A DNA stretch of 54,138 nt, taken from Vulcanimicrobiales bacterium (GTDB lineage: Bacteria > Vulcanimicrobiota > Vulcanimicrobiia > Vulcanimicrobiales > Vulcanimicrobiaceae). Below, piece by piece: positions 1 through 54,138 of this stretch. The notes under the pieces were generated by a model that worked only from the letters and a program-made list of their open reading frames with translations, ran no database searches and was not told where the DNA came from. Numbering within the stretch: position 1 is the first letter of the stretch; the number at the start of each line of letters is the position of its first letter. Made by a program: the position numbers and the translations under genes. The stretch spans positions 1-54,138 of the forward strand of contig JBBQQR010000013.1 in the NCBI GenBank assembly GCA_038215615.1, in the 5' to 3' direction.

Positions 1-1
1 C

Positions 2-436
2 TTACCGCGCTTTGTCGCGGTGCAAGCTGAAGGCTGCGCGCCGATCGTGCGCGCGTTCGACGCGCGTCAAACCGAATCGACGTTTTGGAACGGCGCAAAG
101 ACGGTGGCTTTTGGGATCAACGTCCCAAAAGCGCTCGGAGATTTTTTGGTGCTCGAGGCGCTCTATGAGAGTGAGGGAACGGCCATTGCGGTCGACGACG
201 CAAGCATCGTCGCGATGCAGCGCCGCATCGGCGAGATGGAAGGGATGTTCATCTGTCCCGAAGGGGCCGCGACGCTCGCCGCTGCTGCGGAGTTGCGACG
301 CCGCGACTGGATCGCGCCGCACGAACGGGTGCTGGCGATCAACACGGGCAGCGGTCTAAAATATCCGGACGTTACGCTTCCGGAGCTTGAGTTGCTGCAG
401 CCCGACGCGACGATCCGGATCGAAACGCGTAAATAG
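2..436 (+). CDS. thrC: Threonine synthase, C-terminal part (truncated by window start)
   Basis: Fold-type II PLP enzyme C-terminal motifs VAVQAEGCAPIVRAF, EGMFICPEGAATLAA and INTGSGLKY; the frame is open to the window edge. Confidence 0.85.
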   Translation, partial: LPRFVAVQAEGCAPIVRAFDARQTESTFWNGAKTVAFGINVPKALGDFLVLEALYESEGTAIAVDDASIVAMQRRIGEMEGMFICPEGAATLAAAAELRRRDWIAPHERVLAINTGSGLKYPDVTLPELELLQPDATIRIETRK

Positions 437-1853
437 CCACTCCCACCAACGCGACGATAACTGCCTGCACTGCGGGTTGTAACAGAAGAGGCTTGTCCAG
501 CGACGAGACGCAAATCGAGATCGCGAACCAGGTCGAGAACCCCATGATGATCGCGCCGACGGCCAGTTGGATGGGACGGTTGCGCGCGATGGCCGATTGA
601 TTCTCCGCGTAATGCTCCGGCGCGGTGCGCGGAAAGAGCCACATGCCCAAACCCAAGAAAAAGAAGACGATCATGCAGGCGAGCACGCGCACTTGAACGC
701 CGAACACATAACCCATGGGGATCGATTCGGCCAGAGTGAGCGACCCCAGGACGGCGGCAATCGTGAGCGCCAGCACCGGCGTCTGAAAGCGGACGTGCGT
801 CGACGCAAAGCGAGGCGGCAGCAAGCCGTCCTGCGCCCAAGCGTAGATCCAACGGGACTGCGCGAGGTAGAGCGGCAGAAACGTCTTGATGACGATTAGC
901 GCAACAAAGACGTTCATGATCGATGCAAGCCACGCCGGCATGACCATGCCGAGCAAACCGGTTGAAGTTGTGTAGGTCGTAAACTTCAGCGCGGAGAGTC
1001 CTGCGATCAGCCGCCACGGTACCGCATGATAGACGGCAAACGCGAAGATCGTGTAGATAAACATGACCAGGCACACCGCGATGACGACGCCTTTGGAAAG
1101 CGCGCGGCGCGCATCGATGGCTTCGCCGCCCGTCTGCGTCGCGGTCGAGAGTCCGAGATAGCCGAAGAACAACACCGGCAAAGCGGTGCCGAAAGCGACC
1201 GCCGCGTTCACGTGCGAGACGGGCGCGGCCGCGAGCACGTGCTGCACCGAAACGTGCAGACGGCCTTGCATTGCGAGTGCGAAATGTTCCGGAGAAGTCG
1301 CGAGTCCGTACCCAATGACGACGAAGGCAACGACGATAACGAAACACATCGCGACGACTGCGAGCGTTCCGGCTAACCGCACGCCGCGCACGTGAACGTA
1401 CCAAATTCCCCACAGCAGCACGAGTCCGGTCACAATCGTCCCGGCCGTTGAGCCGAGCAATTGCGCGGCGCCCGTTGCGCCGAGCGCGTCGCAAGCGTTG
1501 GCCAGAAATTTCGGCGCCGTGTACGCCAGCGTCCCCAGCGATCCGCTGACGCCGAACCACGACAAAAACGTCGCCAGGAAGCCGAAGAACGGACTGACGG
1601 CGCGCGAGATAATCACGTACTCGCCGCCCGCGCCGACCAGCCCGGAAGCAAAGAAATAGCGGTAGGCGATAACCGTCGCAAAGGTCAGCAGGCCGCCGAC
1701 GATCATCAGCCACGGGACTAAATCGCCGACGCCGGGAGCGGTCCCCTGGATCTGAGTCGAGACGAAGAAGAGTCCGGCCGCGATTTCGTTGGTAACGCCG
1801 AAGGCAACCACCGACCACAGGCCGAGCACGCGCCGGAGTTCGTTCGATTCCAC
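372..1853 (-). CDS. APC-family amino acid permease
   Basis: 493 aa with about 12 hydrophobic segments; LRRVLGLWSVVAFG, AGGEYVIISRA, RWIYAWAQDGLLPPRFASTHVRFQTP. Its 3' end overlaps convergent thrC by 65 bp. Confidence 0.9.
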   Translation of the reverse strand: MESNELRRVLGLWSVVAFGVTNEIAAGLFFVSTQIQGTAPGVGDLVPWLMIVGGLLTFATVIAYRYFFASGLVGAGGEYVIISRAVSPFFGFLATFLSWFGVSGSLGTLAYTAPKFLANACDALGATGAAQLLGSTAGTIVTGLVLLWGIWYVHVRGVRLAGTLAVVAMCFVIVVAFVVIGYGLATSPEHFALAMQGRLHVSVQHVLAAAPVSHVNAAVAFGTALPVLFFGYLGLSTATQTGGEAIDARRALSKGVVIAVCLVMFIYTIFAFAVYHAVPWRLIAGLSALKFTTYTTSTGLLGMVMPAWLASIMNVFVALIVIKTFLPLYLAQSRWIYAWAQDGLLPPRFASTHVRFQTPVLALTIAAVLGSLTLAESIPMGYVFGVQVRVLACMIVFFFLGLGMWLFPRTAPEHYAENQSAIARNRPIQLAVGAIIMGFSTWFAISICVSSLDKPLLLQPAVQAVIVALVGVAIYAFRSGSSRRAAATQAPEA

Positions 1854-1872
1854 GAAGGCGGCTTCGTCAAAT

Positions 1873-1906
1873 AAAAAGAGCGCTCATTTGCACGAGCGCT
1901 CTTTTT
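1873..1906. terminator. Intrinsic terminator, probably bidirectional
   Basis: AAAAAGAGCGCTC-atttgcac-GAGCGCTCTTTTT perfect inverted repeat with A and T tails, just downstream of the 1924..2481 minus-strand gene. Confidence 0.85.
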
Positions 1907-1923
1907 TCTCTCCCTTGGTAGAT

Positions 1924-2481
1924 TTACGGAGTGGGTGATGGCCAGGGGCGCCGCATGCCGCCTGGCGGACCCTGTTCTCTGTCGTGCATAAAGCCACCAT
2001 GCATTCCCATTCCGAGACCTTCGCCGCCGCCGGTTGCGATCATCAGCAGCAGCTCGCCGGCGTCGGGTGCATGTCGCGCGCGTTCCATGCCGCCCGGCCG
2101 GGGGCGTGGTGAAGACTGTTCGAACAAGGCGCGCACTTGCGTCATGAAGGACTGCGCGGCGTTCAGAATCGCTTGCTTCTCGCCGCTGGTTAAAGCTGCA
2201 TCGAGTTTTTGTATCGCGGCCTTCCGATCCGGACTGGTGGAAATCGCGAGCTGGCCCGCGACCGACGCGAGCAAGGTGCGGTGTGCGGGCGTCAGCGCTC
2301 CCAGAACCTTCGCGCGAAATTGGTTGTGCAGCGTTTGCAACTGCTGCATGTTCTGACGCATGGCGCCAAAATCGGGGCGCGGCCACGGTGTGCCGCCGGG
2401 GCCCGGCGGTGGCTGTGCTTGCGCAAAAACCAGCACCGGAATGGATGCCAGCAGTGTAAAGAGAACGAGCAATTTCTTCAT
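1924..2481 (-). CDS. Secreted helical protein, Spy/CpxP-like
   Basis: Signal peptide MKKLLVLFTLLASIPVLVFA; two helical units with LTPAHR and LTSGEK (LTxxQ-like); Pro/Gly/Met-rich tails. Confidence 0.65.
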   Translation of the reverse strand: MKKLLVLFTLLASIPVLVFAQAQPPPGPGGTPWPRPDFGAMRQNMQQLQTLHNQFRAKVLGALTPAHRTLLASVAGQLAISTSPDRKAAIQKLDAALTSGEKQAILNAAQSFMTQVRALFEQSSPRPRPGGMERARHAPDAGELLLMIATGGGEGLGMGMHGGFMHDREQGPPGGMRRPWPSPTP

Positions 2482-2538
2482 ACTCTCTTTCTAAACGCGC
2501 TTCCGGGGAATATCCTGTGAAAGCCAGAAATTCGCGAG

Positions 2539-2781
2539 ATGACCGACGCTCAAAGGCTCGCGCAGGCGCTCAATCCGCTCACGAAAACGCCGCAGTTCTC
2601 TTACACGAAAGCTCGCGCCGCCGCGCGCAGCGAGTCGGCGGTCAATTGGCCCGCGACCAAAGAGCGCAACGAAGATTTCAACCCCGAGGTGGACGGCTGC
2701 GAATCGTTTGTGATGAAAGACGGCAGCGTCTGCGAATGGCTGCCGGGTCAGTACCGTTACGCGGCGACTGCGCCGCATTAA
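2539..2781 (+). CDS. Small hypothetical protein (80 aa)
   Basis: ATG-started ORF filling the gap between genes, with protein-like composition; its stop overlaps the stop of the convergent GNAT gene. Confidence 0.55.
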   Translation: MTDAQRLAQALNPLTKTPQFSYTKARAAARSESAVNWPATKERNEDFNPEVDGCESFVMKDGSVCEWLPGQYRYAATAPH

Positions 2782-3605
2782 AATAGCAGTGTCGTAAACT
2801 CGGCGACCTGATGGAAGCCCAGCGCTTTATAGAGCGCCAGGCCGGCGGTGTTGAAGCCGTTCACGTACAGCGAGATCGTCGGATGGTCGTCCAGCAGGCG
2901 ATCGCAAATGCCGAAAAGCGCCGCGGCCCCCAGCCCGCGCTTGCGTAAGTGAGGCGGCGTCCAGATACCTTGCACTTGCAGAGTGCGCGCACTGTGTGCG
3001 CCCTCGCTGCAAAAGAAACAGAGCTGCCCCTCAAACTCCCCGACCCACCACGTCCCACGGTCGACTGCGTCACGCACGTTTGCGTCGAATTCCGCCGAAC
3101 CCGCACGCGGATCGTAACCCAGCTCCTCGTGAATCATCGCTGCAGAATTGATGGCAACGGATTGCCACTCATCTCGACGTGCGCGCCGAACTAAGACTGC
3201 GCCCGGATTACCGTGCAGGGCGTCGCGATCGACTGCCAGCACGGGTTGGCTTTCCCGCACGATGCGTGGCGGCGCGTGCCGTGCCGCGACCTGTTTCCAA
3301 TAGCGTTCGATCGTGTTTTTCGGACCGACGATCATTCGCTCGAACGTGGCCGCCGTTTTTACCGCAGCAAAAGCGTCGACCGCGAGATCGTTTCGCGCCG
3401 CCAGCACGACCTGCCGCCCGAAAAATGCCACACCCTGGACGTGCGAACCGTGCAGGCAAACGTACAGATGCGGCCGGAGCTCCTTCGAATTCTGCGAGCC
3501 GATCATCCAGCTCAAGAAGACGTCCTCGTACGGACTGCGGTCGAGGTACGCCAGGGCGGCTGCCGTATCGGTCCGCGCAAGGGGCCGCGCCTCGAAAGCG
3601 CTCAG
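2778..3605 (-). CDS. GNAT-family acetyltransferase
   Basis: C-terminal GNAT motifs VQGIWTPPHLRKRGLG and LYVNGFNTAGLALYKALGF. Start placed at a CTG overlapping the rskA stop (CTGA); start uncertain. Confidence 0.8.
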   Translation of the reverse strand: MSAFEARPLARTDTAAALAYLDRSPYEDVFLSWMIGSQNSKELRPHLYVCLHGSHVQGVAFFGRQVVLAARNDLAVDAFAAVKTAATFERMIVGPKNTIERYWKQVAARHAPPRIVRESQPVLAVDRDALHGNPGAVLVRRARRDEWQSVAINSAAMIHEELGYDPRAGSAEFDANVRDAVDRGTWWVGEFEGQLCFFCSEGAHSARTLQVQGIWTPPHLRKRGLGAAALFGICDRLLDDHPTISLYVNGFNTAGLALYKALGFHQVAEFTTLLF

Positions 3606-4393
3606 GTGAGTTTCACAACGAAAGCCGGTTTGCTCGTCGGCTGTTTGCTTCCGCCTTCGGGCTCCATGCTCACGGCGACTGCGACGACTTGCGAAGCGGG
3701 CGCGGGAACGTGAACGACTGCGACGCCGCTGTGGTCGGGCATAAACGTGACGGACGGCGTCATCGCCGTGCCGCCTTTGCGCAAGATCCACGCCTGGTAG
3801 ACTTTGCCGCGTGGCGGCATGCCCATCGATTGCATCGCGATATACAAGCGGTTGCCGTGCCGAACCACTTCGCCGTCCTCAACCGCGTAATGCTGCGAAT
3901 CGGTCGAGGTGAGGTCGGCCAGCTCCGTGCTCTGGGCGGCGACTTTGCGATGGAGCATTTTGGCTTGAGTGTCAAGTTGCGCGATTTGCGATTTTGACGA
4001 ACCTAGCGCTTCATTTAAAGTGATGTTGAACGCGGCCGTGACGAGCGCGACGGCTAGGCACGCTGCGGCGACGGCGTACGCCGGCCAGACGATTGGCCGC
4101 ACGGCGCGCATTTCGCCGACGTTGGAGATCCGTCGTGAAGCAACGCCGCCGCGAACTTGGTCCATGATGCGCGCTTTCAAGCGCGGGCTGGGAACGACCG
4201 CGCCGCTGACCGCATCCGAACAGGCTTCAGCCGAATACGCGACGGCGTCAACCGCCGGTTTGAGTCGCCGATATTCGGCCGTACATTCCGGGCAGGTCGC
4301 CATGTGTTCGCGCACGGCTCGCGCCTGATCGCGCGGGAGCGCGCCGAGGGCGTAGACGGCGACGTCGTCGAGCATCGCGTCGTGTGCGCTCAT
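3602..4393 (-). CDS. rskA: Anti-sigma factor, RskA family with N-terminal zinc-finger motif
   Basis: AVYALGAL and HMATCPEC (HxxxCxxC), one TM helix, coiled coil, C-terminal KVYQAW and AVSMEPEGGSKQPT. Confidence 0.9.
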   Translation of the reverse strand: MSAHDAMLDDVAVYALGALPRDQARAVREHMATCPECTAEYRRLKPAVDAVAYSAEACSDAVSGAVVPSPRLKARIMDQVRGGVASRRISNVGEMRAVRPIVWPAYAVAAACLAVALVTAAFNITLNEALGSSKSQIAQLDTQAKMLHRKVAAQSTELADLTSTDSQHYAVEDGEVVRHGNRLYIAMQSMGMPPRGKVYQAWILRKGGTAMTPSVTFMPDHSGVAVVHVPAPASQVVAVAVSMEPEGGSKQPTSKPAFVVKLT

Positions 4394-4920
4394 GCCGTCA
4401 CCGTATCCTCGAGTGCGCTGCGCAGCTTTCCAAGCCCCGCCCGTATCCTCGTTTTTATCGTGCCCAGCGGAATGCCGCTGCGCCGCGCGATTTCCGCGTG
4501 GGTTATGCCGCCGAAAAAGCCCAATTCGATTGGCTCGCGCTGCTCGGCCGGAAGCTGCGACAGGGCGCGGCGCACGCTGTCGGCGTCAATCTCCGAAAAG
4601 ACCCGTTCCTCGAGCAGATCGCTGTCGGGCATCGCGTCGCTCAGTTCGGTCTCGGCGCGCGACTTGCGCCGGATAGAATCGACGGCCTGATTGCGCGCGA
4701 CGCGCGCGATCCAGCCTCCGAAATTTCCCTCGGCAAAACGTTCGGGCGCCGTCCATATCTTAAGGAAGACGGCTTGCGTGACGTCCTCCGCCGCGGTGGC
4801 ATCGCCGACAACGCGGAAAGCGATGCCGTACACCAGCCGGTGATACGCATCATACAAAGTCTCGAACGCGGCCGCGTCTTTCGTCCGAACGCGTGCCATG
4901 AGCCGGGCGGCGTTTTCCAA
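4390..4920 (-). CDS. ECF RNA polymerase sigma factor, SigK-like
   Basis: AFETLYD, AEDVTQAVFLKIW, ARNQAVDSIRR, IPLGTIKTRIRAGL; ATGA-coupled to rskA. Confidence 0.92.
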   Translation of the reverse strand: MENAARLMARVRTKDAAAFETLYDAYHRLVYGIAFRVVGDATAAEDVTQAVFLKIWTAPERFAEGNFGGWIARVARNQAVDSIRRKSRAETELSDAMPDSDLLEERVFSEIDADSVRRALSQLPAEQREPIELGFFGGITHAEIARRSGIPLGTIKTRIRAGLGKLRSALEDTVTA

Positions 4921-4963
4921 GGCTTGTTTCGGTTCGCTTCATCGGGAGGTTCCCCCGGTCTGG

Positions 4964-4990
4964 TAACGGTTCGGCGGGCCTTGCGGATTG
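4964..4990 (-). promoter_or_regulatory. Candidate autoregulatory ECF promoter
   Basis: Minus strand reads CAATCC-N16-CGTTA about 45 bp upstream of the sigma gene, resembling SigK-type promoters (ATCC -35 element, CG-starting -10 element). Confidence 0.4.
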
Positions 4991-5010
4991 CCGTGTCGTA
5001 GGCTCGGGCG

Positions 5011-5388
5011 ATGAACGCAATAGAAGCGATTCGCGCCGATATTCCGGATTTTCCGGGTTGCGAGGGCGAAGAACAGTGCCGCCTCTCCGACGAGCAAGTG
5101 CGCTCGTACGTGGGGGAGCGGGTGGCTGCGCTTTCTCCGGATTCGTTCTCCGATGCAGACAAGGCCCTGTACGAAGGCGTCCTGTACCGCTGCGAATTTA
5201 TGAACCAGGAAGCGTTCCGGGTTTTCGATGAGGATCGCAACGAAAATCGCATCAGCGCCGTGCTGGAAGCCGACGCGGCGCTGATCGCCGCCGTAAAAAA
5301 GCTCGAACCATCGGGGCCGGCCGGCGAAGCACTGATGGCGATCAATGACGCCTTCGACCGCCGCGACACGGCGATGTTGCAGAAGTAG
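5011..5388 (+). CDS. Hypothetical acidic helical protein
   Basis: 125 aa ATG ORF, 2 bp upstream of the GH20 gene. Confidence 0.7.
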   Translation: MNAIEAIRADIPDFPGCEGEEQCRLSDEQVRSYVGERVAALSPDSFSDADKALYEGVLYRCEFMNQEAFRVFDEDRNENRISAVLEADAALIAAVKKLEPSGPAGEALMAINDAFDRRDTAMLQK

Positions 5389-5390
5389 CG

Positions 5391-7367
5391 ATGTTCCTAC
5401 TTGCAGCGGTGCTCACGCTGCATCTGTTACCGCGACCCAGTTCCGTTGTAGCGCGTATGTGCATCTACGGAATTCCGCGGCCTCCCGTTTCTGTGTCACC
5501 TGATTTTGATGCTGCAGCTCTCGATGAGATTAACCAGCGCTGGAAAGCACTGGGTATCCCCACCTTGACTCGCAAGATGCCTGCGATTTTGAGCGGAAAC
5601 GGGTGGGTTCATAAGCTTCACGATCCGGCTCGCTTCCCGCCGGATGTCGAGGTTCAACGAATCAAGTTGCCGCCACAGGCCTATCGGTTGCGCACCCGGG
5701 GCGACGGTCGCGTAATTATTCAAGCCGGCGATCCGGACGGCGCGTTCTATGCAGCGATGACGCTCGCGCAGCTGCCGCAGCGTGTAAATGGCAAGTGGGT
5801 TTTGCCGTGCGTCGATATTAGCGACGCGCCTGCGTTGAAGTGGCGCGTGCTCAGCGACGACGTCTCCCGCGGGCCGCTTCCGAATATGCGCTACTTCAAG
5901 GAACGCATCCGCACGATCGCTGCTTTCAAAATGAACGGCTACTCGCCTTACATGGAGCACGTTTTCGCCGACCCGCGAAACCCGCTTCCTGCGCCGCTCG
6001 ATGGAATAACGCCGGCCCAACTACGTGAGCTTTACGATTACGCGAAGGGTTACCACGTCGCGTTCATTCCTGAGCAGCAGAGCTTCGCGCATATGCACAA
6101 TACACTGGCGGTCGAAAAGTACGCGACGGCAGCGGAGTTGCAGCACGATTTCTTGCTCAGTCCGGCTGCGCCGCTTTCAATGGAGTACCTGACCCAGCTC
6201 GTGCGTGACGAGCTCGCCGTCATTCCTCACCCGGCATTCTTTCACATCGGCTCGGACGAAACGTCGGTCTTGGGCCTGGGTCGAAGCAAAGCACTGGTCG
6301 CGCAGCGCGGCTTGAGCCAAGTTTACGCCGATCACTTACAACAGATGAATCGTCTCATCGCGCCTTCGGGCGCTCGCATGATGGTGTGGAGCGACGGTAT
6401 CGAGAACGATCCGGCGATCATGACGATGATTCCGAAGAGCACGGTCATTATCAATTGGCATTACGGCGCCGAGAAGAACTTCCAAAAATACATCGACCTG
6501 ATCGCGTCGGGCAGTTTTAAGCAAATGGTGGCGCCGGGCGATCACAATTGGAATCAAGTCTATCCGGATATCCGGACGGCGCTTGTCAACGAGCAGCGTT
6601 TCATTGACGAGGGTAAGGCCGCGCGCGTTCTCGGCCTCTTTCAAACCGTGTGGCACGACGACGGCGAGTCGCTTTTTGAGGCGACGTGGTATCCGGTGTT
6701 GTACTCCGCCGCGAGCGGTTGGGAGCAGCGTACGGTCGATCCCACGCGTTTTCAAGCCGATTTCCCGAGCGCGTTCTACGGAAGCGATGACGCGCGCTAC
6801 GGGCGGGACATTGCCGAACTTGCCGATGTGCAGTCGCGCATGGCGGACGACTACAGTTATTCGAGCAACTATCTTTTTTGGGTAGACCCCTTCGATCCGA
6901 GCGCCGCGGCGCACATGGCGAAGCTGGATATTCGCGCGCTGCGTCTGGAAGCCGAAGACGCCGAGCAGCACTTGCTGCAAAACAGGCCCGCGCTGCACGC
7001 CAGCGCCGCGCGCGTCATGTTCTTGGCCGCACGCAAATACGACTTCATCGGCCGCAAGTTCCAGGCCGCGCAAGAGATCCGCGACTACTATTCGCAGGCC
7101 CAAGCCCAGGCCGGCCAACCGCACTCCCCAACGGCACGCGACCTCTTATGGACGAAGTATTGGTTTTGGGAACTGCGCGACCGGTATGAGGAGATACGCC
7201 CGCTCTACGCTGCCGCCTGGAGGTACGAGAATCGCGAAAGTCATTTAGCGAGCAACCTCCAGCGATATGACGTCGCCGCCGAACAAAATATCGAGCGTGC
7301 CGATAAGATATATGCGTGGACCCTAGACTACTCCGCGGGCAAACCGCTCCCGGATCTACCCTGGTAA
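5391..7367 (+). CDS. Beta-N-acetylhexosaminidase, GH20 family, secreted
   Basis: Hydrophobic N-terminus, GH20b domain (QAYRL...GAFYAAMTLAQL, ISDAPALKWR, DVSRG) and catalytic FHIGSDE motif. Confidence 0.9.
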   Translation: MFLLAAVLTLHLLPRPSSVVARMCIYGIPRPPVSVSPDFDAAALDEINQRWKALGIPTLTRKMPAILSGNGWVHKLHDPARFPPDVEVQRIKLPPQAYRLRTRGDGRVIIQAGDPDGAFYAAMTLAQLPQRVNGKWVLPCVDISDAPALKWRVLSDDVSRGPLPNMRYFKERIRTIAAFKMNGYSPYMEHVFADPRNPLPAPLDGITPAQLRELYDYAKGYHVAFIPEQQSFAHMHNTLAVEKYATAAELQHDFLLSPAAPLSMEYLTQLVRDELAVIPHPAFFHIGSDETSVLGLGRSKALVAQRGLSQVYADHLQQMNRLIAPSGARMMVWSDGIENDPAIMTMIPKSTVIINWHYGAEKNFQKYIDLIASGSFKQMVAPGDHNWNQVYPDIRTALVNEQRFIDEGKAARVLGLFQTVWHDDGESLFEATWYPVLYSAASGWEQRTVDPTRFQADFPSAFYGSDDARYGRDIAELADVQSRMADDYSYSSNYLFWVDPFDPSAAAHMAKLDIRALRLEAEDAEQHLLQNRPALHASAARVMFLAARKYDFIGRKFQAAQEIRDYYSQAQAQAGQPHSPTARDLLWTKYWFWELRDRYEEIRPLYAAAWRYENRESHLASNLQRYDVAAEQNIERADKIYAWTLDYSAGKPLPDLPW

Positions 7368-7371
7368 GGCC

Positions 7372-9378
7372 ATGATTGCACCGTTGCTGATTCTCGTCGT
7401 CTTCCTGATTTTCGCGGGACTGATGTACACGCGGAAGGTGCCGGCTTTGCTCGCGGTGCCGGCGATGGCGGTCCTTATGGCGCTCGTTGCCGGCGTGCCG
7501 GTCACGGGAGTTGGGACGGTTGTCGTGACCGGCGCAGCGGCACTCGCGAAAGTGTATGTTGCCGTAATTTTCGGTGCGCTGCTCGGCCGCGTGACGCTGG
7601 ATACGGGAATTGCTCGTACTATTGTCAACTTCGCCGCCGAGTTCGGCGGCGAGCAGCCGCTGGCGGTGGCGCTGGCCCTAAGCGTGGTCGTAGCGCTGCT
7701 TTTCGTATCGCTTAACGGCCTTGGCGCGATTATCATGGTCGGGTCTATCGTGCTGCCGATCATGATGACAATCGGCGTTCCCAGAAAAATTGCCGCGACG
7801 ATGTTCCTGATGGCCTTCGCGCTCGGATTCATTTTCAATATCGTGAACTGGAAGTTTTACACGCTGTACTTCGGCGTCAATCAGCAGCAGATGTACGGAT
7901 ACGCGATCGCACTTGCGGCGATCGATCTCATCGCGCTGTTGGTATACGCGTTCGTGTCGTTCCGCGGCGCGCGCGGTTACGCCACTTGGGCGGTGCGGGC
8001 GAAAGAGGAACCGCAAACTCCGCACGTGCCCGCGTACGCCCTCATCACACCCATACTGCCCATCGTCTTGTATTTCGCGTTTAAAATGGACCCGGTAATA
8101 GCGTTCGCAGTCTCCGCGATTTACGGCGTGCTAGCGACGCGCCCGTCGGAGGCCATTCAAACCCTGACGGCGGCTGCTATCCGTGGCGTTGAGGACGTAG
8201 CGCCTGCAATCATCCTGTTCGTTGGGATCGGAATGCTCTTCACCGCGACGAAGCAGCCGCAGTTCCTTGCGGCGCTCCACGGGCTTGCGTCCACGCAAGC
8301 GCTGCACAATCCGTGGATGTACGTCATCGTGTTCGGTGTTCTCAGTCCGTTGGCGCTGTATCGGGGTCCGCTCAATCCTTTCGGCGTCGGCATTGCCGTC
8401 TTCACGATTCTGCTTGCGGGACATGCGCTGCCGCCCGTTATTCTGGTTGCGGCCATTATGGCGGTCGTTCAAGTGCAGAACGTCTGCGATCCGACGAACA
8501 CGGCCAACGTGTGGATTGCCAACTTTACCGGCGTGCAGATCGTTGATATTACCAAACGCACGCTGCTGTACCAAGTCGCCGTCGCGATTGTCGCATGCAT
8601 CGTCGTGGTGACATCGGCACCGCATTTGTTTGGCGTGCATCCGTTTAGCGCCGCAATCCCGGCGGCCAGCGCGCAAGAACTGAGCCCGGCCGGGATGTTC
8701 GCGGGGTCGGCGGCCGTTTCGCGCATTGCCGTGGGATCGGATGGGTCCCCGGACGCGCAAGCGGCGGTTCCCACCGTCGTTGAAGCGCTGAGAAACGCTC
8801 CCGGCACGCAAGTCTTCGCGCAGCAGGACGATCCGAACGTTTCGGATTGCTCAGCGAAACGGTACGCGGCCTATGTCAATGTGACCTCGACACGTTTTAC
8901 GCTGCTCGAAGGAACCGACGTGGATATCGGCGTCCGGCTCTTTGACTGCGGCGGATGGGAAGTGACCGAGTGGCACGACCACGCCGCGTTTGCTCAACCG
9001 ACGGCGACCGACGTCGCGCAGCTGGGGCTCCAAGGCGCGAACCGTTTGTTGGGCTGGGCGCGGAGCAATCCGCAGCGCTGGAGTAACCTGGAACAGCGCG
9101 GGCTGGCGTTCGCGCCGGGCGATCCGCCTTCATACTATTACGCGCTCTACAAGACGGTGGATGGAAACATGCGCGCGTACGTGCGCGCCGGCGGGCCGGC
9201 CTACGCGGCGGGCATGCGTACTGACGATATCGTCGACAAACTCGACGGCCTGGATTGGTGGATGTACGGCACGTACCAAACACAGGCGCGCGCGTATGAC
9301 GGTAAACCGCATTCATTTCAACTCGAACGCGCCGGCGCGACGATTGCCGTTCAGCTCGGCGCGCCGTTCGCGTCGTGA
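7372..9378 (+). CDS. Ion-transporter-superfamily (GntP/CitM-like) secondary transporter with C-terminal soluble domain and PDZ-like domain
   Basis: About 420 aa polytopic membrane region (FGALLGRVTLDTGIARTIV, CDPTNTANVW) followed by about 240 hydrophilic residues ending in VRAGGPAYAAGMRTDDIVDKLDG...LERAG. Confidence 0.75.
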   Translation: MIAPLLILVVFLIFAGLMYTRKVPALLAVPAMAVLMALVAGVPVTGVGTVVVTGAAALAKVYVAVIFGALLGRVTLDTGIARTIVNFAAEFGGEQPLAVALALSVVVALLFVSLNGLGAIIMVGSIVLPIMMTIGVPRKIAATMFLMAFALGFIFNIVNWKFYTLYFGVNQQQMYGYAIALAAIDLIALLVYAFVSFRGARGYATWAVRAKEEPQTPHVPAYALITPILPIVLYFAFKMDPVIAFAVSAIYGVLATRPSEAIQTLTAAAIRGVEDVAPAIILFVGIGMLFTATKQPQFLAALHGLASTQALHNPWMYVIVFGVLSPLALYRGPLNPFGVGIAVFTILLAGHALPPVILVAAIMAVVQVQNVCDPTNTANVWIANFTGVQIVDITKRTLLYQVAVAIVACIVVVTSAPHLFGVHPFSAAIPAASAQELSPAGMFAGSAAVSRIAVGSDGSPDAQAAVPTVVEALRNAPGTQVFAQQDDPNVSDCSAKRYAAYVNVTSTRFTLLEGTDVDIGVRLFDCGGWEVTEWHDHAAFAQPTATDVAQLGLQGANRLLGWARSNPQRWSNLEQRGLAFAPGDPPSYYYALYKTVDGNMRAYVRAGGPAYAAGMRTDDIVDKLDGLDWWMYGTYQTQARAYDGKPHSFQLERAGATIAVQLGAPFAS

Positions 9379-10106
9379 TCGGGAATTCGCCGGATCGCTT
9401 CACGTCGCGAGCCGGAGATTACGCGCAGCATCGTCCGGGGTATCCTCCCGAAGCGCTCGATGCGCTCCTGGCAGGATTGGGACCGCCTGAAAAACTGACC
9501 ATCGCCGACATCGGAGCGGGCACCGGCATCTCATCGCGGCTGCTCGCGCAGCGCGGCGCAACAGTATTCGCAATCGAGCCGAATCATTCGATGGCCGAGC
9601 AAGCCGAGCCCGATCCCCGCATCGAATGGATCGACGGAATGGGCGAAGATACGCGCCTGCCCGATCGATCCGTCGATGTCGCCGCCGCATTTCAGTCGTT
9701 TCACTGGTTCGAGCCGCAAGCTGCGATCGCAGAGTTCAGGCGTATCAGCCGGCAGCGTATTGCCCTGGTGCAGTACGAACGCGACGAAAGCGACCCGTTC
9801 GCGGCTGCCTACGGCGAACTCGTATCCCGCTATGCGGCCGAACCGGTCGAGACGAAACGCGCACGAGCACTGAACGAGTTCGCGCGGCTGGCGGGGTCGA
9901 GTTGCGTGCGCAGCCAGCATCCCTACGCGCAAAACTTGGATCGCGACGAACTCCTGGGACGCATGGCTTCGACCTCGTACTTGCCTCGCGACGGCGCGCG
10001 AGCTGATGAGCTGCGCGGCGAAACTTTGGCATTGTTCGATCGCTTCGCGCTGGATGGCGGCGTGTCGCTGGCGATGATCTGCTACGTGTTGCGGGCCGAT
10101 GCGTAA
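9375..10106 (+). CDS. Class I SAM-dependent methyltransferase
   Basis: YAQHRPGYP, IADIGAGTGISS, AFQSFHWF; GTGA overlap with the upstream gene. Confidence 0.9.
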   Translation: MIGNSPDRFTSRAGDYAQHRPGYPPEALDALLAGLGPPEKLTIADIGAGTGISSRLLAQRGATVFAIEPNHSMAEQAEPDPRIEWIDGMGEDTRLPDRSVDVAAAFQSFHWFEPQAAIAEFRRISRQRIALVQYERDESDPFAAAYGELVSRYAAEPVETKRARALNEFARLAGSSCVRSQHPYAQNLDRDELLGRMASTSYLPRDGARADELRGETLALFDRFALDGGVSLAMICYVLRADA

Positions 10107-12194
10107 GCTGCGTCTCGGTGTGGACGTTGGGGGAACGTTTACCGATGTCGTCGCGATTGATGCGCAGAGCCGCGAGGTCGTAGCGCGCGTAAAAGTGCCG
10201 ACGACGCATACCGCGGCGGCGGGCGTCGCCGCCGGCATTGTCGACGGAATTGCGCGGCTCTTTTCCGACGGCACGATCGATCCGGCCGAGGTTTCATTTA
10301 TCGCGCACTCCACGACGCAGGCGACCAACGCGCTGCTCGAAGGCGACGTCGCACAAGTTGGCGTGCTGGGCTTGCTCAACGGACTCGGCCCGCTTGCGCG
10401 CATGCAGATGCGCTTCGGGCGATTGCAGTTGGCGCCTGGCCTGCCGTTCGAACCGAAGTTTGCCTTCGCGCCGGCGCACGATCGCAAGCGGGTCGAGGCG
10501 GCAGTCGGCGCACTCATGCAAAGTGGAACCGAAGTGCTCGCGGTGACGCAAGCGTTTCGGTCGACCGGCCGCGGGGCGAGAACGATGCAGTAGCGATAGC
10601 GTCGCAAGCCGGACTTTTCGCGACCAGCGGCCACGACGTGAGCACGATGTACGGCTTGCGCGCGCGCACGCGCACGGCGGCGATTAACGCCGCCATTCTT
10701 CCCAAGATGGTGCGCACTGCGCGAATGACGGCCGGCGCCGTCCGCGAAGCGGCGATCGATGCTCCTCTTATGGTTATGCGCAGCGACGGCGGCGTGATGG
10801 ATGCGCGCGAGATGGAGCGGCGTCCGATTCTTACACTGCTTTCCGGCCCGGCGGCGGGCGTTGCAGGCGCGCTTCTGCACGAAAATGTCACGGACGGCAT
10901 CTTTATCGAGGTCGGCGGCACGAGCTCGGACTGTTCGGCGATCCGCGCGGGCATGCCGCAGATGCGGCCGGCACGCGTCGGCGGACATCGCACGATGCTG
11001 CGCACGCTCGACGTGCGCACGCTGGGAATTGCCGGCGGCAGTTTGATGCGCGCGGCGGGTGGAAAAATTGTCGACGTCGGCCCGCGTTCTGCGCATATCG
11101 CCGGTTTGAGTTACGCATGTTTTCTCGATCCGGCCGCCATTGACGGCGCGCGTTTCGAGGCGTTCCGCCCGAGCGTGCACGACTCGGACGACTATGTAGC
11201 GTTGCGCGGGCGCGATGGGGCCCACATCGCGGTCACGCCCACGTGCGCGGCAAATTTTTTAGGGTTCGTCCCCGCATCGGCATTTGCACACGGCAACGCG
11301 GAATCTGCGGGCAAAGCGCTGGCCATACTCGGTGCGCATTTCGGAACGAGCGCCGAAAGCGTCGCGCGTGAGATGCTGGATATCGCGTCGGCAAAAATTA
11401 TCGCGACCATTGAAGAACTGATCGCGGATTACGAACTCGACCGGCATGCCGTGGTAGTGGTCGGCGGAGGCGGTGGCGCGGCTGCGCTCATTCCGTACGC
11501 GGCGAAAAAAACCGGATTGGACTTCCGGCTCGCGCGCGACGCGGAAGTGATCTCGCCAATCGGCGTGGCGCTCGCACTCGTGCGCGAAGTGGTGGAGCGC
11601 ACCATCGTGGATCCGTCGCCCGAGGATATTCTTCGCATCCGGCGCGAGGCGCAAGATGCCGTTGTCTCAGCCGGCGCTTCGCCCGATGGCGTCGAGACGG
11701 TGGTCGAGATCGACTCGCAACGGAACATCGTGCGCGCCACGGCATCGGGAGCGACCGAACTCGCGGAGACGGCGGCGCATGGAACATTGGACGAAGACGC
11801 GCGCCTGGCGGCGGCCGCGCGATTGATGCGCGCGGCGCTTGCGGACGTCCGGGCGGTCGCGCGCACTCCGGGTCTGACCGTTTTCGAGTCGGGCCCCATG
11901 CTGCGTGTGCTCGATCGCGGAGGTGTCGGCCGGCTGACGCTGCGAGACGGCACGGTTCGCGTTACGGCAGCTGGATGCGCGGCCGAAGATCTGCGCGAGG
12001 CAATCGAAGAAGCCACCGCTTTTGGCGATGTCGGCCGGGCAATGCCCAATCTTTACGTCTTGCACGGAGCGCGCATCGCCGACTACAGTGGGCTGCTCTC
12101 GGCCGAGCAAGCCGTGGCGCTGGCGCAAGAAGAGCTCGCGGGCCGCGAGCCCGGCGCCCCGGTTCTCATCATAACCTCACGCCGGCCGGCGTAA
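10099..12194 (+). pseudogene. Hydantoinase/oxoprolinase A-family protein split by a 1-nt frameshift near 10555-10558
   Basis: Frame 1 has LGVDVGGTFTD and IAHSTTQATNALLEG. Frame 2 has RTRTAAINA, MRSDGG, LLSGPAAG, EVGGTSSD, LGIAGGS and GGGGGA. Adding one T to GCG TTT CGG restores ...QAFSVDRPRGENDAVAIASQAGLFATSGHDVSTMYGL... Real lesion versus sequencing error is unresolved. Confidence 0.8.
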
Positions 12195-12225
12195 CTAAGG
12201 CCTGCGCCGGCCGATACCTAAGAGT

Positions 12226-12579
12226 ATGGCAGACGTCATCATTGAGAATAATACGGTTAGCATCGAGCTCTCGACCATGGACAAAATCTGGGCGGTGCAT
12301 GGGGGCCTGAAAATTCCGCTTGCGCACATCACGTCGGCCGGCGTCGAAGATGAAAGCGCCTGGGACTACTGGTTCCGGCTCATCGGCACGAACGCGCCGG
12401 GTGTAAAGACCGCCGGCACGTTCTATGCCGACGGCGGTTTAGCGTTTGTGGATTTTGGAACCGGGCGGAATTGTCTCGTGCTCGAGACGGAGCACGAACG
12501 TTACAAGAAAGTGGTCGTGCAAACCGGCGACGACCCCGACCGCATTGCGGCCGAGATCAATCGCCGGATTGGCAGATAA
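12226..12579 (+). CDS. Hypothetical protein, possible PH-like fold
   Basis: 117 aa; LKIPLAHITS and RLIGTNAPGVKTAGTFY pattern. Confidence 0.7.
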   Translation: MADVIIENNTVSIELSTMDKIWAVHGGLKIPLAHITSAGVEDESAWDYWFRLIGTNAPGVKTAGTFYADGGLAFVDFGTGRNCLVLETEHERYKKVVVQTGDDPDRIAAEINRRIGR

Positions 12580-14094
12580 CTACATCCTTGGCTGGCTGAT
12601 TCCCATGCGCTCGACTTCTTCGAGCGCTACCGTGCTCTTATGGCGTCCGTAGCTGTAATAGAAGATCAAGCCGATAATCATCCACACGATAAACGCAAAC
12701 CAGACCAGCGGAAAGAAATTCCACAGCAGCGGATTGCCGACGCGGAGATAGAGGATCAATCCAAAGGCCGTTAAGGCCGACAGGTAGGGAATGATATAGG
12801 GACCCAACGGCACGACGAAACTTGAGGTCAGCTCGGGGTGCCGCCTCCGCAAAATCGGCACCGCGAAAGACACAAGGATGAACGCGAATAATGTGCCCAT
12901 GTTCACCAGCGACCCAACGATATTGATCGGCGTTAACGCGGCGACGATCGCGATGACAACACCGAAAAAGACCGTTGAGTAGATGGGCGTTCTCCACACC
13001 GGATGGACGCGGGTAAAGTTGGGCGGAATCAGCTTGTCGCGAGACATTGCGTACCATACCCGGCTCTGACCGAACATCATGACGAGCAACACTGTCGTCA
13101 AACCGGCGATCGCTCCAAGCGAAATGATAGTGCCTGCCCATCCGAGCCCGACGCTGTTGAGCGCGAATGCGACCGGGTACGTGACGTTCAGCGTGTAGAA
13201 CGGCACCATGCCGTTGAGAATCGCCACGACGATGATGTAAAGAATCGTGCAGACGGCGAGGCTCATGAGTATCCCGAACGGCAGATCTTTTGCGGGGTTC
13301 TTGGCTTCTTCGGCCGTTGTCGAAACGGCATCGAAGCCGATGTAGGCAAAGAAGATGAAGGCGGCGCCGCCGAGCATACCCGAGACGCCGAACGGAAAGT
13401 ATCCGCCCATTCCGGCTAAGCCGCCCGGAGGCAAGTGATAGTTCGCGCCGTTGATGTGACCGACGCCGATCGCGATAAAAAAGAGTACGATCAGCACTTT
13501 GATCATCACGATGATCCCGTTGACGGTACCTGATTCTTTTGTGCCACGCGCTAACAAGGCAGTAATCACCAGAATCGCTCCGGCGGCCGGCAAGTTCGCG
13601 TACCCTGAAACACCGGCTTGTCCGGCCAGTCCCCAATGCGGGCCGTTTGCCCACATCGGCGAGATGTTGAGCCAGCTTATTCCGGTTTGATGCAAGATGT
13701 TTACAAAGTAACCCGACCAGCCGATACTCACCGTAGACGCACCAAGCGCATATTCCAGGATCAAATCCCAACCGATGATCCACGCCAAGAGTTCTCCGAG
13801 CGTTGCGTAGGTGTAGGTGTACGCGCTTCCCGAGATCGGAATCTTGGACGATACCTCAGCGTAGCATAGCGCGGCCAGCGCGCTAACTACGCCGGCGACG
13901 ACGAACGAAATCGTAATCGACGGGCCCGCGCGCGTTGCCGAGGCAACACCGGTAAGTACAAAGATGCCCGTGCCGATGATAGCGCCGATGCCCATAGCCG
14001 TGAGCGCCCAGGGGCCGAGCGAGCGTTTTAGACCTTGTTCGGAATCGGTGCCTTCGGCAAGAATGGTCGCGAGAGGCTTAACGCGTGATAGCAT
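12580..14094 (-). CDS. APC-family amino acid permease (cationic amino acid transporter/YhdG-like)
   Basis: LKRSLGPWALTAMGIGAIIGTGIFVLTG, LCYAE, SGSAYTY, FFAYIGFDAVSTTAEEAKNP. True start is the ATG at 14094; the upstream part of the 922 aa ORF is antisense to a real gene. Confidence 0.93.
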   Translation of the reverse strand: MLSRVKPLATILAEGTDSEQGLKRSLGPWALTAMGIGAIIGTGIFVLTGVASATRAGPSITISFVVAGVVSALAALCYAEVSSKIPISGSAYTYTYATLGELLAWIIGWDLILEYALGASTVSIGWSGYFVNILHQTGISWLNISPMWANGPHWGLAGQAGVSGYANLPAAGAILVITALLARGTKESGTVNGIIVMIKVLIVLFFIAIGVGHINGANYHLPPGGLAGMGGYFPFGVSGMLGGAAFIFFAYIGFDAVSTTAEEAKNPAKDLPFGILMSLAVCTILYIIVVAILNGMVPFYTLNVTYPVAFALNSVGLGWAGTIISLGAIAGLTTVLLVMMFGQSRVWYAMSRDKLIPPNFTRVHPVWRTPIYSTVFFGVVIAIVAALTPINIVGSLVNMGTLFAFILVSFAVPILRRRHPELTSSFVVPLGPYIIPYLSALTAFGLILYLRVGNPLLWNFFPLVWFAFIVWMIIGLIFYYSYGRHKSTVALEEVERMGISQPRM

Positions 14095-14169
14095 GCGGAG
14101 CCGTTTACCCCTTGCCTTGCTACTCCCTGTCGCCGGAGGCCGCACTCGCGCGTCGAAGGCGGCGACGAA

Positions 14170-15507
14170 GTGAAAGAGTACGACGTCCTGGTGGTCGGCG
14201 GCGGAAACGCGGGATGCGCCGCCGCGATCGCAGCGGCTCGACATGGGGCGAATACCATGCTCGTCGAGCGCTACGGTTTTTTGGGCGGAACGGCAACCGC
14301 GTCCATGGTCGGACCCTGGATGACGTTTCATTCGGGAGAGAAACGCATCGTCGGCGGCATCGCACAAGAGATCGTGACGCGCCTGCAGGCGATGGGCGGA
14401 TCGCCGGGCCATCTGCGCGACTCTTCCGATTACGTTCCGACGATCACGCCGTTCGATCCCGAGATCCACAAAGCGCTGCTCTTTGAGATGATGCAGGAAG
14501 CCGGCGTGCATCTGTTGGTCCATGCGTATTTTTTGCGCGCCGTGATGGATGGTGACGGCGTTGCCGGCGCGGTCTTTGCAACGGTCGCGGGCGAACGGGA
14601 ATACCGCGCGCGCGTGACTATTGATGCAACCGCGGACGCGTACGTCGCCGCGTCGGCCGGCGTCGAAACGCAGCAAGGCGACGAACGAGGGCGCGTGCAG
14701 CCGGCGACCCTGATCTTTCGCTTGAGCCACGTCGACCTTGCGAAAACCGCTGCATACGTCCGTATGCATCCCGATCAAATGCGCACATCGCTGAAAACGC
14801 ACGAACGCACCGCGCCGGCGCTGACGGCCGTGGCCGGGCTCTACGAATTGTGGCACGAGGCTCAAGCCAAAGGCGACGTCAGCATTCCGCGCGAGGTCGT
14901 CTCGTTTTTCATCTCGCCGTATCCGGACGAAGTCACCGTGAACATGACGCGCGTTGTTGACATCGACCCGCTCGATCCCGACGATCTGACGCGCGCCGAG
15001 GTTGAGGCGCGCGGCCAGGCGATGCAGCTCTTCGACTTCTTTCGCAAGCGCGTGCCCGGCTTCGAAAACTCCCGGATTGCGGCGACCGCGACGCAGATCG
15101 GTATTCGTGAGTCGCGCCGCATCGCCGGCGAATACACGCTGACGCGCGACGACGTGCTGCAAGGCAAACACTTCGACGATGCGATTGCGCGCAGCGCCTA
15201 TCCGATCGATATTCACAACCCCTCGGGCACCGGCACGCAAACGCACCGGCTGCACGCCGGCGAGAGCTACGAAATCCCGTACCGCTGTTTGGTGCCGTCT
15301 AAAGTAGACCGGCTGCTCGTCGCGGGACGCTGCATATCCACCACGCACGAAGCGTTGGCCTCAACTCGTTTGACGCCGACGGTCATGACGCTTGGCCAAG
15401 CCGCGGGCACCGCGGCCGCGCTCGCGCTCGGAGAAAAAGTGCGCGTCCGCGACGTAGATACCGAAAAGCTGCGTTCTGCGCTCAAGGCAGACGGCGTGGT
15501 CTTATGA
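14170..15507 (+). CDS. FAD-dependent oxidoreductase (FAD_oxidored-type)
   Basis: YDVLVVGGGNAGCAAAIAAAR, ERYGFLGG, IDATADA, GIRESRRIAGEYTLT, YEIPYRCLVP, LLVAGRCIS. Confidence 0.9.
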   Translation: MKEYDVLVVGGGNAGCAAAIAAARHGANTMLVERYGFLGGTATASMVGPWMTFHSGEKRIVGGIAQEIVTRLQAMGGSPGHLRDSSDYVPTITPFDPEIHKALLFEMMQEAGVHLLVHAYFLRAVMDGDGVAGAVFATVAGEREYRARVTIDATADAYVAASAGVETQQGDERGRVQPATLIFRLSHVDLAKTAAYVRMHPDQMRTSLKTHERTAPALTAVAGLYELWHEAQAKGDVSIPREVVSFFISPYPDEVTVNMTRVVDIDPLDPDDLTRAEVEARGQAMQLFDFFRKRVPGFENSRIAATATQIGIRESRRIAGEYTLTRDDVLQGKHFDDAIARSAYPIDIHNPSGTGTQTHRLHAGESYEIPYRCLVPSKVDRLLVAGRCISTTHEALASTRLTPTVMTLGQAAGTAAALALGEKVRVRDVDTEKLRSALKADGVVL

Positions 15508-15743
15508 AAATCGAGTTCGCCGATCTGGGTGATTGGGGCGATGCCGAACTGCGCTCCGAATACGATCCGGAAGGCCCGGTCATTCGCATTAACTCGCGTG
15601 TTGCCGACACACTTCCGCCCGAAGAACGCGCGGCGTTCGTGAAGCGTGCCATCGCGCACGAACTCTACCATCATATGGAGCATTGCGGCGATATTCCGGT
15701 CATCGCCGATCGCGCGGCTCGCGAAGAGGCCGCGAACGCATGA
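15504..15743 (+). CDS. Small HExxH protein (ImmA/IrrE-like minimal metallopeptidase motif)
   Basis: 79 aa; IRINSR...AIAHELYHH...EEAANA; ATGA overlaps with the genes on both sides. Confidence 0.7.
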   Translation: MKIEFADLGDWGDAELRSEYDPEGPVIRINSRVADTLPPEERAAFVKRAIAHELYHHMEHCGDIPVIADRAAREEAANA

Positions 15744-16630
15744 CGCTGTACGCCGGAATCGACGCGGGGCAAAGCCGGACCGTGGCCGCAATTGCGGACG
15801 AATCGGGCCGCGAGCTCGGGCGCGGCGAAGCCGGCGCTGCCGACGAGATCGGGCAAACTGCGAACTCAACGCGCCTGAGCGACGCGCTGCGCAAGGCTTA
15901 CGATGCAGCAGCGCTCGCCGCGAAACTGCCGGCCAATGCACGGTGCGAACGCATCGTCGCCGGCATCAGCGGTTACGAAGGGCGCGTTTATGGACAGACG
16001 CCGGACTTGCCATGCGGCGAGTTGATATTACTGCACGACGCGGTGATCGCGCACGCAGGCGCGTTCCAAGGCGGCCCCGGCGTTGCCGTTATCGCCGGCA
16101 CCGGTTCGGTTGCGTACGGCGCGAACGAGCGCGATGAAACGGTGACGGTCGGCGGGTGGGGTTATCTGTTCGGCGACGAGGGTAGCGCATTTTGGTTCGC
16201 GCGCCGGGCGATCGAAGATGCCATTCGCGACGAAGACGCCGGGAAGAAGAATTCGTTTGCGCAGACGCTGCTGCGTCATTTCGGAACCGAGTCGTTGCGC
16301 GCGCTAGAGCGGTCGTTTTATGCCGGCGAGAACACGCGAACCCCGCTGGCCGAGTACGCGCAGGCGGCGATCGAGCGATCCGGATCGGATCCCGGCGGCG
16401 AGCGTTACGTGCAGCAGTGCGCTCAGGCGCTGGCCGACCTGGCCGTGCGCGCGATGGCGCGCATCGGGTTGCCGGCGGGGCCGCTCGCATTCTTGGGCGG
16501 GATGACGAAGAGCGCGGTGATGAAATCCGCGATTGCGAGCGCCGTGGAAGAAGTAACGCCGGACGCTAGACTCATCGAACCGGCGGGAGACGCCGTTTCC
16601 GGCGCGCTGTTCTTGGCGCGGAGCCGATGA
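15740..16630 (+). CDS. BadF/BadG/BcrA/BcrD-type sugar kinase (N-acetylglucosamine kinase-like)
   Basis: YAGIDAGQSRT, HDAVIAHAGA, VIAGTGSVAYG, GGWGYLFGDEGSAFW. Confidence 0.88.
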   Translation: MTLYAGIDAGQSRTVAAIADESGRELGRGEAGAADEIGQTANSTRLSDALRKAYDAAALAAKLPANARCERIVAGISGYEGRVYGQTPDLPCGELILLHDAVIAHAGAFQGGPGVAVIAGTGSVAYGANERDETVTVGGWGYLFGDEGSAFWFARRAIEDAIRDEDAGKKNSFAQTLLRHFGTESLRALERSFYAGENTRTPLAEYAQAAIERSGSDPGGERYVQQCAQALADLAVRAMARIGLPAGPLAFLGGMTKSAVMKSAIASAVEEVTPDARLIEPAGDAVSGALFLARSR

Positions 16631-17322
16631 GCGGTAAGCACGAGCTGCTGGAACGTCTGCGCGGGGGCCTGATTGTCTCGGTGCAAGCTGCGCCGGGATC
16701 GGCGCTCGGCGATCCGCTCGTCTTATGCGCGATGGCCGCCGCCGCAAAAGCAGCGGGCGCCGTGGGTCTGCGGCTGGCCGGCGAAAGAAATATCGAAGCC
16801 GTTCGCAAGCGCGTCGATCTTCCCGTGATTGGCATCGTAAAGCGCGAGTATTCCGGATTCGAACCGTACATCACGCCGACGCTGCGCGAAGTCCGCGAGC
16901 TGCTAAACCTGGGCGTAGAGATCGTGGCGTTCGACGCGACCGGCCGCTTGCGTCCGGCTGGAGCCGGCGTGCCGCAGATCGTCGGCGAGATTCAGGGCGG
17001 TGGCGCGCTTGCAATGGCCGACTGCGCCCAGGCCGCCGACGGGGTCGCCGCGCAGGCCGCTGGGGCTGATATCGTCGCGACCACGCTCTGCGGCTATACA
17101 AAGGAGACGGCCGGCTGCGCGCTGCCGGCGCTTGACCTCGTGCGCGCCTTCGCCGAACTGGATGCCTTTGTGATCTGCGAGGGTGGGATTCATTCGCCCG
17201 CCCAGGGAGCCACGGCTCTCCAGGCCGGGGCCGCCGCCGTGGTCGTCGGGACCGCCATTACAAATGTAGAGTGGCTGACCGGGGAATATGCCGCAGCCCT
17301 TCAAAGGTCGTCGCCTGCGTAG
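16627..17322 (+). CDS. nanE: N-acetylmannosamine-6-phosphate 2-epimerase
   Basis: GLIVSVQA, VDLPVIGIVKR, YITPT, IVAFDAT, TTLCGYT, VVVGTAIT. Confidence 0.92.
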   Translation: MSGKHELLERLRGGLIVSVQAAPGSALGDPLVLCAMAAAAKAAGAVGLRLAGERNIEAVRKRVDLPVIGIVKREYSGFEPYITPTLREVRELLNLGVEIVAFDATGRLRPAGAGVPQIVGEIQGGGALAMADCAQAADGVAAQAAGADIVATTLCGYTKETAGCALPALDLVRAFAELDAFVICEGGIHSPAQGATALQAGAAAVVVGTAITNVEWLTGEYAAALQRSSPA

Positions 17323-17340
17323 GACGCGCTTTCCTATAAT
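17311..17340 (+). promoter_or_regulatory. Sigma70-type promoter candidate for the oxidase operon
   Basis: Perfect TATAAT at 17335-17340, 40 bp upstream of ctaC; weak -35 (TCGCCT at 17311-17316). Confidence 0.5.
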
Positions 17341-17380
17341 CTAATAGGCCTATCCGGCTGCTTTTGGAGATCGCACACTT

Positions 17381-18493
17381 TTGCCAGAAAATAGAGACCC
17401 GGTAGTCCATCTCGACCGCCAGTTCTGGATCGTCACGGCCGGGCTCGGCGTGCTGGCGCTCATTTCGATACTCTGGTGGGTCTGGGCCCCGATTACGAGC
17501 ATCATGCCCGAAGCGGTCGACAAGGCCGAACAGATCGACGCGCTGTTCCGCTTTCTGGCGGCGTCCGGCACCGCGCTCTTCATCTTTATCTGCGGATATA
17601 TCGTCTATTTTTCCCTGGCGTTCCGCCGTCACGCCGGCACGCCCGAGAATGCCGTCGGCATCCAGATTCACGACAACAACAAGCTCGAGTTTTGGTGGAC
17701 GCTCGCGCCGACCGTTTTTGTCGTCATCATGGCGATCTTCAGTTTGCGCATTTGGTACGGCATCGAATTTGCGCCGACCAACACCCTGGTGGTTGAAGCG
17801 ATCGGCCATCAATGGTACTACACGTTCCGTTATCCCAACGTGAACGGCGAAGTCAAGGAAATGCATCTGCCGCTCGGGCAGGCCGTCACGCTGCATGTGA
17901 CATCAAGCGATGTCATTCACTCGTTTTGGATTCCGGCCATGCGGTTAAAAGCCGACATGGTCCCCGGCTTGATCAATACGTTCGAGTTTACGCCGACCCG
18001 CCCGGGAAGATACGAGATCATCTGCACGGAATTTTGCGGAACCTTCCACGGCGAAATGCACAGCGGGACGACTCAGAATCCTGCCTACGTCTACATCGAT
18101 CCGCCCGGGCGTTACGCGGCGTGGTACGCGCGCACCGGGCGCGAGCAAATTCACGCGAGCAACGCGATTGCCGCGCCGGTTAGCCCGACGCGGCTGAATC
18201 TTTCCAACGGTAACGCGAAAGCCGGCGCGCAGCTCTTTGCGGCCAAGTGCTCGGCCTGTCACGCGATCGGTCCGTTCGATCAGAAAATCGTCGGTCCGGG
18301 CCTGCGGGGCATTTTGAACGACCCGGCCCATCCGCAGCTCGTGGACGGTGACAGAGCGACGCCCGAAAACGTCGCGAAGATATTGGAAAACGGTTATAAG
18401 GGCAGCCTGGGACAGATGCCCAACCAAGCAGCCAATGGCCTAAGCAACAAAGACATCGTGAATCTCGTCGCTTACCTGAAAACACTGAAGTAA
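17381..18493 (+). CDS. ctaC: Cytochrome c oxidase subunit II with fused cytochrome c (caa3 type)
   Basis: GHQWYYTF, DVIHSFW, CuA motif CTEFCGTFHGEM, and C-terminal heme motif CSACH with distal QMP. Confidence 0.95.
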   Translation: MPENRDPVVHLDRQFWIVTAGLGVLALISILWWVWAPITSIMPEAVDKAEQIDALFRFLAASGTALFIFICGYIVYFSLAFRRHAGTPENAVGIQIHDNNKLEFWWTLAPTVFVVIMAIFSLRIWYGIEFAPTNTLVVEAIGHQWYYTFRYPNVNGEVKEMHLPLGQAVTLHVTSSDVIHSFWIPAMRLKADMVPGLINTFEFTPTRPGRYEIICTEFCGTFHGEMHSGTTQNPAYVYIDPPGRYAAWYARTGREQIHASNAIAAPVSPTRLNLSNGNAKAGAQLFAAKCSACHAIGPFDQKIVGPGLRGILNDPAHPQLVDGDRATPENVAKILENGYKGSLGQMPNQAANGLSNKDIVNLVAYLKTLK

Positions 18494-18504
18494 CTCGGAG
18501 CAAG

Positions 18505-20181
18505 ATGACAGCTGTAGCAGCGCACGCGGGCGGAGGACTGGCCGACCACGTTCATCCGGAGCCGCAAGGGTTCATCCGGAAGTACGTATTTTCGATCGAT
18601 CATAAGATCATCGGAATCCAGTACATGATCACGGCCTTCCTCTTCATGATTTTGGGCGGAATGCTGGCCGAGCTGATCCGCATCCAACTGATGAAGGCCA
18701 GCGGCGGGCTGATGACGCCCGACACGTACAACGAAGTCTACTCGGTTCACGGATCGACGATGGTATGGCTGGTGATCATTCCGCTGCTCACCGGCGGATT
18801 CGGCAACTTGATCTTTCCCGTGCAGATCGGCGCGCGTGATGTCGCCTTTCCTTGGCTGAACATGCTCAGCTTCTGGCTCTTCCCGCCGGCCGGCTTGATG
18901 CTCTACGCCTCGTTCTTAATGGGCGCGCCGACGGCCGGATGGACAGAATATCCCCCGATGTCGCTGCAAGGCGCTCCGGGAACGTCGATGTGGGCCGCGG
19001 CGATTTTCTTGATCGGCGTCAGCTCGACGATGACCGGCATAAACTTTTTGGTCACGATTCTGAAGATGCGCGCGCCCGGCATGACGTTCACGCGCATGCC
19101 GCTCTTCGTGTGGGGACAGTTCGTTACCGCGCCGCTGTTGATGATCGCCACGACGGCGCTGGGTGCGGCGCTGGCGGCGCTCTTCGTGCAGCGCGAGTTC
19201 GGCGTCGCCTTCTTCGATCCGACGCGCGGCGGCAGTCCGCTGCTTTGGCAACACATGTTCTGGTTCTACAGCCATCCCGCCGTCTACATTATGATCTTGC
19301 CGGCCTTCGGCATGATCTCCGAGATTCTCCCGACGTTCTCGCGCAAGCCAATCTTCGGTTACAAAATGATCGCGTTCTCGTCGTGCGCGATCGCGATTCT
19401 CGGATTCATGGTCTGGGCGCACCACATGTTCACGTCGGGCCTGGCCCCCGCATTGCAGCTGCCGTTCATGGTGCTCACGATGCTGATCGCGATTCCGACC
19501 GGCGTCAAGATATTTTCCTGGGTGACGACGTTGTGGGGCGGCGTCATTCACATGACGACCGCGATGCTCTTTGCGATCGGGTTCCTTGCGACGTTTACGC
19601 TGGGCGGGATTACCGGCGTCTTCTTGGCCGCGGTGCCGTTCGATCTGCACGCGCACGGCACGTACTTCATCGTCGCGCATTTGCACTACGTCCTGGTCGG
19701 CGGCAGTCTGATGGGCATTCTCGCCGGTCTGTTCTACTGGTATCCCAAGATGAGCGGCCGTCTGATGAACGAGAGGCTCGGCAAATGGGCGTTCTGGCTG
19801 TTCTTCATCGGTTTCAACGGCACGTTCTTGCCGATGCACTGGCTGGGCATGTGGGGCCAGCCGCGCCGCGTTGCCATGTACGATCCGCAGTTCCAAGCCT
19901 GGAACCAAGTCTGTTCGTATTTTTCGTTCGTGATGACCGCCGCGCTGATCCTGATTCTCGTCAACGCACTGTGGTCGATGCGTAACGGCAAACGATCGGG
20001 TCCCAATCCCTGGAACGCGCGCACGCTCGAGTGGCAGATTCCTTCGCCGATGCCGTACTACAACTTCAAACACGTGCCGTCGGTTTTTGCCGCGCCTTAC
20101 GACTTTGCCGAGCCGCTGCCGTATCGCGGTTTAGAGGAAGAACTGACGGGCGTGCCCCCGCCGGTTCCGGCGGCACACTGA
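18505..20181 (+). CDS. ctaD: Cytochrome c oxidase subunit I, A2 subtype
   Basis: DHKIIG, GWTEYPP, WFYSHPAVYI (YS motif diagnostic of A2), VWAHHMF, AHLHY, PRR. Confidence 0.97.
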   Translation: MTAVAAHAGGGLADHVHPEPQGFIRKYVFSIDHKIIGIQYMITAFLFMILGGMLAELIRIQLMKASGGLMTPDTYNEVYSVHGSTMVWLVIIPLLTGGFGNLIFPVQIGARDVAFPWLNMLSFWLFPPAGLMLYASFLMGAPTAGWTEYPPMSLQGAPGTSMWAAAIFLIGVSSTMTGINFLVTILKMRAPGMTFTRMPLFVWGQFVTAPLLMIATTALGAALAALFVQREFGVAFFDPTRGGSPLLWQHMFWFYSHPAVYIMILPAFGMISEILPTFSRKPIFGYKMIAFSSCAIAILGFMVWAHHMFTSGLAPALQLPFMVLTMLIAIPTGVKIFSWVTTLWGGVIHMTTAMLFAIGFLATFTLGGITGVFLAAVPFDLHAHGTYFIVAHLHYVLVGGSLMGILAGLFYWYPKMSGRLMNERLGKWAFWLFFIGFNGTFLPMHWLGMWGQPRRVAMYDPQFQAWNQVCSYFSFVMTAALILILVNALWSMRNGKRSGPNPWNARTLEWQIPSPMPYYNFKHVPSVFAAPYDFAEPLPYRGLEEELTGVPPPVPAAH

Positions 20182-20792
20182 TGGCCGTTGCAAGCGTAAC
20201 CCACGGCGGCTATGCCCCCGGGATGACTGAGGAGCCGGATCAGCTGTACGGCGAGACGCGCGAGCTGCGCATCCAAGGTTTTCTGCTTTTCATGGTCAGC
20301 GACTTGGTGCTGTTCTCGTCGTTCATCTTCGCCTATCTGTACCTGCGCAACAGCGGTCAAGGCTGGCCGGCGGGCGGGCCGAAGCTCGACATCGCGCTGG
20401 CTTCGGTGAACTCGATTGTCCTCTTCGGATCGGGCGCCACGATGCACTTTGCGCTCGAGAATTGGAAGCACCGCAATTTCACGAAGTTTGCAAACTGGAT
20501 CGTGATGACGATCATCCTGGGGGCAGGTTTCTTGAGCGGCCAGGTGCTCGAATACATGCACATCGGCGCGCGCTGGAGCAGCGGCATCTTCGGCGCATCG
20601 TTTTACACGCTGACCGGCATGCACGGCCTGCACGTCTTTGCGGGAATTATCTATCTGACGGTGCTGCTGCTGCAGGCGGCCCAAGGCAAATATACGTTCA
20701 CGAAGTACACCGGCTTGACGCTCGGAACGCTCTACTGGCATTTCGTCGACGTCATCTGGGTCGTGCTGTTCTCGATCTTCTATCTACTGTGA
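20181..20792 (+). CDS. ctaE: Cytochrome c oxidase subunit III (short form)
   Basis: FYTLTGMHGLHV and LYWHFVDVIW; TGATG coupling to ctaD. Confidence 0.93.
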   Translation: MAVASVTHGGYAPGMTEEPDQLYGETRELRIQGFLLFMVSDLVLFSSFIFAYLYLRNSGQGWPAGGPKLDIALASVNSIVLFGSGATMHFALENWKHRNFTKFANWIVMTIILGAGFLSGQVLEYMHIGARWSSGIFGASFYTLTGMHGLHVFAGIIYLTVLLLQAAQGKYTFTKYTGLTLGTLYWHFVDVIWVVLFSIFYLL

Positions 20793-20799
20793 GGCGTTG

Positions 20800-21012
20800 A
20801 TGGAAGCTACCGTCGCACACATCGAACGCATTTTAGCGATTCTCTTCGGCATCGTCGTCTTTTTCGTCGCGATCGTCGCGCTGAAAAACGACTGGAAGAG
20901 TCAAGGCATCGAAAACCAAGTTTTCAAGATCATGCTCGGCCTGCTCGCGCTCGGCGCGATTCTGGGGATCCTCGCCGCGCTGGGCGTGCTCATCGGAAAG
21001 GGAGTCGCGTAA
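20800..21012 (+). CDS. Small two-TM membrane protein in the oxidase operon
   Basis: About 70 aa with two hydrophobic helices, directly after ctaE, GAGG RBS. Confidence 0.75.
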   Translation: MEATVAHIERILAILFGIVVFFVAIVALKNDWKSQGIENQVFKIMLGLLALGAILGILAALGVLIGKGVA

Positions 21013-21200
21013 TGTACGATCCGTTAGACGAACGCGGCGTGCCCACGAGCCGCGGCATGCCGATGGTCGTGCGCATTGCAACGATCATCGGGATATTGTG
21101 CATTTTTGGAATCGGCGGCTCGGTCATCATGCTCGGCGGATACGGCCACTGGTGGCCCGATCAAAAAGCGATGCGGATCCCGCTCAGTACGCCGCACTAG
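21012..21200 (+). CDS. Small single-TM protein in the oxidase operon
   Basis: 62 aa with one TM helix; TAATG coupling and GGAG RBS. Confidence 0.7.
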   Translation: MYDPLDERGVPTSRGMPMVVRIATIIGILCIFGIGGSVIMLGGYGHWWPDQKAMRIPLSTPH

Positions 21201-21222
21201 GCCTTTCGGCCGCTGGCGGCGT

Positions 21223-21702
21223 CTAGCGCTGGTTTTGATCTCTCACGAATTCCCAAAAGCGGTCGTCGCGGTTAATCTTGCGGGTCCACATATATTGTGC
21301 GTAGGCCCAAGCGGGCAAGCCGAAAATCAACACCGCGAAGAACGCGTAGGGAATGCCCGCGGCGATCACGATTGGATTCAAACCGTCGAGCAGCGCTTTG
21401 GGCCCGTAGTGCATCATGTCCCAATTTCCGAACTTCGCGGCTAGGTAATTATGGGTGATGCTGGCGCGCACCAGTCCCATTCCGATATAGGTAGCGTACG
21501 CGAAAACTCCGGCTTCGAAAAGGAAGTTCATGAGTTCGTTCTTACGCAGCGCAAAGGCGAGTGCAGCGACGGCAGCCATCGAAACCGCCGGCGCGACGAG
21601 CGGGTGCCAGTCGGTCGCCTCGACCAACTGCGCGGCTCCGTAACCGATTGCAACGCCGAGCGGTACCAGCAGCAATAGCCGCATCCAAAGCACTCGGTCC
21701 AT
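21223..21702 (-). CDS. Hypothetical membrane protein (about 4 TM)
   Basis: Starts MDRVLWMRLLLL at an ATG overlapping the upstream stop (TAATG). Confidence 0.7.
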   Translation of the reverse strand: MDRVLWMRLLLLVPLGVAIGYGAAQLVEATDWHPLVAPAVSMAAVAALAFALRKNELMNFLFEAGVFAYATYIGMGLVRASITHNYLAAKFGNWDMMHYGPKALLDGLNPIVIAAGIPYAFFAVLIFGLPAWAYAQYMWTRKINRDDRFWEFVRDQNQR

Positions 21703-22277
21703 TACCGCCGCATTCTCTGCGAGATGCCGATCGCAAGCGGCGGAAGTTCGTCCGGTAAGACGCCGGTGGATTTTCCGTCCACTTTGTGAATGCCGCCGTA
21801 CTCCGAAAATTCGACGTGCGCGGGAATCGTCGCATTCGGAATGCGATGTTTGCCGAAGCATTCCCATTCGCAGCAGAGTTTTGAATTTTGGAATAAAACT
21901 GCGACGTAGCCCGAAGCCTGCGGTTCGGAGAAATCATCGGGTCCGCGGTACCGCACGTAGCCGTCGAGAATGTAGATCGGCTTGAACGTTTGCGCGTAGG
22001 CGATAAGCGGCGCTACGAGCAACGCGACCAGATAGATCGCAAACCCTACCGCCATAATGGCGAAGACCGGAGCGAGGATCCACAGGTCGTGCGGTTTGGC
22101 GACGCGCGCGCGCCAGACGATGCCCCACGTCATGAGCGCGAAGAACACCGTGCCGAGCAGCGGTTCGATCGCAATCGCGAATCGACCGGTCAGCCCGCGC
22201 CATACGATTTCGCGCTCGCGTTCGGTCCATGGCCTTCCGGCCAAATGCCGCCCGAGCCTTACCCCGGCAGCCTTCAT
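21702..22277 (-). CDS. Hypothetical membrane protein (2 TM plus beta-rich C-terminal domain)
   Basis: 191 aa ATG ORF, co-oriented with and closely spaced to its neighbours. Confidence 0.72.
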   Translation of the reverse strand: MKAAGVRLGRHLAGRPWTEREREIVWRGLTGRFAIAIEPLLGTVFFALMTWGIVWRARVAKPHDLWILAPVFAIMAVGFAIYLVALLVAPLIAYAQTFKPIYILDGYVRYRGPDDFSEPQASGYVAVLFQNSKLCCEWECFGKHRIPNATIPAHVEFSEYGGIHKVDGKSTGVLPDELPPLAIGISQRMRR

Positions 22278-22287
22278 CTCGAAGTGG

Positions 22288-23652
22288 TTAGTATTCCACG
22301 TGTGCTGCGACTTCGGCTCTTCGCGGCTGAAGAAAAAGCGAGAGAATCAGCGCCAGCAGCGCCAGCGCCGCGAACGTGAGATAGGTCCAGCGGTAAGACG
22401 AATCGTCCGAGACAGCAGCGGTCATAATACCGCCGGCAATCGAGCCGCCGAGGATCTGCCCGACGATGAGGAATTGGCTCAGCAGCCCGAGCGCGGTCGC
22501 GCGCGAACCGGCCGGCGCTTCATTGGTGACGATGTAGCGTGTCGGGGCGCCCAGCAGCGCGCCGAAGCCGGCTCCGGCGACGATCATTGCGAGCACCGCC
22601 AGCGCCAGCGAATGAAAGCCGAGCGCGAAGATGGCCAGCCCGAGCTCGGTGAAGAACGCTCCCGCGAGCAGCACGTTACGGCTGCCGATTCGATCGAGGG
22701 CGCGCCCCGAAAGCGGAATGACGACGACGAATGCGAGCGCACCGATCGCGGCGATGGCGCCGGCGCCCGCATACGAAAGATGTTCGGCGCCGACGAGGAC
22801 GACCGGTACGAAGAAGAGCGATCCTTCGAGCATGCCGATGATCAGCTCGAGAGTATACGTTTTCATCAGCTGAGGGTTGCGCAGCAGGCCGGGCGGCAGA
22901 ATCGGAAATTCAATCGCGCGCTGGCGCAGCCAAAAACCTGCCAGTAACAGTCCGCCGATGACGATCGGAACGGCGTGCGTTCCGGTGATCCCATACATGA
23001 GAAAGAGCAGTCCGGTTGCCAATAGCAGTAGCCCCAAGACGTCGAGGGGACCTTTGCGTTTGGGCGGAGCCTCGGAGGCCAGCTCGCGCAGCGCGAAGAC
23101 GATCACCGCGCCGCCGATCGCAAAATTCGGCACGAAGATCCAGCGCCACGAAACGAAGTGCGTGATCAAACCGCCGTAGAGCGGGCCGATAATGGCGGCC
23201 AACCCCCAGGTGGCCGCGATCAATCCGAGCGCCGCTCCGCGGCGCGCGCGCGGCACGCGGTCGCCGACGGCGGCGGTTGCTACGGGAAAAATTCCGCCTG
23301 CGCCGAGCGCCTGAATCGCACGGGCGATCAAAAACGCCGGGTAATCCTGCGCGACGATCGCAAGTGCGCTGCCCGCCAAGAAAATCAGAATGCAGAGAAT
23401 GTAGATTGGCTTGCGTCCGTAGCGGTCGGCGAGCGTGCTCATGACGGCGATGCTGACGACGTTCATCAACAGATAGAGCGTGAAGACCCACGACAAATCG
23501 CCGTTGGCCGCGTCGAATTCGTGTCCGAGCGCCGGCAGTGCCGGAGCGAGCACGCTGAGATCGAGCGCGCCGAGAAAAACGCCTAACCCTAGGGTGAGGA
23601 GCAGGGGAAGCGCGGCGCGCAGATCGGGATCGTTGCGCAGGTCCGCGTTCAC
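22288..23652 (-). CDS. MFS transporter, DHA2-like
   Basis: LADRYGRK motif [27 protein letters not shown]. Confidence 0.92.
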
Positions 23653-24560
23653 AAAACGATCCGGTCGATCACCATGAAGGCGCAGATCAGTGCAAGATAG
23701 AGCAGCGAGAAACGGAAGAGCGTACGCGCCGCAGCTTCGCCGTCACGCTGCAGCCGTACCGCGTAGGTGACGAACGCCGCACCTAGCACCAGCGCGCCGG
23801 CAAAATAGATGGCGCCCATTACGTGCAGAGGGAAGAGGGCGAGCGTTACGGCGACGAGGGTCCACGTGTAGGTGAGAATGGCGCGCTTCGTGCGGCGTTC
23901 GCCCACCACGTTGGGAAGCATTGGAATCGCGGCTTTCGCGTAATCGTTTTCACTATTGAGCGCGAGCGCCCAAAAGTGCGGCGGCGTCCACAAGAAGATG
24001 ATCGCGAAGAGTCCGATTGCGGGGCCGCCGATCGCGTGCGTGACCGCCGCCCATCCGACGAGCGGCGGAATGGCGCCCGCGGCGCCGCCAATCACGATGT
24101 TCTGCGGCGTGCGCCGTTTGAGCCACATCGTATAGATGGCGACGTAAAACACGTTGCCGGCCAGCGAAAGCCAAGCCGCCAACGGATTGACGCGGAAATA
24201 GAAGATGCAGAACGAGAGCACGCCCATCACGACGGCGTGCGTCGTGGCGGCGAGAATAGAGATACGCTGCGCCGGAATCGGCCGCGACTGCGTGCGCCGC
24301 ATCAGCCGGTCGATGTCGGCGTCGTAGACGCAGTTGAGCGTTCCGGCCGACATTGCCGCCAGCGCGCCCCCCAGCATTGTCCATCCGAAGAGTGCGAGCG
24401 GCGGCATTCCTTTTGCAGCCATGAGCATGGCGGCGGCAGTCGTGATCAGCAGCAGATACATGATGCGCGGCTTGCCGAGGTCGTAATAATCGGACAAACG
24501 CGACGTGAAAGCGGCGATGCGCGACTGCGCGATGCGTTCGGCGCGAACGGAAACGTTCAT
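23649..24560 (-). CDS. ctaB: Protoheme IX farnesyltransferase (heme O synthase)
   Basis: [53 protein letters not shown]; start ATG at 24560. Confidence 0.95.
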
Positions 24561-25456
24561 ACTGCCTGCACGGGTTCGCGCGCGGGTCCGGCATCGACGA
24601 CGGCTAGCGTCGTAGCGCACGTGAACGCGAGAAAGATCAGCGCGGCATTCGCCGCGTGAGCTTCCCGCAAATCGATTGGCAGCCGTAAAGCGACGTTGAG
24701 CAAGCCCAGTACGATTTGGACGAAGACCAGCGCCATTGCTAGGGTTGTCCACACTCGCACTCGCGCGCTCGCGCCCCGCATCCAGGCGAACGCGAATGCG
24801 ACGACCGCCGCCAGGAGCGAAGCCGCGGCCGCGGTGCGGTGCAGCATCTGCACGTACTGGCCGTTCCCGAAAACGACGACGTTGCCGGCGCAGCCCGGAA
24901 TCGTGACGCACGCCAAGCCGGCGCCACTGGAGCTGACGTATGCGCCGACGCACATCGTGATGAAAGCTACGGTTGAGGCAAACGCGAGCACGCCGGCCAC
25001 CGCCCAAGCGCTAGCATTGGGACGGTGCGAACGCCCGGGGCCTGCGAATATAGCGAGCGCCGCCAGCGACGCAATCAGCGCCATCGCTGTGCCCCAGTGC
25101 CAAACAACGGAGATCGGCGAATTCGAAAGCTTGACCGTTGCGGCGCCGAGAAACATTTGGAAAAGGAAGAGCACCCAGACGAAACCCGCGGCCAGGCGGA
25201 CGCCGGGCGCAGGGTTGCGCCCGTAAAACGCGCGCACGAGCGCCACCAAAACCAGCACCGCAAGCGCCAGCGCGGTGAACCGGTGCGTCCATTCCCAAAT
25301 CACCCCGCCGTCGAACGCCGGTACGATCCGGCCGCGGCAAAGCGGATAATCCGGACACGTCATTCCGGCGCCGTTGATGCGCGTCCAGCTTCCGAGCAGC
25401 ACTTCGCCAAAGGCGACCGCGACGGCGCACCAGCTCAGTCGCGCCAAGCTTATCAC
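24557..25456 (-). CDS. ctaA: Heme A synthase (CtaA/COX15)
   Basis: GMTCPDYPLC, EWTHR, VVWHWG, GLACVTIPGC, QMLHR, REAHAA. Confidence 0.92.
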   Translation of the reverse strand: MISLARLSWCAVAVAFGEVLLGSWTRINGAGMTCPDYPLCRGRIVPAFDGGVIWEWTHRFTALALAVLVLVALVRAFYGRNPAPGVRLAAGFVWVLFLFQMFLGAATVKLSNSPISVVWHWGTAMALIASLAALAIFAGPGRSHRPNASAWAVAGVLAFASTVAFITMCVGAYVSSSGAGLACVTIPGCAGNVVVFGNGQYVQMLHRTAAAASLLAAVVAFAFAWMRGASARVRVWTTLAMALVFVQIVLGLLNVALRLPIDLREAHAANAALIFLAFTCATTLAVVDAGPAREPVQAV

Positions 25457-25515
25457 AAGGCCTTCAGTTTATCCCCGGGGACGGGGACCCTACAACGACC
25501 AGTGTCGGTCGTGAA

Positions 25516-26310
25516 TCAGCAGCGGGCTAAGGCGGCCGTCACGTGCTGGGCGGCGCCGTTTTCATCCGACGTGATGTCCGGCAGGCGCGATTCGAAGTCT
25601 TTGGCCGCCGCCGTGGCTTCCTGAGTGGCGGTCGCCTGATTGATGTCGTGACCGAGCGGCGGGGGCCGCATGCCGGTCGACGGATCGATAGTGGCGCGGT
25701 TGCGGTCTACTCCCGGATTGGGCTTGGTATCGGCTACGGTCGAAATATACGGATCCGGAACGCCGAAGACCGCGCGGTTTGCTTGCTGCTGGCCTTCGGT
25801 GAACGTGGCCATGTCTTGGAAGTCTACCGAGGCAAGATAGCCGTTGAGATCGCGCGCAACTTTCTGCTGGCGCCACAACGCGCCCCCAAGTGCATCGGCA
25901 AATGCCGTCAGTTCTTTCTTCTCTTGGGGATCCGTGGATTTCTCCGCGAGTGCGCGCAAGCGTTTCACTTCGTCATCGGCCGAGCGCGATTGTTTCGTAA
26001 GGTTCTTTGCGAATTCACCGAGCGCGTCGAGTCCGTTGCGGCGGTGAATCGGATTTCCGTCGTCGAGGTTGACCGCGCGCAGCCGCGTGATCAGTTGCTG
26101 CAGCTGCACGTCGTTGTTGAGCGCGCTGCCGATCGCGCTGTTCGCGTGCGTGACGATCTCGGCACAACGCGAGGTCGATCGGACGTTGGCGATGACTTTG
26201 AGCGTGGGACCGGGCGAAGCCGAAACGACCGGCGGAGGAGCGGCAGCGAAACTCGCGCCGGGGCTCAAGAACGCGGCGGAAGCGGCGATGACGGCGAGTC
26301 TATATAGCAT
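25516..26310 (-). CDS. Secreted alpha-helical protein with an N-terminal TonB-box-like motif
   Basis: AGGAGAG RBS, signal peptide MLYRLAVIAASAAFLSPGASFA, Pro-rich linker, TLKVIANVRSTSR, then long amphipathic helices. Confidence 0.75.
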   Translation of the reverse strand: MLYRLAVIAASAAFLSPGASFAAAPPPVVSASPGPTLKVIANVRSTSRCAEIVTHANSAIGSALNNDVQLQQLITRLRAVNLDDGNPIHRRNGLDALGEFAKNLTKQSRSADDEVKRLRALAEKSTDPQEKKELTAFADALGGALWRQQKVARDLNGYLASVDFQDMATFTEGQQQANRAVFGVPDPYISTVADTKPNPGVDRNRATIDPSTGMRPPPLGHDINQATATQEATAAAKDFESRLPDITSDENGAAQHVTAALARC

Positions 26311-26377
26311 CGATAACCTCTCTCCTATAGAATGCACCCGCAGGGCGCCGCGTGACAATACCTCGAACGCCCTGCGC

Positions 26378-26809
26378 GTGAAGCGCCTCTGGGCTTTGGC
26401 CGCCCTTTTGGTCTTGGCCGGCTGCCGGGACGTGCGAGTCCAGACCCTTCGACAGGGCGAGACCGCGGTACTTGGCGGGAACGAACTGGTTGTCGTGCGC
26501 GATGCGCCCTCGCTCGATCGCCTGGGCATTCACGCGCCCGTGCGCTTCCGGTCAGAATTCGGCGTGGTGCTGCTGATGGGACCGCACGATCGTTCGGGCT
26601 ACAAACAGATTATCGAATCGATCCGCTCGCGCGCCGATCGTTTCCGCGTCGTCGCCTTCGAAGCGCCGCCCGCCGACGGCGGTCAGCCGTCGGGCCGATA
26701 CCGAACCTTTACGTTATGGATCGTTCCAAACTCGGCGTACCGGCGCGGTGTGCGGCTTGAAGTGGTGAATCCGGCCGGCGAACCGATTACATCGACGGAC
26801 CTGCCTTAA
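26378..26809 (+). CDS. Lipoprotein with PrcB C-terminal-like domain
   Basis: GTG start, KRLWALAALLVLAGC lipobox; LMGPHDRSGYKQIIESI...VVAFEAPP resembles the PrcB_C pattern. Confidence 0.65.
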   Translation: MKRLWALAALLVLAGCRDVRVQTLRQGETAVLGGNELVVVRDAPSLDRLGIHAPVRFRSEFGVVLLMGPHDRSGYKQIIESIRSRADRFRVVAFEAPPADGGQPSGRYRTFTLWIVPNSAYRRGVRLEVVNPAGEPITSTDLP

Positions 26810-26826
26810 ACGGCAAGGCAAGCGCA

Positions 26827-27849
26827 CTGCGTCCGACGCTTTCGCTCGATACACAGGTTCTTGCATCCAACGCCCAAGCGTGGCGAGAGTTTGCGGGCGT
26901 GCCTGTTCGCGCGGTCGTGAAATGCGACGGCTACGGTTGGGGCACCGGCGCGATCGTTCGCGCGCTTGAAGGAAAGGTGCAAAGTTACTGCGTCGCCGAT
27001 GCCGACGAATTGCGCGCGCTGCGCGCGCACACAGATGTTCCGGCGGTTGTCTTTGGAACCGTACCGCTGGTACGTTTCGGTGAAGTGCTTGACGCTGGCG
27101 GCCAGCCTTCGGTTTCCAACGCGCAAGAGCTCGCAGCTGCAGCGCAATGGTTTCGCGCGCATTCCAAACCGTTGCGCCTGCGCGTCGGCGTGCGAATGGC
27201 GGCTGCGTGGAGCGGGCTCGATCCGCAAGACGTCGCGCGCTTCGCTTCCGAATTGCACGCAGCGTCGGCCGACGTAGAAGCATGGACGCACCTCACCGAC
27301 GTGGATGACGCGCCACGGCAGTTGGGCATTTTCGAAAAAGCTTTGGGCGAGCTTTCGCGCGCCGGCGTGCGCGTCACGGATACCGATCTCTGCAGCACCT
27401 TTCCGCTGGCCCGCGGAATCCGCAAGGGCTCGTCGGTCCGGATCGGCGTCGGACTTTTCGGAGCCACCGGCGGAACCGTGGTTCCGGGAGTTGCGTGCGC
27501 GCTGCGATTTAGCGCTCCGGTTCTTCGCATCGAGCGACATTCGGCGGGGACACGGATAGGGTATGGGGGTACCATGCTCGAGATGGATAGCACGGTCGCT
27601 ATGCTCCGGTGCGGTTTCGGCGACGGATTGCCCGCGAGCATGGAGGGGAAAAATGGCGTGCTAATGGCCGGCATGCAGTACTCCGCCGTGCACGCCGACG
27701 CGCTCAATGCGGACGCGCGCGAACACGTTTGGCTCGATCGCGACGCCGATCTGGACGAGTTCGCGGGTGCCGCCGGACGGCCGGTCCACGAGATCGTCAC
27801 CGATCTCGGAAGCTGTGCCCGAGCGGCCTTGTCAGAAGAAACGGTGTGA
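26827..27849 (+). CDS. Alanine racemase family protein (divergent)
   Basis: RPTLSLDTQVLASN upstream of the ORF call, AVVKCDGYGWG (PLP Lys), VRIGVGLFG, IGYGG, GFGDG. Start inferred at CTG 26827. Confidence 0.8.
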   Translation: MRPTLSLDTQVLASNAQAWREFAGVPVRAVVKCDGYGWGTGAIVRALEGKVQSYCVADADELRALRAHTDVPAVVFGTVPLVRFGEVLDAGGQPSVSNAQELAAAAQWFRAHSKPLRLRVGVRMAAAWSGLDPQDVARFASELHAASADVEAWTHLTDVDDAPRQLGIFEKALGELSRAGVRVTDTDLCSTFPLARGIRKGSSVRIGVGLFGATGGTVVPGVACALRFSAPVLRIERHSAGTRIGYGGTMLEMDSTVAMLRCGFGDGLPASMEGKNGVLMAGMQYSAVHADALNADAREHVWLDRDADLDEFAGAAGRPVHEIVTDLGSCARAALSEETV

Positions 27850-28949
27850 TGCAGGCACGCGCTACGGACGAACTCGACGTCGAGGTTCAGCGCCTCGGAT
27901 TGGCGCTCGAGCCCAACAGCGATCCCTCCGAGGCCGAAGGTACGCTCAATCCGGCGTGCGCGCGTACGCGCGAGAACGAGCTGCTGCTTTATCCGCGGGA
28001 CGTAGCCCACGGAAATATTTCGCGCGTAGGGCGTGTCCGTGCAGTTGCAAACGGCGATCGTTTTTCATTCAACCGCGACGGCTTCGTGCTCGAGCCAAGT
28101 GCCGTGTACGAATTGCGCGCGACCCCGGGATATGGCTGCGAGGATCCGCGCGTCACGTTTATTGCAGCGCTCGACGCATACGTGATGTCGTACACCGCAT
28201 TTGGTCCGCAAGGTCCGCGTATTGCGATCGCGCTCTCCAAAGACGGCTATACGTTCGAGCGCGTCGGTAAATTGGTTTTCGACAAACCGGGAATGCACAT
28301 CGGCGACGACAAGGATGCGGCGTTCTTTCCCGAGCCGGTGCGATCGCCGGGCGGCGTTACGTCGCTCGCGTTCTATCATCGTCCCATGCTGCATCTTTCC
28401 GCGGTTGACGGCCGCGCGTCGATCCCGATCATCGAGCGCATGCCGTATCGCGATCGCGAATCGATTCGAATCGGCTACATTCCGTTCGAGCCGGCGCTCA
28501 AGGATCGCGCGAAGCTGCTCGATGTTTGTGAAAGCGAGCTCGCCGTTGCGCCCGACGGCAATTGGGGATCGCTCAAAGTCGGATGCGGAACGCCGCCGGT
28601 GCGCATCGATGAAGGGTGGATGTCGATTTTCCACGGCGTTGACGTGGTAGGCGAAGGCACGAAGCCGAAGCTGCGCTATCGCGCCGGCCTGGTGATTCAT
28701 GACGCGCAGGACCCGCTCAAGATCGTCTATCGTTCGCCTCGCCCCATCCTCACGCCTGAAGACGAATCGGAGCTGCACGGCATCGTCGAAAACGTCGTGT
28801 TTCCGACGGGCATCGATCCGCGTCCGGAGCTCGGTCCGCGCGTTTTCGATTTCTATTATGGAATGGCGGACTGGTCGATTGGAGCGGCCCGTCTTACGCT
28901 CGGGGGAGGGCCCGGCACCCAGCGCGAGCCCGCCGAAAGCGCTGCTTAG
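27849..28949 (+). CDS. GH130-like glycosidase/glycoside phosphorylase
   Basis: LNPAC, GCEDPRVT, DDKDAAFFPE, KVGCGTPPV, NVVFPTG, YYGMAD; TGATG coupling. Confidence 0.85.
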   Translation: MQARATDELDVEVQRLGLALEPNSDPSEAEGTLNPACARTRENELLLYPRDVAHGNISRVGRVRAVANGDRFSFNRDGFVLEPSAVYELRATPGYGCEDPRVTFIAALDAYVMSYTAFGPQGPRIAIALSKDGYTFERVGKLVFDKPGMHIGDDKDAAFFPEPVRSPGGVTSLAFYHRPMLHLSAVDGRASIPIIERMPYRDRESIRIGYIPFEPALKDRAKLLDVCESELAVAPDGNWGSLKVGCGTPPVRIDEGWMSIFHGVDVVGEGTKPKLRYRAGLVIHDAQDPLKIVYRSPRPILTPEDESELHGIVENVVFPTGIDPRPELGPRVFDFYYGMADWSIGAARLTLGGGPGTQREPAESAA

Positions 28950-29430
28950 GTTTTATGCGATCTCGGCGGCCATCGTTTTCACGGCTGCGCTGATCATCGC
29001 CGGTTACGCCAATCGCGATCGTTTTGCGCTCAAGATCGCTTCCGTCACCGCATCGGTTCCACCCAAGGCCGCGCCAGCCCAAGCTGTTGCGCGCCGGCGC
29101 GAGCGCGCTTTCGGCCTAGCGGCTCCCTGGGTGCTCTCGGCGCTGCCCGAGTGTTTGCGCCAGACGTATGAAGCGGTCGGCACCCGCGCTTACGTCGCTT
29201 CGCGAATTCCACCGGGCTACGTGGCGCAGCCGGCGGGAGTTCGGCTGCAATTCGCGGACTGCACGCTTTCCGTCCGCGAAACCGTCGTACTGGTCCGTCG
29301 CGGCGCCGACAAATACTACATTCCGCCGCCCTCGCAACTCTTCAAGCGCGCGTCTTCGATCGCGCTGATGCACGAAGCGGGGACGCGCGCGATTCTGCGC
29401 ATTTACGAACCGGCCCCGCCGGGTCTGTAG
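28942..29430 (+). CDS. Hypothetical membrane-anchored protein
   Basis: N-terminal TM helix (FYAISAAIVFTAALIIAGY), two Cys; its stop abuts the prfC start. Start uncertain. Confidence 0.6.
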   Translation: MLRFYAISAAIVFTAALIIAGYANRDRFALKIASVTASVPPKAAPAQAVARRRERAFGLAAPWVLSALPECLRQTYEAVGTRAYVASRIPPGYVAQPAGVRLQFADCTLSVRETVVLVRRGADKYYIPPPSQLFKRASSIALMHEAGTRAILRIYEPAPPGL

Positions 29431-31088
29431 TGTCCGATGTGGCAAGCGAAGTGCGTAAGCGGCGCACATTCGCGATCATTTCTCATCCCGACGCCGGCAA
29501 GACGACGCTGACGGAAAAGCTGCTGCTCTACGGCGGCGCGATTCAAACGGCCGGCCAAGTTTCGGCGCGCCGCGCGCAGCGGGCCGCCACCAGCGATTGG
29601 ATGGAACTCGAGAAGCAACGCGGGATCTCCATAACGTCGACGGTACTGCAATTCGAGTACGGCGGCTGCACCGTCAATTTGCTCGACACGCCCGGACACC
29701 AAGACTTCGGCGAAGATACGTACCGCACGCTGCTTGCGGCGGACAGCGCCGTGATGCTGATCGACGCTGCCAAGGGCGTCGAGCCGCAGACCAAAAAGCT
29801 CTTCGCGATCTGCCGGGCGCGGCGTATTCCGCTCTTCACTTTCATTAATAAGATGGATCGCCCGAGCCGAGATCCGCTCGAGCTGCTCGACGAATTGGAG
29901 AGCGTCTTAGGCATCGGCGTATTTCCGATGAACTGGCCGTTGGGCAACGGTCCGTCATTCAAGGGCGTTTTCGACCGGGCGACGCGTCGCGTCCATCTGT
30001 TCGAACGCGTCGTGCACGGCGCGAAACGCGCCAACGTCGAGGTCACGGGTGTCGACGATCCTCAGATTCGCGAACTGCTCGACGACCGTTCTTACACGCA
30101 GTTCATCGACGAAATCGCATTACTGGAAGGAGCGGGATCGCAGTTCGATCGCGCTGCGATGCTGCGCGGCGATGTTTCGCCGGTATTTTTCGGCAGTGCC
30201 GTCACAAATTTCGGGGTGCAATTATTCCTGGACGACTTTCTGAAGCTGGCCCCCTCGCCAACGCCCCGCCGCATCAATAGTGTCATAGTGAGCCCGTCGA
30301 ACCACCCCGAGCAGCGTGCCGAAGGCACCCTTGACGAGGGGACGTACGTTAATCCCGAATCGGACCAATTCACGGGTTTCGTCTTTAAGATCCAGGCGAA
30401 CATGGACCCGCGGCATCGCGACCGCGTGGCATTTGTGCGGATCTGTTCGGGGAAATTTGAACGTGACATGATGGTGCGCAACGCGCGCAGCGGAAAAGAC
30501 GTTCGGCTCTCGCGTGCGATGAAGCTCTTTGCGAGCGAACGCGAATCGGTCGAGGCGGCTTACGCCGGCGACGTGATAGGTCTCGCCAACCCCGGCGTGT
30601 TCGCGATCGGTGATTCGCTGAGCGATGGGGCGCCGGTGCAGTTCGAACGGTTTCCAGCGTTCGCCCCGGAACACTTCGCGCAAGTGCGAAGCGTGGATAC
30701 GGCCGGCTACAAATCTTTCGGTAAGGGAATCGCCCAGCTGCGTGAAGAGGGCGCGATCCAAGTGATGTATCCGCTCGGCTCCATGCGGACCGAGCCCATA
30801 CTGGCGGCCGTCGGTCAGTTGCAATTCGAGGTCGTGAAGCATCGTCTGGAATCGGAGTACAACGTGAAGACGATCTTCACGACGCTGCCGTTTTCCGTTG
30901 CGCGGCGCGTTGGGGGTTCGGCCCAAGCGCTGCAGAGCGCGCAGCTGCCCTCGAGCGCGAAGTTGCTCGAAGATTGGGATGGCGCGCCCGTCGCGCTCTT
31001 TGAATCGGATCGGAGTGTCCGGCTGGCCGAAGAGTGGAATCCGCTCCTGCGCTTCACGGAGTTTGCCGGTGCCGGCGCCGTCGTTTAA
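29430..31088 (+). CDS. prfC: Peptide chain release factor 3, with an in-frame insertion of about 20 aa
   Basis: RRTFAIISHPDAGKTTLTEKLLL, SDWMELEKQRGISIT, DTPGHQDF, FVFKIQANMDPRHRDR. Confidence 0.97.
   Translation: MSDVASEVRKRRTFAIISHPDAGKTTLTEKLLLYGGAIQTAGQVSARRAQRAATSDWMELEKQRGISITSTVLQFEYGGCTVNLLDTPGHQDFGEDTYRTLLAADSAVMLIDAAKGVEPQTKKLFAICRARRIPLFTFINKMDRPSRDPLELLDELESVLGIGVFPMNWPLGNGPSFKGVFDRATRRVHLFERVVHGAKRANVEVTGVDDPQIRELLDDRSYTQFIDEIALLEGAGSQFDRAAMLRGDVSPVFFGSAVTNFGVQLFLDDFLKLAPSPTPRRINSVIVSPSNHPEQRAEGTLDEGTYVNPESDQFTGFVFKIQANMDPRHRDRVAFVRICSGKFERDMMVRNARSGKDVRLSRAMKLFASERESVEAAYAGDVIGLANPGVFAIGDSLSDGAPVQFERFPAFAPEHFAQVRSVDTAGYKSFGKGIAQLREEGAIQVMYPLGSMRTEPILAAVGQLQFEVVKHRLESEYNVKTIFTTLPFSVARRVGGSAQALQSAQLPSSAKLLEDWDGAPVALFESDRSVRLAEEWNPLLRFTEFAGAGAVV
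30281..30341. repeat. REP-like palindromic element remnant inside prfC
   Basis: TGTCATAGTGAGCCCGTCGAACCA followed by CCCCGAGCAGC-GTGCC-GAA-GGCAC...GACGAGGGG; coincides with the extra residues relative to canonical RF3. Confidence 0.6.
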
Positions 31089-32031
31089 TTCCGTTCGCGA
31101 CGCAGCCGAACGTCTGCGCGGCATCGTGCACCGTACGCCCGTCCTTACGTCGCGCACGCTCGACGCCATCGCGGGCGGATCGGTATTTTTGAAGTGCGAG
31201 AATCTTCAGCGCATGGGCGCCTTCAAATTCCGCGGCGCTTACAATTGCATCGTGCAAATTGATCCCGGCGTGCGTGCGCGCGGCGTCGTCGCGTTTTCCA
31301 GCGGCAATCACGCGCAGGGTGTCGCGCTGGCGAGCAAATTGCTCGGCGTTCCGGCCACGATCGTTATGCCTTCGGATGCGCCCGCCTCCAAGATCGCGGC
31401 CACCCGCGAATATGGCGCCGAGGTCATCTTCTACGATCGGCACAAATCGCACCGCGCCGAAATCGCGCAAGAGCTCCGCGCGGAACGCGGCGCGACCCTA
31501 ATACCGCCATTCGACGATCCCGAGATCGTCGCGGGCGCGGGAACGGCCGCACTCGAGCTGCTCGAAGATGTTCCCGATCTGGGGATCGTCGCGACGCCGG
31601 TCGGCGGCGGTGGACTGCTTTCGGGTTGCGCTCTAGCCGCGCACGGAGTGAATCCCGCTATCGAATTGTACGGCGTCGAGCCCGAAACGGGCAACCATTT
31701 TCAGCAGTCGCTCGCGCGCGGTGAAATCGTGCAAACCCCGGTGCCGGTAACGATTGCCGACGGATTGCAAACAACCGCTCCGGGCGAGCTCACCTTTGCG
31801 ATCGTGCGCGAACATGTGCGCGCGATCGTCACGGTGACCGACGACCAACTCCGCGACGCGATGCGTTTTGCCTTCGAACGGATGAAAATCGTGATCGAGC
31901 CGAGCGGCGCCGCCGCGCTGGCGGCCGTCATGCAGGGCAAGATTCCGTCCCGCGGCAAACGGACGGGCATCGTTATCAGCGGCGGCAACGTCGACGCCGC
32001 CAGATTCTCAGAACTTACCGGCTCGCGTTAG
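31063..32031 (+). CDS. PLP-dependent threonine/serine ammonia-lyase family (threo-3-hydroxyaspartate ammonia-lyase-like)
   Basis: HRTPVLTS, LKCENLQRMGAFKFRGAYN, AFSSGNHAQG, VGGGGLLSG, EPSGA, ISGGNVD; no ACT domain. Start TTG 31063 or GTG 31069. Confidence 0.9.
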   Translation: MPVPAPSFNSVRDAAERLRGIVHRTPVLTSRTLDAIAGGSVFLKCENLQRMGAFKFRGAYNCIVQIDPGVRARGVVAFSSGNHAQGVALASKLLGVPATIVMPSDAPASKIAATREYGAEVIFYDRHKSHRAEIAQELRAERGATLIPPFDDPEIVAGAGTAALELLEDVPDLGIVATPVGGGGLLSGCALAAHGVNPAIELYGVEPETGNHFQQSLARGEIVQTPVPVTIADGLQTTAPGELTFAIVREHVRAIVTVTDDQLRDAMRFAFERMKIVIEPSGAAALAAVMQGKIPSRGKRTGIVISGGNVDAARFSELTGSR

Positions 32032-32600
32032 CGGCCCATCGAGTAGAACTCGTCGTTCGGGCGCATGTCCATGAGGCCGGCCATGCGATTGGAGAAGCCG
32101 AAGAACGCGGCTATGGCGGCGACGTCCCAGATATCGTCGTCGCTGAAACCGGCCAGATGCATTTCGTCGATCTCGTGTTCGGTCGCGGCGAACCCCGGTT
32201 CGTTGACGCGCGAAGCGAATTCGAGCATTGCCCGCATCCTTACTGGGAGATTCGCAGTACTCCAGTTGTTGGCAATCTGCTCGGATAAAATCGGATCTTT
32301 GCTCAAGACGCGCAGCGCCGCGCCGTGCGCGACCATACAATATTGGCAGCGGTTTTCCGACGAGACGGCTACGACGATCGCTTCGCGCTCGACGCGGCTG
32401 AGATTGCCCGGACCTTTCATGAGAACGTCGTGATAAGCCATGAACGCGCGGAAATGTTCGGGCCGCCGTGCGTACGCGCGAAAGACGTTCGGAACGAAAC
32501 CGAGTTTCTCGCGATTCTTTTCATAGACTTCGCGGATGTCGGGAGGCAGCGCGCTTTCGGCCGGCTCGCCGAAACGCGAAACGGCTTTATGCCCCGCCAT
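32028..32600 (-). CDS. Peroxidase-related enzyme, AhpD/CMD family
   Basis: GFVPNVF and EREAIVVAVSSENRCQYCMVAHG (CxYC...H). Confidence 0.9.
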   Translation of the reverse strand: MAGHKAVSRFGEPAESALPPDIREVYEKNREKLGFVPNVFRAYARRPEHFRAFMAYHDVLMKGPGNLSRVEREAIVVAVSSENRCQYCMVAHGAALRVLSKDPILSEQIANNWSTANLPVRMRAMLEFASRVNEPGFAATEHEIDEMHLAGFSDDDIWDVAAIAAFFGFSNRMAGLMDMRPNDEFYSMGR

Positions 32601-35550
32601 GCGGTCCGGACAACTCCCGGGCGATGGCGTTGACTGCTTCGACGGTTTGCGGCGTCGGCACGGCGTCTGCCGATTCTACGACGTCCAACAGGGAAGCGAG
32701 TTGGGCGTTGATGCCGCTGTCGCGCTGCGCCTCGGCCGTGAGCGCCGCGGCCTGCGCTTGTTTCATCTGAGCATAGCTTTCGGCCATCAGTTTCGTAATT
32801 CGCATCGCGAGCTCAAACTGCGCGCGCAGGGCTGCGTTGCCCACCGTGACGCGCGGATCCATCTTGATAGCGACGGTGCGCCTCTGAGTGAGACCGTCGA
32901 CGGACAGCGCTACCGTATAAGTTCCCGGCAATGCGAGTGCGCCTTCGGGGACCACGGGCGTGTCGTGTTCGATTGCGGAGATGGGAAAGTCGTATGACTC
33001 CGACGGCGGCGCCGTGTAGCGGTAATCCCAGGTCATTCGGTGCATGCCGGGAGCTGCCGATGGAATCTGCGGAGTGCGCGCCCAATATGCGGGCACGCGC
33101 AAATCTGAGGCGGGGACCACGGGTTCGGTCGGACCGGCGCTCGACCAGTGCCGCACGAGATTGCCGGCTGCGTCGTAAATCGAGACAATCACGGCGTGCG
33201 CGTTTGCCGGCAGGTAATAATCGATGATCGCGCCATCAGGCGGATTCTTTCCGGCCGGTTCCTCCGGAGGGAGCGGTGTGTCGGTCCACGTGTCGCGGCG
33301 TACGCGAGTTGCGGACGCCGGCGGAAACAGAAACGGCCGTCCCGCCGTTGCGCTTTGCGCTACTTGCGCGAGCGAACGAAGTGGCCAGATATCGTCGAGA
33401 ATCCAGAACGAACGGCCGTGCGTTCCCACGACGAGATCGTCGCCGTGCACGACCAGATCGCGGATCGACGTCGACGGGAGATTCAGCTGTAGCGATTGCC
33501 AGTTTGCACCGTCGTCCACCGAAAAGTACGCCGTGTTTTCTGTTCCCGCGAACAGCAAGCTACGCGCTTTGGGATCTTCCCGGACGGTATCAACGGGTGC
33601 GTTTTCAGGCAGGCCTGCGTGGAGAAGCTGCCAGTGCGCGCCGAAGTCGTGCGTCGCGTAAATATACGGATGCATGTCGTCCAGGCGCAGACGGGTTACG
33701 GCTACATAGGCGGTTCCGCGATCGAAATGCGACGAATCGATCTGCGAGATCTTCGACCACGAACCCGAAGCGGCGGCCAATCCCGGCGGTGAGACGTTGC
33801 TCCAATGTTTGCCCGCGTCGCGCGTCAGCCAGATGAGCCCGTCATCGGTTCCCGCCCACAACAGATTGCGATCGATGTAGGAAGGCGCCAAGCTGTATAC
33901 GACGCCGCGATGATTGCCTTGCGCCAATGGAGTTTGCGCGAATGGTCCGAGATTGGCCGGAGTGCCCGGGTACGAGCGCGTGAGATCGGGACTGATGACG
34001 CGCCAACGACGCCCGCCGTCGGCCGTTGCGAAGACGACGTTCGAGCCGAAGTAGAGCGTCCGGTTGTCCGCGCGGCTGAAGACCAGTGGATTGGTTCGGT
34101 TGAACCGGTATTTGCCGCGTTCGTAAGAGGGCGACACGTCTTGCGTTTGCTGCAGCGTCTCGTCGTAACGCGAAACCGTGCCGCCGCCCGCGCCGAAAAT
34201 GATCGTGGGATGCAGCGGGTCGGGAGCCACGTAGCCGTACTCCGATGCGCCGACCGGATGCCAGTAGCGAACCCAAATCGCACCGTCATCGCTGCGGCTG
34301 AAAACCTCTGCGCTCCCGCTTTCCTGTTGTCCGCCGAAGACGCGATACGGAAAACGGTCGTCGGCGATCACATGATAGAATTGTCCGGTGGGCTGGTTAT
34401 ACCACGAGCTCCACGTGCGACCGCCGTTTACGGTGAGCGTCGCGCCTTGATCGCAGCCAAGCAAGATGACGTTGGGATCGCCCGGATCGATCCAAACGGT
34501 GTGATAGTCGTCTCCGCCGGGCGCGCCTTTCCATCCGGTCCACGTCTTTCCGGCATCGCTGGAACGATACGTCTGCGTATTGGCAGCGTAGAGAACGTCG
34601 CGATCCGTGGGGTCGACGCCCAAGCCTGAAAAATCGTTTCCGCGGCTGCAGACGCGCGACTCGGAATTGACTTTGAGCCAGCTCTCACCGGCGTCGCTCG
34701 TGCGGTAGATGCCGCACCCTTTGTCGTCATTCACCCACGCGTAGATCCGCTGCGAGTCTCCCGGCGCAATCGCCAAACCGATGCGGCCGATGTTTGAAGG
34801 CAATCCGCCGCGCAGCTGCTTCCACGTCGAGCCCCCGTCTATCGACTTGTACAAACCGCCGTTTGCGTAGAGTTGGAACACGTCGCGCAATCGCCACGGC
34901 GGATTGCGCGACGCCCACAGCGCCGCATACACAATGTTCGGGTTGCGCGGATCGATCAGAACGGTTTCCGCACCGGTGTTTTCGTCTTTGCCTAAAACTT
35001 TTTGCCACGACTGTCCGCCGTCGGTGCTGCGGTAGAGCCCTCGTTGCTCGTTAGGCCCGTACGGATGGCCCAGCACCGCCGCGAAGACGCGGTCCGGATT
35101 ACGCGGATCGATCGCGATGGCGCCGATCTGCATGCCGTCACGCAGACCCAGATGCGTCCACGAAGCGCCGGCGTCGGTGGATTTATAGATGCCGTCGCCG
35201 ACGGAAAGGTCGGGACGGCGCAAGCCCTCGCCCGATCCAGCATAGAGAATATTCGGGTCACTCGGTGCTACGGCCAGCGCGCCGATCGAGCCGGTGTCTT
35301 GTCCGTCGAAGATCGGATTCCACGTGCGCCCGTAATCGGTACTCTTCCAAATGCCGCCGTCGGTTGCGGCCATATAGTAGAGACCACGCTGCGACGGCAC
35401 GCCGGAAACCGCAACGGTCCGCCCGCCGCGAAACGGCCCGATCATTCGCCACTGCATCGCGCTATAGTATTGCGCCGGAACCGTTTGCGCGAACGCGGAG
35501 GCGGCAGCGGCAATCGCTAGCGCGGCGGTCAGGAGAGCGCTCCGGATCAT
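32587..35550 (-). CDS. Secreted BNR/Asp-box (VPS10-like beta-propeller) glycosyl hydrolase-like protein
   Basis: Signal peptide MIRSALLTAALAIAAAASAFA; WRMIGPFRGGR; many S-x-D-x-G-x-x-W Asp-boxes; GTHGRSFWILDD. Start ATG at 35550. Confidence 0.9.
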   Translation of the reverse strand: MIRSALLTAALAIAAAASAFAQTVPAQYYSAMQWRMIGPFRGGRTVAVSGVPSQRGLYYMAATDGGIWKSTDYGRTWNPIFDGQDTGSIGALAVAPSDPNILYAGSGEGLRRPDLSVGDGIYKSTDAGASWTHLGLRDGMQIGAIAIDPRNPDRVFAAVLGHPYGPNEQRGLYRSTDGGQSWQKVLGKDENTGAETVLIDPRNPNIVYAALWASRNPPWRLRDVFQLYANGGLYKSIDGGSTWKQLRGGLPSNIGRIGLAIAPGDSQRIYAWVNDDKGCGIYRTSDAGESWLKVNSESRVCSRGNDFSGLGVDPTDRDVLYAANTQTYRSSDAGKTWTGWKGAPGGDDYHTVWIDPGDPNVILLGCDQGATLTVNGGRTWSSWYNQPTGQFYHVIADDRFPYRVFGGQQESGSAEVFSRSDDGAIWVRYWHPVGASEYGYVAPDPLHPTIIFGAGGGTVSRYDETLQQTQDVSPSYERGKYRFNRTNPLVFSRADNRTLYFGSNVVFATADGGRRWRVISPDLTRSYPGTPANLGPFAQTPLAQGNHRGVVYSLAPSYIDRNLLWAGTDDGLIWLTRDAGKHWSNVSPPGLAAASGSWSKISQIDSSHFDRGTAYVAVTRLRLDDMHPYIYATHDFGAHWQLLHAGLPENAPVDTVREDPKARSLLFAGTENTAYFSVDDGANWQSLQLNLPSTSIRDLVVHGDDLVVGTHGRSFWILDDIWPLRSLAQVAQSATAGRPFLFPPASATRVRRDTWTDTPLPPEEPAGKNPPDGAIIDYYLPANAHAVIVSIYDAAGNLVRHWSSAGPTEPVVPASDLRVPAYWARTPQIPSAAPGMHRMTWDYRYTAPPSESYDFPISAIEHDTPVVPEGALALPGTYTVALSVDGLTQRRTVAIKMDPRVTVGNAALRAQFELAMRITKLMAESYAQMKQAQAAALTAEAQRDSGINAQLASLLDVVESADAVPTPQTVEAVNAIARELSGPHGGA

Positions 35551-36221
35551 CTGCGGCGGAGGTTCTTGCGCTGCTTCGGTTGGAACGGTGCGCCGATTTT
35601 CAGCGCTTTGTCGCGCGGGAGATCCTTGTTGACGTCGTCGCAGCCGATGGGCGAGAAGTCGCGGCAGTCGGCCGGGCGTCCTTCGTAGATGCCGCAATAA
35701 AACTTACCCGGACGCGACTCTTTCAAAAAGACGCATTGATCGGCGATGTCGTCGGTTACTTTTCTGACGTACCCGAGATGATATCCGTCGGCGGATTTGC
35801 GCTGAACGATGTACTCGTCGAGCACTTCCTGCGGCGTGAGGTGCAAATGGGACGCGATGCGTTCCACGTCGCTGCGGCTAACGAAGGGTTCGTAACCGCT
35901 GCAGCACTCCGCGCAGCCCGGCGGGCATGCGATGTTTTCGGGGAGATCGTGCAGATGCTTGCGTGCCAAATCGATAACCTTGGCGACCGCTGCGACAAAT
36001 TCGGGGTCCTCGTTATATTTATAAATCCATTCCCGTTCGACGTTCTCGCTCGTGTTGTAATAGTGATTGATGGTCTGGTTGTAGGTGATCGTAATGTGCT
36101 CTTGATCGATCTCGATGTCTTGGACGTGCTCCATCGGAACCGTGTCGAGCATCTCCGGGTGCGTGGGCTGTCCGGTATCGAGCGTGAACTTGCGCAGGGC
36201 GGTTAAATCGATAGTGGTCAT
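35547..36221 (-). CDS. YkgJ-family cysteine cluster protein with N-terminal extension
   Basis: CPPGCAECC, CVFL, CGIYEGRPADCRDF. Confidence 0.85.
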   Translation of the reverse strand: MTTIDLTALRKFTLDTGQPTHPEMLDTVPMEHVQDIEIDQEHITITYNQTINHYYNTSENVEREWIYKYNEDPEFVAAVAKVIDLARKHLHDLPENIACPPGCAECCSGYEPFVSRSDVERIASHLHLTPQEVLDEYIVQRKSADGYHLGYVRKVTDDIADQCVFLKESRPGKFYCGIYEGRPADCRDFSPIGCDDVNKDLPRDKALKIGAPFQPKQRKNLRRR

Positions 36222-36277
36222 AGCGACGCGTTATTCGACGGAGGTTTTTTAAGGCCCCGGCGAGAGAAGCATGAGAG

Positions 36278-37231
36278 GTGCATAAAGCAATCGGCGTCGA
36301 CCTCGGAGGCTCGCACGTCACGGCGGGGATCGTCGCTGACGACGGCTCGATCCTGGGTCAATACGAACAGGACATCGAGGACCGCTCCTTTGATGCGGTC
36401 CTGGGTGCAGTCAAGACCGTCGTCGATAGCGCGCTCAAAGACGGGAAGGCGAAGGATGCGGCCGCGATCGGTATCGGCGCGCCGGGGAACGTCGAGCTGC
36501 AAACCGGGACCGTTCTCTACTCGCCGAACTTCCTGTGGACCGACGTGCCGCTAGGCGATCGCCTGCGCAAGTACTACGATCTGCCGGTCTTCGTGGCCAA
36601 CGACGCTCGCTGCGCGACGCTGGGCGAGCATACCTTCGGGATCGGAGCGGGCACGCAGAACTTCGTGCTGCTCACCATTGGCACCGGGATCGGCGGCGGC
36701 ATCGTTTCGGGCGGCAAACTGCTCATCGGCAACCGTGCCGGCGCCGGTGAAATCGGCCATCATCAGATCCGCCCGGCCGACGGCTTCATCTGCGGCTGCG
36801 GGAAACGCGGCTGCTTCGAAGCGCAAGCCTCGGGAACGGGCCTTTTGCGCCACGCCTTTGCGGTGGCCCCGTCGTTTCCGCGCAGCAAGCTGCTCGACCG
36901 CGAACGCGACAAACTCGGTTCGAAGATGATCAGGCGCGCGGCGCAAGCGGGCGACGCGCACGGCGTGGCCGCATGGAAAAATTTCTCCTCGGATCTCGCG
37001 CTCGGTCTGGCTAACATTATCGCGTTCGTTAATCCGCAAATGATCGCGCTCGGCGGGGGCGTCAGCAGCGCCGGTGACTTCATGCTGGAGTCCGTGCGCG
37101 ATCGCGTCGAAGAATTAACCACGATGGTTCCGCGCGGCAGCACGCAGATCGTCATCGCCAAGCTCGGCAACGACGCCGGGCAGGTCGGGGCCGCCACGAT
37201 GGCATTTCAAGGCGGTCTCACGCCGAATTGA
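36278..37231 (+). CDS. ROK-family sugar kinase (glucokinase-like)
   Basis: IGVDLGGS, ANDARCATLGE, TIGTGIGGG, GEIGH, CGCGKRGCFE. Confidence 0.93.
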   Translation: MHKAIGVDLGGSHVTAGIVADDGSILGQYEQDIEDRSFDAVLGAVKTVVDSALKDGKAKDAAAIGIGAPGNVELQTGTVLYSPNFLWTDVPLGDRLRKYYDLPVFVANDARCATLGEHTFGIGAGTQNFVLLTIGTGIGGGIVSGGKLLIGNRAGAGEIGHHQIRPADGFICGCGKRGCFEAQASGTGLLRHAFAVAPSFPRSKLLDRERDKLGSKMIRRAAQAGDAHGVAAWKNFSSDLALGLANIIAFVNPQMIALGGGVSSAGDFMLESVRDRVEELTTMVPRGSTQIVIAKLGNDAGQVGAATMAFQGGLTPN

Positions 37232-37686
37232 ACGCGTTGCAGGCGTTCGCGATCGCGCTCGCGATAAAGTTGCCGTTCGGACTTACGCCTGAAGCGTTCA
37301 AAACGATCATGACTCCGCTCAAGGGTCATCCCGCGGCGATGCCCGCCGATACCGTTCCGTTTGAAGGCTGCGTGCCGGCGATGGGTTACCACTACGCCAA
37401 GCCGCAAGACGTGCCGTTCGGGCCGTTTTACGGTTATTACAACGGCAGAGCGGTCTTCACCGAAGTAATGATCGAGAAAAAAGAATTCGAACGCGGCCGC
37501 AGCTGGAACGAGCTGCTCAAGCCGCTGCCCGGCTACGCGATCGATCACGCCGATATTTGGTTCGAGCCGTTCGGTCATCCCGGGTACCGCATACCGCACT
37601 ACGATCTGCACGCGTGGTACGTGCCGCACAACGTGCATATGAAATTCTGCGGAAACGTCTCAGGAAAGCGCCCACCCTACTTATAG
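37228..37686 (+). CDS. TTHB210-like/DUF5602-like His-rich protein, copy 1
   Basis: GCVPAMGYHY, PFGPFYGY, IDHADIW, GHPGYRIPHYDLH. Confidence 0.7.
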   Translation: MNALQAFAIALAIKLPFGLTPEAFKTIMTPLKGHPAAMPADTVPFEGCVPAMGYHYAKPQDVPFGPFYGYYNGRAVFTEVMIEKKEFERGRSWNELLKPLPGYAIDHADIWFEPFGHPGYRIPHYDLHAWYVPHNVHMKFCGNVSGKRPPYL

Positions 37687-37745
37687 AAGAGGCACACGGA
37701 ACGCGGGCCGGCGAATCATTCGGTCGCAATGGAGGTTGCACATAG

Positions 37746-38258
37746 GTGATACAACGTTTCGTTTTTTCATGTCTAACGCTTGCGGCGGCCGCGAGCTTAC
37801 TGGCTGCGGCGCCCGCGCCTCAACCGCCCGGGAAGCTTCCGCCGGGGATGACGCCAGCGCTTCTCAAGATGATGATGACGCTCCCGAAAGGGCCCGTCCC
37901 ATCCATGATGCCCGCCGGCACGGTGCCGGTGTCGGGATGTATCCCGACGATGGGTTATCACTACGCCAAGCCCTCGAACTTTCCGTTCGGTCCGATCTAC
38001 GGCTACTACAACGGAAAGGCGACGTTCACCGAGGTCATGGTCGACAAGAGCCTTTTTGCAAAAGGCAGCAATTGGGACGAAATCCTCAAGCCGCTCCCCG
38101 GTTACAAGATCGACCACGTCGATATTTGGTACGAATCGCATGGTCATCCGGGTTACACGATCCCGCATTACGACGTTCACGCATGGTACGTTCCGCATAG
38201 CGTGCACATGGCGTTTTGCGGAAATACGTCAGGCCAACGCCCGCCCTACTTGATGTAG
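37746..38258 (+). CDS. Secreted TTHB210-like/DUF5602-like His-rich protein, copy 2
   Basis: Signal peptide; GCIPTMGYHY, PFGPIYGY, IDHVDIW, GHPGYTIPHYDVH; clear paralogue of copy 1. Confidence 0.75.
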   Translation: MIQRFVFSCLTLAAAASLLAAAPAPQPPGKLPPGMTPALLKMMMTLPKGPVPSMMPAGTVPVSGCIPTMGYHYAKPSNFPFGPIYGYYNGKATFTEVMVDKSLFAKGSNWDEILKPLPGYKIDHVDIWYESHGHPGYTIPHYDVHAWYVPHSVHMAFCGNTSGQRPPYLM

Positions 38259-38259
38259 T

Positions 38260-39447
38260 TTAAACTGAGACGGCTTCGCGCAACGGCACGTACTCGTCAT
38301 CGGACGGGATCGTGCCGCGCAAAGCCACTTGCGCGATGAGCGCGGCGATGCGCCGCGAACTGCGTTTGGGAGCGATCAGTTCTTGATTGTGCTGCATCGC
38401 TTCCAGGCGCCGCGGGTTGCGCACAAGACCGTCGACTGCGCGCACGATCTCGGCGATGCTGTTGATGGCGACGACGCCGATACCGTTGTGACGCACGAAA
38501 TCAACGTTGCCGCGCTCTTGCCCGGGAACGTAGTCGTACACGACGACCGGCAGCTGCGCGGCATTCGCCTCGGCCAGCGTTCCCGGCCCGGCTTTGGTTA
38601 CGAGCAGGTCGGCGGCGCGCATCAACTCCGGAATCTTATCGGTAAATCCGAGAACGGTCATCGGCGTCGGAAGTTTGCGCGACATTTCCGCGATCTTCGC
38701 GCGCATCGTCTCGTTGCGTCCGCAGACGACGACCAAGTGCGTCGGCATTCGCGCCTTCGCCAAACGCAGCGCCGCCTGCAGTAATTTTCCGCCGCCCTCG
38801 CCGCCGGCCATCAGCAGCGTAATGAACGTGTCCGCGGGCAAACCCAGCTGCGCGCGCAGCTGGGTTTTACCGCCGGTGACGTTGTCGAACTTCGGATGGA
38901 TTGGCTGGCCTAGCATACGCAGGCGGCTCGGATCGACGCCGCGCGAAAGCGCGCGTTCGTAGACTTCACGCGCTGGAACAACGACCGCGTCAGCTTCGGG
39001 CGTTAGCCAAGATTCGTGCACTTTCCCGAGGTCGGTGATGACGGTGACGATGGGAATGTGCTGCATGTCTGCATCCGCGCGGGCGCGCAGAGCCGCGTGA
39101 TTGAGCAGCGGATGGATCGAAACGATAACGTTTGGTTTGTAATCGAGGAACAGATCGCGCAACCGTTCGCGGTAGAGCGGCTCGCAGAAACGGACCAGCG
39201 CTTTATAGCGCCGGCGGCCGTTGGTGGCGTAATACAGCGCGCCGTAAACCGGGGGAGCGTAGCGCAGTGCAGCCGAGTAGCCCCACCCGAGTTGCGTGAG
39301 CGGGAAGGAGCAATGCGCGGCAACGTCCTCGGTGCGGTGCTCGAACGCCGGCTCGCGCAGTTCGTCCAGCGCGACCGCGATCGCGTTGGCAGCGCTGCGA
39401 TGTCCGCCTCCGGTATCCGAGATCAAAAAGAGGGCGCGTTCGGTCAA
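38260..39447 (-). CDS. GT28 diacylglycerol glycosyltransferase (MGDG synthase/UgtP-like)
   Basis: SDTGGGHRSAA, IVSIHPL, VITD, MAGGEG, VCGRN, TKAGPGTLAEA, VPGQERGN. Confidence 0.92.
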   Translation of the reverse strand: MTERALFLISDTGGGHRSAANAIAVALDELREPAFEHRTEDVAAHCSFPLTQLGWGYSAALRYAPPVYGALYYATNGRRRYKALVRFCEPLYRERLRDLFLDYKPNVIVSIHPLLNHAALRARADADMQHIPIVTVITDLGKVHESWLTPEADAVVVPAREVYERALSRGVDPSRLRMLGQPIHPKFDNVTGGKTQLRAQLGLPADTFITLLMAGGEGGGKLLQAALRLAKARMPTHLVVVCGRNETMRAKIAEMSRKLPTPMTVLGFTDKIPELMRAADLLVTKAGPGTLAEANAAQLPVVVYDYVPGQERGNVDFVRHNGIGVVAINSIAEIVRAVDGLVRNPRRLEAMQHNQELIAPKRSSRRIAALIAQVALRGTIPSDDEYVPLREAVSV

Positions 39448-39947
39448 ACTTTGACTCCTGGAGGCGCGGCGCGGCGCCGTCGAGTGGGAGCGAGTGCGGC
39501 CAAAAGCGCCCGCGCAGGGGCGTCATAAAAGCGAAAAATGTCGCCGAACTCGGTAGCTGGATTTCGGTGATGGCCGTCGTGGTCCTCGGGAAGCACGATG
39601 CCGAGCGGGCCGAGGGCGGCCCGCACGAGGGCCGGAGTGCGCCAGCCTAGGTCTCCGGTGTGCCGCCACCAGACGTGCAGCTGGCCCAGCGCCAGGCCCG
39701 CCAGCGCTCCCGTCCACGAGACTCGCCAGAGCAGCGCCGCCGCGGCCAGATAGGGCAGGGCGCCGAGAAAACCATCGAGCAGCACCGCGGGATCGGTCGT
39801 CAGCACTGCGTGATCCCAGTACGGCCGCCGCCGATCGTGATGCGTGCGCAAGTGCAGCGCAAACCATAGGTGCTGCGGTACGTGATAGAAGAACGTCGAT
39901 CCAAAATCACCGGCTACCAGGACTGCGAGCGCTGCCAGAAGTGCCAC
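39444..39947 (-). CDS. Fatty acid hydroxylase/sterol desaturase family di-iron membrane enzyme
   Basis: His boxes HVPQH, HLRTHH, HVWWRH, HDGHH; overlaps the start of the GT28 gene. Confidence 0.8.
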   Translation of the reverse strand: MALLAALAVLVAGDFGSTFFYHVPQHLWFALHLRTHHDRRRPYWDHAVLTTDPAVLLDGFLGALPYLAAAALLWRVSWTGALAGLALGQLHVWWRHTGDLGWRTPALVRAALGPLGIVLPEDHDGHHRNPATEFGDIFRFYDAPARALLAALAPTRRRRAAPPGVKV

Positions 39948-40624
39948 TGAGGATCCGCCTTCGCGTTGCCGCGGGGATTTGCTTGGCGATTTGCGCGTGC
40001 ACCGGGCCTGCGCACAACGCGACGGCGAACACCAAAGTCTTCATACCCAGCGTTACGGAGGCTGCGATGTCTTGGCACGCTCCCGTTTACGCGAACGCCT
40101 TGTACGGATTGCGCCCCCTGCAAGACGGGCCGCCTACGGGAAGCGCAACGCTCGCAATTACGCGCGCGGTGCTTCATACAAATACGCACATCGCGCCGGT
40201 CGATGCGCTATTGTTAGGGGGCTGGGCAGTCCGCGCGGCGCGCGCGCACGGTTTGCCGCCGGAGTTTCTGGCCGCGACGCTGCTGCAAGAATCGGCATTC
40301 GATCCGCGCGCGCTTTCTTCAGCGGGCGCAATCGGCATCGCACAGTTCATGCCCGAAACGGCGGCCGATGCGGGAATCGATCCGCGCGATCCGTTCGCCG
40401 CGATCGAAGGCGCGGCAGCGCTGCTCGGATCGTACGAGCGCGCTTACGATTCGACCTACGCCAATCCGTTAGCCGCCGCACTGGCCGCGTACAACGCCGG
40501 GCCCGGCGCGGTAAGCGCCTACCATGGCATTCCGCCGTACGCCGAGACGCGCGGCTATATCAACGACGTCATCGACCGGTGGGCAAAGATTACCGGGTAT
40601 GAAACGCCAATACAGAGCCCATGA
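39941..40624 (+). CDS. Lytic transglycosylase, SLT domain
   Basis: LLQESAFDPRALSSAGAIGIAQFMPETA, ALAAYNAGPGAV, PPYAETRGY. Start uncertain. Confidence 0.88.
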   Translation: MPLRIRLRVAAGICLAICACTGPAHNATANTKVFIPSVTEAAMSWHAPVYANALYGLRPLQDGPPTGSATLAITRAVLHTNTHIAPVDALLLGGWAVRAARAHGLPPEFLAATLLQESAFDPRALSSAGAIGIAQFMPETAADAGIDPRDPFAAIEGAAALLGSYERAYDSTYANPLAAALAAYNAGPGAVSAYHGIPPYAETRGYINDVIDRWAKITGYETPIQSP

Positions 40625-41088
40625 AACGTGCTATTACAGCGGTTCTTCTGGCATCTGCGGCGCTCGCCGGGTGCGGCAGCGTGACGAACGGCATTGACTT
40701 TAAACCGCCGGCCGGCTGGACGTCTACGCCCTCAATTCTCGGCCGGATGCAGGCGTGGATGAAGAAGGCCCGCGACAACAAACAGGACGAGATGGTCTTC
40801 CTGGTTCGCGGATCGAACACGAACGTCGACATCAAGAATATTCCGCAGGCCGGGCTCGGTTCGATATCGATGGCGAAGCAGTCGACGATCGCGATTTGCG
40901 GCAACCAAAAAGCGCAATTCGTGACCGGAGTCGGTACCGGTCACAGCGGACAAAAACAAGTGATGGAGATGGTGTCGGCAACCGTCGGACAGGACGGATT
41001 TGTGAGCATGTATATTCGCCCGCAATCCGATCCGGCCGATCCCGCCGCCGAAGCGGCCATTCGTTCGCTCTGCGCCGCTAAGACCTAA
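40621..41088 (+). CDS. Lipoprotein of unknown function
   Basis: MKRAITAVLLASAALAGC lipobox; ATGA-coupled to the SLT gene. Confidence 0.8.
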   Translation: MKRAITAVLLASAALAGCGSVTNGIDFKPPAGWTSTPSILGRMQAWMKKARDNKQDEMVFLVRGSNTNVDIKNIPQAGLGSISMAKQSTIAICGNQKAQFVTGVGTGHSGQKQVMEMVSATVGQDGFVSMYIRPQSDPADPAAEAAIRSLCAAKT

Positions 41089-41854
41089 CTCGCTCGAAGC
41101 AGTCGCCCAAAAAGGCCTGCACGAGATTCCACGAGTCGGCCACCGCGTTGGCGATCGCCTCGTCGGAGAAACGTTCTTGACCGGCAACGGCGCGTGGCGT
41201 TCCTTGCCGGAAGAATGCGTGACCGACGCCGGGATAGACTTCGAGCCGGTACTCGACACCGTGCGTGTCGAGCTCTTTGCGAATGCGCTCGATGTCATCG
41301 CGTGAGATACCCGAGTCTTCGGCGCCGAAACATAAGAGCAGCGGCACCCCAATTTTGTCGATCTCTTTCAACGCGCCCGGTTCGCCGCTGCCGAACGGTT
41401 TGGCGATCGCTCCGCCATAAAAGCAAATAGCGCCGCGCACGTCCGGAAGCGTCGCGCTTAAGAACGCGACCGACCCGCCCATACAAAAACCCCACGTCGC
41501 GATCTTGCCGTCGCGCACGAAGTCCTGCTGTTTCAGCCAGGCGGCCGCCGCGTTCAGATCGGCGTAAAGCGTCTCCCGCGTGACGCTCTTGCGCGCCTCC
41601 ATCGCCGTTTGCATCGACGATTCTTCGTAGGCCAGATCCAAGTTCGGATGGGTACGGTGATAATAGTTGATGGCCAAACCCACGTAGCCGGCCGCGGCGA
41701 GCATGTCGGTCACGCGGCGCATCTCGGCATTGACGCCGAAGACTTCTTGCAGCACGATCACGGCGGGATGAGGTCCTGAGCCGGACGGGGGCCGCGCAAG
41801 ATAGGAATCCATCTCCGACCCGTCGACAGAAATATTCACAGCCTGACTTATCAT
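41078..41854 (-). CDS. Dienelactone hydrolase family protein
   Basis: VLQEVFGVN, WGFCMGG (Cys nucleophile), YPGVGHAF. Confidence 0.93.
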   Translation of the reverse strand: MISQAVNISVDGSEMDSYLARPPSGSGPHPAVIVLQEVFGVNAEMRRVTDMLAAAGYVGLAINYYHRTHPNLDLAYEESSMQTAMEARKSVTRETLYADLNAAAAWLKQQDFVRDGKIATWGFCMGGSVAFLSATLPDVRGAICFYGGAIAKPFGSGEPGALKEIDKIGVPLLLCFGAEDSGISRDDIERIRKELDTHGVEYRLEVYPGVGHAFFRQGTPRAVAGQERFSDEAIANAVADSWNLVQAFLGDCFERVRS

Positions 41855-41885
41855 CGCGCTCCTCTTCCCCGGGAGGCTTTCACTT

Positions 41886-42893
41886 ATGACCGCGGCTACA
41901 ACGGCTCCTATGGACCGGCTTCAGATCGTCACCGTGCCGCCACCCGAGCGGCTGCCGAGCTTTGCCGAGGACGTCGCCACCGGTTTGAGCGCGCGCCCGA
42001 AACGGCTGAACTCCAAGTATTTCTACGACGCAACCGGTTCGGCGCTCTTCGATGCGATTACGCAGCTGCCCGAATACTACTTGACCCGCGCCGAGACCGG
42101 CATCTTGCGCGAATGGGGTTGGGAGATCGTGCGCGCCCTGGGTAACCCCGTCGAGTTCGTCGAGCTCGGCAGCGGCAGCGCAGCCAAGACGCGGATTCTT
42201 ATCGAAGAGACGCTGCGAGTTCAGCGTGCCTTGCGCTATTCGCCGATCGATATCTCCGCGGACGCACTGCGCGCGTCGGCCGGTTCGCTGGTTGAAAGCT
42301 ATCCGGAGCTGCGCGTCTGCGGGTACGCCGCGGATTATTTTTCGATTCTCGATACGCCGCACTTGCGGCGCAGCGATCAAAAAGTGCTCTTCATGTTCAT
42401 GGGCTCGAACATCGGCAACTACGAGCCGCAGGAGGCGGCCGCGCTGCTCGCGCGCATCGCCGCGTTGCTCAAACCCGGAGACGGTCTGCTGCTCGGCGCC
42501 GATCTCAAGAAAGACGAACGCGATCTGCGGCTCGCCTATGACGATGCGGCCGGCGTGACGGCTGCCTTCAACAAAAATTTGCTGGTCCGCATCAACCGGG
42601 AGCTCGGCGCGGATTTCGACGTGCGCAGCTTCGACCACGTGGTCGAGTACGATGAGCAGTCCGGCGGACTGCATTCGTACTTACATTGCGGCCGCGCCCA
42701 AGACGTTACGCTGGCGCAATCGAACACGCGCGTGCACTTTGAGGAAGGGGAACGTGTTCACACCGAATCAGCTTACAAATACTCGCTCGAGGGCATCGGC
42801 GAAATGGCGCGCGCGTCCGGTATGAGCGTGGCCCGAACGTGGCAAGACGAGGAGCGCCGCTTCAGCGTCAACCTCTTGGTGCTCGCATCGTGA
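41886..42893 (+). CDS. egtD: L-histidine N-alpha-methyltransferase (hercynine-forming)
   Basis: KYFYDATGSALFDAITQLPEYYLTRAE, VELGSGSAAKT, GSNIGN, YDDAAGVTAAFNKNLL, HTESAYKY. Confidence 0.9.
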   Translation: MTAATTAPMDRLQIVTVPPPERLPSFAEDVATGLSARPKRLNSKYFYDATGSALFDAITQLPEYYLTRAETGILREWGWEIVRALGNPVEFVELGSGSAAKTRILIEETLRVQRALRYSPIDISADALRASAGSLVESYPELRVCGYAADYFSILDTPHLRRSDQKVLFMFMGSNIGNYEPQEAAALLARIAALLKPGDGLLLGADLKKDERDLRLAYDDAAGVTAAFNKNLLVRINRELGADFDVRSFDHVVEYDEQSGGLHSYLHCGRAQDVTLAQSNTRVHFEEGERVHTESAYKYSLEGIGEMARASGMSVARTWQDEERRFSVNLLVLAS

Positions 42894-44959
42894 TCGCACG
42901 AAACTCCGCGCTATTGCTCGCGCTGATCTTTTCGCTTTCCGCCACGGCGATGGCTGCGCCCAGACCCGTGCAGCCCGAGGATCTCTTCAAATTTACGTTT
43001 ATCACCGGCCCGCAGATCTCGCCCGACGGCGCGCGCGTTGTGTTTACGGCGACGCGGCTCAACGGTCCCAAAGAGACCTACGACGGCAATCTGTACCTGA
43101 TCTCCGCGGCGGGCGGCACGCCCAAGGCGCTCGGAAATACGGGACGCGACGGCGGGCCTGTATGGGCACCCGACAGCCGGACGATTGTCTTTACCCGCGG
43201 CCCGGCAAAAAAGGGCCAGCGCGCCCAGCTCTTTGCCTACGACGTCGCGACGGGCATCGTGCGTCAGCTCACCCATCTGAAGCAGGGCGCAAGCGGCGCG
43301 GTCTTTTCGCACGACGGAAAGCATATCGTGTTTCGCGTCGTGTCGATCGACCCGGCCCCCGCGGCCCATATCAATTTCGCCGCCGCCGGCTTCCGGCCCA
43401 AAAAAGATCAGACCAAGAGCGACGTGCGCGTGATCGGCCAGATGCACTTTGAAAACAACGGCGCGGGCTACACCGAAGATCGCCACCCGCACATTTGGGT
43501 GATGAATGCCGACGGCAGCGGCGCGCGCGCGCTGACCGGCGGAATATGGGCCGAGGGCAATCCGCGCTGGTCGCCCGATGATAAGACGATCGCGTTCGAT
43601 TCGCTGCGCTACAACTCGCCGAGCCTCGGTCCGAGCGATATCTACACGATTCCGGCCGCGGGCGGCACGATGCGCAAGTTGGTCTCGAATCAGCCTTTAA
43701 ACAACCTGCTCGGCTTCGGCTCCGGAAACGAACTCTGGTTCTTTAGCGGAGGCGTACGCGATCCGGCGCAGCTTCCCGCGTTGGTGGCATCGCAACCGGA
43801 CGGTTCCGATCGCAAAACCGTCGTACCGGGCGATACGATCGATTTTGGCGATACGGTGCTGGCGGACATGGGAGAACCCGGCGGCCTGTGCGGACCATTC
43901 TTTGCGCCGCACGAAAGTTTCGCGCTCACCAACATCCAGTCACCCGGATACAGCGCGCTCGCGAAACTCGATCCGCGCACGGGAGCGATCCAACAACTCA
44001 CGACGTCGGGCGAAGCCTCGGATTGTTCCATGGACGACAGCGGCCGCTTTGCGGCCTACACGCTCTCCGACTTTACGCATCCGCGCGAAGTCTACGTGAT
44101 GGACCTTTCGACCGGAGAGAGCCGGCGCATCACGAGCATGAACGACGCCGTAGTCGCGCAATTGGAGCTCTCCACGCCGCAGCCGTTCACCGTGGTCGAC
44201 GACGCCGGCTTTACCGTGCATGCGTGGTTCATGCCGGCTGTCGGATCCAAGCCGGGGGAGCGCAGACCGACGATTCTCGATATCCACGGCGGTCCGGAGA
44301 CTCAGTTCGGTGAGACGTTCTTTCACGAGCTGCAATTTTGGGCGGGTCAGGGATACAACGTCGTCTTCAGCGATCCGCGCGGAAGCGTCGGCTTCGGCTA
44401 TCCTTTTGAAGAAGCGCTCGCCAAACATTGGGGAGCGGCAATGTTCGACGACGTGCAGCGCGTCATGGACGCCGCCGTGAAGCGAGCCGACGTCGATCCC
44501 AACCGGCTGGGCGTCTCGGGCGGAAGTTACGGCGGCTATGCAACGCTGTGGGTCATCGGCCACACGCGCCGCTACAAAGCGGCGATCGCGGAACGCGTCG
44601 TCAGCAATTTAGCGACGGAGCAGCTGGCAGCCGATCTCGCATCGGACAACGCGCTGGGCGGCCGCTACTCGTGGGGACTGCCCTGGCAAGCCGGCAACCG
44701 GTATATGCAGCAATCGCCGATCTCGTACGTCGCCAACGCGGTGACGCCGCTGCTCATCCTCCATTCAGAGGAAGATACGCGCACGCCGATCGATCAGACG
44801 TTACAGTGGTTCAACGCGGCGAAAATCCTGGGACGCCCAATCGAATACGTCGTCTTTCCCGGCGAGAATCACGACCTCTCGCGCACCGGCTCGCCGATCC
44901 ACCGCGTCGAACGCCTGCACGTTCTCGCGCAGTGGTTCGCGCGGTACTTGCGTCCGTAG
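42890..44959 (+). CDS. Secreted S9 family (acylaminoacyl) peptidase
   Basis: Signal peptide, TolB-like propeller, IHGGPE, GGSYGG, HSEEDTR, FPGENHDLSRTG; GTGA-coupled to egtD. Confidence 0.93.
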   Translation: MIARNSALLLALIFSLSATAMAAPRPVQPEDLFKFTFITGPQISPDGARVVFTATRLNGPKETYDGNLYLISAAGGTPKALGNTGRDGGPVWAPDSRTIVFTRGPAKKGQRAQLFAYDVATGIVRQLTHLKQGASGAVFSHDGKHIVFRVVSIDPAPAAHINFAAAGFRPKKDQTKSDVRVIGQMHFENNGAGYTEDRHPHIWVMNADGSGARALTGGIWAEGNPRWSPDDKTIAFDSLRYNSPSLGPSDIYTIPAAGGTMRKLVSNQPLNNLLGFGSGNELWFFSGGVRDPAQLPALVASQPDGSDRKTVVPGDTIDFGDTVLADMGEPGGLCGPFFAPHESFALTNIQSPGYSALAKLDPRTGAIQQLTTSGEASDCSMDDSGRFAAYTLSDFTHPREVYVMDLSTGESRRITSMNDAVVAQLELSTPQPFTVVDDAGFTVHAWFMPAVGSKPGERRPTILDIHGGPETQFGETFFHELQFWAGQGYNVVFSDPRGSVGFGYPFEEALAKHWGAAMFDDVQRVMDAAVKRADVDPNRLGVSGGSYGGYATLWVIGHTRRYKAAIAERVVSNLATEQLAADLASDNALGGRYSWGLPWQAGNRYMQQSPISYVANAVTPLLILHSEEDTRTPIDQTLQWFNAAKILGRPIEYVVFPGENHDLSRTGSPIHRVERLHVLAQWFARYLRP

Positions 44960-44968
44960 GCGAGAAGT

Positions 44969-45559
44969 TTACGGCGTCTGCCAGGTCGTCGTTCCGGCCG
45001 AGTCGAGCACGTAGGCTCCGAATTCTCCACTGCTGTACTGGCCCACATACGCGCGCAGCGTTCCGGACGAGTCGAAGAATTCCGACATAGGGTCATCGGA
45101 AGTGGACTGTCCGAAGTATGCGCGTTTGGTGTGGCTCGCGTCGAAAAACTCGAGCATGTTCGTGCCCTCCGTGTTTTCCGTGAAGGCTGCTCGTTCTGCG
45201 CCTCTCTTGTCGTACAGCCGCACCACCGGCTTGGCCAGATCCGACAAGAAGAGTCCCATCCGCGTGACCCCGCTCGGATCCGAGAGATAGATTCCGGGCT
45301 GATTCGCGCTGTTCCAACCCAGCATCAGTCTGCGCCGCCCGGACGTGTCGTAGAGCGCGAATCCGGAGCCGCCGACGCGCACCGAGCCGTTGGCATTTGA
45401 AAACGTGAGTTGCTTCTGCTGCGCGATCGTTGCGCCGCCCGCGAGCAACGCGAGAACGGCGGCAAAGGAACCGAACAGCAATCGTTTGAGAACCTTCGAT
45501 TGGCGCTCCAGGCGGTCGATTCGTTCGGCTAATATGTCAATACGCGAACGTTCTATCAC
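44969..45559 (-). CDS. Membrane-anchored protein with 23-aa beta-rich repeats
   Basis: GGAGG RBS then GTG at 45559; coiled coil LAERIDRLERQ, TM helix, about 5.5 repeats. Confidence 0.78.
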   Translation of the reverse strand: MIERSRIDILAERIDRLERQSKVLKRLLFGSFAAVLALLAGGATIAQQKQLTFSNANGSVRVGGSGFALYDTSGRRRLMLGWNSANQPGIYLSDPSGVTRMGLFLSDLAKPVVRLYDKRGAERAAFTENTEGTNMLEFFDASHTKRAYFGQSTSDDPMSEFFDSSGTLRAYVGQYSSGEFGAYVLDSAGTTTWQTP

Positions 45560-45618
45560 GTGAAAGAGCCTCCATAGATGAGAGGACGAGGGTGTGGGCT
45601 TCGGCCTCGCGGGTTTGG

Positions 45619-46242
45619 CTACCCCGCGGTGCGGCGGGTCGCTGCGCGTTCGAGCGCGCGAAAGGCGGCGTCGGCGGCAATCGCGAGTAGCGCGGCGGGA
45701 ATGCTTCCGGCCAGCGTCTGCTCCAGATAACGGCGCTGCAGCCCAAAAAATATTTCGTTTCCCAAACCGCCGGCGCCGACGTATCCGCCGAGCGTTGCGA
45801 TCGCGATCAGCGCGACCGTCGCCAGCCGCAGGCCGCCAATCATGACAGGCGACGCGAGCGGCAATTCGACGCGCCAGAATTGCTGGCGGCTCGACATGCC
45901 GATGCCGCGCGCCGCGTCGAGCTGCGCGCGCGGTACGGCACGCAACGCCGCGGCGATGTTGCGCACGAGGATGAACTGCGCGTAGATAGCGAGTACGACG
46001 ATAACGGGTGCCGCCCCCAACCCGAAATACCGCACGAACACCGCGAGCAGCGCCAGCGACGGAACGGCGTAGAGCGCGCCGAGCAAACCTAAGAGCAGCG
46101 CCGAAGCGCGCGGCACGCGCGCTGCAAAAATTCCCAGCGGAAGCGCGATCGCCAGCGCGATGGCGAGTGCCGCACAGACGAGCCCCAGGTGCTGCAGCGT
46201 CAGTACGCCGATGAGCCGCCAGTGCGAGAAGAGATACGTCAC
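45619..46242 (-). CDS. Osmoprotectant-type ABC transporter permease (OpuCB/ProW-like)
   Basis: LYAVPSLAL, DAARGIGMS, VELPLASPVMIGGLR, YVGAGGLG; GTG start at 46242. Confidence 0.9.
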   Translation of the reverse strand: MTYLFSHWRLIGVLTLQHLGLVCAALAIALAIALPLGIFAARVPRASALLLGLLGALYAVPSLALLAVFVRYFGLGAAPVIVVLAIYAQFILVRNIAAALRAVPRAQLDAARGIGMSSRQQFWRVELPLASPVMIGGLRLATVALIAIATLGGYVGAGGLGNEIFFGLQRRYLEQTLAGSIPAALLAIAADAAFRALERAATRRTAG

Positions 46243-47024
46243 GGGGCCGCTGCCAAAGCGTTCCGCAGCGACTCGTAGCGCCGCACATCTGCGTTGACCG
46301 CAAAGAGTTGCGCGATGTATGGACTGGCCGGCGCGCGTAGCATCTCTTCCGGCGTGGCATATTGCACCAACTTGCCGTCGCGCATCACGGCAATGCGATC
46401 GGCTAGACGCAGCGCTTCCTCCACGTCGTGCGTGACGAAGAGGACCGTGGTTTGCAGTATGCGTACGATCCGCAGCATTTCGTCTTGCAGCGATCGGCGC
46501 GCGATTGCGTCGACGGCGCCGAACGGCTCGTCCATGAGCAGCACCTGCGGTTCCGCGGCGATCGCCCGCGCCACGCCCACGCGCTGCTGTTCTCCGCCGG
46601 AAAGCTCGCGGGGAAAACGCGAGCGGTAACGCTCCGGGTCGAGTCCGACGAGTTCGAGCAGTTCGTCCGTGCGTCCGGCGATGCGCCCGCGGTCCCAATG
46701 CAGAAGCTCCGGAACGACGGCGATGTTTTGCGCCACGGTCATATGCGCGAAGAGTCCGACGGCTTGGATCACGTAGCCGGTCGCGCGGCGCAGCGCGGTC
46801 GGTTCGATCGAAGCGACGTCCTGTCCGCCGACAGTAACCGCTCCGCTCGCCGGCGCTACCAAGCGGTTGACGGTGCGCAGCAGCGTGCTTTTCCCGCAAC
46901 CCGACGGTCCGAGCAGAACGCTAAAGCTTCCGGCGGGAATCGCAAAAGACACGCCGTCCACCGCGTTGCGGTCGGCTCGCGGGTAGCGCGCGACCACCGA
47001 ATCGAAGCTGACGCTGACGCTAAT
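46239..47024 (-). CDS. Osmoprotectant-type ABC transporter ATP-binding subunit (OpuCA/ProV-like)
   Basis: GPSGCGKST, GYVIQAVGLF, LSGGEQQRVGVARA, LMDEPFGAVD, FVTHD. Start is either GTG 46997 or ATT 47024. Confidence 0.92.
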   Translation of the reverse strand: MSVSVSFDSVVARYPRADRNAVDGVSFAIPAGSFSVLLGPSGCGKSTLLRTVNRLVAPASGAVTVGGQDVASIEPTALRRATGYVIQAVGLFAHMTVAQNIAVVPELLHWDRGRIAGRTDELLELVGLDPERYRSRFPRELSGGEQQRVGVARAIAAEPQVLLMDEPFGAVDAIARRSLQDEMLRIVRILQTTVLFVTHDVEEALRLADRIAVMRDGKLVQYATPEEMLRAPASPYIAQLFAVNADVRRYESLRNALAAAP

Positions 47025-47889
47025 AGACGAACTCTGACGCCACGTCGGCAGGATCGCGTTTGCTGATATCTACTTCATAGTTGAGTCGCCGCAGGGCCGT
47101 ATCGGTCAGCATACTGGTGACCCGGTCGATCGTGATCACGACCGCGCCTTTCTGAATGTCGACGACTTCGGGCCGGACGATCGCGACGATATTATAGGGC
47201 GGCCAGAACCGGCGATCGTCTTCGAGCACGACGAGGTGCTTGGCAACGATCTGCGCGTCGGTCGTAAACGCCGTAGCAACGTCGGCATCGCCGCGCACGA
47301 GCGCTTCGTACTGCAAGCCGATGTCGAACGTTCGCACGGCCTTAAATTTGAAACCGCCGTAAAACTTTTGCAGTCCGGGCAGCGCGTCGGCGCGCGCGAC
47401 GAATTCGGGGACGGCCGCCAAGCGTAATTGCGGCGCTGCTTGCGCGCACTGCGAGAGTGTGCGCACGTTGTATTTCTTGGCGACGGCCTCGGTGACGGCA
47501 AGACCTTGTGAGTCGTTGCCGGGCGAGGGCTTCAGTACTGTCAGCCCAAAGCGTTTTTGAAACTCGCGCCTGACGACCGCGAAAACAGCTTTCGGATCGC
47601 GCATCGGCGGCAAATGCAACACGTCGATCAATGCAGTACCGGTGTATTCGGGATAGATTTGAATGTCGCCGCGCATAATCGCGGCCATGGCGATCTGGGT
47701 GCTGCCCAGGTTCATATGACGATCGATTTTGAACGCGCGCTGCTCCAAGCCGGCGGCGTAAATTTCGGCGACGGTAATGTTTTCGCTGAAGTTTTTCGAG
47801 CCGATGCGTAGCGCGTTGTTTTTTCCGCATTGCGGCAGGATGAGAGCGGAACCGAACATTGCGATCGCTTGCGCGCGCGAGAGTTTCAT
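47020..47889 (-). CDS. Quaternary-amine ABC transporter substrate-binding protein (OpuCC/OsmF-like), probable lipoprotein
   Basis: IGSKNFSE, IYPEYTGT, AFTTD, LEDDRRFWPPY. Confidence 0.92.
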   Translation of the reverse strand: MKLSRAQAIAMFGSALILPQCGKNNALRIGSKNFSENITVAEIYAAGLEQRAFKIDRHMNLGSTQIAMAAIMRGDIQIYPEYTGTALIDVLHLPPMRDPKAVFAVVRREFQKRFGLTVLKPSPGNDSQGLAVTEAVAKKYNVRTLSQCAQAAPQLRLAAVPEFVARADALPGLQKFYGGFKFKAVRTFDIGLQYEALVRGDADVATAFTTDAQIVAKHLVVLEDDRRFWPPYNIVAIVRPEVVDIQKGAVVITIDRVTSMLTDTALRRLNYEVDISKRDPADVASEFVY

Positions 47890-48488
47890 GTGTTCACCTC
47901 CAGACGGCGCTGCGCGAAACCGAGTCCGAACTCCACCGCCAGCGCGATTGCGGCAATCGTTCCCGCTCCCAGAAAGAGCAGACGCGGCTCGTTGGCTTGC
48001 AAACCTTCAGTAATGTATTCGCCAAGCCCGCCGGCGCCGATGAACGCTGCGAGCACTGCGCTTGCGATCACTTCGATGGCCGCCGTGCGCACGCCGGCAA
48101 AAAGAATCGGAAAAGCAAGCGGCCATTCGATGCGCCGCAATATCTGGCCACCGGTCATGCCGAGTCCGCGCGCCGCGTCGACCGCGGCTGCGGGAACGGC
48201 GCGAAATCCCAGATCCGTGTTGATGATTATCGGCGGGATGGCCAGCAGCGCGAGCGCCGCCAGCGCCGGCGCGAGTCCGACGCCGAATAAGGGAAGCATA
48301 AAGGTAAGCACGGCTAAACTCGGGATCACACGTCCGATGTTGGCGGCTAAGAGCAACGGGGAGCGCGCGTAAGCCAGATGAGAGGCCAAGATGCCTAGTG
48401 GAATCCCGGCGAGGGCGCCTGCTACCAGCGCGGCCGCCGCCAGTTCGAGATAGGTGATTACGTGTTGCCAGAAATCGGGCCAGTTCAT
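47886..48488 (-). CDS. Osmoprotectant-type ABC transporter permease
   Basis: RVIPSLAVL, IPPIIINT, DAARGLGMT, IEWPLAFP, FIGAGGLG; ATG start at 48488. Confidence 0.9.
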   Translation of the reverse strand: MNWPDFWQHVITYLELAAAALVAGALAGIPLGILASHLAYARSPLLLAANIGRVIPSLAVLTFMLPLFGVGLAPALAALALLAIPPIIINTDLGFRAVPAAAVDAARGLGMTGGQILRRIEWPLAFPILFAGVRTAAIEVIASAVLAAFIGAGGLGEYITEGLQANEPRLLFLGAGTIAAIALAVEFGLGFAQRRLEVNT

Positions 48489-48534
48489 CGCCCCCGAGTG
48501 ATTCCGCGCGGCGCGGCGAATCCCAGGTCTTCCA

Positions 48535-50640
48535 ATGCTTTCGCAGCCTAGACCGCAGCCGGCGGCCGAACAGGCCATCCGACCCCTGGACGATCCTTCG
48601 CTTTATTTCAGCCGAGAGCTCTCATGGCTGGAATTCAACGAGCGTGTGCTCGAAGAGGGACTCGACGAGGGTACGCCGCTGCTCGAACGGCTGCGCTTCG
48701 TCTCGATCTACGGCACCAATCTCGACGAATTCTTCATGGTGCGCATCGCTGCGATCAAACAGCAGATCGAAGCGCAGGTACACAAACGTTCCGAAGACGG
48801 CCGTTCACCGACGGAGCATTTGCTCGCCATTTCCGAACGGCTGCGCGTTTCGCTCGCGCGCCAAATGCGGCTGCTGAACGAAACGCTGCTGCCCGCGATC
48901 GACGAACACGGCATTCGCATTCTGCGGTCCAGCGAACTCGACGAAGATCGCCGCGCGCAAGTGGACCGGATGTTCGACGAGCGCGTTTTTCCGGTGCTTA
49001 CGCCGCTCGGTGTCGACGCCGGCCATCCGTTTCCATACATATCGAATCTCACGCTCTCGCTGGCCGTCGAACTCGAAGAGGTAACGGCCGACGGCGTGGA
49101 GCTGCACTTCGCGCGCGTGAAGATTCCGCAAACGCTGACGCGCTTCGTGCCGCTCGATTCGCCCGAGGGCGAGCAGCACTTCGTCCTGCTCGAAGATCTG
49201 ATCGCCCAGCATCTGCCCTCACTTTTTCCGGGCATGCAAGTTCGCGAGTCGTATTTATTCCGCGTAACGCGCGACGCCGATCTCGACGTACAAGAAGATG
49301 AGGCCGACGATTTGCTCGCGGCGATCGAATCGGAGCTCCAGCGGCGCCGCTTTGGTGAAGCCGTGCGTTTGGAGATCGAACGCGGCATGCCGGAGTACAT
49401 CCGGGATCTGCTGCTCGAAGCGCTCGATCTCTCGGCCAGCGATTGTTATGAAGTCGATGGCGTCATCGGCCTGGGCGATCTGCTCGCGCTCGTTAACTTA
49501 CCCGGACACGCGCAGCTGCACGACCCGCCGTTTACGCCCGCAATTCCTAAGCGGTTAGTCGGCGCCGCGGATATTTTTGCAGCGATTCGTGAGAGCGACA
49601 TCCTGCTGCATCATCCGTACGAGTCGTTCGATCCGGTGCTGCAGTTCGTGCGCCAAGCGGCCGAAGATCCGAGCGTTTTGGCGATTAAGATGACACTTTA
49701 CCGGACGTCGGGCAAGGATTCACCGATCGTACGCGCGCTGCTCGACGCCGCCGAAAACGGCAAGCAAGTCGCGGTGCTGATCGAATTGAAAGCGCGCTTC
49801 GACGAAGAGAACAACATCGAATGGGCGAGGCGGCTGGAGCGTGCCGGCGTCCACGTCGTCTACGGATTTGCGGGACTCAAGACGCACGCGAAGGTTACGC
49901 TGGTCGTGCGGCAAGATGACGACGGCATCCGCCGGTACATGCACTTCGGAACCGGCAACTATAATGAAAAGACGGCGCGCTTTTACACCGACATGAGCCT
50001 TTTTACGTGCCGCCCGGAGCTGGGCACGGACACGAGCGAGCTCTTCAACGCACTCACCGGGTTTTCGAAGGTTACCGATTACGAGGATCTGCTGGTGGCG
50101 CCCGTCAACATGCGACGCGAACTCACCGCGCTAATCGACCGTGAAGCCGAGCACGCCCGCGCCGGCCGGCCGGCCGGCATCCGCGCGAAACTCAATGCGA
50201 TCACCGATGGAGACCTCACGCGCGCGCTCTACCGCGCTTCGCAGGCGGGCGTTCCGGTCGACTTGCTCGTTCGCGGCATGTGCGTCGTGCGGCCGGGCGT
50301 TCCCGGCGTCAGCGAAACGATCCGCGTGCGGAGCATCGTCGGCCGGTTCCTGGAGCATTCGCGGCTCTTCGTTTTCGAAAATGCGGGCGATCGCGCCACG
50401 TTCATCGGCTCCGCCGATTGGATGGGACGCAATCTCGACCGGCGCGTCGAGACCATCGTCCCCGTGCTCGATCCGTTCCTCGCCGAGAAGATTTACGGAA
50501 GAATCCTCGGTGTGCTTTTTGCCGACAACGTGAAAAGCCGCGAACTGCAAGCGGACGGCTCCTACCGCAGGCTGCAGGCCCAAGCGGACGCTCCGGTCGA
50601 CGCCCAACAGGTCTTTCTGGGGCAGGCCCGAGCCCTCTAA
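48535..50640 (+). CDS. ppk1: Polyphosphate kinase 1
   Basis: RELSWLEFNERVL, NLDEFFMVR, HPFPYISN, LLHHPYESF, ELKARFDEENNI, KTHAK, GRFLEHSR, SADWMGRNLDRRVE. Confidence 0.97.
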   Translation: MLSQPRPQPAAEQAIRPLDDPSLYFSRELSWLEFNERVLEEGLDEGTPLLERLRFVSIYGTNLDEFFMVRIAAIKQQIEAQVHKRSEDGRSPTEHLLAISERLRVSLARQMRLLNETLLPAIDEHGIRILRSSELDEDRRAQVDRMFDERVFPVLTPLGVDAGHPFPYISNLTLSLAVELEEVTADGVELHFARVKIPQTLTRFVPLDSPEGEQHFVLLEDLIAQHLPSLFPGMQVRESYLFRVTRDADLDVQEDEADDLLAAIESELQRRRFGEAVRLEIERGMPEYIRDLLLEALDLSASDCYEVDGVIGLGDLLALVNLPGHAQLHDPPFTPAIPKRLVGAADIFAAIRESDILLHHPYESFDPVLQFVRQAAEDPSVLAIKMTLYRTSGKDSPIVRALLDAAENGKQVAVLIELKARFDEENNIEWARRLERAGVHVVYGFAGLKTHAKVTLVVRQDDDGIRRYMHFGTGNYNEKTARFYTDMSLFTCRPELGTDTSELFNALTGFSKVTDYEDLLVAPVNMRRELTALIDREAEHARAGRPAGIRAKLNAITDGDLTRALYRASQAGVPVDLLVRGMCVVRPGVPGVSETIRVRSIVGRFLEHSRLFVFENAGDRATFIGSADWMGRNLDRRVETIVPVLDPFLAEKIYGRILGVLFADNVKSRELQADGSYRRLQAQADAPVDAQQVFLGQARAL

Positions 50641-50667
50641 GGTCGAAGGGAGCCCGGTCGCGTCTAA

Positions 50668-50682
50668 TCCATTCTTAATGGA
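50668..50682. promoter_or_regulatory. Palindromic operator candidate upstream of the TonB-dependent receptor
   Basis: TCCATT-ctt-AATGGA in the AT-rich intergenic segment. Confidence 0.35.
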
Positions 50683-50756
50683 ACATTATGAAATGGTTTA
50701 GCCGACGCAAAGCTGCGGCGGTATCGCCGCGGCCACTCTTCCATATAGGAGGACGC

Positions 50757-53700
50757 GTGAGCAAATATATCCGCATCTTGTGCGTTTTAGCTCTCGCCAT
50801 TGTTACCGTCGGACCCGTAAGCGCGGCGACGGTCACAGGCAGCACGACGCTAATCGCCCAGGCGCAGTCCGCCTCGGTCTCCGGCAGAATCACCGATTCT
50901 TCAACCGGCGGCCCGGTGGTCAATGCAACAGTTTCACTGAAGGGACCGTCGCCGTACACAGCTACGACCGACGCTTCAGGCAGTTTTCAAATAAATAACG
51001 TCACACCCGGCATCTATTCCGTTGCGATTACAAAACCGGGATACAATGCGCTGACCGAGAGCACGCTCGTCGTGCTGGCGGGGGGCACGCCCAATATCAG
51101 CGGCCAGATGCAGCCAATTACATTCACCACGCTGCGCACGATTGCGTCGGTGCGTTCGACGGGCCGCGGCACGTTCAACGTTACGCCGGCATCGGTCAAC
51201 GTCGTGACCGCGCAAACGATCCAAGAACAGGGTCAGGCGCAGGTCATGAACGTGCTCAACCAGACCCCGGGTATCGTTGCGAGCTATCCGTCGTCAAGCG
51301 CCAACGGCGCGGCGCCGGGTGCGATCACGTTCCCGGATATCCGCGGTGCGCTGTCGTTTGAAACGGCCGCGCTCGTCGACGGACACCCGGTTTCGGTCGG
51401 TACGTTCGGTGACTATGTCTCGACGTTCATCCCGGCATTCATGCTGGGCAACATCGAAGTCGTCAAAGGCCCCGGCGTCGAGGCGCCCAACGTGAACTAC
51501 GCCATCGGCGGCACGGTGAACTACGGCACCAAGGAACCGACGTACACACCTCAAGGCTTCATCGGCCTGGGCGCGGACAACCGCGGCGGTACGCTGATCC
51601 ATTTCGACTTCACCGGAACCACGGGCCGCTTGGGATACGTCTTTGCCTACGCAAACGACAATCTCTCATCGGGACTCAATGGGTACCAAGCCATGATCTC
51701 GCCGTCCCAGGGTACAACCGGTATCCTAAACTGGAACGGCACCACGGGACGCTCGGTGGCGTTCAACGACGCCACCTTCTATGGAGGGTCGTCGCCATTC
51801 GCCATCCCGGGAACGATCTCGACGACGTTCAACAGCTTCAACCTGATCGCGTGCTGCGAGCCGATTCAAGACCTCTACCAAAACAAAGCGGCCTTGCTGA
51901 AGCTGCGCTATAAAACGTCGCCGGTCACATCGGTGACCTTCACGTACTTCGGCGCGCAAAGCTATGCCAACCAGGATGCGAACACAGGCGACGTTCCGCC
52001 TGGCTCGCAGTTCTGCTCGCCGGGCACCGTCACGGGAACCGGATCTGCGGCCACGATCAACTGCACGAACGCCTCGTACACGGGGCCGATTCCCAACAAC
52101 AGTCCCCAGCAAGTGATCTTCGCGCGGCCCGGACGTCAGCGCGAGGTGCAGAACGAGCCGATTATCATGGGCGACATTCGTACCTCAATGGGCAACGACA
52201 CGTTGCTCGCGCGGTACTACGCTGCCGGCATCCACCGGCTGCTGTACGAAGGTTCGGATAGTCCGAATGTTCCGGAAATCCTGAACCTTGCGTTCTACGG
52301 AAACGACACATCGACGGGCCAAACGTTCAACGGCGAAACCGTTCCGGTCGCGTTCTTCAACTACTTCAACCAAGCTGAAGACGACGTGCTGCACGGCTGG
52401 TCCATGGAATGGAACCACCCGTTCAATTCGACCAACTCGCTGACGGTCGCGGTCGACCAAACGAGCTCATCCACGGTCAGCTATAGCGTCGGTTCCAACA
52501 GCACGAGCGCGAACTCGAACATCAACATCTCGTCGTTCGCGACTCCCAACTTCAGCGTAACCCTGCCGAAGGGTTCGACACAGCTCTTCAGCACCGCGAT
52601 GGCGCGGCTGCAGTGGCAGCTGAGCCCGAAATGGAACGCGAGCCTGGCAGGCTACTACAACATCTACAACAGCACGTATCCGACGCAGTCGGTCAACGGC
52701 GGCTCTGGAGCCAACGCCTGTCAATTCAACGGAACGAATTGCGTATTCGGAAGCTCGATCACCAACCACTGGGACGAACGGATCGCGTTCGAGTACCGCC
52801 CGAACGCCAACCTCGCGTTGCGCGCCTCGGCGGGCAGTGCGATCGCGCCGCCGTATCTGCAGTTGCTCTCCGGCTTGGCCGGAGCGATCTCATACGCATC
52901 GGCGACCAACACGGCGACGCAGCGTATCAACACGGGCGGCCTGAAACCGGAGACGGCTTTTGGGTATGACGTCGGCGGCGACTATCGTTTCCGAGACGGC
53001 ATCACGACGCTCTCCGGGGACGTCTACCTGACCAACTTGCAGAATCACTTCTTGACCTACACCTACGACAGCGGTCAGAAGTGTCCGCAGTTCGATCCGG
53101 TGAACGGTGCCAACACGGGCGCCTGCTTCACCAACGGAGCGGAGCTGTTCTACACCTCGAATCGGAACCTCGCCGATGCCCGTTTTGAAGGGGTTGAATT
53201 CTCCCTCAAACACCGGCCATTGGTCGGATTCGGCTACACGGTTCAGGGTGCCGTACAGCGCGCCTATGCGTACGCCTTGCCGGCGTGCTTCTATAGCACG
53301 GCCATCAGCGCCACGACGCATCAGATAGACTGCACGCAGTTCAACACGAACCTCGCGATCATTCCGGGACAAAATTTCACCGGCAACGGGATCGGCGGCA
53401 ACGGCTGCGGATGCAACGGGTTCAGCAACCACTCGATCCCGTACTCGCAAGGGTACGCTGAACTCAACTACCGTTTCACCGGCGGAAGCTCGGTCTATGT
53501 CGGAGGAACGCTCCTTGGCAACAACAACTCGTTGAGAGTCCCGGCCTTCTGGCAGTACAGCGCCGGAACGACCATCCAACTCCACAACGGATTAGCGCTG
53601 CAAGTCAACGGATCCAATATCACCAACCAGTACTCCGGCGTGTGGCCTTCGTTCGGCGGTGGCATCCCCGCTCCGATCGCCGGTCTCACTCCGGCCGCAA

Positions 53701-53810
53701 CAGCCAACGGTCTAACCAACCAGTACACGGCAATGTGGGGCCAGGTACTCGGGCCGTCGCGCTGGCAGTTCCAACTGATCAAGCGTTTCGGAGGAAACAC
53801 CAACCCGTAA
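50757..53810 (+). CDS. TonB-dependent receptor with carboxypeptidase-regulatory-like N-terminal extension
   Basis: AGGAGG RBS then GTG 50757; signal peptide; SVSGRITDSSTGGPVVNATV; plug TPASVNVVT...LNQTPGI...IRG...LVDGHP...IEVVKGPG...IGGTVN; barrel motif LKPETAFGYDVG. Confidence 0.92.
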   Translation: MSKYIRILCVLALAIVTVGPVSAATVTGSTTLIAQAQSASVSGRITDSSTGGPVVNATVSLKGPSPYTATTDASGSFQINNVTPGIYSVAITKPGYNALTESTLVVLAGGTPNISGQMQPITFTTLRTIASVRSTGRGTFNVTPASVNVVTAQTIQEQGQAQVMNVLNQTPGIVASYPSSSANGAAPGAITFPDIRGALSFETAALVDGHPVSVGTFGDYVSTFIPAFMLGNIEVVKGPGVEAPNVNYAIGGTVNYGTKEPTYTPQGFIGLGADNRGGTLIHFDFTGTTGRLGYVFAYANDNLSSGLNGYQAMISPSQGTTGILNWNGTTGRSVAFNDATFYGGSSPFAIPGTISTTFNSFNLIACCEPIQDLYQNKAALLKLRYKTSPVTSVTFTYFGAQSYANQDANTGDVPPGSQFCSPGTVTGTGSAATINCTNASYTGPIPNNSPQQVIFARPGRQREVQNEPIIMGDIRTSMGNDTLLARYYAAGIHRLLYEGSDSPNVPEILNLAFYGNDTSTGQTFNGETVPVAFFNYFNQAEDDVLHGWSMEWNHPFNSTNSLTVAVDQTSSSTVSYSVGSNSTSANSNINISSFATPNFSVTLPKGSTQLFSTAMARLQWQLSPKWNASLAGYYNIYNSTYPTQSVNGGSGANACQFNGTNCVFGSSITNHWDERIAFEYRPNANLALRASAGSAIAPPYLQLLSGLAGAISYASATNTATQRINTGGLKPETAFGYDVGGDYRFRDGITTLSGDVYLTNLQNHFLTYTYDSGQKCPQFDPVNGANTGACFTNGAELFYTSNRNLADARFEGVEFSLKHRPLVGFGYTVQGAVQRAYAYALPACFYSTAISATTHQIDCTQFNTNLAIIPGQNFTGNGIGGNGCGCNGFSNHSIPYSQGYAELNYRFTGGSSVYVGGTLLGNNNSLRVPAFWQYSAGTTIQLHNGLALQVNGSNITNQYSGVWPSFGGGIPAPIAGLTPAATANGLTNQYTAMWGQVLGPSRWQFQLIKRFGGNTNP

Positions 53811-53828
53811 CGTTCACGCGAACGTAAC

Positions 53829-53861
53829 AAAAAAGGCCCGCCGTTTCGGCGGGCCTTTTTT
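53829..53861. terminator. Bidirectional intrinsic terminator
   Basis: AAAAAAGGCCCGCCG-ttt-CGGCGGGCCTTTTTT between convergent genes. Confidence 0.92.
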
Positions 53862-53862
53862 A

Positions 53863-54138
53863 TTACGCTGCTTTCGAAAGCTCCAAGACGACGTTCCACT
53901 CGTGCGGCATGACGGGCTGCACGGAAAGCCGGTACCCGCGCTTCAACAGATCCATGCCGAGCAGGCGCGGCTCCGCGCGCATGAGCGCCAGCGTCACCGG
54001 ATGCGCGAACTCCTGGACGAATCCGACGTCGACCATTTTCCACATGGGCTTATCGGGTGTGCTGCGCGGGTCGTAGTATTCGCCGCCTTTCTCGAAAGCG
54101 GTAAAATCCGGGTACGCCTCTTTCACGACCTTGCAGAT
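53863..54138 (-). CDS. EVE domain protein, C-terminal part (truncated by window end)
   Basis: AYPDFTAF...YYDPRSTPDKPMWKMVDV...RLSVQPV. Confidence 0.88.
   Translation of the reverse strand: MCKVVKEAYPDFTAFEKGGEYYDPRSTPDKPMWKMVDVGFVQEFAHPVTLALMRAEPRLLGMDLLKRGYRLSVQPVMPHEWNVVLELSKAA

What the first reader, a model, noticed from the sequence alone, without database searches (positions are those of the whole stretch)
25516..26310. Secreted helical protein carries a near-copy of the receptor's TonB-box-position motif: possible TonB-coupled soluble protein
Seen: after its signal peptide and a Pro-rich linker, the protein reads TLKVIANVRSTSR (26167-26205, minus strand). The TonB-dependent receptor in this window reads TLRTIASVRSTGR (51129-51167): 9/13 identical plus K/R. 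In the receptor the motif lies between the N-terminal extension and the plug start (TPASVNVVT). Established: the TonB box occupies that position, and group B colicins use an N-terminal TonB box for import. Inference: this barrel-less, mostly helical protein either engages TonB directly (periplasmic TonB client, decoy or regulator) or is an exported effector imported via TonB. I do not know of a described family like this.
Basis: partly seen in the sequence, partly recalled or inferred. Interest (0 to 1): 0.75.

Follow-up and report, generated by a model that had tools for sequence, protein, structure and literature searches.

The report
Soluble proteins carrying a TonB box
A secreted protein family of Eremiobacterota bacteria, predicted to fold as a four-helix bundle, carries the same short motif that this lineage's outer-membrane importers have where the TonB motor likely grips them, so the motor likely also handles soluble proteins that have no import pore.

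Summary
The 13-mer at 26167-26205 is the best non-self match (9/13) to the receptor's pre-plug segment among 660,454 proteome windows; 0.014 such matches are expected. All 7 receptors of the genome with an intact N-terminus carry the motif at the TonB-box position. It is among the most conserved parts of a Pfam-less family found in 65 of 70 sampled genomes of the host family (Leu 120/122, Ile 119/122). AlphaFold2 places it as coil just before a four-helix bundle whose ends bear two near-invariant Cys. Unrelated LolA-fold proteins carry the same motif in a low-confidence loop. In a sister family the receptors switch the key Ile to Leu (25/30). The one bundle protein read there switches too, as do 11 of 19 LolA-like proteins, which points to a shared partner. 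Best reading: a periplasmic client of TonB that works like TolB with TolA, in genomes where TolB was not found. A colicin-like effector is unlikely, because the family is near-core, syntenic, has a signal peptide and has no hydrophobic hairpin.

The parts
25516..26310 (-). Gene for the 264-aa secreted helical protein (P0001); no Pfam or NCBIfam family
   Evidence: 234 homologues, 187 representatives
26242..26310 (-). Likely Sec signal peptide, about residues 1-23, no lipobox Cys
   Evidence: read from the sequence; hydrophobic columns
26206..26241 (-). Pro/Ser/Ala-rich linker, residues 24-35, predicted disordered
   Evidence: pLDDT below 50 over residues 12-32; length varies in homologues
26167..26205 (-). 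TonB-box-like motif, residues 36-48; family pattern L-[KRQ]-[ETV]-I-[GA]-x-V-[RHK]-[AS]
   Evidence: coil
26164..26166 (-). Cys49, invariant; inferred disulfide partner of Cys264
   Evidence: 124 of 124; the bond itself is inferred
25531..26172 (-). Predicted four-helix bundle (helices 47-79, 87-124, 128-168, 228-260) with a variable loop at 169-227
25519..25521 (-). Cys264, near-invariant last residue
   Evidence: 122 of 127
50688..53810 (+). TonB-dependent receptor (extension, box, plug, barrel); the start may be at 50757
51129..51167 (+). Receptor pre-plug segment, the lineage's inferred TonB box
   Evidence: Leu 119, Ile 120, Val 115 of 121 rows
26378..26809 (+). Divergent small lipoprotein gene, PrcB C-terminal-like by language-model features only; conserved neighbour
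   Evidence: 25 of 30 loci
23649..25456 (-). ctaA (heme A synthase) and ctaB-like UbiA prenyltransferase, directly downstream on the same strand; conserved neighbours
   Evidence: ctaA in 24 of 30 loci, ctaB in 20 of 30 (loci reach only 1.5 kb each side)

Best explanation
The protein is likely a soluble periplasmic client of the TonB motor: it is predicted to be exported by its signal peptide, and the motif it shares with the receptors would dock on a TonB C-terminal domain as an added beta-strand. SHOWN: the motif is shared with all scored receptors of the genome at the pre-plug position, it is conserved across the family, and it changes in step with the receptors between lineages. PREDICTED: a four-helix bundle starts right after the motif. 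INFERRED: Cys49 and Cys264 form a disulfide that clamps the two ends of the bundle at the point where the box attaches. A pull from ExbB-ExbD-TonB would then move or detach the bundle as a unit rather than unzip it as it does a plug. This is the logic of TolA pulling TolB off Pal, carried out by the Ton system in genomes where TolB was not found. What the bundle holds or releases (envelope protein, lipid or cofactor) is the least certain step. LolA-fold carriers of the same genomes present the same box on a loop and would be handled the same way.
For: (1) Receptors: 7 of 7 in the genome with an intact N-terminus and 121 rows of the window receptor's family have the motif between extension and plug. 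Among 30 diverse Plug loci, 23 match a loose pattern, 6 more are variants by eye, and 1 has a classical acidic, Val-rich box in the same slot. (2) Receptors without an extension begin signal peptide, Pro linker, box, the same N-terminal layout as this protein (L037, L038). (3) Family conservation: Leu 120 and Ile 119 of 122 rows among representatives down to about 28% identity. (4) The box is coil in the model. It is also conserved (Ile 27, Val 25 of 29) in a coil of pLDDT 50-60 in a LolA-fold protein. Conserved but unstructured in two unrelated folds is what a docking motif looks like. (5) Covariation at box position 4: Ile in 25 of 26 receptors of family f1; Leu in 25 of 30 receptors of five f3 genomes and in 8 of 9 of G115. 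The G115 bundle protein has Leu, as do 11 of 19 f3 LolA-like rows. (6) The genome has six TonB_C proteins and one ExbB locus, but no TolB_N or OmpA/Pal match; TolB_N was also not found in 5 of 5 relatives. (7) Precedent: the N-terminus of soluble TolB binds TolA by strand addition, like a TonB box (passages of PMC7391070, and PMC12905483).
Against: No binding test, computed or experimental, was obtained. That the receptor motif is the TonB box rests on position; its spacing (I-[AG]-x-V) differs from the classical box. The covariation is one lineage switch, with one bundle protein read on the Leu side, and one f3 LolA-like protein keeps Ile; receptor counts were made by eye. The box varies in part of the family: Gly/Ala at position 5 in 93 of 122 and Val at position 7 in 85 of 122, and the third paralog (C12) has Glu at position 5. 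The broad receptor profile gives only 9.1 bits. pLDDT of 67-76 over residues 31-50 leaves open that the segment packs on the bundle. Three TonB_C proteins of the genome do not look like motor TonBs. The family was not found in 7 of 9 f3 genomes or in 69 genomes of other families, although the five f3 genomes searched for Plug have receptors. No anchor or cargo was identified.
Confidence: 0.58

Rival explanations
1. The box binds a TonB_C domain, but not to receive force: the protein is a decoy that buffers idle TonB, or a ligand of non-motor TonB_C proteins such as the anti-sigma-factor fusion.
For: The genome encodes a zf-HC2 anti-sigma/TM/TonB_C fusion overlapping an ECF-sigma-like ORF, a TonB_C-TPR protein and a secreted TonB_C protein. 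All of the covariation evidence fits this reading equally well.
Against: The full-length anti-sigma fusion was found in 11 of 26 genomes (two more matched only its N-terminus), whereas the family is in 65 of 70 f1 genomes. A decoy would not need a conserved 200-residue bundle with conserved surface-type polar residues.
Confidence: 0.17
2. The shared motif is read by something other than TonB, such as a periplasmic chaperone, sorting factor, protease or glycosylation enzyme that recognises Pro-rich linkers followed by this strand.
For: The motif follows Pro-rich linkers in several protein classes; its spacing is not that of the classical box; covariation shows a shared partner but not which one.
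Against: In receptors it sits exactly in the TonB-box slot, also where no Pro linker precedes it. A related receptor has a classical box in the same slot (L178), and no other box candidate was seen before the plugs.
Confidence: 0.14
3. It is an exported antibacterial or signalling protein taken into neighbouring cells through a receptor by their TonB, like a group B colicin.
For: N-terminal box on a helical body; 1-9 matches per genome; weak fold matches include ClyA and YaxB; colicins use TonB boxes (PMC12905483).
Against: Near-core distribution (65 of 70); a conserved locus among housekeeping genes with no immunity-like gene seen; no hydrophobic hairpin (best 19-residue hydropathy 0.56; 4 of 129 relatives above 1.6). 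The fold matches are at the level common to any helical bundle.
Confidence: 0.05
4. The signal peptide, linker and box were once borrowed from a receptor gene and are now kept as a structural cap of the bundle, with no partner.
For: The N-terminal layout is the same as in extension-less receptors; moderate pLDDT near Cys49.
Against: A structural cap would not follow the receptors' Ile-to-Leu switch, nor appear mid-chain in LolA-fold proteins.
Confidence: 0.06

Closest known systems
TolB of the Tol-Pal system (TolB N-terminus binding TolA domain III)
   Same: Soluble periplasmic protein with a short disordered N-terminal segment that, for TolB, adds a strand to a TonB-type C-terminal domain so the motor can pull it off a partner (passages of PMC7391070; PMC12905483).
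   Different: TolB is an alpha/beta domain plus a beta-propeller and uses TolA. This protein is a predicted four-helix bundle whose motif is the receptors' own box. TolB_N and Pal/OmpA were not found in the genome.
[quoted passage not shown]
   Same: Same motif and, for extension-less receptors, the same signal peptide-linker-box layout.
   Different: No plug or barrel; the domain after the box is likely clamped by a disulfide rather than built to unfold.
Group B colicins and TonB-dependent pyocins
   Same: Barrel-less proteins with a TonB box near the N-terminus (PMC12905483 passages).
   Different: Those are toxins that enter from outside; their patchy distribution and paired immunity genes are recalled, not from a call. 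This family is near-core, syntenic, has a signal peptide and shows no toxin domain or hydrophobic hairpin.
FhuD and BtuF, periplasmic binding proteins reported to bind TonB
   Same: Soluble periplasmic proteins with a reported TonB interaction (passage of PMC3813593).
   Different: ABC-transporter binding proteins of another fold; that they lack a receptor-type box is recalled, not checked.
Four-helix bundles such as chemoreceptor 4HB sensor domains and the apolipoprotein E N-terminal domain
   Same: Similar predicted topology (Z 11-12, rmsd 2.5-3.6 A, 126-135 residues aligned).
   Different: Identity 6-10%; designed bundles score as high or higher, and no Foldseek match reaches E 0.001, so no homology is implied.

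Membership tests
TonB-dependent receptor | Plug domain and beta-barrel | tested here: not met
   No Pfam hit; all-helical model of 264 aa
TonB-box-bearing protein | Motif matches what the organism's receptors carry before the plug | tested here: met
TonB-box-bearing protein | Motif lies in an unstructured, accessible segment | tested here: inconclusive
   Coil by DSSP, pLDDT 67-76; burial not measured
TonB-box-bearing protein | Binds the TonB C-terminal domain by strand addition | not tested
TolB | TolB_N domain and six-bladed propeller | tested here: not met
TolB | Encoded with tolQRA and pal | tested here: not met
   Neighbours are ctaA, ctaB and a small lipoprotein; no OmpA/Pal match in the genome
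Group B colicin / TonB-imported bacteriocin | Cytotoxic domain (pore-forming hairpin or enzyme) | tested here: not met
   No hydrophobic hairpin; no family or solved-sequence match
Group B colicin / TonB-imported bacteriocin | Adjacent immunity gene and patchy distribution | tested here: not met
   65 of 70 genomes; conserved housekeeping neighbours
Group B colicin / TonB-imported bacteriocin | Kills related cells | not testable with these tools
   needs an assay
Chemoreceptor 4HB / apolipoprotein bundles | Homology beyond shared bundle topology | tested here: inconclusive
   Z 11-12, within the range common to helical bundles

The most novel reading that the evidence does not exclude
In Eremiobacterota the Ton motor serves a whole set of soluble periplasmic clients. 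At least two unrelated, multi-copy families (disulfide-clamped four-helix bundles and LolA-fold carriers) have been fitted with the receptors' TonB box, so proton-driven pulling loads, unloads or relocates envelope cargo and stands in for the missing Tol-Pal system.
Probability: 0.35. Interest if true: 0.88.

Novelty: new variant of a known kind. Interest (0 to 1): 0.72.

Why it matters
In the papers consulted, TonB boxes belong to outer-membrane transporters and to the toxins that hijack them, and the native soluble client of this motor class is TolB with TolA. Native, pore-less families with a receptor-type box would widen what the Ton motor does, from opening pores to handling periplasmic carriers. 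They would also suggest how a diderm phylum in which TolB was not found maintains its envelope. Small soluble box proteins are easy substrates for testing TonB pulling in vitro, which PMC12905483 names as a missing experiment. The finding also defines a non-classical TonB box for this phylum, with a natural Ile/Leu specificity switch that can be tested.

Tried and rejected
Complex prediction of the TonB C-terminal domain (alignment A2) with the family (A3) was not available; nothing was folded. No RNA run was listed, so expression and co-transcription with ctaA are open. A systematic scan of every window of the family alignments with a receptor-box profile was not done, so the rank of the box window within each protein is open. 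Pfam, NCBIfam and solved-sequence searches gave no family. Foldseek gave no match at E 0.001, and the Atlas gave only unnamed clusters at 0.76-0.77. The promoter and terminator scan showed nothing above shuffles and no terminator between the gene and ctaA. A metal or heme site from His55 and His256 was considered because of the ctaA/ctaB neighbours, but these His are only 86 and 69 of 112 and His55 is not kept in the C3-type paralogs, so it was not adopted. A box-like stretch in the linker of the anti-sigma-TonB_C protein is kept in about 5 of 12 rows only, so it was not adopted. A recent DNA duplication was rejected (20 of 39 bases). Earlier scan notes: three look-ups returned nothing. Literature searches listed no description of such a family; 'TonB box' with 'LolA' gave 0 papers, and one search returned only irrelevant papers. 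The library lacks most subscription papers, and no supplements were read.

Full report
OBSERVATION. The ORF at 26310-25516 on the minus strand encodes 264 residues and is the gene my codon-model caller picks there. They agree at 9 of 13 residues and 20 of 39 bases. The plus-strand ORF 50688-53810 has an N-terminal extension (63-138) and a Plug from residue 166, with the motif between them. Among 660,454 windows of the predicted proteome, this protein is the only 9/13 match to the receptor segment, against 0.014 expected; the next best (8/13) is another receptor. The query was chosen after the fact, so this number overstates the case and was not relied on alone.

ORGANISM. Named homologues are Candidatus Eremiobacterota (Rubrimentiphilum at 93% identity, Baltobacteraceae). 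The cultured member of the phylum has an outer membrane (passages of PMC9758169). The genome is listed as 100% complete in 54 contigs.

THE RECEPTOR MOTIF IS THE LINEAGE'S LIKELY TONB BOX. All 7 receptors of the genome with an intact N-terminus have L-[RK]-[TI]-I-[AG]-x-[VM] just before the plug. An eighth Plug match is cut by a contig start and cannot be scored. In the window receptor's family (query plus the 120 listed of 400 hits), Leu is in 119, Ile in 120 and Val in 115 of 121 rows. Among the 30 Plug loci returned from 17 genomes, 23 match a loose pattern, 6 are variants by eye, and one (L178) has a classical acidic, Val-rich box in the same slot (the classical type is discussed in passages of PMC6118199). 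Receptors without an extension start with signal peptide, Pro-rich linker and box (L037, L038), the same layout as our protein. No binding data exist, so the assignment rests on position.

THE FAMILY. The searches gave 234 close homologues and 187 representatives at 50% clustering. Of the query plus 150 listed representatives, 129 of length 190-320 were aligned. Leu37 is in 120 and Ile40 in 119 of 122 rows with residues there, Cys49 in 124 of 124, and Cys264 in 122 of 127. Positions 5 and 7 of the box are looser (Gly/Ala 93, Val 85 of 122). A hand-picked alignment of 112 sequences finds the family in 65 of 70 genomes of the host family, 2 of 2 in f2, 2 of 9 in f3, and none of 69 in other families of the phylum (one of the two f3 hits is G127, marked unpublished, and only this count rests on it). 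The genome has three paralogs. With a profile of its own 7 receptor boxes, two of them are the top non-receptor hits of 2,223 genes (2 above 17 bits against 0.4 in shuffles). The third has a deviant box. Against this, a profile from 29 receptors of other genomes (one motif mis-picked) gives the protein only 9.1 bits. Hits are 2- to 5-fold denser in proteins with a signal-like N-terminus, and all 6 hits above 8 bits with three or more Pro upstream are in such proteins; one of the six is apparently a receptor fragment.

STRUCTURE. AlphaFold2 with 38 sequences (pLDDT 81, pTM 0.69) gives four long helices from residue 47 to 260, a disordered linker, and the box as coil at pLDDT 67-76. Coordinates were not at hand, so burial and the disulfide were not measured. 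The disulfide is inferred from two near-invariant Cys at the start of helix 1 and the end of helix 4. Fold searches give only generic bundles. There is no hydrophobic hairpin.

A SECOND FOLD WITH THE SAME BOX. Two other high-ranking hits (C6:29731, C2:126351) are secreted proteins with the motif mid-chain, after a Pro-rich loop of variable length. Ile is in 27 and Val in 25 of 29 rows for the first, and 27 and 25 of 28 rows for the second (loci of unpublished genomes left out). The model of the first has a LolA-superfamily fold (Foldseek E 5e-8 to 3buu), and the motif lies in a 40-residue coil at pLDDT 50-60, outside the sheet.

COVARIATION. Box position 4 is Ile in 25 of 26 f1 receptors and 7 of 7 more from G011. 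It is Leu in 25 of 30 receptors of five f3 genomes (4 Ile, 1 Val; counted by eye) and in 8 of 9 of G115. The G115 bundle protein, a true family member (probability 98.4, E 9.5e-15), has Leu. Of 19 f3 LolA-like rows, 11 have Leu, 3 Ile and 5 other residues. This is one lineage switch followed by two unrelated families. It is strong for a shared partner, but it is not a statistical test and it does not name the partner. A weaker parallel: position 5 is Ala in 6 of 7 receptors here and in our protein, and Gly in 9 of 9 G011 receptors and in its family member.

PARTNERS AND CONTEXT. The genome has six TonB_C proteins: two beside exbD-exbD-exbB, a lone TonB, an anti-sigma fusion, a TPR fusion and a secreted one. 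It has one ExbB, no TolB_N and no OmpA/Pal match. TolB_N was not found in 5 of 5 relatives; OmpA-like domains were found in 3 of those 5. The gene is not beside a receptor or tonB in this window. Among the 30 best loci, 24 have ctaA within 1.5 kb and 25 have the small divergent lipoprotein. In G150 the family gene lies about 0.7 kb from a receptor gene, divergent from it. The synteny marks a stable core gene; a functional link to heme A synthesis is not shown.

MECHANISM. Most likely (0.58) the protein is exported to the periplasm, its box docks on TonB as an added strand, and the motor pulls the disulfide-clamped bundle as a unit off a partner or cargo. The first steps rest on the sequence evidence above. 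Docking, pulling and cargo are inferred from TolB-TolA (passages of PMC7391070, and PMC12905483). Rivals: decoy or ligand of non-motor TonB_C proteins (0.17), a non-TonB reader of the motif (0.14), a structural relic (0.06), an imported toxin (0.05). Taken together, binding to some TonB_C domain has about 0.75-0.8.

COMPARISON AND NOVELTY. It works like TolB, but it is not a TolB, a receptor or a colicin by the features tested. Other soluble proteins tied to TonB are FhuD and BtuF (passage of PMC3813593), ferredoxin with FusB (PMC7593965, search listing only) and PopC, where the box is on the transporter Oar (passages of PMC6434023). Passages of PMC12036975 concern the box of FecA only. Seven searches listed no native soluble family with a receptor-type box; the library is incomplete and no supplements were read. 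Interest 0.72.

Noticed in passing
G000 C6:29731-30423 (L049) and C2:126387-127328 (L048); possibly C23:7161-7901: Secreted LolA-fold proteins, multi-copy in the family, carry the same box on a Pro-rich loop in the middle of the chain, and follow the Ile-to-Leu switch in f3. The C23 protein was seen only as a profile hit.
   Followed up: partly
G000 C11:39904-41259 (L050): zf-HC2 anti-sigma factor with a TM segment and a C-terminal TonB_C domain, overlapping an ECF-sigma-like ORF; full length in 11 of 26 genomes. A possible sensor of exposed TonB boxes.
   Followed up: partly
G000 C3:142693-145347 (L053): Two tandem tonB genes with two exbD-like genes and the only exbB; the TonB C-terminal domain has an invariant Cys pair in 27 of 27 rows.
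   Followed up: partly
G000 C26:26101-27489 and C30:7999-9042: A TonB_C-TPR fusion and a secreted protein with a C-terminal TonB_C domain.
   Followed up: no
window 26378-26809 (+): Small lipoprotein, PrcB C-terminal-like by language-model features (0.92), divergent from the gene in 25 of 30 loci; a candidate partner.
   Followed up: partly
window 26899-27849 (+): Alanine-racemase-like gene that is shortened or lost in several related loci, while the GH130 gene beside it stays.
   Followed up: no
G000 C3:5337-6038 and C12:5744-6550: Two further paralogs of the bundle family; tandem copies occur in G059, G018, G114 and a near-tandem pair in G097.
   Followed up: partly
L228 (G101) and L116 (G087): A LolA-like protein of an f3 genome reads the same over the shown segment as one of an f1 genome and keeps Ile; possibly transfer or mis-binning.
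   Followed up: no
window 12583-15216 (-) and 28699-29430 (+): My gene caller chose a doubtful frame at the first place and skipped a likely gene at the second, so proteome-wide counts are approximate.
   Followed up: no
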